A DNA stretch of 64,000 bases from NCBI GenBank assembly GCA_964291215.2, contig OZ219790.1:576001-640000 (forward strand), read 5' to 3'. The notes under the pieces were generated by a model. The model was not told the DNA's origin, ran no database searches, and saw only the letters and a program-made list of their open reading frames with translations. Positions within the stretch are counted from its first letter, which is position 1; the number at the start of each line of letters is the position of its first letter. This DNA comes from Alphaproteobacteria bacterium. GTDB taxonomy: Bacteria > Pseudomonadota > Alphaproteobacteria > MPNO01 > UBA830. Of this stretch, positions 1 through 64,000 are shown one piece after another. The translations under genes were made by a program, and so were the position numbers.

Positions 1-3
1 ACC

Positions 4-3000
4 GCTTCAATGAGGCCGGGGCGCAAGCGCCCCGGATACTCACCCATTTCCTCGAATATCCGATTGAGCCAGCCGCGCGCTTCAATGAGGCCGGGGCGCA
101 AGCGCCCCGGATACGCCGAGACTGGCGTGGTTGATTGGGGGGCGACAAAATGCTTCAATGAGGCCGGGGCGCAAGCGCCCCGGATACGGAAGAGGCGCTT
201 GCTGCATTCCAGGAGTTGTCGGTGCTTCAATGAGGCCGGGGCGCAAGCGCCCCGGATACTCTGTAATGGCGCACTCGGGTTGTCCGAAGAGGCGCCGCTT
301 CAATGAGGCCGGGGCGCAAGCGCCCCGGATACCGCGAGTTCGCCTTCAAGACCCCCGTCGCCGCCATGCTTCAATGAGGCCGGGGCGCAAGCGCCCCGGA
401 TACGTCGGATTCTCAGTGGACCGCGGCCCACGAGCTCTACGGGCTTCAATGAGGCCGGGGCGCAAGCGCCCCGGATACAGCGATGACAGACCGCAGTGAC
501 GCCGTGCGGCGCGAGCTTCAATGAGGCCGGGGCGCAAGCGCCCCGGATACGCAATAGTCGGAAAGCGATGATCCAGGCCAAAATGCTTCAATGAGGCCGG
601 GGCGCAAGCGCCCCGGATACCGCGCGCGTTATGCGGATCAGCCAAATTCCGACCCGAGCTTCAATGAGGCCGGGGCGCAAGCGCCCCGGATACAGGTCGA
701 AGCTGCGGAAGATGCTGTTGAGGCCGCCGAGGCTTCAATGAGGCCGGGGCGCAAGCGCCCCGGATACCCGCATTTTCGGTCCATTGTGCCCCGTGGGAGC
801 CCGGGGCTTCAATGAGGCCGGGGCGCAAGCGCCCCGGATACCTGCTTGATGCGGCGATATCGGAGGAAAAAAGCTATGCTTCAATGAGGCCGGGGCGCAA
901 GCGCCCCGGATACGTGGCGCGGGATTGCGCCGTTCGATGATTCAAATAGCTTCAATGAGGCCGGGGCGCAAGCGCCCCGGATACTCGCCCGCTCCGCATG
1001 CTCGATGGAACGAGGCATCCAGCTTCAATGAGGCCGGGGCGCAAGCGCCCCGGATACCGGGCTGGAACATCGCGGCGGGCAAAGAACTCGCATAGCTTCA
1101 ATGAGGCCGGGGCGCAAGCGCCCCGGATACACGCCGACGAAGGTGTTCGACGATCTTTATCTGGCGCTTCAATGAGGCCGGGGCGCAAGCGCCCCGGATA
1201 CATAGCGCGTGAGACCAGCCTGAATCCGCTCTTCAAGCTTCAATGAGGCCGGGGCGCAAGCGCCCCGGATACCTGGCAACGCCTTCAAGACTGGCAAGAT
1301 TGGTCATGTGCTTCAATGAGGCCGGGGCGCAAGCGCCCCGGATACACTGGGAGATCAGAGGTGGCTAAGACGGCCTACGGGCTGCTTCAATGAGGCCGGG
1401 GCGCAAGCGCCCCGGATACGACGCCCACCACACTGGAGATTCTGACGGGTGCGCGCGCTTCAATGAGGCCGGGGCGCAAGCGCCCCGGATACCACTCGAA
1501 GCGCGACGACGCGCAATACGAGGCGCTGCTTCAATGAGGCCGGGGCGCAAGCGCCCCGGATACCGCGATACATTCAGGGCCGCGGGCTCCTGGCGATGGC
1601 GCTTCAATGAGGCCGGGGCGCAAGCGCCCCGGATACCCAGGGCGCACAGGGGCAAAATGGGAGCGGCTGAACTCGCTTCAATGAGGCCGGGGCGCAAGCG
1701 CCCCGGATACGACGGAATACTCGTAGCCGCTCTCATCAGCCAGCCGTGCGCTTCAATGAGGCCGGGGCGCAAGCGCCCCGGATACTGAGTTCCGCGGGTT
1801 TGGGAAACGGTGGGGCCATCTGCTTCAATGAGGCCGGGGCGCAAGCGCCCCGGATACCTCGCCCGGGTTGCCAGCGATCAGCGCGGCAAGGGGCTTCAAT
1901 GAGGCCGGGGCGCAAGCGCCCCGGATACTCGAATTGCACACTCGCGATCAGCGTCCCGACGGGCGCTTCAATGAGGCCGGGGCGCAAGCGCCCCGGATAC
2001 GCCGGCGCCGTACGCGCCGTCCTCGATAACATCGGTGCTTCAATGAGGCCGGGGCGCAAGCGCCCCGGATACCACTGCCATTCGTCCCCGCAGATTCTAC
2101 CGATCCTAGGCTTCAATGAGGCCGGGGCGCAAGCGCCCCGGATACTGCTTCCTGGTCGGCGAGCAGCGCGTTTGCCTGACGCTGCTTCAATGAGGCCGGG
2201 GCGCAAGCGCCCCGGATACCCCTGGGCTCCATTTGGAGCTCCCTAACATCTTTGGAGAAGCTTCAATGAGGCCGGGGCGCAAGCGCCCCGGATACGCATC
2301 TTCCTCAGCTTCAACCTTCCATCCGTCGACTCGCTTCAATGAGGCCGGGGCGCAAGCGCCCCGGATACAGGTTCGCAATCTCAAGGCCGACTTTGAGGCT
2401 GCCAAGCTTCAATGAGGCCGGGGCGCAAGCGCCCCGGATACTGCGTCTCGTGCGCCCGGGTTGCCATGGCGTCGTCGCTTCAATGAGGCCGGGGCGCAAG
2501 CGCCCCGGATACCGAGAAATCGGCGATAGTCGCGGCCACGCAGGCCATTGCTTCAATGAGGCCGGGGCGCAAGCGCCCCGGATACTTTTGCGCTGGTCGC
2601 GCTCGAGGAAGTGTAAGGCAGGGCTTCAATGAGGCCGGGGCGCAAGCGCCCCGGATACTCATGCGCAGCTGAGCCGGGAAATCGGCGTGGTGGCGCTTCA
2701 ATGAGGCCGGGGCGCAAGCGCCCCGGATACAAGGTGGTCAACGGCCTCCAGGGCACCGGGTCCGTGGCTTCAATGAGGCCGGGGCGCAAGCGCCCCGGAT
2801 ACCTCGCATCGTTTGCCGGCGGAATCTCGGGCAAGCGCTTGCTTCAATGAGGCCGGGGCGCAAGCGCCCCGGATACCCAATCTCCTAGGTTGAGGGATCT
2901 AGTCATCGATCAGGCTTCAATGAGGCCGGGGCGCAAGCGCCCCGGATACGAGCGTGGCGAACGTGCGCTACACGGTGGTCGGTTCCGGGCTTCAATGAGG

Positions 3001-5216
3001 CCGGGGCGCAAGCGCCCCGGATACAGGGCAGCATAGACATTATTCGGGCCCATAGCGGCCAGCTTCAATGAGGCCGGGGCGCAAGCGCCCCGGATACTAG
3101 CAAAAGTGGAACGCGAGATCGAGATCGGCAACAGAGCTTCAATGAGGCCGGGGCGCAAGCGCCCCGGATACTCACAACCAAGGACAACGCCCCGTCGGCG
3201 CTGTTTCCGCTTCAATGAGGCCGGGGCGCAAGCGCCCCGGATACGAACTGGTGTTCGCCAGGGCGCACCTCAGACAGACAAAGCTTCAATGAGGCCGGGG
3301 CGCAAGCGCCCCGGATACCACGCCTCCCAGCGTGGATCGTCCTCGCGAATCTGAGCTTCAATGAGGCCGGGGCGCAAGCGCCCCGGATACGCGGACGATC
3401 AGCAGGATACTTCGCAAGACGTCGACGCTTCAATGAGGCCGGGGCGCAAGCGCCCCGGATACAGTGCCTGGGAGCGCGAGACTACGTTTACCATCCGGCT
3501 TCAATGAGGCCGGGGCGCAAGCGCCCCGGATACTCAGATATGCACGCGTCTTCTCATCGCTGGCGGCATAGCTTCAATGAGGCCGGGGCGCAAGCGCCCC
3601 GGATACCTCGTCGTGTCGCTGGTGCCCTCGCCCTCCGCGATGGCTTCAATGAGGCCGGGGCGCAAGCGCCCCGGATACCAGCACGCGATGCCCACGCCGC
3701 TGTTCACATCGCCGCGCTTCAATGAGGCCGGGGCGCAAGCGCCCCGGATACCTGGACCATGATGTCGACGATCCTGAGCCCGATATCCCGCTTCAATGAG
3801 GCCGGGGCGCAAGCGCCCCGGATACCCGCGTGCATCGCCGGATACGTGTTACAGCTAGGCTGCAGCTTCAATGAGGCCGGGGCGCAAGCGCCCCGGATAC
3901 CGCGATGGTCGCGATGCTGACGGCTCTCGAGGATCGTCGCTTCAATGAGGCCGGGGCGCAAGCGCCCCGGATACCGGCAAAGTCATCAAGAACGAACCCA
4001 CCGCCAGCCTGCTTCAATGAGGCCGGGGCGCAAGCGCCCCGGATACTCGAACCCCGATAATGCCACAGGCCAATTCGGTACCGTGCTTCAATGAGGCCGG
4101 GGCGCAAGCGCCCCGGATACATCAAATGAACGACACCACCGCCTTCAGTCACTACTCGCTTCAATGAGGCCGGGGCGCAAGCGCCCCGGATACGATCTGC
4201 AGGGCCGAAGCCGGGCGCTCGCCAACCTGATGCTTCAATGAGGCCGGGGCGCAAGCGCCCCGGATACTCGATTACGGCGGCCATCGCGCTTCGATCCCCT
4301 GGTCGCTTCAATGAGGCCGGGGCGCAAGCGCCCCGGATACCTGGCTGCAGCGTTCGGCGGCTCGGGCGGCGGTCCGCTTCAATGAGGCCGGGGCGCAAGC
4401 GCCCCGGATACCCGTCTGTGGCAGACCAACTTCGGGGTTTCGCCGGAGCTTCAATGAGGCCGGGGCGCAAGCGCCCCGGATACACCGCATCTCCGGTTCT
4501 ATCGATGGCGCGATCGCGAGCTTCAATGAGGCCGGGGCGCAAGCGCCCCGGATACTTCTCAGCGCAAATCCGGTACTCCGCATCCCTCAGCGCGCTTCAA
4601 TGAGGCCGGGGCGCAAGCGCCCCGGATACTAGCCGGATTGTCCGGCGGGAAGGCAGCAATGATAGCCGCTTCAATGAGGCCGGGGCGCAAGCGCCCCGGA
4701 TACTCGGCGAGATTCTCACTGAGATCAGCATCGCGGCCAAGGCTTCAATGAGGCCGGGGCGCAAGCGCCCCGGATACCGCCGATCGAGGGCGTGGAGAAA
4801 ATCTGGGTCGACGGCGCTTCAATGAGGCCGGGGCGCAAGCGCCCCGGATACCACCCGAGGAGACGCACAGCGGCCAGAGGATTCGACGGCTTCAATGAGG
4901 CCGGGGCGCAAGCGCCCCGGATACCCCAAATTCGAGGCATGGTTGTCCCTCCTATACGAGTTGCTTCAATGAGGCCGGGGCGCAAGCGCCCCGGATACTA
5001 CGCGGGCGGCCCCAAAAATGAGGCCCTTTCGCCAAGCTTCAATGAGGCCGGGGCGCAAGCGCCCCGGATACTCCGTATTGTTTACGAGGCCATCCCGACG
5101 CGCGCCGGGCTTCAATGAGGCCGGGGCGCAAGCGCCCCGGATACCCACTACGTACCCAGCGCGTTCGTCGACATCTACGAGCTTCAATGAGGCCGGGGCG
5201 CAAGCGCCCCGGATAC
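4..5216 (-). CRISPR. CRISPR array, 72 repeats / 71 complete spacers (34-40 nt); repeat GTATCCGGGGCGCTTGCGCCCCGGCCTCATTGAAGC on the minus strand; probably continues beyond the window start
   Basis: 36-bp + strand unit GCTTCAATGAGGCCGGGGCGCAAGCGCCCCGGATAC counted from 4 to 5181 at 70-76 bp periods. Internal palindrome CCGGGGCGC/GCGCCCCGG. The ATTGAAGC 3' end and adjacent cas2 indicate minus-strand transcription. Confidence 0.99.
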
Positions 5217-5474
5217 AGGTACTATACAACCTGTTGGCCACCAAGACAAAATCCGGTCGATTTCGAGCGGTTCGGGAATTTCCCCACCACAGGCATCTTT
5301 TCGCTACCTCGCGTGTCCTGGTGACTGCACGATGGCTCCAGGAATCAATATGTTGCGCAGTTTCTAGCAGTTCCCGGCAATTCTGCGTTGCCTCGCCATT
5401 CGAACCGCCTCGGCGGAACTCGCAAAGGCTGATTTCGGCGTCAGGCGCCGTAGTCGCTTGAAGCGGATACACCT
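5217..5474 (-). promoter_or_regulatory. CRISPR leader
   Basis: Non-repeat 258-bp segment between the cas2 stop and the first repeat in transcription order. Confidence 0.8.
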
Positions 5475-5768
5475 TCATACAACTACTGCCTGACGTTCGA
5501 TCGCCGAAAAGGTCTTGCCGATGCTCATGACGGCAATATCGGTTTTGTCCACTGGACCGATGTCGATCACCAGAACGTGATCCTCGCCAGCCTTGACGAG
5601 TTCGCGCAGCTTCGTTTCAAGCTCGGCACGGCGCCGACGCGACAGGCGGCACTGGAACACCGATAGCTGGAGCCACTCGCCAAACCCGTTCATGGTCTTG
5701 AATACGCGCCGCCAGCGTCGCGTATCCGAGATGTCGTATGTCACGATGTAGGTGCGCTCATCACTCAT
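5475..5768 (-). CDS. cas2: CRISPR-associated endonuclease Cas2
   Basis: 97 aa; YIVTYDIS and WLQLSVFQC motifs; adjacent to array and cas1. Confidence 0.97.
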   Translation of the reverse strand: MSDERTYIVTYDISDTRRWRRVFKTMNGFGEWLQLSVFQCRLSRRRRAELETKLRELVKAGEDHVLVIDIGPVDKTDIAVMSIGKTFSAIERQAVVV

Positions 5769-5780
5769 GGTGGCTGCCTG

Positions 5781-7523
5781 TCATCGGGGAAGGTAGTGCG
5801 GATAGTCGGGCAATTCGCCCAACAAGTGGCGGCACAGCAGGCGCGCCTGGAGCAGCAAAAGCCGTCGCATGCTGAGCCGGTAGCCGAACAGCGGGTGAGT
5901 GGTTTCCTGAGAGAGCCGTCGCTCGAACGCGCCGACGAAACGACGGCGCCCTGCCGGTGTCAGAGACGTGCCCGTCGGAGCGCTCACGAAGTCCTCCGGC
6001 GAGACCTCGCCGGTGTTGACCACCGTTAGGACTACCGAATCTGCGATGATCGGCCGAAACGGCTCCATCACGTCGAGGGTAAGCGCAGGCTTTCCGTATC
6101 GGGGCGCATGGAAAAAGCCTCGATAGGGGTCAAGGCCAACTGTGGCGAGCGCGACGGTCAGGTGGCGCGTCAGCATGGCATATGCGAGCGACAGCATGGC
6201 ATTTACGGGATCGCTCGGAGGGCGCCGGTTGCGGGCGTCGAAACGGAACGGCGCCAGGCCATTTCCGGCCTCCGGCGATTCCCTGACGCCCGGCGGCACC
6301 AGCAGATCAGAAAATGCACGGAAGTATGTCGCTGCCGCGTCACCTTCCAGTCCGAGCAATGCACTCACCGCAGCTGCGCGTTTCGTCGACCTGCGGGCAG
6401 CGTTGAGCCGGTCCAGCACGGCCTTGCGCGGATCGCGATCACCGCGCCAGTTACGGCGCACAATGGTTCGCTGGTTCACGATCTTGGCGGCAACCAGATT
6501 TCGGGCAAAGGCCAGACAATAGGTCGAGTCGAAGCTGCGCTGATACTGCGCCGTTCTGACCTCCACATTTCGGTGGCCGATTCCGTGGGCGATGCCGCGA
6601 AACCAGCCGCCGTGACTGTGGAAGGCGACCGGGATTTCGCGGTCCATGAGTGCGGCAAGCGCGGGCGTTGTGATCGAGACATTCCCGAACAGCGCCACAT
6701 CGGACACGTCGTTCAGCCGCACCGTGGTGTCACCCTGCTCCCCGTCAGCGACCTTCAGAGTTTCGCCTTCTTTGGAGACCCGTGCCCTCTGCGACTGGAC
6801 GACCAGCGGCAGCGCCTCGTCCGCCCCGATGGCAATGGGGCGGGGCGCCAGGCCGGAGCCCCCGATCGCACGCACCTCGTCCGGCAGGCAAATAGACACG
6901 AGCGCGCAGCGTGGACATTTCGGGCTGTCGCTCAAGGGCGGCGGAATACGGCCGTGGGCCACCGTCAGGCGCAACCGGCTCACCGCCTCCCGCGCGGCGA
7001 GGCGGAGCTCATCGTCCAGGACAATCCGGACGCGCTCACGACTTTCAGCATACCAGACGGCGCCTTCGTTGACCTTGTAGCCGTGCTCTTCAAGCAGCAG
7101 CGCCTGAAGGCAGACCTGGATACGCTCCGGTTCGTAGACGCCCTTCGCCACATGGGGCCGCTTGCCGCGTTTGTAGTCGACCGGCGTAACCGCGCCGTTC
7201 TCGGCCTCGGCGATGTCGATCTTCGCGATCACACCGAGCTTGTCGGACGAAAGCGTCAGGGAGCGACTGACAACCTTGTTATCATCGGTTTCCAGAGCTT
7301 CGGGATCGGGCAGCGGTTTGTTGGGTCGGTCGACCCGAGTATGGACCCGCCGCCCGTCAACCGTGTCTCCGGTCTCCGACCATTCGGCCTGACCCCACAT
7401 AAGATAGGCGAGCCGCGGGCAATAGACGAACTCGTTCACCATCCTTGCCGGGACCAGCGGATGCTCGCCTGTTGCTGAAGGCGCGGGAAGATGGAGTTCG
7501 AGTTGTTGGAACGACAAAGGCAT
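5781..7523 (-). CDS. cas4-cas1: Cas4-Cas1 fusion (type I-G adaptation module)
   Basis: N-terminal Cas4: YCPRL, KIDIAE, PVDYKRG, QVCLQ, CPRC..C Fe-S cysteines. C-terminal Cas1: LLGLEGDAA, RRPPSDPVNAMLS, GFFH, LDVMEPFRP. Start set at ATG 7523. Confidence 0.96.
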   Translation of the reverse strand: MPLSFQQLELHLPAPSATGEHPLVPARMVNEFVYCPRLAYLMWGQAEWSETGDTVDGRRVHTRVDRPNKPLPDPEALETDDNKVVSRSLTLSSDKLGVIAKIDIAEAENGAVTPVDYKRGKRPHVAKGVYEPERIQVCLQALLLEEHGYKVNEGAVWYAESRERVRIVLDDELRLAAREAVSRLRLTVAHGRIPPPLSDSPKCPRCALVSICLPDEVRAIGGSGLAPRPIAIGADEALPLVVQSQRARVSKEGETLKVADGEQGDTTVRLNDVSDVALFGNVSITTPALAALMDREIPVAFHSHGGWFRGIAHGIGHRNVEVRTAQYQRSFDSTYCLAFARNLVAAKIVNQRTIVRRNWRGDRDPRKAVLDRLNAARRSTKRAAAVSALLGLEGDAAATYFRAFSDLLVPPGVRESPEAGNGLAPFRFDARNRRPPSDPVNAMLSLAYAMLTRHLTVALATVGLDPYRGFFHAPRYGKPALTLDVMEPFRPIIADSVVLTVVNTGEVSPEDFVSAPTGTSLTPAGRRRFVGAFERRLSQETTHPLFGYRLSMRRLLLLQARLLCRHLLGELPDYPHYLPR

Positions 7524-7577
7524 GCATCCTGATTTAACGACAATCGTGCTGTGGCGTCGGCAGGTCTGTCTGTACGC

Positions 7578-7669
7578 CACTCAATGAGTCTGGTTCATCG
7601 TCGACCCGAAGTACCATGCGCACAAATTGCCACTGCATTACAGCCTCTACGCTCCAATAAGAGCTGGAT
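7578..7669 (-). CRISPR. Degenerate mini-array: partial repeat, 36-nt spacer, degenerate repeat
   Basis: 7578-7614 on minus matches the array repeat at 22/37 positions with one gap. 7651-7669 ends in ATTGGAGC versus ATTGAAGC. Exactly 36 nt separate the two. Confidence 0.55.
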
Positions 7670-8157
7670 GGGTGCAAGTCTGGTGGGCGATCGCAACCGC
7701 CGCTGCCCGGCCCTTTCGACCCGCGCAGCCCCGTCGTCAAGGCGCTCGATCCACGACCTCAAAACCTCGCAGCCCAGCGCGTTCACGTCCTCCTGAACAC
7801 GCTGCTCCATCTCCTCGAACGCCGCCGGGCAGGGCTCGACGCCAAGCGGCGCACGGCACACCGCCGCCAATCCCCTCAACGCTTCCAGAACACCAGCCGA
7901 CAAGCCCAGCAGATCGATAGACGAAGACAGCGCAGGCTGCGACACTGGCATGGGACCGCTCCCGAGGTTGACTTGAGCACTGCATCCTACCTCGCCTCTG
8001 GCGGAGCGGTCCCGCACAACGCACCGACAGCGCCCTACCGTGACAAAAGCAGACCCGCCAACCCCCGATTGTCATAAACCCCATAATCGGGAAGCCAAAA
8101 CAAAACCACAATCCTGACAAATCAACCGGTTGTGATCGCCACATCAGACTTGCACCC
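7670..8157 (-). mobile_element. Internally deleted ISKra4-like element (MITE-sized, 488 bp) with N-terminal transposase fragment
   Basis: Terminal inverted repeats GGGTGCAAGTCTG.TG(T)GGCGATC.CAACCG at both ends. Minus ORF fragment FEEMEQRVQEDVNALGCEVLRSWIERLD resembles ISKra4-type transposase N-termini. No clear target duplication. Confidence 0.75.
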
Positions 8158-8196
8158 GCCGCTGACAATCGCTTCTACGATCAGGGTGGTTAGCAA

Positions 8197-8226
8197 TTGA
8201 CAACCAACTATCAGAAAGCCTATCAT
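8197..8226 (+). promoter_or_regulatory. Candidate sigma70 promoter of the cas3-cmr operon
   Basis: TTGACA (8197-8202), 18-bp spacer, TATCAT (8221-8226), about 240 bp upstream of cas3. Confidence 0.55.
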
Positions 8227-8465
8227 GGCAAACGTTGTAAGGACAACATCAAAAAAGATGATAATCGTATGCGCATGACTGTCGCCCGTAAGGTTCTTCG
8301 GCTGCAAGCTGAACGGACCATCGTCCAAATCGACGACACTGCTCCTGACCGGCTTGGTTGGGCTGATAGGTCGTGTTCGGCTCTGGACACGGGCAGGTTG
8401 TCCCGGCCACAGCAGATCGGGAGTAAGCGCGTTCGCAGCAAGAACGGTTCAGGCTCGGACATGTG

Positions 8466-11299
8466 ATGCCGAAGGTCCATTTCGAAGACGCGTTCGAGGA
8501 GTTGACCGGACATCCGCCTTTTCCTTGGCAACAGAGATTATACGACAAGCATTTTGGGCGAGGTATGCTGCCCCCGGCGGTGGATATTCCCACAGGCTTG
8601 GGTAAAACCGCTATCATGGCGGTCTGGTTGCTGGCGCGGGCGGCAGGCGCACCCTTGCCCCGGCGCCTCGTCTATGTCGTCGACCGGCGGGCCGTGGTCG
8701 ATCAGGCAACCGAGTTCGCCGGGCAACTGAGGGAACGGCTGGGGGAGGACGAACGGCTTGGGCCGGTGCGATCCGCCCTCGGCCTCGGCAGCAAACGGTT
8801 GCCGATCTCCACCCTGCGCGGCCGGCACGCCGACAACCGGGAATGGATGGCTGATCCGGCGGCGCCGGCGATTGTCGTCGGCACCGTGGACATGGTAGGA
8901 TCGCGGCTACTGTTCGAAGGTTATGGTCTGTCCCGCCGGATGCGGCCCTTTGCGGCGGCGCTGCTTGGATGCGATGCCTTGGTGCTGCTGGACGAAGCGC
9001 ATCTTGTTCGCCCCTTCGAGCGCTTGCTCAAGACGATTGAAAAGGGGCGGCGGCGGGCGTTCGCGCAAGAGGCGGATGCGCAGGCGGGCGCGTTCGCCGG
9101 CCCTGCGGTCCACGATGGATTGCCGCCACCTTTCCATGTCCTGCCCCTGTCGGCCACACTGGGCCGCGAGTCCGATGGAAACCTGTTCCGCCTGAATGAC
9201 GATGATCGGAAGAACGGCACGGTCCGCGCCCGGTTGGAAGCACGCAAGAGATTGACAGTCGAGGACCTCCCGCCGGGTCTTAATCTCAATCAGGCACTTG
9301 TCGACCGGGCCTGGAACCTGATGGAGGCCGCTTGCGCAAACGCCGGACAGCCGCCTGCCGTGGCGGTCTACTGCGACCGCCGCACCGATGCCGGGAAGGT
9401 GGCGGACGATCTTCGCAAACGCGCCAGTCAAGAGCGGCCTCAGTCCGAAGTAATCCTCCTTGTTGGTGGCCGGCGGGTGCGTGAGCGGCACAAAGCCGCC
9501 GAAAAGTTGCAGGAACATGGCCTTGTCGGCGAAGCCAAAGACCTGCGCCGCACGCCCGTGTTCCTCGTCGCAACCTCCGCTGGCGAGGTCGGGGTCGATC
9601 TCGACGCCGATCACATGGTCTGCGACCTAGTGTCTTGGGAGCGTATGGTGCAGCGGCTCGGCCGGGTCAACCGGCGCGGTACGGGCGACGCGATGGTACG
9701 AGTGATCGACCAGGGCAAGCCGGACGAGAAGAAGGCGGGCGCGCTCGCCGTCGCCCGCCACGAGGCAGCGCGCAGTCTTCTTGATGCCCTGCCGCTGGGC
9801 GAGGCCGGCGAACGCCCGACCGGCCCCGGCGTCTTGGAGAACCTCGCCGCCGACCCGGCCCAACATGCACGAATCGCCGAAGCCACGACGCGAATGCCGC
9901 TTTACCCAGCGCTCACCCGCCCGCTGATCGATTCTTGGGCGATGACCGCGCTGGAACACCATGCCGGCCGGCCGGAAATCGGCCCGTGGCTGAGGGGTTG
10001 GGTGGAAGACAACGAGCCGCAAACCGCCGTGGTCTGGCGGCACCATCTGCCGCTGCACTTCCGGACGGACGGCGGCGCAGTGCAGGCGCAGGCGGAACAG
10101 GCGGTTCGGGCCTTCTTTGCCGCCGCACCGCCGCAGGCGGCGGAACTTCTGGAAACCGAGACGTCGCGAGTGGTTGATTGGCTCAAGAAGCGCGTGCGCA
10201 AGCAGTTGAAGGAATTGGATAGGGCGGCCGCGCGGGCGATCGAACCGTATCCCGCTCCCGTCGGCGACAGCGCGAACGACGAGGAAGAAACTGCCAGAGG
10301 CACGCGCCTTCTCGCGCCGCTGACCCGAAGCGGCCCCATCGCCTTTCTGGTCGACGCCGCCAACCGCCCGGCGGACGCTCTGAGCCTTGCGAAGATCGAC
10401 AGAATCCAGTCCCAGAACCTAAAAGCGCTACTTGCCGGCAAGCGGCTTGTGGTGGACGCGCGGTTCGGCGGAATCAGAAACGGCCTGCTGGACGATACGG
10501 CCAATGATTGTGCTTGTACGATTGAGGATAATTGGGGCAAGCCGGGCGATGATGGCGACGATCCAGAAGAGAATCCCTGGAACCTGAAGGTCGAGGTGTG
10601 TTCGGAAGATGCGCATAATTCCGACGGCTGGCAGGCGGTTCTGGAGGCGCCCTATTGCGTATCGGCGGAGGGCGAGACCTGGTCCCGGCTGATCATCTCG
10701 AAGCGCCGCGGCACCGGCGAGAGCGAGGACGCCCGGGCGATGGCACGCAAGGCCCAACGCCTTGACGAGCATCAGGAATGGGCGGAAAAGGAAGCCGCGC
10801 GTATCGCCGATGCGCTCGACCTCCCGGAGGCCGACAGGGCCATGCTGACCGCCGCTGCCCGCCATCACGACGACGGCAAGACGGCGAAACGCTGGCAGGA
10901 GGCCTTCAACGCGCCCCAAGACTGGCACGATGGTGGACCCTATGCCAAGACAACGGGGCCTTTCAATCGCCAGCGGCTGAACGGCTACCGGCACGAATTC
11001 AAGTCGGTGCTCGACGCCGAGAGGGTTGGCCTCGACGGCCTCGACCGTGGCGACCCGCGATTCGAACTGGCGCTGCACCTGATCGCCGCGCATCACGGCC
11101 GCGCCAGGCCCGGCATCGGCATCGAGGGCTACGACGAGGAGCCGCCGAGCGCGGCAGAACAAGCCGCGCGCGCGATTGCACTGCGCTTCGCGCGCCTGCA
11201 ACGGGAGTGGGGACCCTGGGGTCTCGCCTGGTGGGAGGCACTACTGCGCGCCGCCGACCAGGCGGCCTCGCGGCGGCTCGACGACGGAGAGGGGGACGC

Positions 11300-11303
<4 letters not shown>
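8466..11303 (+). CDS. cas3: Type I-G Cas3 helicase with C-terminal HD nuclease
   Basis: IPTGLGKT, DEAH, EVGVDLD, QRLGRVNRRG; C-terminal HHDDGK, RHE, AHHG, AADQAAS. Helicase-then-HD order is typical of I-G. Confidence 0.96.
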
Positions 11304-13215
<1,912 letters not shown>

Positions 13216-13218
13216 ACC

Positions 13219-15435
13219 GTGGAGCGTGCGCTGCTCGTCGCCGTGAGGTTCCACGAGGGCCGCTACCACGGTGCCGGCGGCTGGCCGCCCGCACCGGCGC
13301 GGCTGTTCCAGGCGCTGCTGGCAGGGACGGCCCGGGGCGCTGCGGTGCCGGCCGAGACGCGGGAGGCGCTGGAGTGGCTGGAGCGGCTGCCGCACCCGGC
13401 GATCGCCGCCCCGTGCGTCAGGCAGGGGCAGAGCTACACCGGCTATGTGCCTAACAACGACCTCGATGCCGCGCTGTCCGGGAAGAACGCTCCCGATATG
13501 GAGAAGGCGGTGGCGTCGATCCGGATCGGCAAGACCGTCCATCCCGTCCTGTTCGATGCCGCCGCGCCGGTTCTCTACTGCTGGTCCTTCGACGGCGACG
13601 AGGCGCCAACGGCGGCGTTGTGCGAGGCGGCAAGGCAACTCTACCAGCTCGGCCGCGGCATCGACATGGCCTGGGCCGATGCCGCCGTGCTCGACCCGGA
13701 CGAGGCCCGAAGGCGGCTCTCCGATCACAGCGGCATCGTCTACCGCCCATCGGCCGGCGGCGGTGCGCACCTCCACCTGCTCTGCCCGCAGCCGGGAACG
13801 GAACGCAGCCTTGCGGCCCGCTTCGACGGAATGCGCACCCGCTTCCGCCGCAGCGGCAGCAACCGCAAGCCGGTTCGTGTTTTTGTGCAGCCGCCCAAGC
13901 CACTTCTTGTAAACGTCGCCTACAACGCGCAGCCGGTTCGCCTCGTCTTCGAGTTGCGCAGGCGCGATGCGCGAGGCGGCTTCGCCCCTCGCCGGCTGAG
14001 CGAAGCGGCGGCGCTCGTTGCCGAAGTACGCGACCGGGCCGCGCAACTTCTGTGCAAGGCGCTGCCGGCGCAGAGTGGTGATGTCGAGCGCTACCTGATC
14101 GGCCGGGGCGCGACAGAGGTGGACAAGGCGGCACGGGTGCGGATCGTGCCGCTCCCGTCGATCGGCCATGCCCATGCCGACATGGCGATCCGCCGCCTTG
14201 AGGTTCATGTGCCGCAATCCTGCCCGTTGCGGGCGGACGACCTCGCTTGGGCCTTCGCACAGGCCGCCTGGTCCGACCGCGACGGCATGGTGCGTACCGA
14301 GTTGCAGCGCGTCGAAGACGACACCATGGCGGCGCACTACGAGCGGCACGGGGGCTGCTGGCGCAGCGTGACGCCGCTGGCGCTCACGAGTGCCCGGCGG
14401 CGGCGCACCGATCCCGCGCGCACCAAAGAGAAACCCAAGGGCGCGGCGGAGCGTGCGCACGAGGAATCCCGCGCCGTTCACGCCGTGCGTCAGGCCCTGC
14501 GTCACGCCGGGGTCGGCAGCTTGCCGGCAGAGGTGCGTGTGCAGCGGGAGCCGTTCGACAGCCACGGCAAACGGGCCGAAGCCTTTGCCGCCGGTACGCG
14601 CTTTCCCGAGGGAGCGTTGTGGCATGTCTCGATAACCTTCGCCGAGCCGGTCGCCGGGCCGTTGTTGCTGGGCGATGGCCGTTATCTCGGTCTGGGCCTC
14701 ATGCGCCCGAGCGATCCGATTCCGGGGGTGCTGGCATTCGCGATCGCGTCCGGCCTGGCCGACAATGCCGACGCCGCCGAGGTCGCCCGCGCCGCGCGGC
14801 GCGCCATGCTGGCCCGGATGCAGGCAACCTTGCCGCGTGGCCAGCCGCTCCCGCGCTATGTGAGCGGCCACGAAGACGATGGCAACCCCGCCCGCGATGG
14901 CGCCCACCGCCATATCGCGATCGCGTTCGACCCGTCGCGGCGGTGCCTGCTCTTCATCGCGCCGAGCAGGCTGCAACGCGGCAGCGTGACGTGGCAGGAT
15001 ATCCGCAATGACCATGCTGCAGTCGAACGTGCGCTGGAAGGCATGACGGAGCTGCGAGCTGGTCGGTCGGGCCGCCTGACGCTCTCGCCCTTGGCGCTGG
15101 ATGCCGACAGCGATCCGTTGTTCGCGTCATCGCGGATGTGGGAAAACATGACCGACTATTGCGTGACCCGCCACCGGCGCAAGCTCACGGACGAGGAAGC
15201 GCTGCGCGCCGACGTTCTGGCCGAACTCCGGCGCATCAGTTGGCCAACGCCGGCAGCTGCAGAGGTCCTGTCGGCGAGACGCGGGCCACGCGGCGGGCTT
15301 TCGGGCCGTCTGCGGCTCACCTTCGCCGCGGCCCAAGAAGGGCCGCTCGTCATTGGGCGTACGTCGCACAAGGGTGGTGGCCTGTTCGGGCCATCGTGCG
15401 GCGCGGGGGCGGAACGCGCCGGGGATGTCGGATAA
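13219..15435 (+). CDS. csb2: Type I-G Csb2 (Cas5-Cas6 fusion), 738 aa, apparently with two Cas6-like modules
   Basis: GRYHG..WPPAPARLFQAL, YVPNND, LGRG; two glycine-rich loops, LLLGDGRYLGLGL and LVIGRTSHKGGGLF. Confidence 0.93.
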   Translation: MERALLVAVRFHEGRYHGAGGWPPAPARLFQALLAGTARGAAVPAETREALEWLERLPHPAIAAPCVRQGQSYTGYVPNNDLDAALSGKNAPDMEKAVASIRIGKTVHPVLFDAAAPVLYCWSFDGDEAPTAALCEAARQLYQLGRGIDMAWADAAVLDPDEARRRLSDHSGIVYRPSAGGGAHLHLLCPQPGTERSLAARFDGMRTRFRRSGSNRKPVRVFVQPPKPLLVNVAYNAQPVRLVFELRRRDARGGFAPRRLSEAAALVAEVRDRAAQLLCKALPAQSGDVERYLIGRGATEVDKAARVRIVPLPSIGHAHADMAIRRLEVHVPQSCPLRADDLAWAFAQAAWSDRDGMVRTELQRVEDDTMAAHYERHGGCWRSVTPLALTSARRRRTDPARTKEKPKGAAERAHEESRAVHAVRQALRHAGVGSLPAEVRVQREPFDSHGKRAEAFAAGTRFPEGALWHVSITFAEPVAGPLLLGDGRYLGLGLMRPSDPIPGVLAFAIASGLADNADAAEVARAARRAMLARMQATLPRGQPLPRYVSGHEDDGNPARDGAHRHIAIAFDPSRRCLLFIAPSRLQRGSVTWQDIRNDHAAVERALEGMTELRAGRSGRLTLSPLALDADSDPLFASSRMWENMTDYCVTRHRRKLTDEEALRADVLAELRRISWPTPAAAEVLSARRGPRGGLSGRLRLTFAAAQEGPLVIGRTSHKGGGLFGPSCGAGAERAGDVG

Positions 15436-17213
15436 TGGGTGGCGGTTGTAATGGCGAAGACAGCCGCACGGTCGTCGGGGCGCCGGACGAAACGGTGCGT
15501 GACCATGTGCTGCTAACAGTGCTCGGCACCGCACCGCACGCCGCGCGCTACCGTCTCGGAGACCGCGAGGTCGAGCAGCCGCTCGCTCCCCTCGCGCTCT
15601 ACGACCTGCTCGCGCAACCCGACCGGCCGGGGCGCGTCGCGGCGCTGTGCACACCGGAAGCGCAACGCGACAGCTGGCCAGCGCTCGAGACGGCGCTGGA
15701 CGGCCGATGCCGGACGGAACTGGTCCGGGTGTGCGGGGGCGAAACCCCGGAAGAGATCAATGCCTTCATGGCGCGGGTCGCGGATGCTGTTGGCGACAAG
15801 GCCGACATCACCGTTGACATTACCCACGGCCCCCGGCATTTCTCGTTCCTCACCTATCTGGTCGTGCTGTATGTTTCCGCGCTGCGCGGCGTGCGGGTGC
15901 GCGGCGCCTGGTACGGCCTGTTGCGCGAGAACGGATCCAGCCCGTTTCTCGATCTGCGCGGCCTTCTGGAACTGCCACGCTGGCTCCATGCGCTGCGGGC
16001 GCTCAACGATACCGGTAGCGCGCGACCGCTGGCCCACATCCTCCGTAGCGACTCGCGAAATCCGTCGGCGAAGAAGATGGCGAAAGATCTGGCACAACTG
16101 TCGGACGCCTACCTCTCCGGGATTCCGCTCGAATTGGGCTGGCAGGCGGACCTTGTGCGCAAGCAGCACATCAAGCCCCTGCGAAAGCTGATCTCGAACG
16201 ATTACCGCCTGCCGCTGGGCGACGAACTGGCCGGTCAGATCGACGATTTTCTTCGTACTCTCGCGCTGCCGGTTGCCGGCAACGGATGGAAGAGCAAAGT
16301 GCTGCTAGACGAGCGCGAATTGAAACGGCAAGTCCGGCATATCGACGACTTGCTGGATCGCGGGCATGTCGCCACCGCGCTCGGCCTGATGAGCGAATGG
16401 ACCGTCTCCTGGGTCGTTTGGGTACGAGGGCAGACGCGCGAGTGGCTCGACTATCGCGGCAAGCGGCGTGGCGCGGCCAACCTGCTCAACGCGATCGAGG
16501 CCGTCGGCGAGGACAAGGCGCTCCGGGAACATTTGGACGAAGAGCAGCAACGGCTGGGGACATATTGGGGGCAGCTGCGGGGGCTTCGCAACGGATACGC
16601 CCATCACGGCATGCGTCCGCAGGTTCTCGTCGGCAATCAGGCAGTCCGGAAAAATCTGGATCATGTCCGACGGTACTGGAGCAGGTTTCTGCGCGCCTGC
16701 CCTGCCATGCGATTGTCTCTCGGCGCACATCCGGACCAGCACATTCTGGTGAGCCCCATCGGAATGCGTCCGGGCGTACTGTTCAGCGCGCTGCAAGCGT
16801 ACAGAAGTGACGGGGACGGTCACGAGCCGGACCTGTGCCTCGTCATCTGCTCGCACGAGACGGCGGGACCGATCGCGGAAGCGACGGATCGCGCCGGGTA
16901 TCGGGGCACGGTCGAGAGGCTCTGGCTGAACGACCCTTACGGCGACCGCTCGGAGATCGAGCGATTGGCAAAGGCGGCGCGCCGCCACTTCGTGGGCGCC
17001 GGAGAGGTCGTCGTCAATGTCACCGGGGGAACAACGTTGATGGGCCTGGTTGCCGAGGCAGTCGCCGGCACCGCGCGCGGCCTGGCCTGTCCGGTGAGGC
17101 GATTCGGGCTGATCGACCGCAGGACGGCGGCGGAACAGGAGAAAGATCCTTGGCGGGCCGGAGAACCGTTCTGGCTCGATGAGCGGGAGGACGACGATGC
17201 CGACGGCGATTGA
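15435..17213 (+). CDS. csx1: Csx1/TM1812-family CARF-HEPN ribonuclease with extra C-terminal CARF-like domain
   Basis: LLTVLG and DITHG (DxTHG) CARF motifs; HEPN RNGYAH; C-terminal ILVSPIG...VVVNVTGGTTLM. Start overlaps csb2 stop (TAATG). Confidence 0.88.
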   Translation: MGGGCNGEDSRTVVGAPDETVRDHVLLTVLGTAPHAARYRLGDREVEQPLAPLALYDLLAQPDRPGRVAALCTPEAQRDSWPALETALDGRCRTELVRVCGGETPEEINAFMARVADAVGDKADITVDITHGPRHFSFLTYLVVLYVSALRGVRVRGAWYGLLRENGSSPFLDLRGLLELPRWLHALRALNDTGSARPLAHILRSDSRNPSAKKMAKDLAQLSDAYLSGIPLELGWQADLVRKQHIKPLRKLISNDYRLPLGDELAGQIDDFLRTLALPVAGNGWKSKVLLDERELKRQVRHIDDLLDRGHVATALGLMSEWTVSWVVWVRGQTREWLDYRGKRRGAANLLNAIEAVGEDKALREHLDEEQQRLGTYWGQLRGLRNGYAHHGMRPQVLVGNQAVRKNLDHVRRYWSRFLRACPAMRLSLGAHPDQHILVSPIGMRPGVLFSALQAYRSDGDGHEPDLCLVICSHETAGPIAEATDRAGYRGTVERLWLNDPYGDRSEIERLAKAARRHFVGAGEVVVNVTGGTTLMGLVAEAVAGTARGLACPVRRFGLIDRRTAAEQEKDPWRAGEPFWLDEREDDDADGD

Positions 17214-18381
17214 GGCGACATACCAAGCCGTCACCCCGCTTTTCTGCGCGGGTGCGGACAGAGTGCGACCGGAGCTTCGTTTGCCGAGCCTCAAGGGGGC
17301 ACTGCGCTTCTGGTGGCGGGCGCTGGCTTGGCCGCGATACGCCGGCGACCTCACCCAAATCCGGCAGCGCGAGGACAGCCTTTTCGGCAGTGCCGGCGGC
17401 GGCCAGTCCCGCGTGATCATGCGCCTCGAGCAAGCGATCCAAGAGCCGAAGGCCTGCGATACGGGTTCGGTGCTGACGGCGGCCGCTGACGACCGGGAGC
17501 CGGTCGGGGCCGGTGCACGCTATCTGGGCTATGGTGTCATGGAGGCGTTCCCCAGCGAGAAACGGGGCACGAAGGCCGGCCAGCTCATCCGCGGTTGCCT
17601 GCGCGCGTCGTTCGAATTCACCGTTCAACTGCGCTGCCGCAGCCTGTGCGAGGCGGAACTGGCGCTGCTTCGCAATGCGCTCGTCGCGCTCGGCACCCTC
17701 GGCGGCATGGGCGCGAAGAGCCGCAAGGGTTACGGCTCGCTGGTCCTCCGGTCGCTTCAAGTGAATGACAAGCGGTGCTGGAGTGCGCCGGAGTCCCTGG
17801 ACGATCTGCAAACGGCAATCGGGAAGCTGCGCGGCGGACAGGGGGCGGCCGGTCTCCCCGAATACACGGCCTTCTCGTCCGGCGCCCGCCATGTCCTGCT
17901 GTCCGGCGGCGGTGCGAAGCCGCTGCAACTACTCGACGGGATTGGTCGGGAGCTCGTCCGATACCGGAGTTGGGGCCGGAACGGGAAGATCTTGGAGGGA
18001 ATAGATTCGGAAAAGAACTTCAGGGACGACCACGACCTGATGAAGGGCGGGCGACCGGCGAAGCACCCGCGCCGCATCGCCTTCGGCCTGCCGCACAATT
18101 ACGGCAAAAGGCAAGTCGTTCCAGGAGGGGGACCGCTCGACCGGCGCGCCAGCCCGCTGTTCATCCACATCCACGAATGCGGCGGCGCGCCGGTTGCGGT
18201 CCTGTCGTTCCTGCCGACCCGATTCCTGCCGCCAGGGACGACCATCTTGGTCGACCGCACAGAGGTTCGGATGACGCCGGAGCAGGAACTCTATCGCCCG
18301 ATCCATCGCTTCCTTGACCGCCTTCTCGACAGGAACAGGCGCAAGGAACCGTTCGACGAAGCCATCGAGGTACGGTCGTGA
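17197..18381 (+). CDS. cmr1: Type III-B RAMP Cmr1
   Basis: VTPLFCAGAD, SLKGALRFWWRA, LFGS, GGMGAKSRKGYG, AFGLP, RRASPL. Confidence 0.95.
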   Translation: MPTAIEATYQAVTPLFCAGADRVRPELRLPSLKGALRFWWRALAWPRYAGDLTQIRQREDSLFGSAGGGQSRVIMRLEQAIQEPKACDTGSVLTAAADDREPVGAGARYLGYGVMEAFPSEKRGTKAGQLIRGCLRASFEFTVQLRCRSLCEAELALLRNALVALGTLGGMGAKSRKGYGSLVLRSLQVNDKRCWSAPESLDDLQTAIGKLRGGQGAAGLPEYTAFSSGARHVLLSGGGAKPLQLLDGIGRELVRYRSWGRNGKILEGIDSEKNFRDDHDLMKGGRPAKHPRRIAFGLPHNYGKRQVVPGGGPLDRRASPLFIHIHECGGAPVAVLSFLPTRFLPPGTTILVDRTEVRMTPEQELYRPIHRFLDRLLDRNRRKEPFDEAIEVRS

Positions 18382-20276
18382 CGCTGCGCCTCGACATCGC
18401 TATCGGTCCGGTGCAGGGCTTCGTCATCCAGTCGCGGCGCACCCGCGACCTGTGGGGCAGTTCGTATCTTCTCTCGTTCCTCGCGGGGCACGCGATGCAT
18501 GGTGCGGAGAAGGCCGGCGGCCGTGTCGTCCGCCCGGTCGTCAAGGACGATCCGCTTTACCGCTGGACAGGGGGCGACAGGACCGGCGCGCCACCCGATA
18601 TCGGCTCGCTGCCGAACCGCTTCGCGATCGATGTCGAAGCGGAAGCCGAACCCGTCGCCCGTGCCGCCGTTGCAGCCCTCCGAGGGGCGTGGACGCGGGT
18701 CTGCGACGCCGTGTGGGTGAAATTCATTGCGGAGGCTTGCGAACATGGCGCCGGCACGCGGGCGATCTGGGACCGTCAGGTCGCCACTTTCTGGGAAGTG
18801 GCATGGTGCGCCGGGCCTGCCGAGGCCGGCCTTCTCGCCCGGCGCAAGCATTGGCGGAGCCACCTTCCGCCAACCGAACCGGGCGACAAATGCACGGTCA
18901 TGCACGACCTGCAGGAGATTTCGGGTTATGTGCGTTCGACTGGCCGGGCCGACACGCAGGACTGCTTCTGGAGGCATCTGCGCGATCTCGTCGGTGCGCT
19001 GGACCTGAGGGAGAATGAAAGGCTGTGCGCCGTCGCCCTGATCAAGCGTCTGCTCCCGCGCGTCGCCGAAGACGCGCTGGGGTGGAAGGTGGAGCGGTCG
19101 CGCTGGCCGTCGACGGTCCATATCGCCGCCCGGCCGTGGCTCCACCAGGTGGAAAACTGTGCGCCGGACCTGGCGCGCGACTATGCCGAGCAGGTCACGC
19201 AGTTCGCACCGTCCGGCGTTCTGTCCGAACGCTGGCCGGATCGGGAGCGTTCAGCTGCCGGCGACTTTTCTCGCCTCGACGCCAACTGGTTTCACCCGGA
19301 AGCGATTGAGAGCGAGCAGCTATGCCCGCTCAATGCCCATGCGGTGGACGGCACGCGCGCTGCTCTTGCCGGGAAGTTGAAGGCAATCTGCTGTGCCGAG
19401 GGGCGGGACGGGCGGCGCCTCGGGCCGCCGTCCTCCTTCTACGCCCTGCTTCTCGCTGACGGCGACCGGCTGGGCAGGCTGGTGGGCGAGGCCGACGGCG
19501 AACAGGTCGGCCGGGCGCTGGCGACTTTTATGGAGCAAGCACCGAAAATCGTGTGCAAGAATGGCGGCCAAACCGTGTATGCCGGGGGTGACGATGTGCT
19601 GGCTATGCTGCCGGTCCCCGGTGCGTTGCCATGCGCCGAAGCGTTGGCCGAATGCTATCGCTCGGCCTTCGGCCACCGGGTGGGAGCGACCCTTTCGGCC
19701 TCGGTCACTTTCGTGCATATCCGCTATCCGCTCAGCGGCGCGCTGCGCGACGCCCATCGACTGCTCGACGACATCGCCAAGCAAAGTAACGGTCGCGACT
19801 CGCTGGCGGTCGGAGTCCTCAAGTCCGGCGGGCTGAATTCCCAATGGGTCACGACATGGCGCCGACAGAACTCTGACGGGTGCGCCGAACCGTCCACAGA
19901 ACTTATCCGGGCGCTGGCGGACCGTCTCGAAAGCGACGCGCCGGAAGCAGATCTGTCGTCCGGTTTGCTCTATCGCCTCCGCGAACTCCTCGTCAGGCTC
20001 GGCGGATGGAACTCTTGGCGCCCCGGCACCTGGGGAACAATACCCGAGGATATCGATCTCACGGCTTTCCTGCGCACCGAAATCGGCCACAGCCTGGCCG
20101 TGAGACGTGGCGAGAGCGCCGCAGCGCCGGCGGCGGAGATGGCCGGTCTTGTCGTGTGCCTGTTGCAGCGCGTGCCCGCCGATGGTCAGGGAGGCGAGAC
20201 GACCGAGATCGGGGTCGATGCGCTCCTCCTCGCCCGCTTCCTCGCCGGGGGCGGCCATGGCGAGCGCGAAGCATGA
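18378..20276 (+). CDS. cas10: Type III-B Cas10 (Cmr2); no HD domain, intact cyclase motif
   Basis: IGPVQGFVIQSRRTRDLWGSSYLLS begins right at the N-terminus; LADGDRLG; YAGGDD. Confidence 0.96.
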   Translation: MTLRLDIAIGPVQGFVIQSRRTRDLWGSSYLLSFLAGHAMHGAEKAGGRVVRPVVKDDPLYRWTGGDRTGAPPDIGSLPNRFAIDVEAEAEPVARAAVAALRGAWTRVCDAVWVKFIAEACEHGAGTRAIWDRQVATFWEVAWCAGPAEAGLLARRKHWRSHLPPTEPGDKCTVMHDLQEISGYVRSTGRADTQDCFWRHLRDLVGALDLRENERLCAVALIKRLLPRVAEDALGWKVERSRWPSTVHIAARPWLHQVENCAPDLARDYAEQVTQFAPSGVLSERWPDRERSAAGDFSRLDANWFHPEAIESEQLCPLNAHAVDGTRAALAGKLKAICCAEGRDGRRLGPPSSFYALLLADGDRLGRLVGEADGEQVGRALATFMEQAPKIVCKNGGQTVYAGGDDVLAMLPVPGALPCAEALAECYRSAFGHRVGATLSASVTFVHIRYPLSGALRDAHRLLDDIAKQSNGRDSLAVGVLKSGGLNSQWVTTWRRQNSDGCAEPSTELIRALADRLESDAPEADLSSGLLYRLRELLVRLGGWNSWRPGTWGTIPEDIDLTAFLRTEIGHSLAVRRGESAAAPAAEMAGLVVCLLQRVPADGQGGETTEIGVDALLLARFLAGGGHGEREA

Positions 20277-21394
20277 TCGGCGTCCATCTCGATCCGGTGG
20301 ACACATGGTTCTTCCGCGGCGGCACGCCGTTCGCGAGCGATGCGGCGCCGCAGGACGATGTGGAAAGCCTGTTCCCACCGCACCCGGCGACGACCGCCGG
20401 CGCCCTGCGGGCGGCGCTGGCGCTGGCCCGGGGCTGGGACGGCCGCGGCCGGTGGCACAAATCGTTCGACGATGTTCTCGGCAACGGTCCGGAAAACCCC
20501 GGCAGGCTTTCCTTCGACGGGCCGTTTCTCCTGCGGTGCGGGAAGCCGCTGTTCCGTTCCCCCCGCCATCTGCTCGGCGTCAGGGAAGCGAACGGATGGC
20601 AGCCGTATGCACTGCTCCGGCCGGGGCCGCCGGTTCGCTGCGACCTCGGCAAGGCGATTCGCCTCCCCGACCTGCCCGAAGGAAGCAAGACAGGCGCAAA
20701 GCTTCAGGCCGGCGACCGGGAATGGCTCACGCTGGAAGGTCTGACCTCCGTCTTGCGGGGCGCGGTCCCGGAAGCGAGCGAGATCGTGGAGGACAAGGCG
20801 CTATGGTCGGCCGAGGAACGCATCGGCCTTGCGCGCGACAGGGACACCCGCAGCGCGAAGGAAGGCATGCTCTACAGCACCCGCCATGTGCGTCCCGGAC
20901 GCGGCGTTTCCCTCGGCATGCGCATTGCTGGCCTGCCTGCGGACTGGCCTCGGCCATTCGATCGGCTGGTTCCCCTGGGCGGTGAGAACCGGGTGGCGCA
21001 CTGCCGGGAATGGCAGGGCTGCGCGGGCCTCGATACGCTTCCGGTGCCGGGCGGACCGAGAGGACAGGCGGTGCTGGTGGCCTTGACGCCGCTCGACCTG
21101 GAAGAAGCGGTCGTTCGTGGCGAACGCCCGCTCGACGCGCCGAACGGCACCAGGATCGTCTCGGCCTGCCTGGACCGCCCGCAGCGCATCGGCGGCTGGG
21201 ATTCGCTGGCGCGCCGCCCGCTGCCGCTCCGCAGCGTGCTGGCGCCGGGCAGTGTGCTGTTCTGCGAAATACCGGAAAACGCACGGGAGGCCGGCACCGG
21301 CGGCGGGATTCTGCGCCTCGGGGCGCGGACGACCTGGGGTTTCGGCCTCGTCGCGGCCGGCGTCTGCCCTAAGGATCGGGAGGAAGAGGCATGA
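20273..21394 (+). CDS. cmr3: Type III-B Cmr3
   Basis: LDPVDTWFFRGGTPF, FPPHP.T.AGA, ERIGL, LGGENR, GGWD, PGSV, WGFG. Confidence 0.94.
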   Translation: MIGVHLDPVDTWFFRGGTPFASDAAPQDDVESLFPPHPATTAGALRAALALARGWDGRGRWHKSFDDVLGNGPENPGRLSFDGPFLLRCGKPLFRSPRHLLGVREANGWQPYALLRPGPPVRCDLGKAIRLPDLPEGSKTGAKLQAGDREWLTLEGLTSVLRGAVPEASEIVEDKALWSAEERIGLARDRDTRSAKEGMLYSTRHVRPGRGVSLGMRIAGLPADWPRPFDRLVPLGGENRVAHCREWQGCAGLDTLPVPGGPRGQAVLVALTPLDLEEAVVRGERPLDAPNGTRIVSACLDRPQRIGGWDSLARRPLPLRSVLAPGSVLFCEIPENAREAGTGGGILRLGARTTWGFGLVAAGVCPKDREEEA

Positions 21395-22209
21395 ACGCAA
21401 CGATACTGGGCCTGCTGGCCGAAACCCCCATCCACCCCGGAAGCGGCCGCAGCATGGGGGTCGTCGACCTGCCCGTGGCCCGCGAGGCGGCGACCGACTA
21501 TCCGGTGCTCGTCGGCTCCGGCCTCAAGGGCGCGCTGCGCGACAAGGCCGGGAGGGCGGCGCTGGACACCCATCGCCATTTCGGCAGGCCCGACCATGCG
21601 GGCGAGCTTCTGGTCTCCGACGGGCGACTGCTGTTGCTGCCGGTGCGCAGCCTGACCGGACGCTATCGCTGGACGACCTGCCCGCACCTGATCGAACGCT
21701 TCGGCCGCGACCTTGCCCGCGCCGGCTTCGCGGCGCAACCGCAGGTTCCGGCAGTAGAACGCGATGCGGTGCTGGCGGGCGGCAGCAAGACGCTGTTTCT
21801 GGAAGAGCGGCAGTTCAGCATTGCCGGTGCGCCGCCGGCCGATCTTTTGGATGCCATCGGGCCGCTGCTGCGCCATCGGGAGACTCAGGCCCGCCTCGCC
21901 GCGCAGGTCGCCATCCTGCGTGACGACGATTTCGCCTGGTTCGCGCGCTACGGCCTCGCCATCCAGGCGCGCAACGTTCTCGACGACGGCACCAAGCAGA
22001 GCAGAGATCTGTGGTACGAGGAATCGCTCCCGCCGGATACGGTCATGTACGCCCTGGTCGCGGCGCGCGGCGAGTACGACGCGGGCGAGGCGCTCCGCGG
22101 GCTGTTCCCGGAAAACGACCCGTATCTGCAGGCCGGCGGCAACGAGACGGTAGGGCAGGGCTGGTTCGCCGTGCGCGTCCACGGCAGCGGCGAAGAGGGC
22201 ACTCAATGA
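21391..22209 (+). CDS. cmr4: Type III-B RAMP Cmr4
   Basis: TPIHPGSG...VDLPVARE (catalytic Asp position retained), SGLKGALR, LWYEESLP, GGNETVGQG. Confidence 0.96.
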   Translation: MNATILGLLAETPIHPGSGRSMGVVDLPVAREAATDYPVLVGSGLKGALRDKAGRAALDTHRHFGRPDHAGELLVSDGRLLLLPVRSLTGRYRWTTCPHLIERFGRDLARAGFAAQPQVPAVERDAVLAGGSKTLFLEERQFSIAGAPPADLLDAIGPLLRHRETQARLAAQVAILRDDDFAWFARYGLAIQARNVLDDGTKQSRDLWYEESLPPDTVMYALVAARGEYDAGEALRGLFPENDPYLQAGGNETVGQGWFAVRVHGSGEEGTQ

Positions 22210-22606
22210 GAAACCTTGAACAGCAGCGCGCCGCCTGCGCCCTCGAACGGGTCGCTGCGCTCGAAAACAAGTCCGACGAATTCAAGAAACGGTATCGCGC
22301 CTATGTGGACCGCCTCGGCCCCGCCATCATAATGAACGGTCTGGGGCAGGCGCTTGCGACCGAACGCGCCGCTGCGGGTTCAGACCCGAAGAATGACCGT
22401 CAAGCTGCGCACAAGACGCTCTATGACAATCTGCAGCGCTGGCTCTGCCGGAACGGCGGCGTCTACCTGCCCGGCGACCTGCTGAAGGCGATCGTGCAGT
22501 GCGACCAGCCAGACTATCTCCGCGCCCAGGCCGAGGCTCTGGCATGGCTCGAATGGCACAAGAAATGTTGCCGTGCGGCGTTGCCGTCCGCCCAAGGAGG
22601 AGGCGA

Positions 22607-22610
<4 letters not shown>
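22206..22610 (+). CDS. cmr5: Type III-B small subunit Cmr5
   Basis: MRNLEQQRA, LGPAIIMNGLGQALA, EALAWLEWHKK. Confidence 0.94.
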
Positions 22611-23719
<1,109 letters not shown>

Positions 23720-23760
23720 AGCGACGAAATCATGTTGCGAACTATACGGAAAGTCATCGT

Positions 23761-24575
23761 TGGCGCCCGACATCCGCGATCTTTCAACCGGACATGATCG
23801 AATCTGTGTTCATGAGGCCGCACGTTGTGGCCCATGAGGATCGGCTTTCGACGCCGAGCGCGCTGTCGCGCGGGCTGAACCCGCTGCCACAGGCGTCGCA
23901 ATGATATCAGGCCCACTCCGGGGTCAGCGGCCCAAGGGCCGTCGTGCCGGCCTTATCCCGCGGCCCGGCACGGTGCGCGTCGGCGCGCAAGCGCAGGGCA
24001 GCCGCCGCTCCGCGCCGCCCGAGAGGTCGGCGTTCAGCCGGTCGATGTTGGCCGCGACCTCCGTCCCGATCGCCGCCGTGAAGACCCCCTTTTTTGGGCT
24101 CCGAAGCCCGCTTCTCCTGGCGCCTGGCCTCGGCTAGGGACTCACTGGCCGCCACAAAGGCCGATACCACGCCCCGGAAGCGCCGGTGCTCGTCCAGAAG
24201 ACCCCGGACCTCCTCGACCTCGTCCCGGCGCAACCGCGTCGACGAGATCTTGCCGTCGATCGATCTGGTCAGGATGGTTCCGGGATGGCGCGCCGCGTCA
24301 TCCTCGGCGCAGCGGCAGTTCGGCTTGCCGCAGCGGGTGAGGTTTTCCTGCAGAGACCCCGGACGCATGTCGCCGATCGTCTGGAATTCCTCCCTGGCCC
24401 GGTCGCGGGCCTCGATGAGCTTTTCGATGTCTACCATGTGAACCGTCCTCCTTCACGATCGTGGGACAGGGACCGCGCCCCGCTATCTAGTCTAAGTAGA
24501 TTATACCAGATAAGCGAACAAAACATCGCCACTTCGCCATTCTCAAAAAACCGAACAATATATTGTCGTGCACCC
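23761..24575 (-). mobile_element. ISKra4-family remnant: small Cys-rich ORF plus decayed transposase 5' part
   Basis: Terminal GGGTGCACGACAA (minus, ending 24575). ORF with [12 protein letters not shown] ending at an AAAAAAGGGG slippery tract, then TTALGPLT.E.A*YHCDACGSGFSPRD with an in-frame stop. Left boundary uncertain. Confidence 0.75.
23907..24437 (-). pseudogene. IS accessory ORF (DUF6788-like) running into a transposase fragment
   Basis: MRPGSL...CGKPNCRC...H motif; KKGG slippery site; premature TGA. Confidence 0.65.
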
Positions 24576-24707
24576 TCTCGGGCGGCACCGGTTGCCTTCC
24601 CGGAACGCTTCTGGCATCTTGCGCGCCATCTTGGCTGGCTCCTTCGGCGCAATCCACGCCCTTTTCCCTGCCGGAGCCCGAAGACCCTTCACACGAGGAA
24701 CTCGATC

Positions 24708-26816
24708 ATGGAAACAGGATACTGGATCGTCATTGCCTGCGGCATCCTCGCCGTGCTCTACGGCCTGTACGCAAGCCGCTCCGTGCTGGCGGCATCGGCC
24801 GGCAATGACAGGATGCAGGAAATCGCCGGCGCCGTTCAGGAAGGCGCGGCGGCCTATCTCAATCGGCAGTACATGACGATCGGCGCCGTCGGAATCGCCG
24901 TCGGGATCATTCTCGGCCTGCTGCTCGGAATATATTCCGCCATCGGCTTCTTCATCGGCGCGATACTCTCCGGTGCCGCCGGCTATATCGGAATGAATAT
25001 TTCGGTACGCGCCAACGTGCGGACCGCCGACGCGGCCCGGACTGGGGGCCTTGGCCCGGCGCTTGCCATCGCCTTCAAGTCAGGCGCAGTCACCGGGATG
25101 CTGGTGGTCGGGCTCGGACTCCTCGGCGTCAGCATCTACTACATCATTCTGCGCGGTGTCTTCGACCCCGCGTCAGCGAGCGGACTTTGGCACATTCTCG
25201 AAGGCCTCGTTGCTCTCGGCTTCGGGGCCTCGCTGATTTCGATCTTCGCTCGTCTCGGCGGCGGCATCTTCACCAAGGGTGCCGATGTCGGCGCCGATGT
25301 CGTCGGCAAGATCGAAGCCGGAATTCCCGAGGATGACCCGCGCAACGCGGCCGTCATCGCCGACAATGTCGGTGACAATGTCGGCGATTGTGCAGGCATG
25401 GCCGCGGATCTGTTCGAAACCTATGCCGTCACCGTGGTCGCGACGATGCTCGTCGGCGCTGTATTCTTCTCCGGCGAACTCCGCGAAACCATGCTTCTCC
25501 TGCCGTTGCTGATCGGCGCGGTCTGCATCGTGGGATCGGTCATCGGCACCTTTTTCGTCCGCCTGGGCGCCAGCAACAACATCATGGCAGCACTCTACAA
25601 GGGCTTCATCGCCTCTGCAGTCATCTCTGCGGTGCTGATCGCGCTGGTCATCTACTGGGTCTTCGGCAGCTACACCGCCGAGATTGCAATCGGCGACGAG
25701 ACGATACAGCCTCGTCACCTGCTCTATTGCGGACTGGTCGGGCTCGGCGTAACCGGCCTGATCGTGTGGATCACGGAATACTATACCGGCACCCAGTACC
25801 GTCCCGTCCGGAGCGTCGCCAAGGCCTCGGAAACTGGCCATGCCACCAATGTCATCCAGGGACTCGCGGTCTCGATGGAAGCGACCGCGCTCCCGGTCAT
25901 CGTCATCGCTGCCGGAATCCTGATTGCCTATTTTGCCGCCGGCCTTTACGGGCTCGCGATCGCAGCGACCACGATGCTCGCGCTCGCCGGCATGGTCGTC
26001 GCCCTCGACGCCTACGGGCCGGTGACTGACAACGCGGGCGGCATAGCAGAGATGGCGGAACTGCCGGAAGAGGTGCGCAACAATACCGACGCTCTCGATG
26101 CTGTCGGCAACACCACCAAGGCGGTTACCAAGGGCTACGCCATCGGCTCTGCGGGCCTCGCCGCTCTGGTGCTGTTCGCAGCCTATACCGAGGAAATCAA
26201 GATTCGCCTGCCCGAAATCGCCTCGACCGTCCAGTTCCAGCTCCAGGACCCCTATGTCGTGATCGGCCTCTTCATCGGCGGTCTCCTTCCCTACCTGTTC
26301 GGCTCGCTCAGCATGATGGCCGTCGGCCGCTCTGCCGCCGCCGTGGTGGTCGAGGTGCGCCGCCAGTTCCGGGAGATCACGGGAATCATGGAGGGTGAGG
26401 CGCGACCGGAATACGGCCGGGCCGTCGACCTGCTCACCAAGGCCGCGATCAAGGAAATGATCGTGCCTTCGCTGCTGCCGGTGCTTGCCCCGGTCGTCGT
26501 CTATATCGTGATCTATCTGATCGGCGGCGCGGCAGCCGCCCTGACCACGCTCGGCGCCCTGATGCTTGGCACCATCGTGACCGGCCTGTTCGTGGCACTG
26601 TCGATGACTTCGGGGGGGGGCGCCTGGGACAACGCCAAGAAATTCATCGAGGACGGCAACCACGGCGGCAAGGGTTCGGACGCCCATGCCGCCTCGGTGA
26701 CGGGCGACACCGTCGGCGATCCCTACAAGGATACTGCCGGGCCCGCCGTCAATCCGATGATCAAGATCATCAACATCGTGGCGCTGCTGCTGCTTGCGGT
26801 CGTGGGTTCCGCTTAG
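24708..26816 (+). CDS. hppA: Membrane proton-translocating pyrophosphatase, K+-independent type
   Basis: [29 protein letters not shown] (Lys marks K+-independent clade), [10 protein letters not shown]. Confidence 0.96.
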
Positions 26817-26860
26817 GTGCCGGTTCGGAGCGCATCGGAAACCTTGGACGACGCGCGCGG

Positions 26861-27346
26861 TCAGCGCCCCTCGACGCCGCCGAATCGTCCAAGGTTGCCG
26901 ATAAGCTGCTGCAGAAGGCTGAAGCTCCGGCCACGGGTTTCGGTCTCACGAGCGATCACGGCAACATCGCGCCCGTCGTCCTTGTCGAGGTGGTCGATCT
27001 CGCTGACCACATCGTCATCGTTGAAGCGGATCACGAGCAGATCACGCTTCACGAGTTCAGGATCGAAGAACATGAACTTCTCGACGGTCGATCCGAGGTA
27101 GTACCACGAATTCCTGTCGAACGTGGCTACCGCAGCCGGCGTGCCGAGGCGATTCAAGACCTGGGCCCGGGTGGTCGATCCAACCTCGATCGATGCAACC
27201 TCCTTGGACTTCGGAACGTTACCGTGTTCGTTCAGATTGCCGGCACAGCCGGCACAGCCGATCAGGAGCACAGCGGCCAGCAAAGCAGCGGGGCGGAATC
27301 TCGTCTGCCGCGCACCGGCCGCATGCGGTTGACCAATTTCATCCAT
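26861..27346 (-). CDS. bamE: Outer membrane assembly lipoprotein BamE
   Basis: Lipobox-like CAGC, TTRAQVLNRLGTP, WYY; alphaproteobacterial synteny. Confidence 0.88.
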   Translation of the reverse strand: MDEIGQPHAAGARQTRFRPAALLAAVLLIGCAGCAGNLNEHGNVPKSKEVASIEVGSTTRAQVLNRLGTPAAVATFDRNSWYYLGSTVEKFMFFDPELVKRDLLVIRFNDDDVVSEIDHLDKDDGRDVAVIARETETRGRSFSLLQQLIGNLGRFGGVEGR

Positions 27347-27445
27347 GGACTTACCTCTGCTACCGTGCTGAGCCGCAACGGCCATTCTCGACATTAACTG
27401 GCCTGCTGCCCGCCTGCTGTCAATACCGTTCCGGATCCGCCGACC

Positions 27446-27985
27446 ATGCCGCTCCAGTCCGTGTTCAAGCGCAACCGACCCGTCGAACCGGCACGCAGGA
27501 TCTATGCCGTCATCGTGCGCCAGGCACGATGCGAACCCTTCTACCGCGATTTCGGCATTCCGGACACCGTCGACGGGCGGTTCGAGATGATCGTGCTGCA
27601 CGCGTTCCTGGTGCTGCGGCGCCTGAAAACCGACGGCGGCGCAACCGATTCGCTCGGACAGGAACTATTCGACGTAATGTTCGACGACATGGACGTCAAT
27701 CTTCGGGAAATGGGCGCCGGCGACATGGGCGTCGGAAAGCGGGTGCGGAAGATGGTACAGGCATTCTATGGCCGTCTTGCAGCCTATGACGATGCTCTCG
27801 ATCGGGAAGACGACGGCCTTGCGGAAGCGCTGGTGCGCAACCTCTACGGCACCGTCGCGACGCCACCCGACGACGGTGTCGAGATGCTGGCCGAATATGT
27901 CCGCCGCCAGGCACAACATATCGAAGCCGTCGAAACGGAACTGGTGCGAAGCGGCGACTTTGCATTCGCGGAAGTACTGCCATGA
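27446..27985 (+). CDS. Ubiquinol-cytochrome c chaperone (Cbp3-like)
   Basis: PDTVDGRFEMIVLH, LREMGAGDMGVGK, AFYGR. Confidence 0.9.
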   Translation: MPLQSVFKRNRPVEPARRIYAVIVRQARCEPFYRDFGIPDTVDGRFEMIVLHAFLVLRRLKTDGGATDSLGQELFDVMFDDMDVNLREMGAGDMGVGKRVRKMVQAFYGRLAAYDDALDREDDGLAEALVRNLYGTVATPPDDGVEMLAEYVRRQAQHIEAVETELVRSGDFAFAEVLP

Positions 27986-28530
27986 CGTCCACGCCACAGC
28001 CCGAATTCTCCCACGTGGTCGATCTGGCAGAACTGCCGCGCGACGGCGGAACGTGGGAGCTGTCGGCGACCCACGGGGAGCGGGCCGCGATAGCCGAACG
28101 CCTCGGCCTGCTTGCGCTCGACCGGCTTGACGCACACATCCGGCTTTCGTGGATCATTCATCCCCGTACCCTCCATGCAACCGGTCAGTTTCGTGCCCGG
28201 ATCCTGCAGTCCTGCGTGGTCACGCTAGAACCGGTGTCGGCCGATCTCGAAACAGCTTTCGACATCCTGTTCACGCGTGACGCCAAGCCCGCGGAACCGG
28301 GCTGGGACGCGGCCGAACCGCTGGCTACCGATCTGCTCGACATCGGCAATCTGGTGGCAGAAGAACTCTCCCTGAATCTGGATCCCTATCCACGGTCGTC
28401 CGACATCGACCCGGCCTCGCTTGGGCTCGGACCGGGCATAACCCTGTCCACGGACGAGGGCCACGACATGTCGGAGCCTGTGCGCAACAATCCGTTTGGA
28501 GCGCTGGATAAAATGAAGGGAAAAAGCTAA
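27982..28530 (+). CDS. yceD: DUF177/YceD family protein
   Basis: [28 protein letters not shown]; upstream of rpmF. Confidence 0.88.
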
Positions 28531-28615
28531 AATAGCCTGCAGGCGATTATCCCGAACCGTGATTTCGCCTACCAATCCCCCGTCACGACACCCAGACCGT
28601 CGAGATCACACAGCC

Positions 28616-28798
28616 ATGGCCGTACCCAAGAAAAAAGTCTCAAAATCCAGACGAAACATGCGACGGGCGCATGACGCGCTGAAGCCAAGCGCATACGTCG
28701 AGTGCCCCGAGTGCGGCGAAATCAAGCGCCCGCACCATATCTGCCCATCCTGCGGCTTCTACGACAAACGGGAAGTGATTGCCAATGCCGGCGACTGA
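28616..28798 (+). CDS. rpmF: 50S ribosomal protein L32
   Basis: [19 protein letters not shown]...CPECG...CPSCG. Confidence 0.98.
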
Positions 28799-28821
28799 GC
28801 CGGCAGCCAGGAGCTGAGCCC

Positions 28822-29880
28822 GTGGCTTCCCGCGACCTGACCATTGCCGTAGACGCGATGGGCGGCGACGACGCGCCGCGGATGGTCGTTCGTGGCGCCG
28901 ACATGGCGCGCCGCCGATTCCCGGACATGCGGTTCCTGATGTTTGGCGACGAGAACCGTATCCGACCCCTTCTCAAGCGGCGGCGAAAACTGACCGACAT
29001 AACCGACATCACCCACACCGGAGATATCATCGAGGGCGGGATGTCGGTTTCCGAGGCACTACGCAAGGGCCGCGGCTCCAGCATGCAGTTGGCCATCAAC
29101 GCGGTACGCGAAGGACGCGCAGCCGGAGTCGTCTCGGCCGGCAATACCGGCGCCCTCATGGCCATGGCGAAGCTGACCCTGCGCACATTGCCGGGCATTG
29201 ACCGGCCGGCGATCGCCGGTATCTTTCCGACCATGCGCGGTGAAACGGTCATGCTCGACCTCGGCGCCAATCTCGAGTGCCAGACCAGGAACCTCGTACA
29301 GTTCTGCATCATGGGCGACATCTTTGCCCGCACGGTGCTCGGCAACGTCAGCCCGTCCTGCGGGCTTCTGAATGTCGGTTCCGAGGAGATGAAGGGTCAT
29401 GCGGAGATCCGGGAAGCTGCGTCCCACCTCAGAGAACTGTCCGGCTCGCTCAATTTCTACGGCTTCATCGAAGGCAATGACATCGCGGCCGGCACCACAG
29501 ACGTCGTCATTTCGGACGGTTTTTCCGGCAACATCGCCCTCAAGGCCATCGAAGGCACCTCACATCTCGTCACGCGCTTTCTCGGCGAAGCATTCCGGAG
29601 TTCGATCATGTCGCGGCTCGGCTACGTTCTCCTCCGCCGCGGCCTGAAAAAAATGCGCGCGCGCATCGATCCGCGCCGCTACAACGGCGCCATATTCCTC
29701 GGCCTCACCGGGATCGCCGTGAAGAGCCATGGCGGTACTGATGCATTCGGCTTCTCCAACGCAATCGGCGTCGCCGCCGATATGGCGGCGCAGGACGTCA
29801 ATGGGAAGATCACCGACGGCCTCAAGTCGTTCGGACACTACCAACCGGGCCCCGTGGCCGCGGAAGCTGTCGCCTCCTGA
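28822..29880 (+). CDS. plsX: Phosphate acyltransferase PlsX
   Basis: [36 protein letters not shown]; GTG start inferred. Confidence 0.97.
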
Positions 29881-30854
29881 TGACGCGTCGCTCGGTCATC
29901 GCCGGCTGCGGCGCCTACCTGCCAGCCCGGATCGTCACGAATCACGAGCTGGCGCAACGCGTCGACACATCGCACGAATGGATCGTGCAGCGAACCGGCA
30001 TCCATCAACGCCACGTAGCCGACGACGGAGAGAAGACCTCGGATCTCGCGGTTGCCGCGGCGCACGACGCCATCGAGTCATCCGGCTTGTCGGCAGCGGA
30101 CATCGATCTGGTAATCCTCGCGACAGCGACGCCCGACCATACTTTCCCCTCGACCGCGACCATGGTTCAGGCATCACTAGGCATAACGCGGGGCGCAGCT
30201 TTTGACGTGCATGCGGTGTGTTCGGGCTTCATCTATGCCCTGAATGTTGCCGACAATTTCGTGCGCCTTGGCCAGGCCGACAATGTCCTTGTCATCGGCG
30301 CCGAGACCTTTTCCCGCATTCTCGACTGGGAGGACCGTTCGACCTGCGTCCTGTTCGGAGACGGGGCCGGGGCGCTCGTGCTGAGCGCCGCTACGGGTGC
30401 CGGAAACAGCGCGGATCGCGGCGTTCTGGCAACCTGCCTGCATTCCGACGGCCGCCATCATGACCTGCTGTTCGTCGACGGCGGCCCATCTTCGAGCCGC
30501 ACCGTTGGCCATGTGCGCATGGAAGGACGCGAAGTCTTCAAGCATGCGGTCAAGAATCTCTCCAGTGTCATCGGTGAGGTACTCGAGGCGGCACAGCTCG
30601 ACAGAAGCGAGGTGGACTGGCTGGTTCCGCACCAGGCCAATCGCCGCATAATTGCAACCACCGCCAAGAAGCTGGAACTGCCGGATGACAAGATCGTCAT
30701 GACCATAGACAGGCACGGCAACACCTCGGCAGCGTCCGTACCCCTGGCGCTGAATGACGCCGTGCGCGACGGCCGGATTACCACCGGCAATGTCGTTGTT
30801 CTCGAGGCCATGGGCGGCGGTCTGACCTGGGGCGCCAGCGCCATCCGCTGGTAG
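29880..30854 (+). CDS. fabH: 3-oxoacyl-ACP synthase III
   Basis: [26 protein letters not shown]. Confidence 0.97.
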
Positions 30855-31015
30855 CGCAGAGACAATGCCGGCTATCGCCTTTTCGCTGAAGCCACCCTGC
30901 CACGCGGATACAATTCACCGCCGGGCACCGGCGTTCCTTGCCACATGTGCGCGGCAACCGGTTTGACCGTTTTTCGGATCGCCGATAGGATTCAAAAAAA
31001 GCTGGGAGATAGTAG

Positions 31016-31372
31016 ATGGCGCGACCTAACGTCACACGAGCATTCCTCACCGCGAGGGTTCACCAGAAGTTGGGGCTGTCGCGAAGGGCGTCGGCCCAGC
31101 TGGTCAATGATGTGCTCCAAGAGGTTGCGCAGACGCTCGTCGACGGTGGCAGCGTGAAGATTTCCAAGTTCGGAAGCTTCACGCTGCACCAGAAGCGCGA
31201 GCGCATCGGCCGCAATCCCAAGACGGGAGTGGATGCACGGATCAGCGCCCGCAAGGTTCTCGTGTTCCGGGCCTCGAGGACATTCAAGCACGAGGTCGAG
31301 CGTCAGCTCGCTAAATGGAATGACGATGGATCGGGCCGGGACCCGGAGCCCGGTATGCGGGATCCCGTCTAG
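31016..31372 (+). CDS. ihfA: Integration host factor subunit alpha
   Basis: VKISKFGSF, RIGRNPKTG; follows fabH. Confidence 0.93.
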   Translation: MARPNVTRAFLTARVHQKLGLSRRASAQLVNDVLQEVAQTLVDGGSVKISKFGSFTLHQKRERIGRNPKTGVDARISARKVLVFRASRTFKHEVERQLAKWNDDGSGRDPEPGMRDPV

Positions 31373-31387
31373 CCGGATTTCGGAAAC

Positions 31388-31867
31388 ATGACCGACGACG
31401 CTTTGCAGCAGGACGACACCAGGTCGCACGGGAAGTCGGCGACGGCGTTCCGGACCATCGGCGAGGCCGCAACGGAACTTGGCGTGCCGCAACACGTGCT
31501 GCGTTTCTGGGAGACCAGGTTCTCACAGATCAGACCGCTGAAACGGATCGGCGGCCGGAGGTACTATCGCCCCGCCGATCTGCAGTTGCTGCGCGGCATC
31601 CGGGAACTGCTGTACACCGACGGCTATACGATTAAAGGCGTGCAAAAGCTCCTGCGCACCGCCGGCACGAAGGCGGTCGTGCTCGACAGGGGATCGGCTG
31701 GCGGCCAACCGGCGACGCTCACGGCCGATGCCGGACCGGACGGCTCGGCCTCCGGACCAACACCGGCCGGACAGCTGTCCGAAGAGACGCAGCAGGCCCT
31801 TCGGTCCATCCGTTCGGAACTTGAGGATCTCCGCGATCTGATCGCGAATCCGCATCGCGGGTCTTGA
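31388..31867 (+). CDS. MerR family transcriptional regulator
   Basis: FRTIGE...HVLRFWE...GGRRYY...GYTIKG; conserved ihfA-merR-tRNA-Pro order. Confidence 0.93.
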
Positions 31868-31911
31868 ACAACGCCACTGTCGCGTCTATTCTCGCCATGA
31901 GTCGCATAGGT

Positions 31912-31988
<77 letters not shown>

Positions 31989-32032
31989 TTCGCGGAGTGA
32001 GGCGGGCATCTCCGCCACGCGCCGGCTCCGGA

Positions 32033-32758
32033 TCAGTTCGGTTTCAGCGTTTCGAGAAGCTGGCCGAAATCCGGGACCTGCGCATCAGGCGCAACTTCGC
32101 GAAACGCCGCAAAGAAATCGGCTGGATCGCTCGCCACGACAGGCCTCCCGCTCTGCTCTTCGATCGCGCATACTGCGTCTGCAGCTGGCCATTGCGGACA
32201 CGGCATATACAGCCCGTCGGCGTCGCCGGCCCGTTCCAGCACGCGCAAACCGAATTCCGCGATCGCCCGGGGCTCGGTGTCCTGCAACTCCCGGAACGGC
32301 ACGTCCATGGTCTCGCATGCTGCCACCGAGAATCCCCCACCCTCAAGATAACGTGAGACATTATCGTTGATTTCGCGGGGATAGGGAGAGGCAACGGCGA
32401 CGCGCTCGATGCCGAGATGTTCCATCGCCGCCACCGCCGACGAAATCGATGTCGTTGCCCGGACGCCGGTACCTTCCTCGATCAGCCCGATGATCTCGGC
32501 GCCGTAGCCCGGCCCGCGGCTCACCGCAAGCGGGGTTCCGAAGTGGATAATGAAGTCCACCGCCCGGGCGGCAAGGTAGTCGGCCGCCTGCGAAAGCGAG
32601 GCCAACGCGCGATCGAAATGCTCCGTGTCCCAAAAATCGATGTTGGAAGTTATGCCGACAAATCCGATATCGGCTGGTGCCATCCGATAGTAGTCGTAGG
32701 TCACGACCTCCATGACCGTCGGGCTGATGCCGCCGATGCGCTTGCGCCACAGGGACAT
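32033..32758 (-). CDS. Asp/Glu racemase superfamily protein (maleate isomerase / arylmalonate decarboxylase-like)
   Basis: HFGTPL, RVAVASPY, DGLYMPC, GRPVVAS. Confidence 0.85.
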   Translation of the reverse strand: MSLWRKRIGGISPTVMEVVTYDYYRMAPADIGFVGITSNIDFWDTEHFDRALASLSQAADYLAARAVDFIIHFGTPLAVSRGPGYGAEIIGLIEEGTGVRATTSISSAVAAMEHLGIERVAVASPYPREINDNVSRYLEGGGFSVAACETMDVPFRELQDTEPRAIAEFGLRVLERAGDADGLYMPCPQWPAADAVCAIEEQSGRPVVASDPADFFAAFREVAPDAQVPDFGQLLETLKPN

Positions 32759-32798
32759 GATGCTCTCCTCGCGCTCTCGGCACCGGCCGCTATCGGGG

Positions 32799-34133
32799 TC
32801 AGTGCGCGGGCTCCGCAACCCGCTCGCGCGTGTACACGTCGTTCCACTGCCGGAATGAATGTTCCCAGCTGTAGGGCATGAAATCGGCTGTCGGCGCAAG
32901 ATCGACCGGTTCCCCACCAAGATAGACATGGGTAATGTTGTCCGATCGCAGGAGGCTCGATATGTCCTCCATCGGATCCTCGGCAACCACGGTCAGGTCC
33001 GCAAAGGCGCCAGGAACGACACGGCCAACGGCGTTGCCTTCCCTGAGCAGACCGGAATTCACGCTGGTGGTCGCCCGTAGCGCCTCAGCTTCGGTGAAGC
33101 CGAGATATTGGACCATGATCTCAAGCTCGCGGGCGTGCCACTCGCCGTACGGCGTCACCGCGAATCCGCTGTCGGTACCCACCATGAAGGGAACACCGGC
33201 CTTGCGCGCCTTGACCAGCATCTCGCTCGCGACTTCGACATCCTTGCGGTTCATGTTCGGACGCCAACGGTGGCAGGGATCGCTCGGACGGGTGAACTCC
33301 ACGGTGTTGACGAGAAAGGTCAATGCCGGAGACAGAACGCAACCGTTGCGGACGACTTCCTCAAGCCCCTCATCATCCATCTCGAATGCATGGAAGATGA
33401 CATCAACGCCAGCCCGCGCGGAATAAAGCACCGCCTCGCGACCACGCGAATGGGTGATCGTCTTGACGCCGAGCCGATGGCACTCCTCAACCATCGCGCT
33501 CAATTCCGTCTGCGAGAAGCAGGATATCAATTCGCCATCGCCGTTGCGCTGCAATCCGTCGACGGTAAACTTTATGAAATCCATGCGGTCCTTGACCTGG
33601 GTGCGGATCTCCTCGATCGCCTCGTCAAGGTTTCGGACAAGGACGCCCACCGAACTTTCGGGGACGCCGATCCAGACCGGGTACCAGTCGCCGAGGCCCT
33701 GGCGCCCGGTCACCTGCCTTCCGGCACAAGTAATGCGGGGCCCGGTGAACATCCCGCAATTGATCGCATCGCGGACGGACGCCGCAACTCGGTTGGTCGA
33801 CGCCGGGTCGGCGAGCGAGGTGTATCCGGCCCTGAGAACCGTTCCGGCCGCATGCATGGCGCGCAGCGCGCGAAATTCCGGCGGAGCGAACATGTCGACA
33901 TCTTCATTCGCCTGTGCGTTGCCATAGCTCAGGTGAACATGAATATCGATCAGTCCCGGCAATACCCACGCTCCGCCATGGTCCAACACCTCGTCACCGT
34001 CGGCTACCGCAGGCGCTTCCGATGTCGGACCGACAAAAGCGATGACGTCGTCTTCGACGACAACCGTCTGATCGGGTTTCATCCTGTCACCCAACCCGTC
34101 AAACAGATTCCCGCATCTGAAATACTTGCGCAT
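32799..34133 (-). CDS. Metal-dependent amidohydrolase
   Basis: PGLIDIHVH, HSRG, HA, GTDSG, GAFADL. Confidence 0.92.
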   Translation of the reverse strand: MRKYFRCGNLFDGLGDRMKPDQTVVVEDDVIAFVGPTSEAPAVADGDEVLDHGGAWVLPGLIDIHVHLSYGNAQANEDVDMFAPPEFRALRAMHAAGTVLRAGYTSLADPASTNRVAASVRDAINCGMFTGPRITCAGRQVTGRQGLGDWYPVWIGVPESSVGVLVRNLDEAIEEIRTQVKDRMDFIKFTVDGLQRNGDGELISCFSQTELSAMVEECHRLGVKTITHSRGREAVLYSARAGVDVIFHAFEMDDEGLEEVVRNGCVLSPALTFLVNTVEFTRPSDPCHRWRPNMNRKDVEVASEMLVKARKAGVPFMVGTDSGFAVTPYGEWHARELEIMVQYLGFTEAEALRATTSVNSGLLREGNAVGRVVPGAFADLTVVAEDPMEDISSLLRSDNITHVYLGGEPVDLAPTADFMPYSWEHSFRQWNDVYTRERVAEPAH

Positions 34134-34723
34134 GGCGTCTGTCCCTCCGGTTCATCTGTCGCGGATGGTTGCACCAGGACCGAGCCAGCGCCCGTAACAG
34201 CGCTCCCGGCGGCCTGTAGCTCCTTCACAGCAGCCTATCACACCATGGCCGGGCTCGGGAGTCGAACAAAGACATGATCCGGTGGCCGCGCGAGCGCGGC
34301 CGACGAGCTGCATCGTGCCGATCGCCGAGATCCGACCCGGGCTTGAAGGCAGATCCGCGCGACAGCTCCGGTCAGGATTAGGAGGCCTCCCTTCAGGCTC
34401 CGGTTTTCGGGGTCCTTTGCCCGTCCTGCCAGCACCCGACCGCAGTCCGAAAGGGTTGGGCTTCCGATTCCGACATCGCCACGGCAAAAAACACTGTCGG
34501 ACACGAATTAGTTTCGTTTATAAGAAAAATCAAATAACATATTGTTTTTATATTTTAAAATAAAATATTCTTGGCGGAAAAACGCACTGGTCAGATGCCG
34601 TCGCAAGACTTCCCGCACTGCACCATCCGGAGAAGTCGACCATTCGTCCGACAACATCGCAACATCCGATACATGCCGCGCTTCCGAGACCATCCAGTTT
34701 GTTTTCGGAAGGCTGTGGCGCGG

Positions 34724-35578
34724 TCAACTTCGTGCAGGTTCGTCGACCAGCCTGTCCTCTCGACTCCGGCGAAAGAACTCCGCCCTCATGCGGTCGAGGG
34801 TGGCCAGCGCCCCGACATCAACCTCGTCGCTGACGGGCGCTGGCTCATGTTCCCAGTACCCGAAACGGTCAACGCCACGAACCAGCGACGCTGTGGGCCG
34901 GCTCGCCCCTTCGTTGTATCCGATTCGCCGGACATCGGGGGAGATATAGTGCATCGAGAGGCCTATCCGGCGGTGATCCGAATTGTTGGGATCGGATCCA
35001 TGGACGATGCCTTCGTGATGCAAGGAAAATTCACCGGCGTCGAGAATCATCGGAACTGCACGGTCAAGCTTCAGACCCTTGATGGTCTGCCCGCGTACAA
35101 GGAGATTGTTCTCGTCAGGCTCGTTGACGAATTCGTAGGTCTCTCCGCTGCGATGGGTCCCCGGAAGAACCCGGACGCATCCCGATTCCAACGTACTGGG
35201 CGTAAACGCAAGCCAGGCGGTGCAGGTTTCGGACGGCTCGAGGCCGTAATAGAACTTGTCCTGATGCCATGACACGAAACGGGGATCGCGGGCATTCTTC
35301 TGGAAAAACGCCGTCCCCCAACACAGGATGTCAGGGCCAATGACATCCTCGACCGCATCGAGGATGCGCGGCTGGCGCATGATATCGTTCAGCCACCTGA
35401 AGGGCAGGTGCGCCTTGAACGCCAGTCTCTGCTGGGCTTCACAGCCATATTCGGCTTCGAACGCTTCGACCTTCGCGGTCGCGGCAGATGCTTCATCGGG
35501 TGTCAGCGCGCGTACAGGAAACACAAAACCCCTGGAGTGGTAGTCTTCGACCTGCCGGTTACTGAGAATACGCGGCAT
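34724..35578 (-). CDS. Phytanoyl-CoA dioxygenase family Fe(II)/2OG oxygenase
   Basis: WHQD, GCVRVLPGTH, HGSDPN...RRIG. Confidence 0.92.
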   Translation of the reverse strand: MPRILSNRQVEDYHSRGFVFPVRALTPDEASAATAKVEAFEAEYGCEAQQRLAFKAHLPFRWLNDIMRQPRILDAVEDVIGPDILCWGTAFFQKNARDPRFVSWHQDKFYYGLEPSETCTAWLAFTPSTLESGCVRVLPGTHRSGETYEFVNEPDENNLLVRGQTIKGLKLDRAVPMILDAGEFSLHHEGIVHGSDPNNSDHRRIGLSMHYISPDVRRIGYNEGASRPTASLVRGVDRFGYWEHEPAPVSDEVDVGALATLDRMRAEFFRRSREDRLVDEPARS

Positions 35579-35635
35579 TACTTGTCCTCTCGCCCGCTGG
35601 AAAACACCTCCCGGCCGCGATCCCTACTTGCCCGC

Positions 35636-36481
35636 TCACGCCGTCAAAGCCTGTCCCCGGATGGTGTATCTCCGAAGCATTCTGGTCTGCTCGGGCGGAA
35701 AATCCGTTCGGGCATGCATGGTGCACCAGTTGTCCCACATCACGAGGTCGCCCTTCGTCCATTTGTGCTCGTAGATGACGTCGGCGGACCTCACATGGGC
35801 CATCAGCGCATCACGGATCCCGTGGCTTTCCTCCTCGCTGTAGCCGTCGATCAGGGCCGTCATCAACTCATTGACATAGAGTGCCCGCCGGCCGCTTCTC
35901 GGGTGAGTTACTACTGCCGGCTGCCAGCAATGATCATGGCGCCCGATGTTGTCCTCAAGTTCGACGCGCTCCGTAGGATGATACTTGTACATGTGAAGAA
36001 CTCGGTGCCCGTCTATCGAACTTCTCAGATCTGCGGGCAGGGTGTCGAGAGCCTCGCACATGTTGGCGAACAGCGTATGGCCGCCGGTGTCCGTGACCAC
36101 CATCGCGTACAGCATGGTGCCCCAGTCCGGTACGGGCACATAGCACTTGTCGTGGTGGAAATACATTTCACCATCAGGCAAGGAGCCGATGGGAACCCCG
36201 TCCCTGCGCACGTTCGTGACGAGCATCTCATGCTCGACGCCAGCACCCTCGGGCCGGTCATCCGCCTTGCGCGACCGTTCGCCGAGTGGCCCGAAATTCT
36301 CGCAGAACCGCCGCTGCGTCTCCGGCGACAGCTCCTGGCCGCGGAACAGCAGAACCATGTGTTCAAGCCAGGCCTCGATCAGGGCATCGCGCGTTGCCGG
36401 ATCCAGCGGTTGCGCGAGATCGAGGCCGCGTATTTCCGCACCAAGCGATCTGTGCAGCTTGTGGAGCGTGAAGCCGATCAT
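35636..36481 (-). CDS. TauD/TfdA family dioxygenase
   Basis: LGAEIRGLDL, HHD, GGHTLFAN, GDLVMWDNWCTMHAR. Confidence 0.94.
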   Translation of the reverse strand: MIGFTLHKLHRSLGAEIRGLDLAQPLDPATRDALIEAWLEHMVLLFRGQELSPETQRRFCENFGPLGERSRKADDRPEGAGVEHEMLVTNVRRDGVPIGSLPDGEMYFHHDKCYVPVPDWGTMLYAMVVTDTGGHTLFANMCEALDTLPADLRSSIDGHRVLHMYKYHPTERVELEDNIGRHDHCWQPAVVTHPRSGRRALYVNELMTALIDGYSEEESHGIRDALMAHVRSADVIYEHKWTKGDLVMWDNWCTMHARTDFPPEQTRMLRRYTIRGQALTA

Positions 36482-37037
36482 GGGAAGATGCTAACTGCTG
36501 GCCACGGAACGATCAAGCTCGACAGCGGGTTCGCTACTTTCCGACCACGCTTCGGATTCCGGAGATCACGAGGCAGGAAAGCGGAGAAATGACGGAACCG
36601 TCGGACAACACCAGAGTGAAAAACCGCACGTGCCGGCATACTCCGGCCCGTTCCTGTCTCGTTCGCCAACCAGCACCCGCCTGCTGGGATACCGGTTGTT
36701 TCTGCCGGCAGACCGCGACCGAATCCGGATTCGCCGGTGCGTAGACTTTCTGCCGCCTGCAAACCGCCGAACGACCTCGAGGATCGCAGCCGCGGCGCAC
36801 GGAAGCTCTAGCGAACAGGAACCATATGTCCGCTCTCGAAAGCCCGGTTGCTCGTGACGGCATCCGACGTGTATGGTTTCTACCGATCGGCGAACAGCTC
36901 TCTTGCACACACTGAGAGCCGCAGCTCTTTCGCCGACGTTGGAGCTTCGTGATTACACTACGTCTGGTTCCGGTAGCGAACCGGAGGTAAGTGCATGCGC
37001 CGTTGCTCTCCGAAACAGTTGCTTGAGAGGAAATTCG

Positions 37038-37724
37038 ATGCCGGATTCGAGATTCGACGATGTCCAAGCCTGCGTGTTCGACGCGTACGGCACCCTGTTC
37101 GACATCCATTCGCCTGCCGAACAGGCAAGGGACGAACTCGACGACAAGACCCGGGAACTGTCGGTAATCTGGCGCGAGCGTCAACTTCAATACACCTGGT
37201 TGCACAGCCTCATGGGACGACACGCCGATTTCTGGCGGATAACGGGCAATGCGCTCGACTACGCCATGAAGCGTGTCGGCCTCACCGACCCTGCCCTGCG
37301 GAGCCGACTCATGGAACTCTACCTTCAGCTGTCTTCCTTTCCGGAAGTCGCCGACACCCTCACCCGCATCAAGGAGTCGGGCAGGAAGACGGCGATCCTT
37401 TCAAACGGGGATGTCTCGATGCTGATCAGCGCCGCCAAGAGCGCAGGCATATACGGGCTGCTCGATGAAATTCTCTCGGTTCAGAGCGTGGGCATCTTCA
37501 AGCCCCACCCATCGGTCTATCAGCTCGCAACCGATCGGTTGAAGGTGCCAGCCAGCCAGATCGCCTTCCAGTCCTCGAACGCGTGGGATGTGCATGGTGC
37601 CGCCTCGTTCGGCTTTCTCAGTGTCTGGGTCAATCGCGGAGGGCAACCGCCCGAGCACCTGCCAGCGGAACCGCAAGCCGAAATAACGACGCTGGCCGAA
37701 TTGCCGGAATTGCTCGGGCTCTGA
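37038..37724 (+). CDS. Haloacid dehalogenase type II
   Basis: FDAYGTLFD, WRERQLQY, ILSNG, FKP, SSNAWD. Confidence 0.95.
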   Translation: MPDSRFDDVQACVFDAYGTLFDIHSPAEQARDELDDKTRELSVIWRERQLQYTWLHSLMGRHADFWRITGNALDYAMKRVGLTDPALRSRLMELYLQLSSFPEVADTLTRIKESGRKTAILSNGDVSMLISAAKSAGIYGLLDEILSVQSVGIFKPHPSVYQLATDRLKVPASQIAFQSSNAWDVHGAASFGFLSVWVNRGGQPPEHLPAEPQAEITTLAELPELLGL

Positions 37725-37765
37725 GCGCCGTCCCGCACACCATCTCGCGCGGAAGCGGTAAACAG

Positions 37766-38761
37766 ATGCCGACGATCGACGATATCCGGGATGCCGCTAG
37801 ACGCTTGCGGGATGTCGCCTGTGTCACGCCGCTTCTCGAGAGCGCAGCGATCAACGCGCAGACCGGGGGGCGCGTCCTCCTGAAGTGCGAGATGTTCCAG
37901 CCTATGGGCGCGTTCAAGATCAGGGGTGCCTGGAACCGCATTTCGCGCCTTCCCGACCGTGAACGCGCGCGCGGGATCGTTACCCATTCCTCTGGCAATC
38001 ATGCGCAGGCCGCAGCCATGGCCGCACAGAAGCTGGGCATCGACGCGACAATCATCATGCCGTCCGACGCGCCGGACATCAAGATCGAGCGCACCCGCTC
38101 ATTCGGCGCGAATATCGTGACCTGCGGCCGCGAGGGTGGCACCCGCGAACAGGTTGCCGCCGAAATCGTGGACCGCACTGGGGCGGTACTGATCCACCCC
38201 TACGATCATCCTGATGTCGTTGCCGGCCAAGGCACCGTAGGTCTTGAAGTCGTCGCACAATGCCGGGAGCTGGATATCGATGTCGATATCGCGGTCGTGC
38301 CCTGCTCAGGCGGCGGCCTGATCGCCGGAACTGCCCTCGCCCTGCATGCGTCTTGGCCCGACGCAGAGATTCATGCAGCGGAGCCGGACGGATTCGATGA
38401 CACCCGGCGCTCGCTCCTCTCGGGCAGGCGCGAAACGAATGCGACCGGCGCGACATCGATCTGCGATGCGCTGCTGGTGTCGACTCCAGGCGAATTCACG
38501 TTCGAAATAAATCGCAAGCATCTCGCCGGTGCCGCGTCGGTTTCCGACAACGAGGTCAGGGCAGCGATGAAGACCGCGTTCTCGGATGCGCGCCTCGTGA
38601 CCGAACCGGGCGGGGCCACCGGTCTCGCGACCGTCCTCGCCGGCAAGATCGACGTCGCCGGCAAAACGGCCTGCGTGATTCTCTCCGGCGGCAACGTCGA
38701 TCCAGACCTGTTTGCCGACATCATTTCGGATCCGGGGTCCGTAAACCGGGGGCTCGCCTGA
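37766..38761 (+). CDS. PLP-dependent threonine/serine dehydratase family
   Basis: LKCE..Q..GAFKIRGA, SSGNHAQ, GGGL, SGGN. Confidence 0.94.
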   Translation: MPTIDDIRDAARRLRDVACVTPLLESAAINAQTGGRVLLKCEMFQPMGAFKIRGAWNRISRLPDRERARGIVTHSSGNHAQAAAMAAQKLGIDATIIMPSDAPDIKIERTRSFGANIVTCGREGGTREQVAAEIVDRTGAVLIHPYDHPDVVAGQGTVGLEVVAQCRELDIDVDIAVVPCSGGGLIAGTALALHASWPDAEIHAAEPDGFDDTRRSLLSGRRETNATGATSICDALLVSTPGEFTFEINRKHLAGAASVSDNEVRAAMKTAFSDARLVTEPGGATGLATVLAGKIDVAGKTACVILSGGNVDPDLFADIISDPGSVNRGLA

Positions 38762-38925
38762 CCGGCGGCCGCGCTGGAACACGCGAGCACTGGCGCGGAT
38801 CAGCAGGCCGGCGCAAGCGGTTTTGTCGAAAAAAGTGCTGATGCTATAGTGGGACCGGAAAGATGAAACTTGCTGCCGTCAGTCATGCGGCAGCAATCCG
38901 GGGTGGCAGCCGAGGAGGATCGACA

Positions 38926-39294
38926 GTGGCGGAGCTTTATGTCGGGCGAACAGACGAATTCGGTGACCGCGACCGAAAAATCATCGCGCAAGGTGATCTT
39001 GAGATCGGCGTCTTTCATGTCGACGGTGAATTCTATGCCTACGAGAACAATTGCGCCCATCAGGGCGGGCCGGCGTGCCAAGGCAAGATCATCAACCGCG
39101 TCGAGGAGATCATTCACGAAACCGAGAAGACGGCCCACGGGCTCAAGTTCTCGGAGACGGATGTCCATATCGTCTGCCCGTGGCACGGCTTCGAATACAA
39201 CGTAAAGACCGGCCGCCATCCCGGCAGCAAGAACGTACGGCTCCGGCCGTTCAAGGTATCGGTCAAGGACGGAGAGGTGTATGTCGCCATCTGA
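38926..39294 (+). CDS. Rieske [2Fe-2S] ferredoxin
   Basis: CAHQGGP and CPWHG; GTG start after GGAGG. Confidence 0.92.
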   Translation: MAELYVGRTDEFGDRDRKIIAQGDLEIGVFHVDGEFYAYENNCAHQGGPACQGKIINRVEEIIHETEKTAHGLKFSETDVHIVCPWHGFEYNVKTGRHPGSKNVRLRPFKVSVKDGEVYVAI

Positions 39295-39601
39295 AGCCGA
39301 CCTTGCAGCACTTGACGCAGCGGCGTCGAAGGCATTGGAGATAGCGGAACAGGCCCTCGATAGCGGCGACACGGCTGCAATTTCCGACGAGGCCGTGCAG
39401 CGGCTGTTGACTGCGGGGACTCGCCTTTTCGCCAACAAGGTCGAGATGGAGGAACGGTTCTTCTCTCCCTACACCGGACCGCAGGATGTCACGGCGACGG
39501 ACGTGGTCATGACATGTTCTGACATGCTGCGCGCCGTCAACCTCTCGACTTTCGATCTGGCTATGTGGTTCGGAAGGCCGCGGCCCGACGACGACGCGTA
39601 A
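39281..39601 (+). CDS. Hypothetical protein (106 aa) coupled to the Rieske gene
   Basis: GGAGAGG upstream of ATG, overlaps Rieske stop; VTATD...LSTFDLAMW. Confidence 0.75.
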   Translation: MSPSEADLAALDAAASKALEIAEQALDSGDTAAISDEAVQRLLTAGTRLFANKVEMEERFFSPYTGPQDVTATDVVMTCSDMLRAVNLSTFDLAMWFGRPRPDDDA

Positions 39602-39687
39602 ATCTCCGACTGCAACAAGGTCGGTGACGGTATCGGAAAGGCCGATCACAACCGGCGAGAAGCGAACGCGAATACGGGAGACGAGAC

Positions 39688-40914
39688 ATGGATACAGGCG
39701 TCGAACCAGTCCCGGTCAGGGAAAACCCGGTCAAGGAAATCACCACCTACACGGATTCGAGGGACGTTCTTGCCAAGGCGCGGCGGCAGGCCGAAGAGCG
39801 GAATTTCGACGATGTCTTCATCGTCGATATCGATTCGCACCATACCGAGACCGAATCATGGCGGGACATCATCGGCTATATCGACGATCCCGTCGTGCGC
39901 GAAAACGCGAGAGAGATGGTTTTCCATCGCTCAGGCACCCCGCCCTATGCACTCAACGGCGACCTCGCGATGCGCTACCAGGATGTCGGTGGCCGCATAC
40001 CGCATCAGGCCGCGCGCAGCGAACCGGTCAGCGAACAGGAACTGAAGCAGGCGGGACATCGTGATCTGGTGCTTGCGAAGCGTGCCTACGAGGCCATGGG
40101 GATCGACTACCAGATCGTCTTCCCCACGCCCATGCTCTTTCTCGGCATGCACCCGCAGTTCGACATGGAAGCCATTCTCGGCAAGGCCTACAACCGCTGG
40201 CAGGTCAACAACATCCTCACCAAGGACAAGCGCCTCAAGACGATGATGTTCCTGCCGTTCAATGATCCCGAATCGGCGCTCGAGACCATCGAGGAGTTCG
40301 GCGACGCGCCGGGCTGCGTTGGCTTCATGGTCACGTCGGTGCGCTACAAGGCCGTCCATCACAATCACTACATGAAGGTCTACCGCGCTCTTGAGGAGCG
40401 CGGCCTGCCACTCGGCTTCCATGCCGGCTATTACTGGCAGGATCCTTTCATGATGCAGATCAACCGGTTCGGCTCGATGCACGCACTGTCCTTCGTGTGG
40501 TGCAACGTGGTCCACATGACGAACTGGATCATGAACGGCCTTCCGGAGCGTTTTCCCGGCCTCGACGTTGTCTGGATCGAATCCGGTCTCGCCTGGGTAC
40601 CGTGGCTGATGCAGCGCCTTGACCACACCTATCTGATGCGGTCGTCGGAAGCGCCAGTGCTCCAGAAGCTGCCGAGCGAGTACATGAAGGAGATGTACTA
40701 TACGTGCCAGCCCATGGAGACCGATCACATGAAGGCTCTCGAGGTTACTTTCGAGATGATCAACGCCAAGACTCAGCTCCTCTACGCCTCGGACTGGCCA
40801 CATTACGACTTCGACACGCCAAGCGTGATCTGGGACCTCCCGTTTCTCGACGAGGAGGCGAAGCGCAATATCCTGGGGCTGAACGCAAAGCGAATCTTCA
40901 ACTTCGAGCGCTAG
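39688..40914 (+). CDS. Amidohydrolase_2 family TIM-barrel protein (possible dinuclear oxygenase)
   Basis: IVDIDSHH, GFH, IESGLAW, ASDWPHYDFD, ILGLNA. Confidence 0.9.
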   Translation: MDTGVEPVPVRENPVKEITTYTDSRDVLAKARRQAEERNFDDVFIVDIDSHHTETESWRDIIGYIDDPVVRENAREMVFHRSGTPPYALNGDLAMRYQDVGGRIPHQAARSEPVSEQELKQAGHRDLVLAKRAYEAMGIDYQIVFPTPMLFLGMHPQFDMEAILGKAYNRWQVNNILTKDKRLKTMMFLPFNDPESALETIEEFGDAPGCVGFMVTSVRYKAVHHNHYMKVYRALEERGLPLGFHAGYYWQDPFMMQINRFGSMHALSFVWCNVVHMTNWIMNGLPERFPGLDVVWIESGLAWVPWLMQRLDHTYLMRSSEAPVLQKLPSEYMKEMYYTCQPMETDHMKALEVTFEMINAKTQLLYASDWPHYDFDTPSVIWDLPFLDEEAKRNILGLNAKRIFNFER

Positions 40915-41618
40915 ACCTACCCATGCAAGTAACGCTGAACATTTGATTTCAGCGGCGCTACGGTACCGGCCATGGACGTTCAACACGAGATCCGGCGCCA
41001 GCTTGCCCGGCCTGAATCAGTGCATCATTTCACCGAAGTGGTGGATGCAGGCAACATTCCGCATCGCATGGCGCTTGCCGAATGTCTGTGCGCCGATCCC
41101 GGTTTCCGGGATGGCCGGGGTCAGGTTTCCACCTTTCGTGTCGCCGCCGTTCGACGGCGCCAGCCTTCGGGCGAGCAACTGGAAGTGGCTGGCCGACACC
41201 GCGGGTCGTGGCCGGCAGGACTGCGGCCACGATGTGGCGGCCGGGGGCAAGACAGTCTATATCCATCAACTGGCGGGGGACTGGCCCGCCCGGGTGTCTC
41301 ACCGCCGCTGGCGAACACCATCACGCTCGACCCGGCAGACGGGCTCGCCGGGCCGAGGCGGAGTTTGGCGGCGCCGCGCTCGGCGATGCCCGCCCGAGCG
41401 CCCGTCCGGTGGCGATTGCGCAGGGAGCACGACCGACGGTGTCCTTTCCGCAGGCCGCGAGCGGCAACCGGGCCGGGATCAAGGGCTACTACCGGTTCAT
41501 CGACCAGAACGGCGCTGACGCCGGCGGCCATCCTGGCGCCGCACCGTGCCCGCACGCTGGAGCACACGCGGTCCGAGCCGGTGGTGCTGTGCCTCCAGGG
41601 CGGAACCGACCTGAACTT

Positions 41619-41978
41619 CAGATGTCCTGATCTCATGAGTTGACTTGATCCGTCCGGCTCCCCTTTTTCCAACACAATCAACGATTTCCCCGATTTTTGC
41701 TTGACAACGTAGCCGCGTGATGGTACGATATACCATGATGCTTGGAATTGGATGGCCCCGGCGATGAACACGCTCGCGATGCACCCTCCTGAAGCCGTCC
41801 AGATCGGAACCTCAAAGAGACCTGCAGGCGGCGTGAGCCACGCGACCGTGCAGCGGGCGGTGAAGAAGCTCCGGAACCGGCCTCAGCATGATCTATGAAC
41901 CGCCAGACAACGCACGCAAACTCGGCCCGGAAGCATCACCCTGATTGGAAGAAATCAAAGCCGAGGTCAGGACGTCTG
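41619..41978. mobile_element. 360-bp non-autonomous element (MITE) nested in the IS4 transposase
   Basis: IRs CAGATGTCCTGATCTC / GAGGTCAGGACGTCTG (14/16 match); 5-bp target duplication AACTT; removal restores GAC CTG AAC TTT GCA (DLNFA). Confidence 0.85.
41701..41729 (+). promoter_or_regulatory. Near-consensus sigma70 promoter inside the MITE
   Basis: TTGACA-17 bp-TACGAT with an extended -10 TG. Confidence 0.65.
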
Positions 41979-42428
41979 AACTTTGCATCATGTCCGCGAT
42001 GCGAGGGGCTCGGGGTCATCGGCGTCAACCAGACCGGCGGCGCCGCGCGGGACCTGCACCTGCATTCGACACTGGCGGTGACCTCGAGCGGCCTGCCGCT
42101 GGGGGTTGTCGGGGCCCGCTTCGACGCGCCGCCTGAAAAGGACCGGCAGAAGCTCCCCCGACGACTGCAAGGCCGGGCGCTGGGGGCTACCGCACGTGCT
42201 GGGCCGCGCTCTCCCGGACAGCCGGGCGGTCTGCGTGATGGACCTCGAAGCAGACGCGTTCGAGATCTTCGAGACGCAACAGGCGCACCCGGACGCCGAC
42301 ATCCTGGAAGAGTGCAGGACAGTGGTCGGGTACTACGCCAGGCGCTGGCGAATCAAGGACTGGCACCGGATCCTGAAGTCGGGCTGCAAGGTCGAGGAGC
42401 TCGAAAGCCGCTCGGCCGAGCGCCTCGC

Positions 42429-42466
42429 CCGGGCCGTCGCCATCAATCCGGGCCGTCGCCATCAAT
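42429..42466 (+). repeat. 19-bp tandem duplication frameshifting the IS4 transposase
   Basis: CCGGGCCGTCGCCATCAAT x2. Confidence 0.9.
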
Positions 42467-42968
42467 CTGGTCATCGCATGGCGCATCCACCTGATGACGC
42501 TGCTTGGCCGCGACCACCCTGGCCTGTCAACCGACATCCTGTTCTCCGAACTCGAAATCAAGGCGCTGAAGGCTTCGCAGCACGACAGCGTTACGCCCCT
42601 CCCGATACACTGGCTGCCACCGCGCTGACAATGGCCCGCATCAGCGCGCATATCCATCGCAGCAGGAGACCGCCCCCGGGAACAAGGTTGATCTGGCGCG
42701 GCTACGCCACCCTCGTCGAATGGTGCATCGGACACGAACTGATGATGGAACAGGAAACTTGAAAAAACTGACACTCGCATTACACTCAAACCACTTGTGG
42801 GGCATGGGTAGGCCCGAACTGCATTGACCGGCAAGGGCTGTCGCCCGGCTGCGGTTCTCGTCCGGACGAGAGCGTCGGATGACCGCAGAGGGGAGCGCGG
42901 ACACTGTGCGCAAGAACTGTATCGTCGGCCCGCCTGCCCACCGGGGCATCAACGGAGGCATGTAGCAG

Positions 42969-44381
42969 ATGAATGAGTTCCGGCCGCTTTTCGCCCGCCA
43001 TCCGGCACGGGCCATCACCATCGTTCTTGCCGCGCTCGTCATGATTGCTTTCGCCCCGGCAGCACAGGCGGCCGTCGATCCCGAAGCCGGATTCGTACTC
43101 AACAGCTTCTCCTTCCTCATCTGGGGTGCGCTGGTCATGTGGATGTGCGCCGGCTTCACGATGCTTGAATCGGGTACCGTGCGCACCAAGAACGCTTCCG
43201 TGATCTGCCTGAAGAACATCGGCCTCTACTCCATCGCCGGCCTCACCTACTACCTGCTCGGCTACAACCTCATGTACACCGACGTGAGCGGCTGGATCGG
43301 CAGCTTCCAGTTCCTCTACGGCACGACCGCGGACGAGGTCGCGCTCGTGGGCGGCAATACCGAAGTCGCCGCCAGCGTGATCAAGAACAGATACTCGACG
43401 ATGTCGGACTGGTTCTTCCAGATGGTGTTCGTCGCCACGACGGCTTCGATCGTGTCCGGAGCCTTGGCCGAACGCGTCAAGCTGTGGTCGTTCTTTCTCT
43501 TCACGGCAATACTGACTGCCATCATCTACCCCATCATCGGCTCCTGGACATGGGGCGGCGGATGGCTCAGCGAGATGGGGTTCAAGGACTTCGCAGGCTC
43601 AACCATCGTCCATTCCACCGGCGGCTGGGCCGCGCTCGCCGGCATCATCATCGTCGGCGCAAGAACCGGAAAATTCCGTGCCGACGGCAGCGTCAAGCCC
43701 ACGCCGCCGTCCAACGTGCCAGCCGTGACGCTTGGGGTATTCATCCTTTGGCTGGGCTGGTTCGGCTTCAACGGCGGCTCGCAGCTCGCATTGAGCGATG
43801 CCGTAGACGCTATCGCGATAAGCAACATCCTCGCCAACACCAACCTCGCCGCTGGCGCCGGCGTAATGGCCGCGATCACGATCTCACGTCCAGTGACCGG
43901 CCGGGTCGACCTGCTCGCCACGCTTAACGGCGCCATCGGCGGGCTCGTGGCCATCACGGCGGGGCCTGATATCACCGAACATTACTGGGCCATCATCATC
44001 GGCGGCATCGGCGGTATCATCGTCGTGCTCGGTATCAGAGTTCTCGAGATTCTGAAGCTCGACGACGTCGTCGGCGCCGTGCCGGCGCATCTGTTCGCCG
44101 GCATCTGGGGAACGCTCGCCGTGTGCATCGCCGGCGGCGGCGACTTCGTTACGCAGCTCATCGGAGTGGTGGCCATAGGCGCGTTCGTCTTCGTTTCTTC
44201 GCTTGCCGTCTGGTGGGTCATTAACAAGACGCTGTCAGCGCGCGTGACGCTATCGGTCGAGGAACTGGGCCAAGACACTGCCGAACTCGGGATCGAGGCC
44301 TATCCCGAGTTCGTGGTCATGCCCGACGCCGATGAAATCAGGGATTTTCAGGAAAGCGCCCGGTCCGGCGAAAGCAGCTGA
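42969..44381 (+). CDS. amtB: Ammonium transporter
   Basis: FFQMVF, GALAER, DFAGSTIVH, WFGFNGGS, DDVVGAVPAH (twin His). Confidence 0.96.
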   Translation: MNEFRPLFARHPARAITIVLAALVMIAFAPAAQAAVDPEAGFVLNSFSFLIWGALVMWMCAGFTMLESGTVRTKNASVICLKNIGLYSIAGLTYYLLGYNLMYTDVSGWIGSFQFLYGTTADEVALVGGNTEVAASVIKNRYSTMSDWFFQMVFVATTASIVSGALAERVKLWSFFLFTAILTAIIYPIIGSWTWGGGWLSEMGFKDFAGSTIVHSTGGWAALAGIIIVGARTGKFRADGSVKPTPPSNVPAVTLGVFILWLGWFGFNGGSQLALSDAVDAIAISNILANTNLAAGAGVMAAITISRPVTGRVDLLATLNGAIGGLVAITAGPDITEHYWAIIIGGIGGIIVVLGIRVLEILKLDDVVGAVPAHLFAGIWGTLAVCIAGGGDFVTQLIGVVAIGAFVFVSSLAVWWVINKTLSARVTLSVEELGQDTAELGIEAYPEFVVMPDADEIRDFQESARSGESS

Positions 44382-44460
44382 ACCGCAGCAAGCGCCAGGT
44401 CCTGCCTTTGCATCCCGGACATCTCGAACCGTATCCGGTACCGGTTCCATCGAGGCTGCA

Positions 44461-45333
44461 TCACGGGGCAGCCTCGAGGCTGGCGCGCACCTCAACATCC
44501 ATCTTTCCGATAATATCAAACTCGCACCGCAGGCTGTCCCCCGGAAACAGGTGGCCAACGCCACTCGGTGTGCCAGTCATGATGACGTCGCCCGGATATA
44601 GCGTGTAGAACGTCGACGCGTAGGCGATCAGATTCCGGCAACCGATGATCATCAACCGGGTGCTCGACTCCTGACGCACGTGCCCGTTCACGAGTAGGCG
44701 AAATTCGAGATTGTCCGGGTCGGGAATCTCGTCGGCCGTCGTCATCCACGGCCCCAGCAGGGCATGGGAATCACCGGACTTGCGGAGGCTGCGATCCTCG
44801 ACGCCGCGCACCGTAATGTCGAGGCCGATAGCATACCCGGCGACATGATCGAGAGCGGCATCGGGCGCTATGTTCTTGCCGCCACGTCCGATGACGAGCG
44901 CAAGTTCGATCTCGTGGTCATTGGGGCGGCCGGCATCGCCGAGAACGATGCCATCGCCGGCCCCGGCCAGGGCCGACACCGCCTTCAGAAACAGGCCGCT
45001 GCCCCTGATCGTCCCGGTCTCGCGGCCGAAGCTGATCCCGGGATCATCCCGTGCTTCCGCTACGTGATCCATATAGTTGGCGGGCGCGCCAATGATCTTT
45101 GTCGGGTTGGCCACCGGGCTTCGCAACGTGACGTTGGCGACCCCCTGCACGTATCCCATCTTCTGGAGGCCGGAGACTTCCCTGCGCACCATGTCGAGAC
45201 CGGCGATCATCTGATCGCCCGGAGGACACGGCCAACGGCGCTCGGGCAGGACGTCAAGCGCCGGGGTAACGTCGATCAGCTGGTCGCCCTTGACCAGGCC
45301 CAGCTTGTCGCTGTTGTAGCGGCACAACCTCAC
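44461..45333 (-). CDS. Fumarylacetoacetate hydrolase family protein
   Basis: NYMDH, DHEIELA, GLDIT, PGDVIMTGTP; GTG start overlapping upstream stop. Confidence 0.93.
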   Translation of the reverse strand: MRLCRYNSDKLGLVKGDQLIDVTPALDVLPERRWPCPPGDQMIAGLDMVRREVSGLQKMGYVQGVANVTLRSPVANPTKIIGAPANYMDHVAEARDDPGISFGRETGTIRGSGLFLKAVSALAGAGDGIVLGDAGRPNDHEIELALVIGRGGKNIAPDAALDHVAGYAIGLDITVRGVEDRSLRKSGDSHALLGPWMTTADEIPDPDNLEFRLLVNGHVRQESSTRLMIIGCRNLIAYASTFYTLYPGDVIMTGTPSGVGHLFPGDSLRCEFDIIGKMDVEVRASLEAAP

Positions 45334-46412
45334 CGATCCGTCCTGTATTCCTCGCGGGCGCCTGCAGCCCATGCAAGCCCATGCCCCAGCCCGTCCGAAG
45401 GCGTGATACAACCCCGTTCATCCATCGACCGGGGCTCGTCGAACAACGGTTCGAGAAGCGGAAAGTCCTCCATCCAGGCAACGGCTGGTGCCGCCGCGGC
45501 GACGTGAATGAAAAGCGCCGGGAGGAAATGCGGCGATACCGCCAGACTGTAGTGCTCAGCTATCTGCGCGACGCGCAGGCACTCGGTGATGCCGCCCATC
45601 ATGGCAAGATCCGGCTGAATAACCGAGACTGCCCGTGCCTCCATCAACGGCGCCAACTCCTCGACGCCCTGATGATGCTCGCCGGTCGCCAGGGCGACCG
45701 GACTGTTCCGCGCCAGCACGCGAAAACCATTGGTATCGTGCGCCGGAAGCGGCTCCTCAAACCACAGCGCATCCGCGTCCGCAAGTTTCCTCGCAAGCCA
45801 CTGTGCGCTGACAAGATCGCATTTTTCGTTTGCGTCGGCCATGAGCTGCATATGAGAGGGAAGCGCGTCAGCGACCGCCCTGATGCGCTCGGCGTCCGCC
45901 GAAGCGCCGGCGACGCGCAACTTGACGGCCTGACAGCCGGCTTCCGCATAATGACGGGCCCGTTCGGCTGCAGCACCGGGATCCTGCGCTGGCCCGAACC
46001 CGCCTGAACCGTACACCGGCAGGCTGCGTGGCGCCCCGCCGAGCGCGACGGCAAGCGGTACCCCAAGACGTCTGGCCCCGAGATCCCACATCGCCACGTC
46101 GATGGCGGCGATCGCGAGATAGCCGACCCCGCGCCCGAGGCGGTTCAGGGACCCGGCGAGGCGGCGCCACATGACCTGGGGCGGCTCCACGGGCTCATCC
46201 CTGACAAACCGGTCTAGCATGTCGCGCGCCGCAGCCACCACCGTGCTGCCGCCGCCGCCGAGGACATAGGAAAAGCCGCTGCCGACATGACCGGCCGAAT
46301 CCTCGAGATCGACGACGATCACGTCGACAGCGGTGATGCCGGAACCGCCCGTCGGCCCCGACAGCGGGAAGACCCAGAGTTCCGCCTCCGCCCTTACGAT
46401 GTGCGCCGTCAT
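45330..46412 (-). CDS. Mandelate racemase / enolase superfamily protein
   Basis: AAIDVAMWDL, KLR, MADAN, WFEEP, TGE, QPD, PH. Confidence 0.93.
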   Translation of the reverse strand: MTAHIVRAEAELWVFPLSGPTGGSGITAVDVIVVDLEDSAGHVGSGFSYVLGGGGSTVVAAARDMLDRFVRDEPVEPPQVMWRRLAGSLNRLGRGVGYLAIAAIDVAMWDLGARRLGVPLAVALGGAPRSLPVYGSGGFGPAQDPGAAAERARHYAEAGCQAVKLRVAGASADAERIRAVADALPSHMQLMADANEKCDLVSAQWLARKLADADALWFEEPLPAHDTNGFRVLARNSPVALATGEHHQGVEELAPLMEARAVSVIQPDLAMMGGITECLRVAQIAEHYSLAVSPHFLPALFIHVAAAAPAVAWMEDFPLLEPLFDEPRSMDERGCITPSDGLGHGLAWAAGAREEYRTDR

Positions 46413-46415
46413 CGT

Positions 46416-46817
46416 TTAGCCTGCCAGCGTCAGCGTCACCGTGTCGCCGTCCTCTATGTCGAGAGCCTCGCGCACGCCGACCGCTGCGATCACCTCCACC
46501 TGGGCCGGCGGATAGTTTTCGACGAGGGGGAGCACGATTGCGCCGTCGATGGTGCCGCCAACCCGGACCGGCCAGCATTTCGCATCACAGTCATGCGGCC
46601 CGTCTCCCGGATTCTCCACCGCAATTCCTGCCTGCCGCTTGAGACGGACCCAGACCGGAATCGATTCGGGATCGTCGACGATCACGTTGACTGTGCCCGG
46701 ATAGGGATCGATTCCGAGTCTCTCGACAAACTGGCGGCGCGCCCAATCGAGCCTGGTGAACGTCTTGCCCATGCCGATCCCTGTAGCAAGGCGGCCGACA
46801 AGAGTCTCTGCGGGCAT
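46416..46817 (-). CDS. Archaeal-type CTP-dependent riboflavin kinase homologue (DUF120)
   Basis: G.L..GIGMG..F, LGIDPYPGTVNV, VEVIA...VREALDIEDGD. Confidence 0.8.
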   Translation of the reverse strand: MPAETLVGRLATGIGMGKTFTRLDWARRQFVERLGIDPYPGTVNVIVDDPESIPVWVRLKRQAGIAVENPGDGPHDCDAKCWPVRVGGTIDGAIVLPLVENYPPAQVEVIAAVGVREALDIEDGDTVTLTLAG

Positions 46818-47671
46818 CAGGCGGCGCGGACAGGGACATCCATACGGCCGATGCCCTCGCAATAACAATGCATCACGTCACCCGGCGTAACCGGACCGAC
46901 GCCTTCGGGTGTGCCGGTCATGATAACGTCGCCGGGGAAAAGCGTATAGAAGCTCGAGCCGTAGGAGATCAGCTTACGGCAGTCGAAGATCAACTTGTCG
47001 GTATTCGAGTTCTGGCGCTCTTCATCGCCGACGTGAATCGTAAAATCGAGCTTGTCGGGATCGGCGATTTCGTCAGCGGTCACGAGCCACGGGCCAAGAA
47101 CGGAATAGCTGTCGATCGCCTTGCGCAGGCTCCGCTCCTCGGTGCCCCGCACCGTCATGTCGAGGCCGATCGCGTAGCCTGCCACATGATCGAGCGCGTC
47201 TTCGTAGGCGACATTCTTCGCCGTCTTTCCGATCACCATGGCGAGCTCGATCTCGTGATCGTTGCGGCGGTCCGTGAAATGCAACTCGACGCCCTCGCCC
47301 GGCCCGACGAGAACGGGGCTTTTCAGGAACAGCCCATACTCATCGATCGTCTTGATATCGCGGCCGAAGCTGACGCCCTCATCCTTGATCGATTCCTCCA
47401 TATGGGCGTGGTAGTTGACCGGCGCACCGATGACCTTGGTCGGGTTGGCGACCGGGCTCCTCAGCAGGACATCGTCCGCGGCGAAACGCGCGCCGGAACC
47501 GGCAAGGTCCCGCGCCCTCGCGCATACCGCATCGAGGTTCGTGATCAGGGCATCACCCTGGGGCTGGGGCCAGCGGGACGCAGGGATCGCGTCCAACGCG
47601 CCAGAAACGTCAATGACCTCTCCGCCTTCCGCAATGCCCAGACGGTCGTCGTTGAAACGGCAGAGCTTCAT
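46817..47671 (-). CDS. Fumarylacetoacetate hydrolase family protein (paralogue)
   Basis: NYHAH, DHEIELA, GLDMT, PGDVIMTGTPEG. Confidence 0.94.
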   Translation of the reverse strand: MKLCRFNDDRLGIAEGGEVIDVSGALDAIPASRWPQPQGDALITNLDAVCARARDLAGSGARFAADDVLLRSPVANPTKVIGAPVNYHAHMEESIKDEGVSFGRDIKTIDEYGLFLKSPVLVGPGEGVELHFTDRRNDHEIELAMVIGKTAKNVAYEDALDHVAGYAIGLDMTVRGTEERSLRKAIDSYSVLGPWLVTADEIADPDKLDFTIHVGDEERQNSNTDKLIFDCRKLISYGSSFYTLFPGDVIMTGTPEGVGPVTPGDVMHCYCEGIGRMDVPVRAA

Positions 47672-47794
47672 CTCTTCCTCCCCTGTTCCACACAATGAAG
47701 ATCCGGCTGCGCGGTCCTGTCCGCCAGCGCGAGAGGACCGCCTCCGCGGCCTGCTTGACTTCCCGGCTCCGGCACATAGGATGCTTGCCGAAGC

Positions 47795-47868
47795 GCGGGT
47801 GTAGCTCAATGGCAGAGCAGAAGCTTCCCAAGCTTACGACGAGGGTTCGATTCCCTTCACCCGCTCCA
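47795..47868 (+). tRNA. tRNA-Gly(CCC)
   Basis: GCGGGTG acceptor, anticodon loop TTCCCAA, GGTTCGATTCC, CCA end. Confidence 0.96.
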
Positions 47869-47874
47869 GTCCCG

Positions 47875-48627
47875 CTACAAGCCCGGTTGCGTATAGCCCA
47901 ACCATTGGGGCGGAACAACTTTGCGTTCGATCGCCCGGTCGACATAGTACTTCCAGAGCTTGGCAACGTGCCTGGCGCGATCGAACCGCCGCGTGAAGGC
48001 CGCGAGTTCGGCATCGGAAAGCGGATCGACGGCGCCGGTCGCCGCTGCATACCAGAACGCCCGGGCGTTTTCCTCGAAGTGCACCGAATCAACGAGCAGC
48101 GCCGGCACGCTCTCGGCAAGCAGCACGACGCCGTGGGCACGGATGAGGGCAGCATTGCAGGCCCCTAGCGTCGCTGCCAACGCGCGGCCGGCCGCGGGGG
48201 TGTTGATGTGGCCGGAATCGGGGTGAACCGGTATTCCGCCTGCCCAGCGCGCTGCATGATTTTTCACGGCGGTCAGCCCTGCGTCCTTGATGACGCTGAA
48301 GACCGTTGCGATCTCAGGATGAAAATGTCCGACCGCATTGACCTCAGGGCGCGCGGCGAGGATCTCGGTATGAATAAACACCTCACGCGGCGGCGCCTTT
48401 CCCGCAGCGCCCTCGACGAGGCCCCCGTCCATATCGCAAATCAGCAGGTCATCGGGGGTGACGCCGGAGCGGGGATCGTCGTAGCACTGTATAACGATGC
48501 CGGATCCGTCGGGCAGTCGCACGCTGACATGCCCGGAATAGTCGATCAATCCCTCCATGTTGAGGATGCGCGTACAGGCCGCGACTTCTGCGCGCAGTGA
48601 CAGCCGCCTGTCGGTGTCCGGCGTCAC
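47875..48627 (-). CDS. Class II aldolase/adducin family protein
   Basis: SGHVSVR, E.FIH.EI..ARP, HFH, AHG. Confidence 0.92.
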   Translation of the reverse strand: MTPDTDRRLSLRAEVAACTRILNMEGLIDYSGHVSVRLPDGSGIVIQCYDDPRSGVTPDDLLICDMDGGLVEGAAGKAPPREVFIHTEILAARPEVNAVGHFHPEIATVFSVIKDAGLTAVKNHAARWAGGIPVHPDSGHINTPAAGRALAATLGACNAALIRAHGVVLLAESVPALLVDSVHFEENARAFWYAAATGAVDPLSDAELAAFTRRFDRARHVAKLWKYYVDRAIERKVVPPQWLGYTQPGL

Positions 48628-49250
48628 GGCTTGCGCCCGACGATATGGAAGATGTGCCAGTGCTTGAATTCGCCGCGCGGTGTCACGCTGTCATCCTCCT
48701 CTTCCTCGAAATACTCGATTTCGAGACCCGACAGGAATCGCTCGGCCTCGGAACGGGAAAGATGGGTCATGGACGGATTGCCCGACCAGCTGTCCCGCTC
48801 GCCGAAGAGCTGGCCGGAAAAGCGGCCGCCGGAGCGTAGCGCTGCGACGATCTTGCGCCACACCGCCGGGAAGACCGGCCGGGGGCAAAGCGGCAGCGAA
48901 AAGCCGGCATTGGCAAGATCGCAGCGCGGCATCTCCAACTCCTCGTGACGGCAGACGAGCGTACTGATGGCAGCCCCGGGCGGCAGGTCACCGCGGGCCA
49001 GAAGCGCCGCAATGGCCTCTTCGGCGGCATCGACGGCAAGCACTGGCCAGCCCCTCCGCAGGATCTCGATGGTGTCGCGTCCCGACCCGCAGCCGAGATC
49101 AACGGCCAGGGCGTCCCGCGACCGGCCTTCCAAATCAAAACTGTCGAGGGCCCGGATCAGGGTCGGGCGCGGCGGGCGGTGTCCTGTCTTCCGGTAGTAC
49201 AGCGTCCAGTCCGGCCCCGACAGGCGATCACAAGAAGTTGTTTCCGCCAT
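48624..49250 (-). CDS. Class I SAM-dependent methyltransferase
   Basis: VDLGCGSG, LAVD, GGRFSGQLFG; start uncertain. Confidence 0.88.
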   Translation of the reverse strand: MAETTSCDRLSGPDWTLYYRKTGHRPPRPTLIRALDSFDLEGRSRDALAVDLGCGSGRDTIEILRRGWPVLAVDAAEEAIAALLARGDLPPGAAISTLVCRHEELEMPRCDLANAGFSLPLCPRPVFPAVWRKIVAALRSGGRFSGQLFGERDSWSGNPSMTHLSRSEAERFLSGLEIEYFEEEEDDSVTPRGEFKHWHIFHIVGRKP

Positions 49251-50043
49251 CCACGATCATCCCCTGCCCGGTCATGTACGCCGCCTCGTCTGAACAAAGG
49301 AACAGCATCGCCTTGGCCAGATCATGGATCGTTCCCTGTCTTGGCAGGCACTGGGAATCCGTGAACTTTGCGAACATCTCGCGCGGCACGGAAGGCCGTT
49401 CGACTTCAGTCTGCATGACGCCCGGCCAAAACGTGTTCACGGTGATCCCGTATGGGCCGACCTCGCGCGCCATCGACCGCGTCATGCCGATCATCGCCGA
49501 CTTGGTGGTGATGTAATGCAGATAGTTCGGGCGGCCGAGCTTCGTCGTACCGGAGGAAACGTTGATGATGCGCCCCCACCGGGCCTCTATCATGTGGCGG
49601 ACGACAGCGCGCGAACACCAGAAGGCGCCGTTCACATTGACGTCGACGGCACGCAACCATTCGTCGCCCGGCAATTCCCAGAACGGCGCCATCGTGATCC
49701 GGGAAAACACAGCGGCGTTGTTGATCAGCACGTCGATCCGCCCGAAGGCATCCATGGTGGCGGCAGCCATCTCGTTGGCCGAATCCTCGACCGCAACATC
49801 GACTTCGAGAGCGAGCCCGCGACCGCCGTTTTCCTCGATTTCGCCAACGACCTTGCGAGCGTTGTCGGCATTGATGTCGGCAACCACCGGGATGGCACCC
49901 TGGGCAGCAAAATAGTGCGCGTAGCCCCTGCCTATCGCTTGTCCGCCGCCGGTGATGATGACCACACGATCCCTGAGGCTCTCGTAACTGACGTTCCTGT
50001 CGACGTCGATGGTCGTGTAGTCAATGTGACCGATCTCGGTCAT
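49228..50043 (-). CDS. SDR family oxidoreductase
   Basis: TGGGQAIG, NNAA, YITTK. Confidence 0.95.
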   Translation of the reverse strand: MTEIGHIDYTTIDVDRNVSYESLRDRVVIITGGGQAIGRGYAHYFAAQGAIPVVADINADNARKVVGEIEENGGRGLALEVDVAVEDSANEMAAATMDAFGRIDVLINNAAVFSRITMAPFWELPGDEWLRAVDVNVNGAFWCSRAVVRHMIEARWGRIINVSSGTTKLGRPNYLHYITTKSAMIGMTRSMAREVGPYGITVNTFWPGVMQTEVERPSVPREMFAKFTDSQCLPRQGTIHDLAKAMLFLCSDEAAYMTGQGMIVDGGNNFL

Positions 50044-50160
50044 AGCCGTTCTCCCTTGTCGTGGACCGCAACAGCCGTCGACCCGGCCGCCGACCGCAGT
50101 CTAGCGCGGAGGCCACGCATGACAAACCGCGCCGGGGCCGGCGGCGACCGGAGGTAACGG

Positions 50161-50820
50161 TCAACAGCAAAGCCGGTCGACGGCATCGAGAAGCGCTTCC
50201 AGATCGGGATCAGAGAAGCCGGCGCCCTGCAGGGCGTCGACAGTCCGGGCGAGGTAGTCCCGGCAACTTCCGAACTTTCCGGATGCGGATGCGATGTACG
50301 CCGCCACGTCGGCCGCCGGGAGGCAGCCGGCATATTGCGGATGCTCGGGGGCAGCCACGAAGGTCAGCGCCGGAACGAGCTCTTGCCCGGTCTTCACCTC
50401 CACCCACGCTGGACGGTAGGTGGACGTCCACATCTCACGTTCCCATAGCGGCTCGAGTTCCGGCGCGGCTGTGCCGGGAGGCAGGGTAAACAGCATCCCC
50501 TCACACAGCGCGCCTTCACATCTCTCGAGCGCGAATCCGAGGCCAGGCTTGCCCGGTGTGCCGCGAGCATGTACCGACCAGATCGAAAACTGCCGGCAAT
50601 AGCCTTCGAGCGTTGCGCTGCGGCTGTCCGCAACCTCGAAACACGGATTCCATATCAGGGAGCCGTAGGCGAAGACACTGATGCTGTCGAGCAGCGGAGC
50701 GTGTGCAAGGGTTTCGGCAAGGGATCGCAGACGGACCTCGCAGCTGACCGGGACGGCGGGCTCCAAGGGCGGCGGGTTGCCTCCGATGGGGTGCATTCCC
50801 GTGCGTTCTCGTGTCGTCAT
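50161..50820 (-). CDS. chaC: ChaC-family gamma-glutamylcyclotransferase
   Basis: VFAYGSLIW, RGT...PGL, LWEREM. Confidence 0.88.
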   Translation of the reverse strand: MTTRERTGMHPIGGNPPPLEPAVPVSCEVRLRSLAETLAHAPLLDSISVFAYGSLIWNPCFEVADSRSATLEGYCRQFSIWSVHARGTPGKPGLGFALERCEGALCEGMLFTLPPGTAAPELEPLWEREMWTSTYRPAWVEVKTGQELVPALTFVAAPEHPQYAGCLPAADVAAYIASASGKFGSCRDYLARTVDALQGAGFSDPDLEALLDAVDRLCC

Positions 50821-50860
50821 GCGCGGCCCGCTTCGGCGATGGCGGCAGTTGTCCGGGCGT

Positions 50861-52075
50861 TCAGATCACGTCCTGCCGACGCAGGGCTTCGAGGTCATCG
50901 TCACCGAGCCCAAGTTGCTCGCGGAGCACCGCCTCCGTATGCTCGCCGAGCATTGGCGGGGCGTACCGGTACTCGACCGGGGTACCGGAAAGCCGCATCG
51001 GGCTTCCTATCAGCGCCACGCCGCCGAGAGAATGGTCCATGTTGACAACCATTTCTCGCGCCCGGACGTGAGGCTCGTCAAAGACATCTTCGAGGTTGTT
51101 GATCGGACCGCAGCCGATGTTTCGTTCCTCAAGGCCGCTCAGCCACTCCGCGGAAGACCGGGCGGCAAAGATCTCGTGCAACACCGGCAGGAGAGACTGG
51201 CGGTTCCGGACTCGTGAATCGTTGGTTGCGTAGTCCGGATCCCGAGCAAGATCGGCGCGGCCTGCAAGATCGCAAAACCGCTGGAATTGTCCGTCATTGC
51301 CGATAGCAACGATGATGTATCCGTCAGCCGTCCGGAACGGCTGATAGGGAACGATATTGGGGTGGGCATTGCCCAGACGGCCCAGTGAGCCGCCATGCAG
51401 GTAGTTCATTCCCGCGTTCGCCAGCATGGCGACGGTCGTATCCATCATCCCGATGTCGATATACTGGCCTTCCCCGAACACGGCGGCATGACGCAATGCC
51501 GCGCAGATCGCCACCGCCGCATACATCCCGGCCATCAGGTCGGCAATTGGAACGCCCACCTTTTGGGGTTCGCCGTCAACCTCACCGGTAATCGACATCA
51601 ACCCGCCCATTCCCTGCAGCAGGAAATCGTAGCCCGGGCGCGGCGCGTAAGGTCCCGTCTGACCGAACCCGGTCACCGAACAGTAGACAAGACCGGGATT
51701 CCCTTCCTTCAGGTTCTCGTAACCGAGTCCGTATCTGGCGAGATTGCCAATCTTGAAGTTCTCCACCACGCACTGGGCCCCGGCCGCGAGGCGGCGAACG
51801 ATTTCGGCGCCCTCCGGCCGTGCGATGTCAAGCGCAACGGATTTCTTGTTCCGGTTCGCGCCCATGTAGTAGGCACTTTCACCGGTGTCCCTGCCCTCAC
51901 CGTCCTGTACGAAGGGCGGAGCGAACTTGCGGGTATCGTCCCCGCTACCCGGGCGCTCGACCTTGATCACTTCCGCGCCGAGATCGCCGAGCATCTGGGT
52001 ACATGTCGGCCCGGCGAGCACGCGAGTGAGGTCGAGTACCGTAATGCCGGAGAGAGGCCCGACGCCACTTGTCAT
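50861..52075 (-). CDS. Class III CoA transferase (CaiB/BaiF)
   Basis: DLTRVLAGP, GAEVIKVE, NRNKKS, ENF, PGYD. Confidence 0.96.
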   Translation of the reverse strand: MTSGVGPLSGITVLDLTRVLAGPTCTQMLGDLGAEVIKVERPGSGDDTRKFAPPFVQDGEGRDTGESAYYMGANRNKKSVALDIARPEGAEIVRRLAAGAQCVVENFKIGNLARYGLGYENLKEGNPGLVYCSVTGFGQTGPYAPRPGYDFLLQGMGGLMSITGEVDGEPQKVGVPIADLMAGMYAAVAICAALRHAAVFGEGQYIDIGMMDTTVAMLANAGMNYLHGGSLGRLGNAHPNIVPYQPFRTADGYIIVAIGNDGQFQRFCDLAGRADLARDPDYATNDSRVRNRQSLLPVLHEIFAARSSAEWLSGLEERNIGCGPINNLEDVFDEPHVRAREMVVNMDHSLGGVALIGSPMRLSGTPVEYRYAPPMLGEHTEAVLREQLGLGDDDLEALRRQDVI

Positions 52076-53664
52076 GATTCTGCACCTTCGCGGTACCCCG
52101 GGCTTTCGAGAAGCATTGCACCTGTGCCCAGGTCCGGGAAATGTTCCGCCCGGAACGACGACCAGGCAACCGGATCCTCGGCGGACTCGTCTTCAACGAT
52201 CATCTCGAACACCATTTCGCCAGGTGCCCCGGGCGTAACCTCGATCCATCGCGCCATGCAGTGCGAGGTGAAGGGGTTGTCCGCCGGGACGCCGTCGACG
52301 GAGCAGATTCCGCCATAGGTAATGAAGGTGTTTCCGGACGCGGGCAAGCGGCAAGCGCCGCTCTGGAAGCTCGAGAAGACACCGTGGTCGCGCTGGCCCC
52401 ACTCCCACACCTGGCGAACCGTTCCCGCCACCGCGTCAACCGCGAACTCGACGGCACGGCTGTAATTCTCGGGGGGTGCCGTCTTCTCGGCGAACGGGCA
52501 GGCACGGTGGTTGCCGTTATCGAAACACATCACGGTTCCATTCCCGGTCACCGAACAATCATGCTGATGATACTGCCACTCCAGATCCGTCCCGGCCGCG
52601 AGGAGGACATCTTTCCATGGCGCCCGCCAGTTCGCATGAGTTCCGAGTATCCATTTCACCGTGCCGCTGGATCGGTCGATCTTGACGAGACAATCCTGAT
52701 GCCGCAACGACGCCACGAAACTGTCGTCCGCGGGATCGTAGGCCAGGGCGTTCGTGTGACTCCAGTCATAGGTATCGGCATACCCGCGGCTCACCCAGTA
52801 CCCGCTGAGGCTGCCGTAGCAGATGCGATGCGAATCGAGCAGGTCGAGAAGCGCATAGCGGTTGACCACCGTCCCATCGCGCGAGAATTCCACGATCACG
52901 TCACCGACGACCCGCGCAGGCGCCACACCCGCCTCGGGATCCTCGTCGGAAGCCGGGAAGTGATCTATGTCGCGAATCTCCATGCTGCAGACCGCCAGGT
53001 TTCCTGACGGCAACTCGATCGCCGCATGATGGAACATGTTCGTCTCGACCGCGACCGAACTCGCAGGCGGGCGACGATCCTTCCAGCGCTCTGCCGCATG
53101 CCAGTCTCCCACCGTGTTGCCCAACAGATCGATCTCGCGCAGCCGGCCGTCGGTCATGAAAAGAACGTTGCCGTTGGCCAGCCGCCTGATATCACCAGCG
53201 GCCTCATCGAGCTGGTAGCTCCAGATAATCTCGCCGAACTTGTCCACGGCAATCATGAGCCCGAATCCGGGGCGATGTTCCGAAAACGGGCTGTAACGGA
53301 CATTGAACATCATCGCACCCGGCTCGCGCCGTTCAGGGAGGCAGGAGCGGAGCTTGACCGGCGGAAATCCCTCTGGCAGCGCCGGGGTGGCAAAGGTCAG
53401 GGAACCAGCCGTTAGCCGCTCCGCGCCTTCGACCGCCCCTACGGTCACCGCAATGTCATAGACCGTGCCGAAACGGAGGCCGATGACCGGAATCCTGTAA
53501 CTCCCTCCAGAATCCGAATCGCTTTCAACCTGCCGCGTGTACTTGTCGTCGACAAGCCGAATGACCGCGTGCGATGGAATGTCGGTAGCAAACTCGACGA
53601 TTGCCGCCAGAGGCATCTGGCGGTTCGGATTGGGAATGACGGCCGGAACTCTCGTGAACTCCAC
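52072..53664 (-). CDS. Aryl-sulfate sulfotransferase (ASST) family protein, no obvious signal peptide
   Basis: FHH, DWSHTNA, SLRHQD, WILG, HQHD, FDNG, SRAVEF; GTG start after GGAGGG. Confidence 0.88.
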   Translation of the reverse strand: MEFTRVPAVIPNPNRQMPLAAIVEFATDIPSHAVIRLVDDKYTRQVESDSDSGGSYRIPVIGLRFGTVYDIAVTVGAVEGAERLTAGSLTFATPALPEGFPPVKLRSCLPERREPGAMMFNVRYSPFSEHRPGFGLMIAVDKFGEIIWSYQLDEAAGDIRRLANGNVLFMTDGRLREIDLLGNTVGDWHAAERWKDRRPPASSVAVETNMFHHAAIELPSGNLAVCSMEIRDIDHFPASDEDPEAGVAPARVVGDVIVEFSRDGTVVNRYALLDLLDSHRICYGSLSGYWVSRGYADTYDWSHTNALAYDPADDSFVASLRHQDCLVKIDRSSGTVKWILGTHANWRAPWKDVLLAAGTDLEWQYHQHDCSVTGNGTVMCFDNGNHRACPFAEKTAPPENYSRAVEFAVDAVAGTVRQVWEWGQRDHGVFSSFQSGACRLPASGNTFITYGGICSVDGVPADNPFTSHCMARWIEVTPGAPGEMVFEMIVEDESAEDPVAWSSFRAEHFPDLGTGAMLLESPGYREGAES

Positions 53665-54023
53665 TGTGAAACTCCCTCCGTCCAATGCACTCCCGGCGCA
53701 CGGCCTGCCGCTCCGCGGTTGGTTCCGCACCACGGCGCAAGAACAATAGACAAGTCGCAAATGCCGTCAACTCCGGTCTCGTCAGGGACCGGATACTCCT
53801 GACGCCAGATCCTCGAATCCGGCGCAAGGAGATGCAGCCGGAAATCCTGCCCGCTGCTTCCCGCGCCTCCCGGAGGCTTCCGCCCGAGGGCCCGTTCGAT
53901 TAGATTGGCGTTCCACGCCCATGATGCCGTCGGCAACCCGCCCCGCGTGCACTCGTCCACAACCTTCGGCAGCATCCGCACAAACCCCGCGCTGCGATGC
54001 AACCGCCGTGCCCCGGTCCTTGA

Positions 54024-54794
54024 ATGATTGAATTTCTGTCCATTACTCCGGAAATCGACGGCTGGGTGTTCATCGGATTTACCCTGCTCGCCGCCTTCAC
54101 CGCGGCCTTCGGTGTGGTTGCGGGGCTTGGTGGCGGCATACTGATGATCGGCACGATGGCAATGGTGCTTCCGGCTGCGGCGCTGATCCCCCTGCACGGC
54201 GCAGTTCAGGCAGGCACCAACTTCACACGCATCCTGATCATGCGCCGCCTCGTGATTTACCGCACCATTGTGCCCTTCGCCGCTGGCGCCTTGGTCGGCG
54301 GGTCGGCTGGCGGAAGCATGGTCGTGTCCCTTCCGCCCGCGGTTCTGCAGGCGGTGCTCGGCGCATTTCTTCTCTATGTCACCTGGACGCCGCGGATTAC
54401 CGCCGGAGCGCCGTCCCGCCGGCGCTTTGTCGTTCTCGGCCTCGCCGGCGGCATGATTTCCATGTTCGTGGGAGCCACGGGCACGCTTCTGGCCCCCTGG
54501 GTGCGCGGCGTGAGCGACGACCGCCGCATCTTCGTCGCCACCCATGCTGCGATCATGATGTTCGTCCACCTTCTCAAGGTGGTTGTGTTCGGCATTCTCG
54601 GATTCGCATTTTTCGACTATCTTCCGTTGCTCGCAGCGATGATAGCGATGAGCTTTGTCGGCAACTGGGTCGGCGTGAAACTTCTGAACCGGATGCCGGA
54701 GCGGATCTTTCGGCGGGTATTCCAGATCACCCTGACCCTGCTGGCCCTGCGGCTGTTGTGGAGCGCCGTCGGAGAGGCGGGGCTGTCCGTCTGA
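54024..54794 (+). CDS. TauE/SafE family sulfite exporter-like membrane protein
   Basis: GLGGG, GATG, multiple hydrophobic helices. Confidence 0.88.
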   Translation: MIEFLSITPEIDGWVFIGFTLLAAFTAAFGVVAGLGGGILMIGTMAMVLPAAALIPLHGAVQAGTNFTRILIMRRLVIYRTIVPFAAGALVGGSAGGSMVVSLPPAVLQAVLGAFLLYVTWTPRITAGAPSRRRFVVLGLAGGMISMFVGATGTLLAPWVRGVSDDRRIFVATHAAIMMFVHLLKVVVFGILGFAFFDYLPLLAAMIAMSFVGNWVGVKLLNRMPERIFRRVFQITLTLLALRLLWSAVGEAGLSV

Positions 54795-54898
54795 CCCCCG
54801 CGGCCGCGGATTATTGACCTCTTGCGCACCGGATCGCTATGTATTGTGCGATACCATCGAGCGCCATGAATGGCACTGACAAAGCATCGGAAAGTCCC

Positions 54899-56482
54899 AT
54901 GACGATCGACATGTCGAATCAACCCGAGTTGAGCCTGCCCTTCGAGTCGACGTGGACGTTGCTCCGCAAGTGGCGGGAACGCGATGCCGCCAGGATCGCG
55001 ATAATCGATCTCGACCAGGATTGCCGGCAAATCTCATGGGGCCGGCTCGCCGACGAGGCCGACAGGATCGCGCAATACCTCACCGATCGCGGCATCAAGC
55101 CTGGCGACAAGGTTGCGCTCCTGTCGGATGAGGTCATCGAGAAACTCATTATCTGGATGGGAATCTGGCGGCTCGGTGCAGCGGTTTGTCCGCTCAACGT
55201 CGAACTGAACGAGAGCCATCTCGCCGAGCTGCTCGAGCAGATCGAGCCCGAGCTGACTGTGTGCCATCAAGATCTCAACAGTTCCCGCATGGTCGGAAAC
55301 AGCGGGGTGGTTCGCTTCGGAGACTGGACCGAAAACGGCAACTCGACGGACCCGTTCTTCTCGAAGATCGCGTCCTGTCCCGACGGCGCCGGGCAGAATA
55401 TACCGAGCGAGAACAATCCCGAGGATCTTGCATGCATCTTCTGCACGTCGGGAACGTCAGCCAAACCCAAGAGCGTCGTCTACAACCACATCTCCTACTG
55501 GCTGAGCGGGCTATCGTCGATCGATATGGTCGGGCTGACCGAAGACGACCGCACACTGGAGTACCGCTCCTTCGGCTGGAACTCCGCCCAGATACTCAGC
55601 TTCATGCCCTGGCTGCAGCTCGGCCTCACCATGCACATCGCCAAGCGGTTCTCGCGCTCGCGGTTCTTTGGCTGGATCCGCGATCACCAGATCACCTATT
55701 CCGTCGGCGTTCCCACTGTCGTCAACATGCTGCTGAACGAACCGCCTCCTGAAGAGGAGCGAGACGTGCCCTCGCTCAGACTGATGACCTGTTCGACCGC
55801 TCCGCTCTCTCCTGACCAGTGGGAGAATTTTGAACAGATGTACGACATCACCCTGCTGCAGCTCTACGGGATGTCGGAAGCCGGATGGATCTGCGGCAAC
55901 CGCCATTACCGAAAACGGATGGGAACGGTCGGGCCACCGGCCAAGCATCAGGAACTGGAAATCGTGGACGCCTCCGGCAACCGCTGTCCGGCCGGGGTGG
56001 AGGGAGAAATCACGGTTGGCGGCCCGCAGGCATGCAGCGCCACGATCTCGCCCGAAGGACGATACGAACCACGCAACGGCGGGCGCATATCCACCGGCGA
56101 TGTCGGCATCATGGACGAAGACGGCTTTGTCACCGTTGTTGGCCGCCTCAAGGATCTCATCATTCGTGGCGGTGTGAACATCGCGCCGGTCGAGATCGAC
56201 AACGTGCTGCTCAGGCATCCGAAGGTGCTCGAAGCGGCCGCGGTCGGCGTGCCACACGACATCTATGGCGAAGAAGTAGTCGCCTATATCGTGGTCAGGC
56301 CGGGCGAGGCATTTTCCGCGTCCGACGCCAGAGCATGGTGCAGGCAGAGCTTGCCTGAAGCGAAATACCCGAAGCAGCTCTACTTCGTCGACGAGCTGCC
56401 AAGGTCAGATCGCGGCAAGATACTTCGTGACCGTCTGCGGGAACGGTGGCAGGCGGACGCCGGCGCGGCGGGAGCTGCCTGA
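54899..56482 (+). CDS. Class I adenylate-forming enzyme (acyl-CoA ligase-like)
   Basis: TSGTSAKPK, YGMSE, TGD, GRLKDLIIRGG, GKI; start uncertain (54839-54911). Confidence 0.93.
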   Translation: MTIDMSNQPELSLPFESTWTLLRKWRERDAARIAIIDLDQDCRQISWGRLADEADRIAQYLTDRGIKPGDKVALLSDEVIEKLIIWMGIWRLGAAVCPLNVELNESHLAELLEQIEPELTVCHQDLNSSRMVGNSGVVRFGDWTENGNSTDPFFSKIASCPDGAGQNIPSENNPEDLACIFCTSGTSAKPKSVVYNHISYWLSGLSSIDMVGLTEDDRTLEYRSFGWNSAQILSFMPWLQLGLTMHIAKRFSRSRFFGWIRDHQITYSVGVPTVVNMLLNEPPPEEERDVPSLRLMTCSTAPLSPDQWENFEQMYDITLLQLYGMSEAGWICGNRHYRKRMGTVGPPAKHQELEIVDASGNRCPAGVEGEITVGGPQACSATISPEGRYEPRNGGRISTGDVGIMDEDGFVTVVGRLKDLIIRGGVNIAPVEIDNVLLRHPKVLEAAAVGVPHDIYGEEVVAYIVVRPGEAFSASDARAWCRQSLPEAKYPKQLYFVDELPRSDRGKILRDRLRERWQADAGAAGAA

Positions 56483-56714
56483 GCAACGCCCGCGTTCGGC
56501 AACCGTCGGCCCGGATCCGGAGCGGCGCGATAATCGATCACGCCGGATTGTCGCCGCGAGTTCACGGATCCGCCCCGCATGCCACGATCTGCCAGGCCTT
56601 CATTCGCATCCTGAAATCCGCTACCTTCCCGCCCGGTTCCGGTCCGGACCTGTTTCCCGCATCGCCCGTCCCGGGCATGCTTCCCGTGCATTTCAACCAG
56701 AAAAGGAGCTTTCG

Positions 56715-57272
56715 ATGACACCATCCGGGGTCAGCTCTGTCTGCGTGTTCTGTGGCGCCGCCACGGGCAAGGACGAGGTTTTCGCTGACGCGGCTGCCGA
56801 CCTCGGCACCCGCATCGCCGAGGCCGGCATGCGGCTGGTGTTCGGCGGTGGCAGCAAGGGGCTGATGGGAACCGTTTCCGGGGCTGCGCTTGCTGCCGGG
56901 GGGCATGTCGTGGGCATCATTCCCGGTTTTCTCTACGAACAGGAACTTGCGAACGAGGAGCTTACCGAACTGCATGTCGTCGCCGGTATGCACGAACGAA
57001 AACGCAAGATGTTCGACATGTCCGATGCCTTCATTGCCCTGCCCGGCGGCATCGGCACCCTCGACGAGACCCTGGAAATGATTACGTGGCGGCAGCTCGG
57101 CCACCACGGGAAACCGATACTGCTCGTCAACGTACGCGACTACTGGGCGCCCTTCCGGACCGTCTTGGACAGCATTGTCAGCAACGGTTTCGCGCACGGC
57201 CGGATGGACAACCTGTTCCACCTTGCTGACAGCCCGCAGGCGGTGCTCGATCTTCTGAACGCGCAGCGCTGA
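56715..57272 (+). CDS. LOG family nucleotide phosphoribohydrolase (TIGR00730-like)
   Basis: VCVFCG, GG..GLMG, MHERK, PGGIGTLDE. Confidence 0.94.
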   Translation: MTPSGVSSVCVFCGAATGKDEVFADAAADLGTRIAEAGMRLVFGGGSKGLMGTVSGAALAAGGHVVGIIPGFLYEQELANEELTELHVVAGMHERKRKMFDMSDAFIALPGGIGTLDETLEMITWRQLGHHGKPILLVNVRDYWAPFRTVLDSIVSNGFAHGRMDNLFHLADSPQAVLDLLNAQR

Positions 57273-57285
57273 AGCGGCGCTGCGC
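57261..57285. terminator. Hairpin between convergent genes
   Basis: GCGCAGCGC-7 nt-GCGCTGCGC perfect 9-bp stem; no clear U tract. Confidence 0.3.
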
Positions 57286-57294
57286 AGCGGCGAT

Positions 57295-58662
57295 TTATCC
57301 GTGCCAGGGCGTGACCGCGCCCTTCAGTGCGCGGTACCCCTCCAGAAAGCCCGGACGGGTGCCGCCATAGATCGAATCGAACGTGGCAAGGACGCCGTCG
57401 AGCCAGCCGCGCAGTTCCGCGTTATCCGGATTGGCATCAAGATAGGCATCGCGGATCAGGACGAAATGAATCCTGGGGTCATAGGGACGCTTGGTGCCGC
57501 CCATGGACTCGTCGCCGTCAAGGAGCCGCAACAGCATGGCGTCTGCCGAGCCGAGGGTCTGTTCGTGAATCGGCGGCCCTGACATCCGGTGCATGACTGA
57601 CGTCATGTCGCGGCCGTTGCCGGTGGTGTAGCCCATTTCACGCCAGGCGGCGTCCATGTCGATTTCGGTACCCAGATGCTTCGCAACCCGCCCGCCATAG
57701 GCGCGGAGCGGATCGGAGACATCGGCCAACAGGTCGGTCAGCCGGTCACCGTCGAGGTCGGTCGCGAGCACGATGCAGTCCCGCTGCTCTATCAGGTCCC
57801 ATAGCAGCAGACCGTAATTCGTGTCCGAGATGTGCTGCTCTATGCGGCCGCCCCACTCGTTCATGCCGTCCCTGAAATCGGCCGGCAACAGCGCGATTAT
57901 CCGGTCGATCCGCTCCTTGTGCTCGTCGTAGGGATCGACAGCGTAGCGGCGTCCGACCTCGAACCTGGTTCCCCGAAGCAGCCATGAATGCAGGCCCGCG
58001 TTGATGCCGTCTTCCATGGCTTGGGTAGGCTTGGTCGCGACGCGGCCGATTGCTCCGGTCTCATGAACCATCCTCAGGAACAACCGGTTCGCATAGGCAA
58101 GCTGGACGCCCGGCGTGTTCATCTCGGAGTGAATGACACCGCCCTCGTTGACATCGAACACGGCCCGGTTCTGCGAATAGGGCAGGCACGGCATGCACCG
58201 CACAACGGTGATCGGACCGTACGGGCGGACATTGCAGTACACACCGGCCCGGGTTCTCAGCGGCGCGTTCCCCGATTTGCCCATGACGACGACCTTGCCG
58301 CCCTTGCCGTCATCCACATACGCGTCGCCCGCCGTCGACCACTTGATGGATGTGCAGGGCATGTTTCCGAACCAGGCAAGAGGCTTCAGCTCCTTGTCAT
58401 GGCGGTACTGCGACCACATCGGGACCGCATAGAACGGAAGATCGAGTATGTCGATGGCGGCCAGCGTACCGAGAAGCGCGTAGGCGTCGGTCAGGCAATG
58501 GGCGACAGGGTTGAGAGTCCCGTCGTGATTGCCGCCCTTCCAGACAACCGCATCCGGGTGGCCCGTGGGCCTGATGTCCGCGGGCGCAAACATGCCTTCG
58601 AAGATGCCGCACAGGTCGCCACCCTCGGCTTCGGTGCGCGCGATAGACAAAAGATCGATCAT
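57295..58662 (-). CDS. Highly divergent isocitrate/isopropylmalate dehydrogenase-fold protein
   Basis: IKWST, KSGNAPLR...NVRP, VVRC...PY, TKPT, SD, DGDRLTD, MTSV, EQTLGSA; directly downstream of alaS. Confidence 0.7.
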   Translation of the reverse strand: MIDLLSIARTEAEGGDLCGIFEGMFAPADIRPTGHPDAVVWKGGNHDGTLNPVAHCLTDAYALLGTLAAIDILDLPFYAVPMWSQYRHDKELKPLAWFGNMPCTSIKWSTAGDAYVDDGKGGKVVVMGKSGNAPLRTRAGVYCNVRPYGPITVVRCMPCLPYSQNRAVFDVNEGGVIHSEMNTPGVQLAYANRLFLRMVHETGAIGRVATKPTQAMEDGINAGLHSWLLRGTRFEVGRRYAVDPYDEHKERIDRIIALLPADFRDGMNEWGGRIEQHISDTNYGLLLWDLIEQRDCIVLATDLDGDRLTDLLADVSDPLRAYGGRVAKHLGTEIDMDAAWREMGYTTGNGRDMTSVMHRMSGPPIHEQTLGSADAMLLRLLDGDESMGGTKRPYDPRIHFVLIRDAYLDANPDNAELRGWLDGVLATFDSIYGGTRPGFLEGYRALKGAVTPWHG

Positions 58663-58765
58663 GAACGCCTCATTCCTTTGCTGCTTTTCGGCAAGAATCC
58701 GTTACGGCAGAGGCCGCGTTCCCCACCGGGCCGTCCGCCCGCGACCGGGAAGCCGCAATGCCGGC

Positions 58766-61426
58766 CTATCCCGTTTGCTCCGCGATCGACGCAGCGATCG
58801 CCTCCAGTGCCGCCGCTGCCGCCGACCCTTCCGGCCCGCCCGACTGGGCCATATCGGGACGGCCGCCTCCGCCCTTGCCGCCGAGCACCGCGGAGCCCGC
58901 TCGGACGAGATCGACGGCGCTGATCCTGTCAGCAACGTCGGCGGTGACGCCGACGACAAGCGATGCGCGACCGTCGGTGACGGACACCAGCGCAGCAACC
59001 CCCGATCCGATCTTCTTCTTGATCTCGTCAGCCATGGGTTTCAGTTCCCTGGGCGGCACGTCGGCAAGCTGGCGCGGCGCGAACCTTATGCCCGCGACTT
59101 CGCGCACATCGTCATCCTTTCCTTCGGCCCCGTTGCCGGCTCCACCGGTAGCAATCGTGCGACGCAAATCGACAAGTTCCCGTTCGAGTTGCCTGCGTTC
59201 GTCGAGAAGAGCATCGATGCGGGTCGGCAGATCCTGTCTTCCTGTTCGCAGCAAGGCCGCGGCCCTGCCCAGGACTGCGTCCTGCTCCAGTATGCGGTCA
59301 TCTGCCGCAACGCCCGCAACAGCCTCGATTCGGCGCACGCCCGCACCGACCGCGCTTTCGTCGATGATGTGAAAATAACCGATATCTCCCGTGCGCCCGA
59401 CATGCGTGCCGCCGCACAATTCGACCGAATAGCGTCCGGAATCGGCGCCCATGCCCACCACCCGTACCTCGGCCCCGTACTTCTCGCCGAACAGCGCCAT
59501 GGCGCCATCCTCAACTGCCTGGTCCGGGGTCATAAGCCGGGTCTCGACCAACGTGTTGAGGCGAATGCGGGCGTTGACCTCCCTTTCGACGGCAATGAGG
59601 TTCTCGGAGCCGATTGCTGTCGGATGGGATATGTCGAAGCGCAACCGGTCGGGCGCAACCAGGGAGCCCTTCTGCGTCACGTGATCTCCCAGCTTTCGCC
59701 GCAGCGCCTCGTGAAGAAGGTGGGTGGCGGAGTGGTGAGCGCGCAATGCCGCCCGGCGGGCGCCATCAACCTCGAACCGTGCCGCGAGGCCGCACGCGAC
59801 CTCTCCGCCAACAACGGTGCCGAGATGGACATGCAGGTCATCGGCCCTCCTGAGGGTATCGTCGACTTCGATCTCGAACTCGTCCGCAATGATCCTGCCG
59901 CGATCACCGACCTGGCCGCCGCTCTCTGCATAGAACGGCGTCTGGTTGGCAACAAGCGCTATCGCCGCGCCTTGCCCCGCTGTTTGGACCTCGGCGCCGT
60001 CGATGACCAGACAGACCACGACCCCTTCAGCGGTTTCCGTGCTGTAACCCAGAAACTCGGTTGCGCCGGAGCGCTCGCGAAGTTCGAACCACTGGGCCTC
60101 GTCAGCCATCGCGCCGATCCCGCTCCAGTGCCTTCTCGCCTCGGCGCGCTGGCGCTCCATCGCCGCCTCGAACCCCGCGGCATCAACGGTCATGCCCTTG
60201 CCGCGGAGGACATCCTGGGTGAGATCAACAGGAAATCCGTAAGTGTCATAGAGGCGGAATGCGATGTCGCCGGGAAGAACTCCACCGTCAGGGAGTTTTC
60301 CGCTCTCGTCGGCCAGAATTCTCAGCCCCCTGGCCAGCATGTCGCTGAATCTGCCTTCTTCCAGCTTCAACGTTTCGGAGATCAGCGTCTGGGCGCGCTC
60401 GAGCTCGGGAAACGCCTTGCCCATCTCCCCGACCAGCGTCGGCACCAGCTTCCACAGGACGGGTTCCTCGCAACCCATCATGTGGCCGTGACGCATGGCC
60501 CGGCGCATGATCCGCCGCAACACATATCCCCGGCCTTCGTTGGAGGGCAGTACGCCGTCGGCGATAAGGAAACAGCTCGCCCGCAGATGGTCTGCGATCA
60601 CGCGGTGGCCGACGACATGTTCGCCATCGGCTGCGACGCCGGACACCGAGGCCGAGGCGGAAATCAGCGCCTGCATCAGGTCGATATCGTAATTGTCGTG
60701 CTTCCCCTGCAGCACGGCGGCGACCCGCTCAAGGCCCATGCCGGTGTCAATCGACGGTCGCGGAAGGTCGTTTCTGGTCTCCGCATCAACCTGCTCGAAC
60801 TGCATGAACACCAGATTCCAGATCTCGATGAAGCGGTCCCCGTCCTCGTCCGGGCTTCCCGGCGGGCCTCCGGGGATCTCCTCGCCATGGTCGTAGAAAA
60901 TCTCGGAACACGGCCCGCACGGTCCGGTCTCGCCCATCGACCAGAAATTGTCACTCGTGCCTATGCGGATGATGCGCTGTTCGGGAAGCCCGGCGATCTT
61001 CCTCCAAAGGTCGAATGCCTGGTCGTCCTCGGCATAGACCGTGACCAGCAGGCGTTCGGGTGCGAGGCCGAATTCACGGGCAACAAGGCCCCAGGCCAAC
61101 TCGATGGCAACATCCTTGAAGTAGTCGCCAAACGAAAAATTTCCCAGCATCTCGAAAAACGTATGGTGGCGTGCTGTGTAGCCGACATTTTCGAGATCAT
61201 TGTGCTTGCCGCCGGCACGCACGCATTTCTGCGAAGTGACCGCCCTGTTGCAGGAACGGTTCTCAATCCCGGTAAAGACGTTCTTGAACTGCACCATGCC
61301 GGCATTGGTGAAAAGCAGCGTCGGGTCATTGTGCGGCACCAGCGGAGACGACGCGACGATCTCGTGGCCGTTGGCCGCGAAATAGTCGAGAAACGCGGTT
61401 CTGATCTCACTGGTGCGGTGAGTCAC
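58766..61426 (-). CDS. alaS: Alanine--tRNA ligase
   Basis: [42 protein letters not shown]. Confidence 0.99.
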
Positions 61427-61641
61427 GATGGTCTTCCGTGCGGTTCATGCCGGCCGGCGGCAGCGATTGCCGTGAAGATATATCGGTTTTGGAGCTTCCG
61501 GGCTACCGTGTTTTTTGGCGTCGATCGGACAGGGAGATCTGCCGGACCGCGTCATCGCCGGACCGCACCGGCCACGCTCCCGACCGGTCGGGAGCGCGGC
61601 CCGGGCCGGAGGCAGCAATGCACCGCCGTCCGGCTGCGGGT

Positions 61642-62757
61642 TCAGAGAACCTTGCCAGCCTGGGCGTCGTCGTCCTCGGTCACCGGGCCGGGCGGGCTGT
61701 CGCTCATCGCTGCTTCCGACAGCACGCCGGCATGCTGAAGGATTTCGAGGCGAAGATTCTCGGCGATCTCGGGATTCTCCACGAGGAACTGCTTGGCGTT
61801 CTCGCGTCCCTGGCCGATGCGCTGATCGCCACAGGAGTACCAGGAACCGGATTTCTCCACGATCGCCGCCTTGACGCCGAGATCGATCAGCTCTCCTGTC
61901 TGCGAGATGCCCTCGCCATACATGATGTCGAACTCGATCGTCTTGAACGGTGGCGCCATCTTGTTCTTGACAACCTTCACGCGGGTCTGGTTGCCAACAA
62001 TCTCGTCCCTGTCCTTGATGGCGCCGATGCGACGGATATCGAGGCGTACCGAGGAATAGAACTTGAGGGCGTTGCCGCCGGTCGTGGTCTCGGGACTGCC
62101 GAACATGACGCCGATCTTCATGCGTATCTGGTTGATGAAAATTATCAGGCACCGCGAACGGCTGATCGAACCCGTCAGTTTGCGGAGCGCCTGGCTCATC
62201 AGCCGCGCCTGCAGACCGACATGAGTATCGCCCATCTCACCCTCGAGCTCGGCCCTCGGGACCAGCGCCGCGACAGAGTCGATGACAATCACGTCGATTG
62301 CGCCCGACCGCACGAGCGTATCGGCAATCTCGAGCGCCTGCTCGCCAGCATCGGGCTGCGAGATCAGCAACTCGTCGGTATCGACATCAAGCTTCCTGGC
62401 ATAGGCCGGGTCAAGCGCATGCTCGGCATCGATGAACGCGCAAGCGCCGCCAGCCTTCTGCGCCTCGGCAATCACGTGAAGCGCCAGCGTTGTCTTGCCG
62501 GAACTCTCGGGTCCGTAGATCTCGGTGATCCGCCCGCGCGGCACACCGCCAATTCCGAGCGCAATGTCGAGCCCGAGCGAACCCGTCGACACCGCTTCGA
62601 TATCAGCCTGGGCAGACGCGTCGCCAAGCTTCATGATCGAGCCCTTGCCATGGGCACGCTCGATCTGGCCCAAGGCCGCCTCGAGCGCCTTGGACCTGTC
62701 CACACCAGATCTGTTCATCCCGTCACTTTCAACCACTCTGAGTCTGGAACCGGCCAT
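61642..62757 (-). CDS. recA: Recombinase RecA
   Basis: [26 protein letters not shown]. Confidence 0.99.
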
Positions 62758-62814
62758 ATCCGTTCTCCTTATTCCACATGGTTCTATCCAACTCAACCTA
62801 TCCAGGACACAAAT

Positions 62815-62829
62815 GTACTCGTTTTGTTC
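62815..62829 (-). promoter_or_regulatory. Alphaproteobacterial LexA (SOS) box upstream of recA
   Basis: GAAC-AAAACGA-GTAC on minus (GAAC-N7-GTAC). Confidence 0.8.
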
Positions 62830-62999
62830 TTGTTGGCAAGGGGGAGCAGCAATTTTTTGCCGAATCGGCCTGCCAGCGACGATTCGCTCTCGAACGACTC
62901 TACAAATTAATATTGTATAATAATATCAGCTAATTATATGATGCATGCCGCGCCGTTCCAAGGTTCCGGACAGGCCGGAAAGCGATTCTCCTCAATATT

Positions 63000-63014
63000 T
63001 TTCTCGTTTTGTTC
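63000..63014 (-). promoter_or_regulatory. Second LexA-like box
   Basis: GAAC-AAAACGA-GAAA, same 7-nt spacer as the proximal box. Confidence 0.5.
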
Positions 63015-63048
63015 CTGCAGGCGATTCGTCATCTCGTTATTCTGGCAC

Positions 63049-63999
63049 TCACGAACCACGGCTCGGCGCCGCATCTCCGGCCCCGGAAATCCACTTCGAC
63101 ACGTCATCGACAAAGGCCCGTGCGACGGCCACCGCATCCTCCTCCTCCGTTCCGCCGGAAAGGAGACGCGCGGCATCGAGCGAATGGCTTCCGGCAACGG
63201 GCTCGCTCTCGGCGAGGAACGCCGCCGCCGCCGCCGCTTCCTCCGGTTCCGGCGCGTCGCTCAGCGCAGCAAGACCGCATGCGCCCAGCCGGACTGCCTC
63301 CGTGGCCGGAGCGCGAGCCTCGTCCTCAAAACCGCCGCCGGCAAGCAACTGCGCAGCCTTGAGCTTCCTTTCGGCCTGCTCGGCCAGCGCTTGGGCGCGC
63401 AGGATGCGACGCTTGTCGAACCCCGCCTCGCCGTCGGATCCCGCATGATGGATTTCGCGCATGTTCTCGGCCGGCATGGAAATCAGCCCGGTCTCGGCCA
63501 GCCGCAACATCGATTCGTGCGTGGCCACGTCAATCACGCTTGGCCTGAACCCGGAATCGGCGGCGAGACGCCGCTCTTCCGCAGCGACCTTCCCGGGCGG
63601 CAGGTCGAGCACCACCAGCACCGTGTCCGGATTGCCGTCCCGCCCCTCTCGCACCAGCAACCGCCGCAGCGCGGCGCCATGGCAAGCGACAAGGTCCTCG
63701 TGCAAGGCCTCGAGCCTGTCGACCTCCGGCGGACCTTTTCCGCTTTCGTCGAGAACCTGGTTGAGGCGTTCGATGAAGGCGTTCCGCCCGGTCGGCAGCT
63801 TGATCTCCGCCAGGTCGCCCCGCCGGTCGAGTACGCCGTCCGCAAGCGCCTGCTTGCTCGCCAGCAGCCCGAGCATGCGGTGCTCTATGGTCTCCTCGCT
63901 CACCAGGTTGATGACATTCACCGATCGCGTCTGGTACTTGCGCCAGGCCCGCGAGATCCGCTGCTCGAGCCGGGCCGGATTCCATGGCTGATCAAGGTT
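63049..63999 (-). CDS. SNF2-family helicase, C-terminal part (5' end outside the window)
   Basis: NLDQPWNPARLEQRISRAWR...VNVINLVSEETIE motif VI region plus a ~230-aa tail. Confidence 0.88.
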   Translation of the reverse strand, partial: NLDQPWNPARLEQRISRAWRKYQTRSVNVINLVSEETIEHRMLGLLASKQALADGVLDRRGDLAEIKLPTGRNAFIERLNQVLDESGKGPPEVDRLEALHEDLVACHGAALRRLLVREGRDGNPDTVLVVLDLPPGKVAAEERRLAADSGFRPSVIDVATHESMLRLAETGLISMPAENMREIHHAGSDGEAGFDKRRILRAQALAEQAERKLKAAQLLAGGGFEDEARAPATEAVRLGACGLAALSDAPEPEEAAAAAAFLAESEPVAGSHSLDAARLLSGGTEEEDAVAVARAFVDDVSKWISGAGDAAPSRGS

Positions 64000-64000
64000 G

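Follow-up and report, generated by a model that had tools for sequence, protein, structure and literature searches.

The window, a stretch of 64,000 nucleotides from an alphaproteobacterial genome, carries a type I-G CRISPR–Cas locus that reads in two directions from one intergenic region. The minus-strand side holds the main CRISPR array (positions 4..5216, minus strand; 72 exact repeats in the window, 96 counting the part to its left), cas2 and a cas4g-cas1g fusion (5781..7523, minus strand; NF049935, E 9.5e-227). The divergent side begins with the first effector gene, cas3g (8463..11303, plus strand; TIGR02621, with DEAH and HD motifs present), followed by cas8g2, cas7g and csb2 (13219..15435, plus strand; TIGR02165), a Cas5/6 fusion with an open frame of 738 codons that is the predicted processing enzyme of the system. 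A TM1812-like gene and cmr1-6, a III-B module, come after csb2 in the same direction (15138-23719, plus strand). All promoters discussed here are predictions from consensus matches only. An intact sigma-70 promoter of the cas3g-cas8g-cas7g-csb2(-cmr) operon is predicted at 8197..8226 (plus strand; 11/12 consensus positions), and a second promoter, facing cas4g-cas1g and the mini-array described below, at 8258..8285 (minus strand; 9/12). Between the first of these and cas3g lies a 65-codon ORF (8269..8466, plus strand), whose stop overlaps the cas3g start. The PAM of type I-G has been reported as TTN (PMC6547450); comparison of 95 array spacers with their own genome and the fetched loci, as an empirical route to the PAM, gave no match.

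Within the intergenic region, on the minus strand, the 3' tail of a first pseudo-repeat (7651..7663), including an 8-nt 5' handle (7658-7651) that agrees with the array handle at 7/8 positions, is followed by a 36-nt pseudo-spacer, the putative former guide (7615..7650), and by a 37-nt second pseudo-repeat (7578..7614), 55 nt downstream of which cas4g-cas1g starts. A first-pass annotation of the sequence had placed a handle, a spacer of 36 nt and a repeat-like stretch here, in the orientation of the main array and with a spacer length within its range. All three elements were found in these places, the orientation is that of the array, whose spacers measure 34-40 nt, and alignment of the second pseudo-repeat to the 36-nt array repeat reproduced the claimed 22/37 matches with one gap. 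The proposed comparison with shuffled intergenic sequence gave a less even answer: taken alone, the second pseudo-repeat is marginal, its score being reached by 11 of 200 shuffled regions (p = 0.055), but the two-part unit is rarer, scores as good being found at 72 of the 12.3 million genome positions that lie off the array when the observed score itself is the threshold, or about 0.5% per region of such size. Rfam gave no real match at 7400-8600 (one snoRNA match at E 0.47), and the exact handle plus seed pattern was found in none of the metagenome contigs searched. Only one of 25 other genomes of the same family matched, there with just the cas4 part of the query, and contigs from sequencing runs X2-X5 do not cover the unit.

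The footprint of the first pseudo-repeat is split by a 488-bp insertion (7670..8157, minus strand), an internally deleted ISKra4-like element that consists of the 5' end of the IS and a second terminal repeat. It is bounded by 13-bp perfect terminal inverted repeats and shares ~84% identity with the 5' end of full-length copies, whose transposase matches the ISKra4-family model (NCBIfam NF033572) at E 7e-49, below the curated cut-off; it differs from a member of that family in its length and internal deletion, in carrying a transposase fragment only and in having no intact 8-bp duplication. Thus, of the features of an ISKra4-derived non-autonomous element, the terminal repeats and the homology to an autonomous IS are present, and a target-site duplication and multiple short copies are not, the 488-bp form being the sole copy found in the genome. 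Duplications of 8 bp were seen at two of four longer copies examined, and the insertion is probably old because its own is not intact. Both junctions are spanned, with zero differences, by contigs of run X1, which may be the source sample. The same genome also contains a second family of elements, ~570 bp long and present in several copies, whose terminal repeats are related (G000:C1:1511792-1512358; C2:493682-494248; C2:759780-760360).

A search with cas4g-cas1g returned 80 loci, and one of them, L002, from a Defluviicoccus MAG, supplies the insertion-free allele. Its cas4-cas1 is 94% identical to that of the window, it is the nearest row of the tree (on a branch that is not starred), and its intergenic region is that of the window minus the IS. 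The unit, which the first-pass annotation had suggested looking for in loci lacking the insertion, is there, with a spacer identical at 32/36 positions, a second repeat identical at 24/37 and the same handle, which is also that of locus L007. As far as sequence comparison goes, this orthology settles that the unit is real. The second repeat of L002 has a fold comparable to that of the array repeat (-15.8 versus -17.4 kcal/mol), and the first is without a canonical hairpin. The L002 spacer has a target ~80 nt upstream on the opposite strand, with a TTC PAM and 14/15 counted matches (mismatches at 6, 12 and 14). The PAM overlaps the -10 box of an 11/12 promoter that faces the divergent cas3g, a second promoter (10/12) faces the mini-array from the opposite side, and the target lies between the two. 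The insertion-free allele also corrects the claim that the element at 7670 cut an upstream repeat, since the first repeat of L002 is repeat-like only over its last 12-13 nt. What the insertion separated, as the aligned alleles indicate, is the 5', non-repeat-like portion of the footprint, now stranded at 8158..8180 (minus strand) and contiguous with the tail in L002, rather than a recognisable repeat. The insertion moves the upstream promoter from ~110 nt to 600 nt from the handle.

The window copy has been altered at several further points. At the orthologous target site (8225..8244, plus strand) the PAM position (8225-8227) is not TTN, and the protospacer (8228-8244) pairs with the window spacer at 9/15 counted positions, with mismatches at seed positions 2, 4 and 8; in tested CreA systems, a single seed substitution suffices to abolish repression. 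The same spacer fits the L002 target at 13/15 positions, which reads as a fossil of the old pairing. A proxy for the guide–target duplex falls from -17.3 in L002 to -9.2 in the window. The imperfect hairpin that had been described as kept is effectively gone (z = 0.16), the stem of the second pseudo-repeat, folded in the canonical register, reaching -2.9 kcal/mol; run X16 has a contig across 7423-7640 with L002-like bases at at least two of the stem positions. Against fourfold sites (72/336 changed relative to L002), the target region (9/19; p = 0.011, post hoc) and the second repeat (13/37; p = 0.038, post hoc) have changed faster and the spacer (4/36; p = 0.09) more slowly. Position 9 is altered in both spacer and target, with pairing there retained. 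Because the spacer is better kept and position 9 has changed on both sides, function may have lasted long or may persist. Judged by eye, the unit also looks worn in L001, L003, L005, L008, L011 and L023. In L011 and L023, TM1812-cmr1-cas10 is divergent from and adjoins cas4g-cas1g behind the same intergenic region with its worn unit, and L023 seems to retain a TTT target of ancestral-like form alongside a spacer that has drifted.

Units of this architecture are known. Liu et al. (bioRxiv 10.1101/2023.03.10.532045) describe CreR of types I-B, I-E and V-A as a unit between cas genes in which two degenerate repeats enclose a single spacer, the first repeat keeping the handle and the second the 3' part, with a partial, PAM-flanked match at an effector promoter and no toxin found. 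They also list creA-like elements next to effector promoters for I-U, as type I-G was formerly called. Mini-arrays are reported in 4% (0.04) of 235 I-G loci by Shmakov et al. (bioRxiv 10.1101/2023.03.03.530964; PMC10120712, Table 1). The unit is thus a CreR-type mini-array, of a kind already in print for I-G, and the window copy is a further member; the statement in the first-pass annotation that no such RNA had been described for type I-G does not hold against these two sources, whereas its assignment to the CreA/CreR type does, with the addition of the PAM-flanked promoter target in relatives that it had not found. As in CreR, the window has two repeat-derived elements around one spacer-length stretch, located between cas genes and off the array, and a handle kept in the first pseudo-repeat; the Csb2-bound hairpin in the second is missing, and because a cognate PAM with a seed match at the cas promoter is missing as well, we class the window copy as a decayed ortholog and not as a working CreR. 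The unit further differs from the CreR of Liu et al. in belonging to type I-G, for which the passages covered contain a prediction and no test, in its predicted processing by Csb2 and in heading the cas4g-cas1g operon. The mini-arrays of Shmakov et al. resemble it in being transcribed opposite to cas3, in targeting a cas promoter with sixth-position mismatches, and in having variable cargo genes and "empty" loci among their relatives; the portion of the text searched holds no I-G example, and the window copy appears too decayed to act. Our literature search, which covered mainly openly readable main text, returned neither an experimental I-G CreR nor a PBECR toxin under CreA control.

The association of such units with promoter targets extends across the I-G relatives. 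Pooling 129 loci with a cas3g N-terminus gave 106 distinct cas3g upstream regions, which were scored for the unit and for a TTN seed target that reaches p ≤ 0.02 in comparison with 200 shuffled spacers. Such a target accompanies seven of the 10 non-array units scoring at least 20 and three of the 89 control regions scoring below 15, counts in which related loci are not independent samples. Two of these three control regions (L109 and L122) resemble real units. Outside this comparison stand two true arrays and five rows scoring 15-20, the window among them, and L025 and L151 were scored over the whole locus rather than the upstream region. The good units that miss the threshold are L044, L054 and L121; L064, L001, L023 and L065 have no convincing target within their own loci. 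L064 has a well-kept two-repeat unit ~630 nt upstream of cas4g-cas1g on the opposite strand, in a locus of 8.3 kb. In L015 and L045, where the effector operons start elsewhere, the targets have TTT or TTA and 14 matches. Spacers vary between loci, and each fits its own promoter region; by eye, the site in several loci is not at the -10 but immediately 5' of a TTGAC-type hexamer.

Taken together, we consider it likely, at a probability of about three in four, that the unit is a decayed, probably inactive copy orthologous to a CreR-type mini-array, which in its intact form, as reconstructed from L002 and the relatives, would let the I-G Cascade repress its own effector promoter. In the intact circuit, transcription from the promoter ~110 nt upstream would place the mini-array at the 5' end of the cas4g-cas1g-cas2 mRNA, as its leader. 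Csb2, whose cut falls 4 nt past the hairpin that it binds and leaves an 8-nt handle (bioRxiv 2022.08.08.503147), would then bind and cut at the second repeat. Once loaded into Cas7g/Cas8g, the guide would base-pair along ~17 nt with the TTN-flanked site, which overlaps the divergent cas3g promoter at its -10 box and start; the same study finds the sixth base of each Cas7 step unpaired, giving a 5+1 periodicity, and a requirement of the I-G Cascade for Cas3 in stable DNA binding. The guide-bound complex would block cas3g transcription without cleavage, and with a site between two facing promoters, as in L002, both operons may be throttled. The window system likely runs without this brake, because TTN is absent, the seed is mismatched, the stem is broken and the IS stands between promoter and guide, and because the cas3g promoter and the genes behind it are intact; its cas operon would then be de-repressed. 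The earlier suggestion that the unit may now be inactive agrees with these lesions, but the insertion is not the sole one. The attribution of the RNA to the I-G/III-B locus in the first-pass annotation fits the I-G effector and not the III-B module. The genome of L002 is without a cas10 match, so the III-B module was gained in the window lineage or lost in that of L002. Use of the guide by III-B against an antisense leader complementary to the spacer was considered and rejected, 9/15 bases pairing in the window and the L002 genome, an incomplete MAG, giving no cas10 match.

Several other explanations have to be weighed. First, the guide might still be made, for instance from an IS promoter, and be retargeted to or weakly bound at the best remaining TTN site in the locus, within cas4g-cas1g (7131..7150, plus strand), or at another genomic site. 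The spacer and handle are well conserved, and the 7131-7150 site stands out against shuffled spacers (p = 0.010) and owes its TTC PAM and seven counted seed bases to an Ala-to-Val codon present in only 6 of 64 homologs examined. We nevertheless regard this site as probably due to chance and persistence of the guide as unlikely: sites with TTN and at least seven seed bases number 15 genome-wide, the hairpin that Csb2 requires is lost, and the IS fragment has no promoter consensus. Two of the 15 sites were inspected, this one and that with TTT and 10 seed bases at G000:C1:476201; the latter was rejected as a new promoter target, as it lies inside an AAA-ATPase ORF.

Second, the unit could be a former CreA antitoxin, paired with a toxin that is either encoded by the 65-codon ORF or consists of an RNA from the cas3g leader (8233-8466). 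The ORF sits directly behind the targeted promoter, and its length stays at 65-67 codons in L002, in L003 and in four database proteins, the N-terminal ~23 residues being conserved; the leader is identical to that of L002 at 172/199 positions, above fourfold sites (p = 0.003); and in L001 and L005, two loci with a decayed-looking unit, an early stop shortens the ORF. Yet it is intact in the window and L003 despite a decayed guide, which an active toxin should not allow, and its nonsynonymous and synonymous changes relative to L002 stand at 22:5. It is confined to this clade, has no family match, no similarity to the PBECR-like protein discussed below and no link to the leader ORF of L045, and we found neither a coding-selection signal nor toxin evidence for it. 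We consider this explanation very unlikely. Third, the main role of the second repeat might be to let Csb2 cut the cas4g-cas1g-cas2 mRNA within its 5' leader, a step that would tie adaptation to the effector and leave the spacer incidental. Its position suits this, no terminator-like site having been found in the 55 nt before the start codon; however, PAM-flanked matches with the 5+1 periodicity recur with different spacers, the units of L019, L041 and L089 lie away from cas4-cas1, and the window hairpin is lost, all of which makes the idea highly improbable. Finally, the unit might never have been regulatory, being a neutral remnant of an old array or a resemblance that arose by chance. The marginal score of the second repeat and the 72 equally good genome positions might speak for this reading, which is just as improbable given the positional orthology to an intact unit with a 14/15, PAM-flanked promoter target and the 7/10 versus 3/89 counts.

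In five relatives, the mini-array target lies directly upstream of a gene for a PBECR3-like, BECR-fold predicted RNase at the head of the I-G effector operon (L044:5285-5677, L019:3435-3878, L041:3702-4097, L015:4690-5043 and, broken, L007:5319-5674; all minus strand; L044 is the same as L086-L088, and L015 as L191). The protein, of ~130 residues, gives weak PBECR3/MuF_C matches (Pfam PBECR3 at E 0.18, below the cut-off) and an atlas similarity of 0.91 to PBECR3 clusters. Its structural model (pLDDT 87) has BrnT as the best fold match (Z 7.4, which is middling; rmsd 2.9 over 77 aligned residues), followed by CdiA, colicin D and RelE toxins. These lines agree and are consistent with a BECR-fold RNase, each being middling. 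After the gene comes a ~70-nt motif (L044:5200-5276, minus strand; also in L007, twice, and in L015, L019, L041 and L026, the last without the gene), which is 88-96% conserved versus 52-58% for the protein and is predicted to form a three-way junction. It shows no compensatory change (0/23 pairs), and Rfam gave no match in L044 5000-6000. All four loci with an intact RNase-like gene retain guide and target (in L044 at p = 0.04, with a position-2 mismatch), and loci without the gene are mixed; this co-retention is only suggestive of a linkage. In L109, a small HTH-like gene (722-940, plus strand) between the mini-array target and cas3g is another type of cargo.

The arrangement recalls CrePA/CreTA (bioRxiv 10.1101/2024.01.05.574328; PMC9458426), in that the targets of L019, L041, L044, L015 and L007 lie just upstream of a toxin-like gene heading the effector operon, and differs in that the gene encodes a PBECR-like predicted RNase and not KilA-C or an RNA toxin. 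Tentatively, then, the I-G systems of this clade might carry an undescribed kind of CRISPR-repressed toxin–antitoxin, in which the guide silences a phage-derived PBECR-like RNase gene that comes first in the cas operon and is followed by the conserved structured RNA motif. Its life cycle would run from toxin plus guide (L019, L041, L044, L015) through a broken toxin (L007) and a guide alone (L002, L042, L089, L180) to promoter escape and guide decay once addiction is gone (the window and the L001 group). The PBECR-like gene has no match in the genome of the window or in that of L002, and the apparent lack of a toxin gene of this type would explain why loss of the guide was tolerated.

The window thus offers what appears to be a natural loss-of-function allele beside an intact one, L002. 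It suggests that RNA-guided autorepression can be shed by an I-G system that has 96 repeats and whose cas genes are intact, and the relatives provide concrete guide–promoter pairs for CreR in type I-G. If the RNase-like gene is indeed a CRISPR-repressed toxin, it could act against phages that carry anti-CRISPRs.
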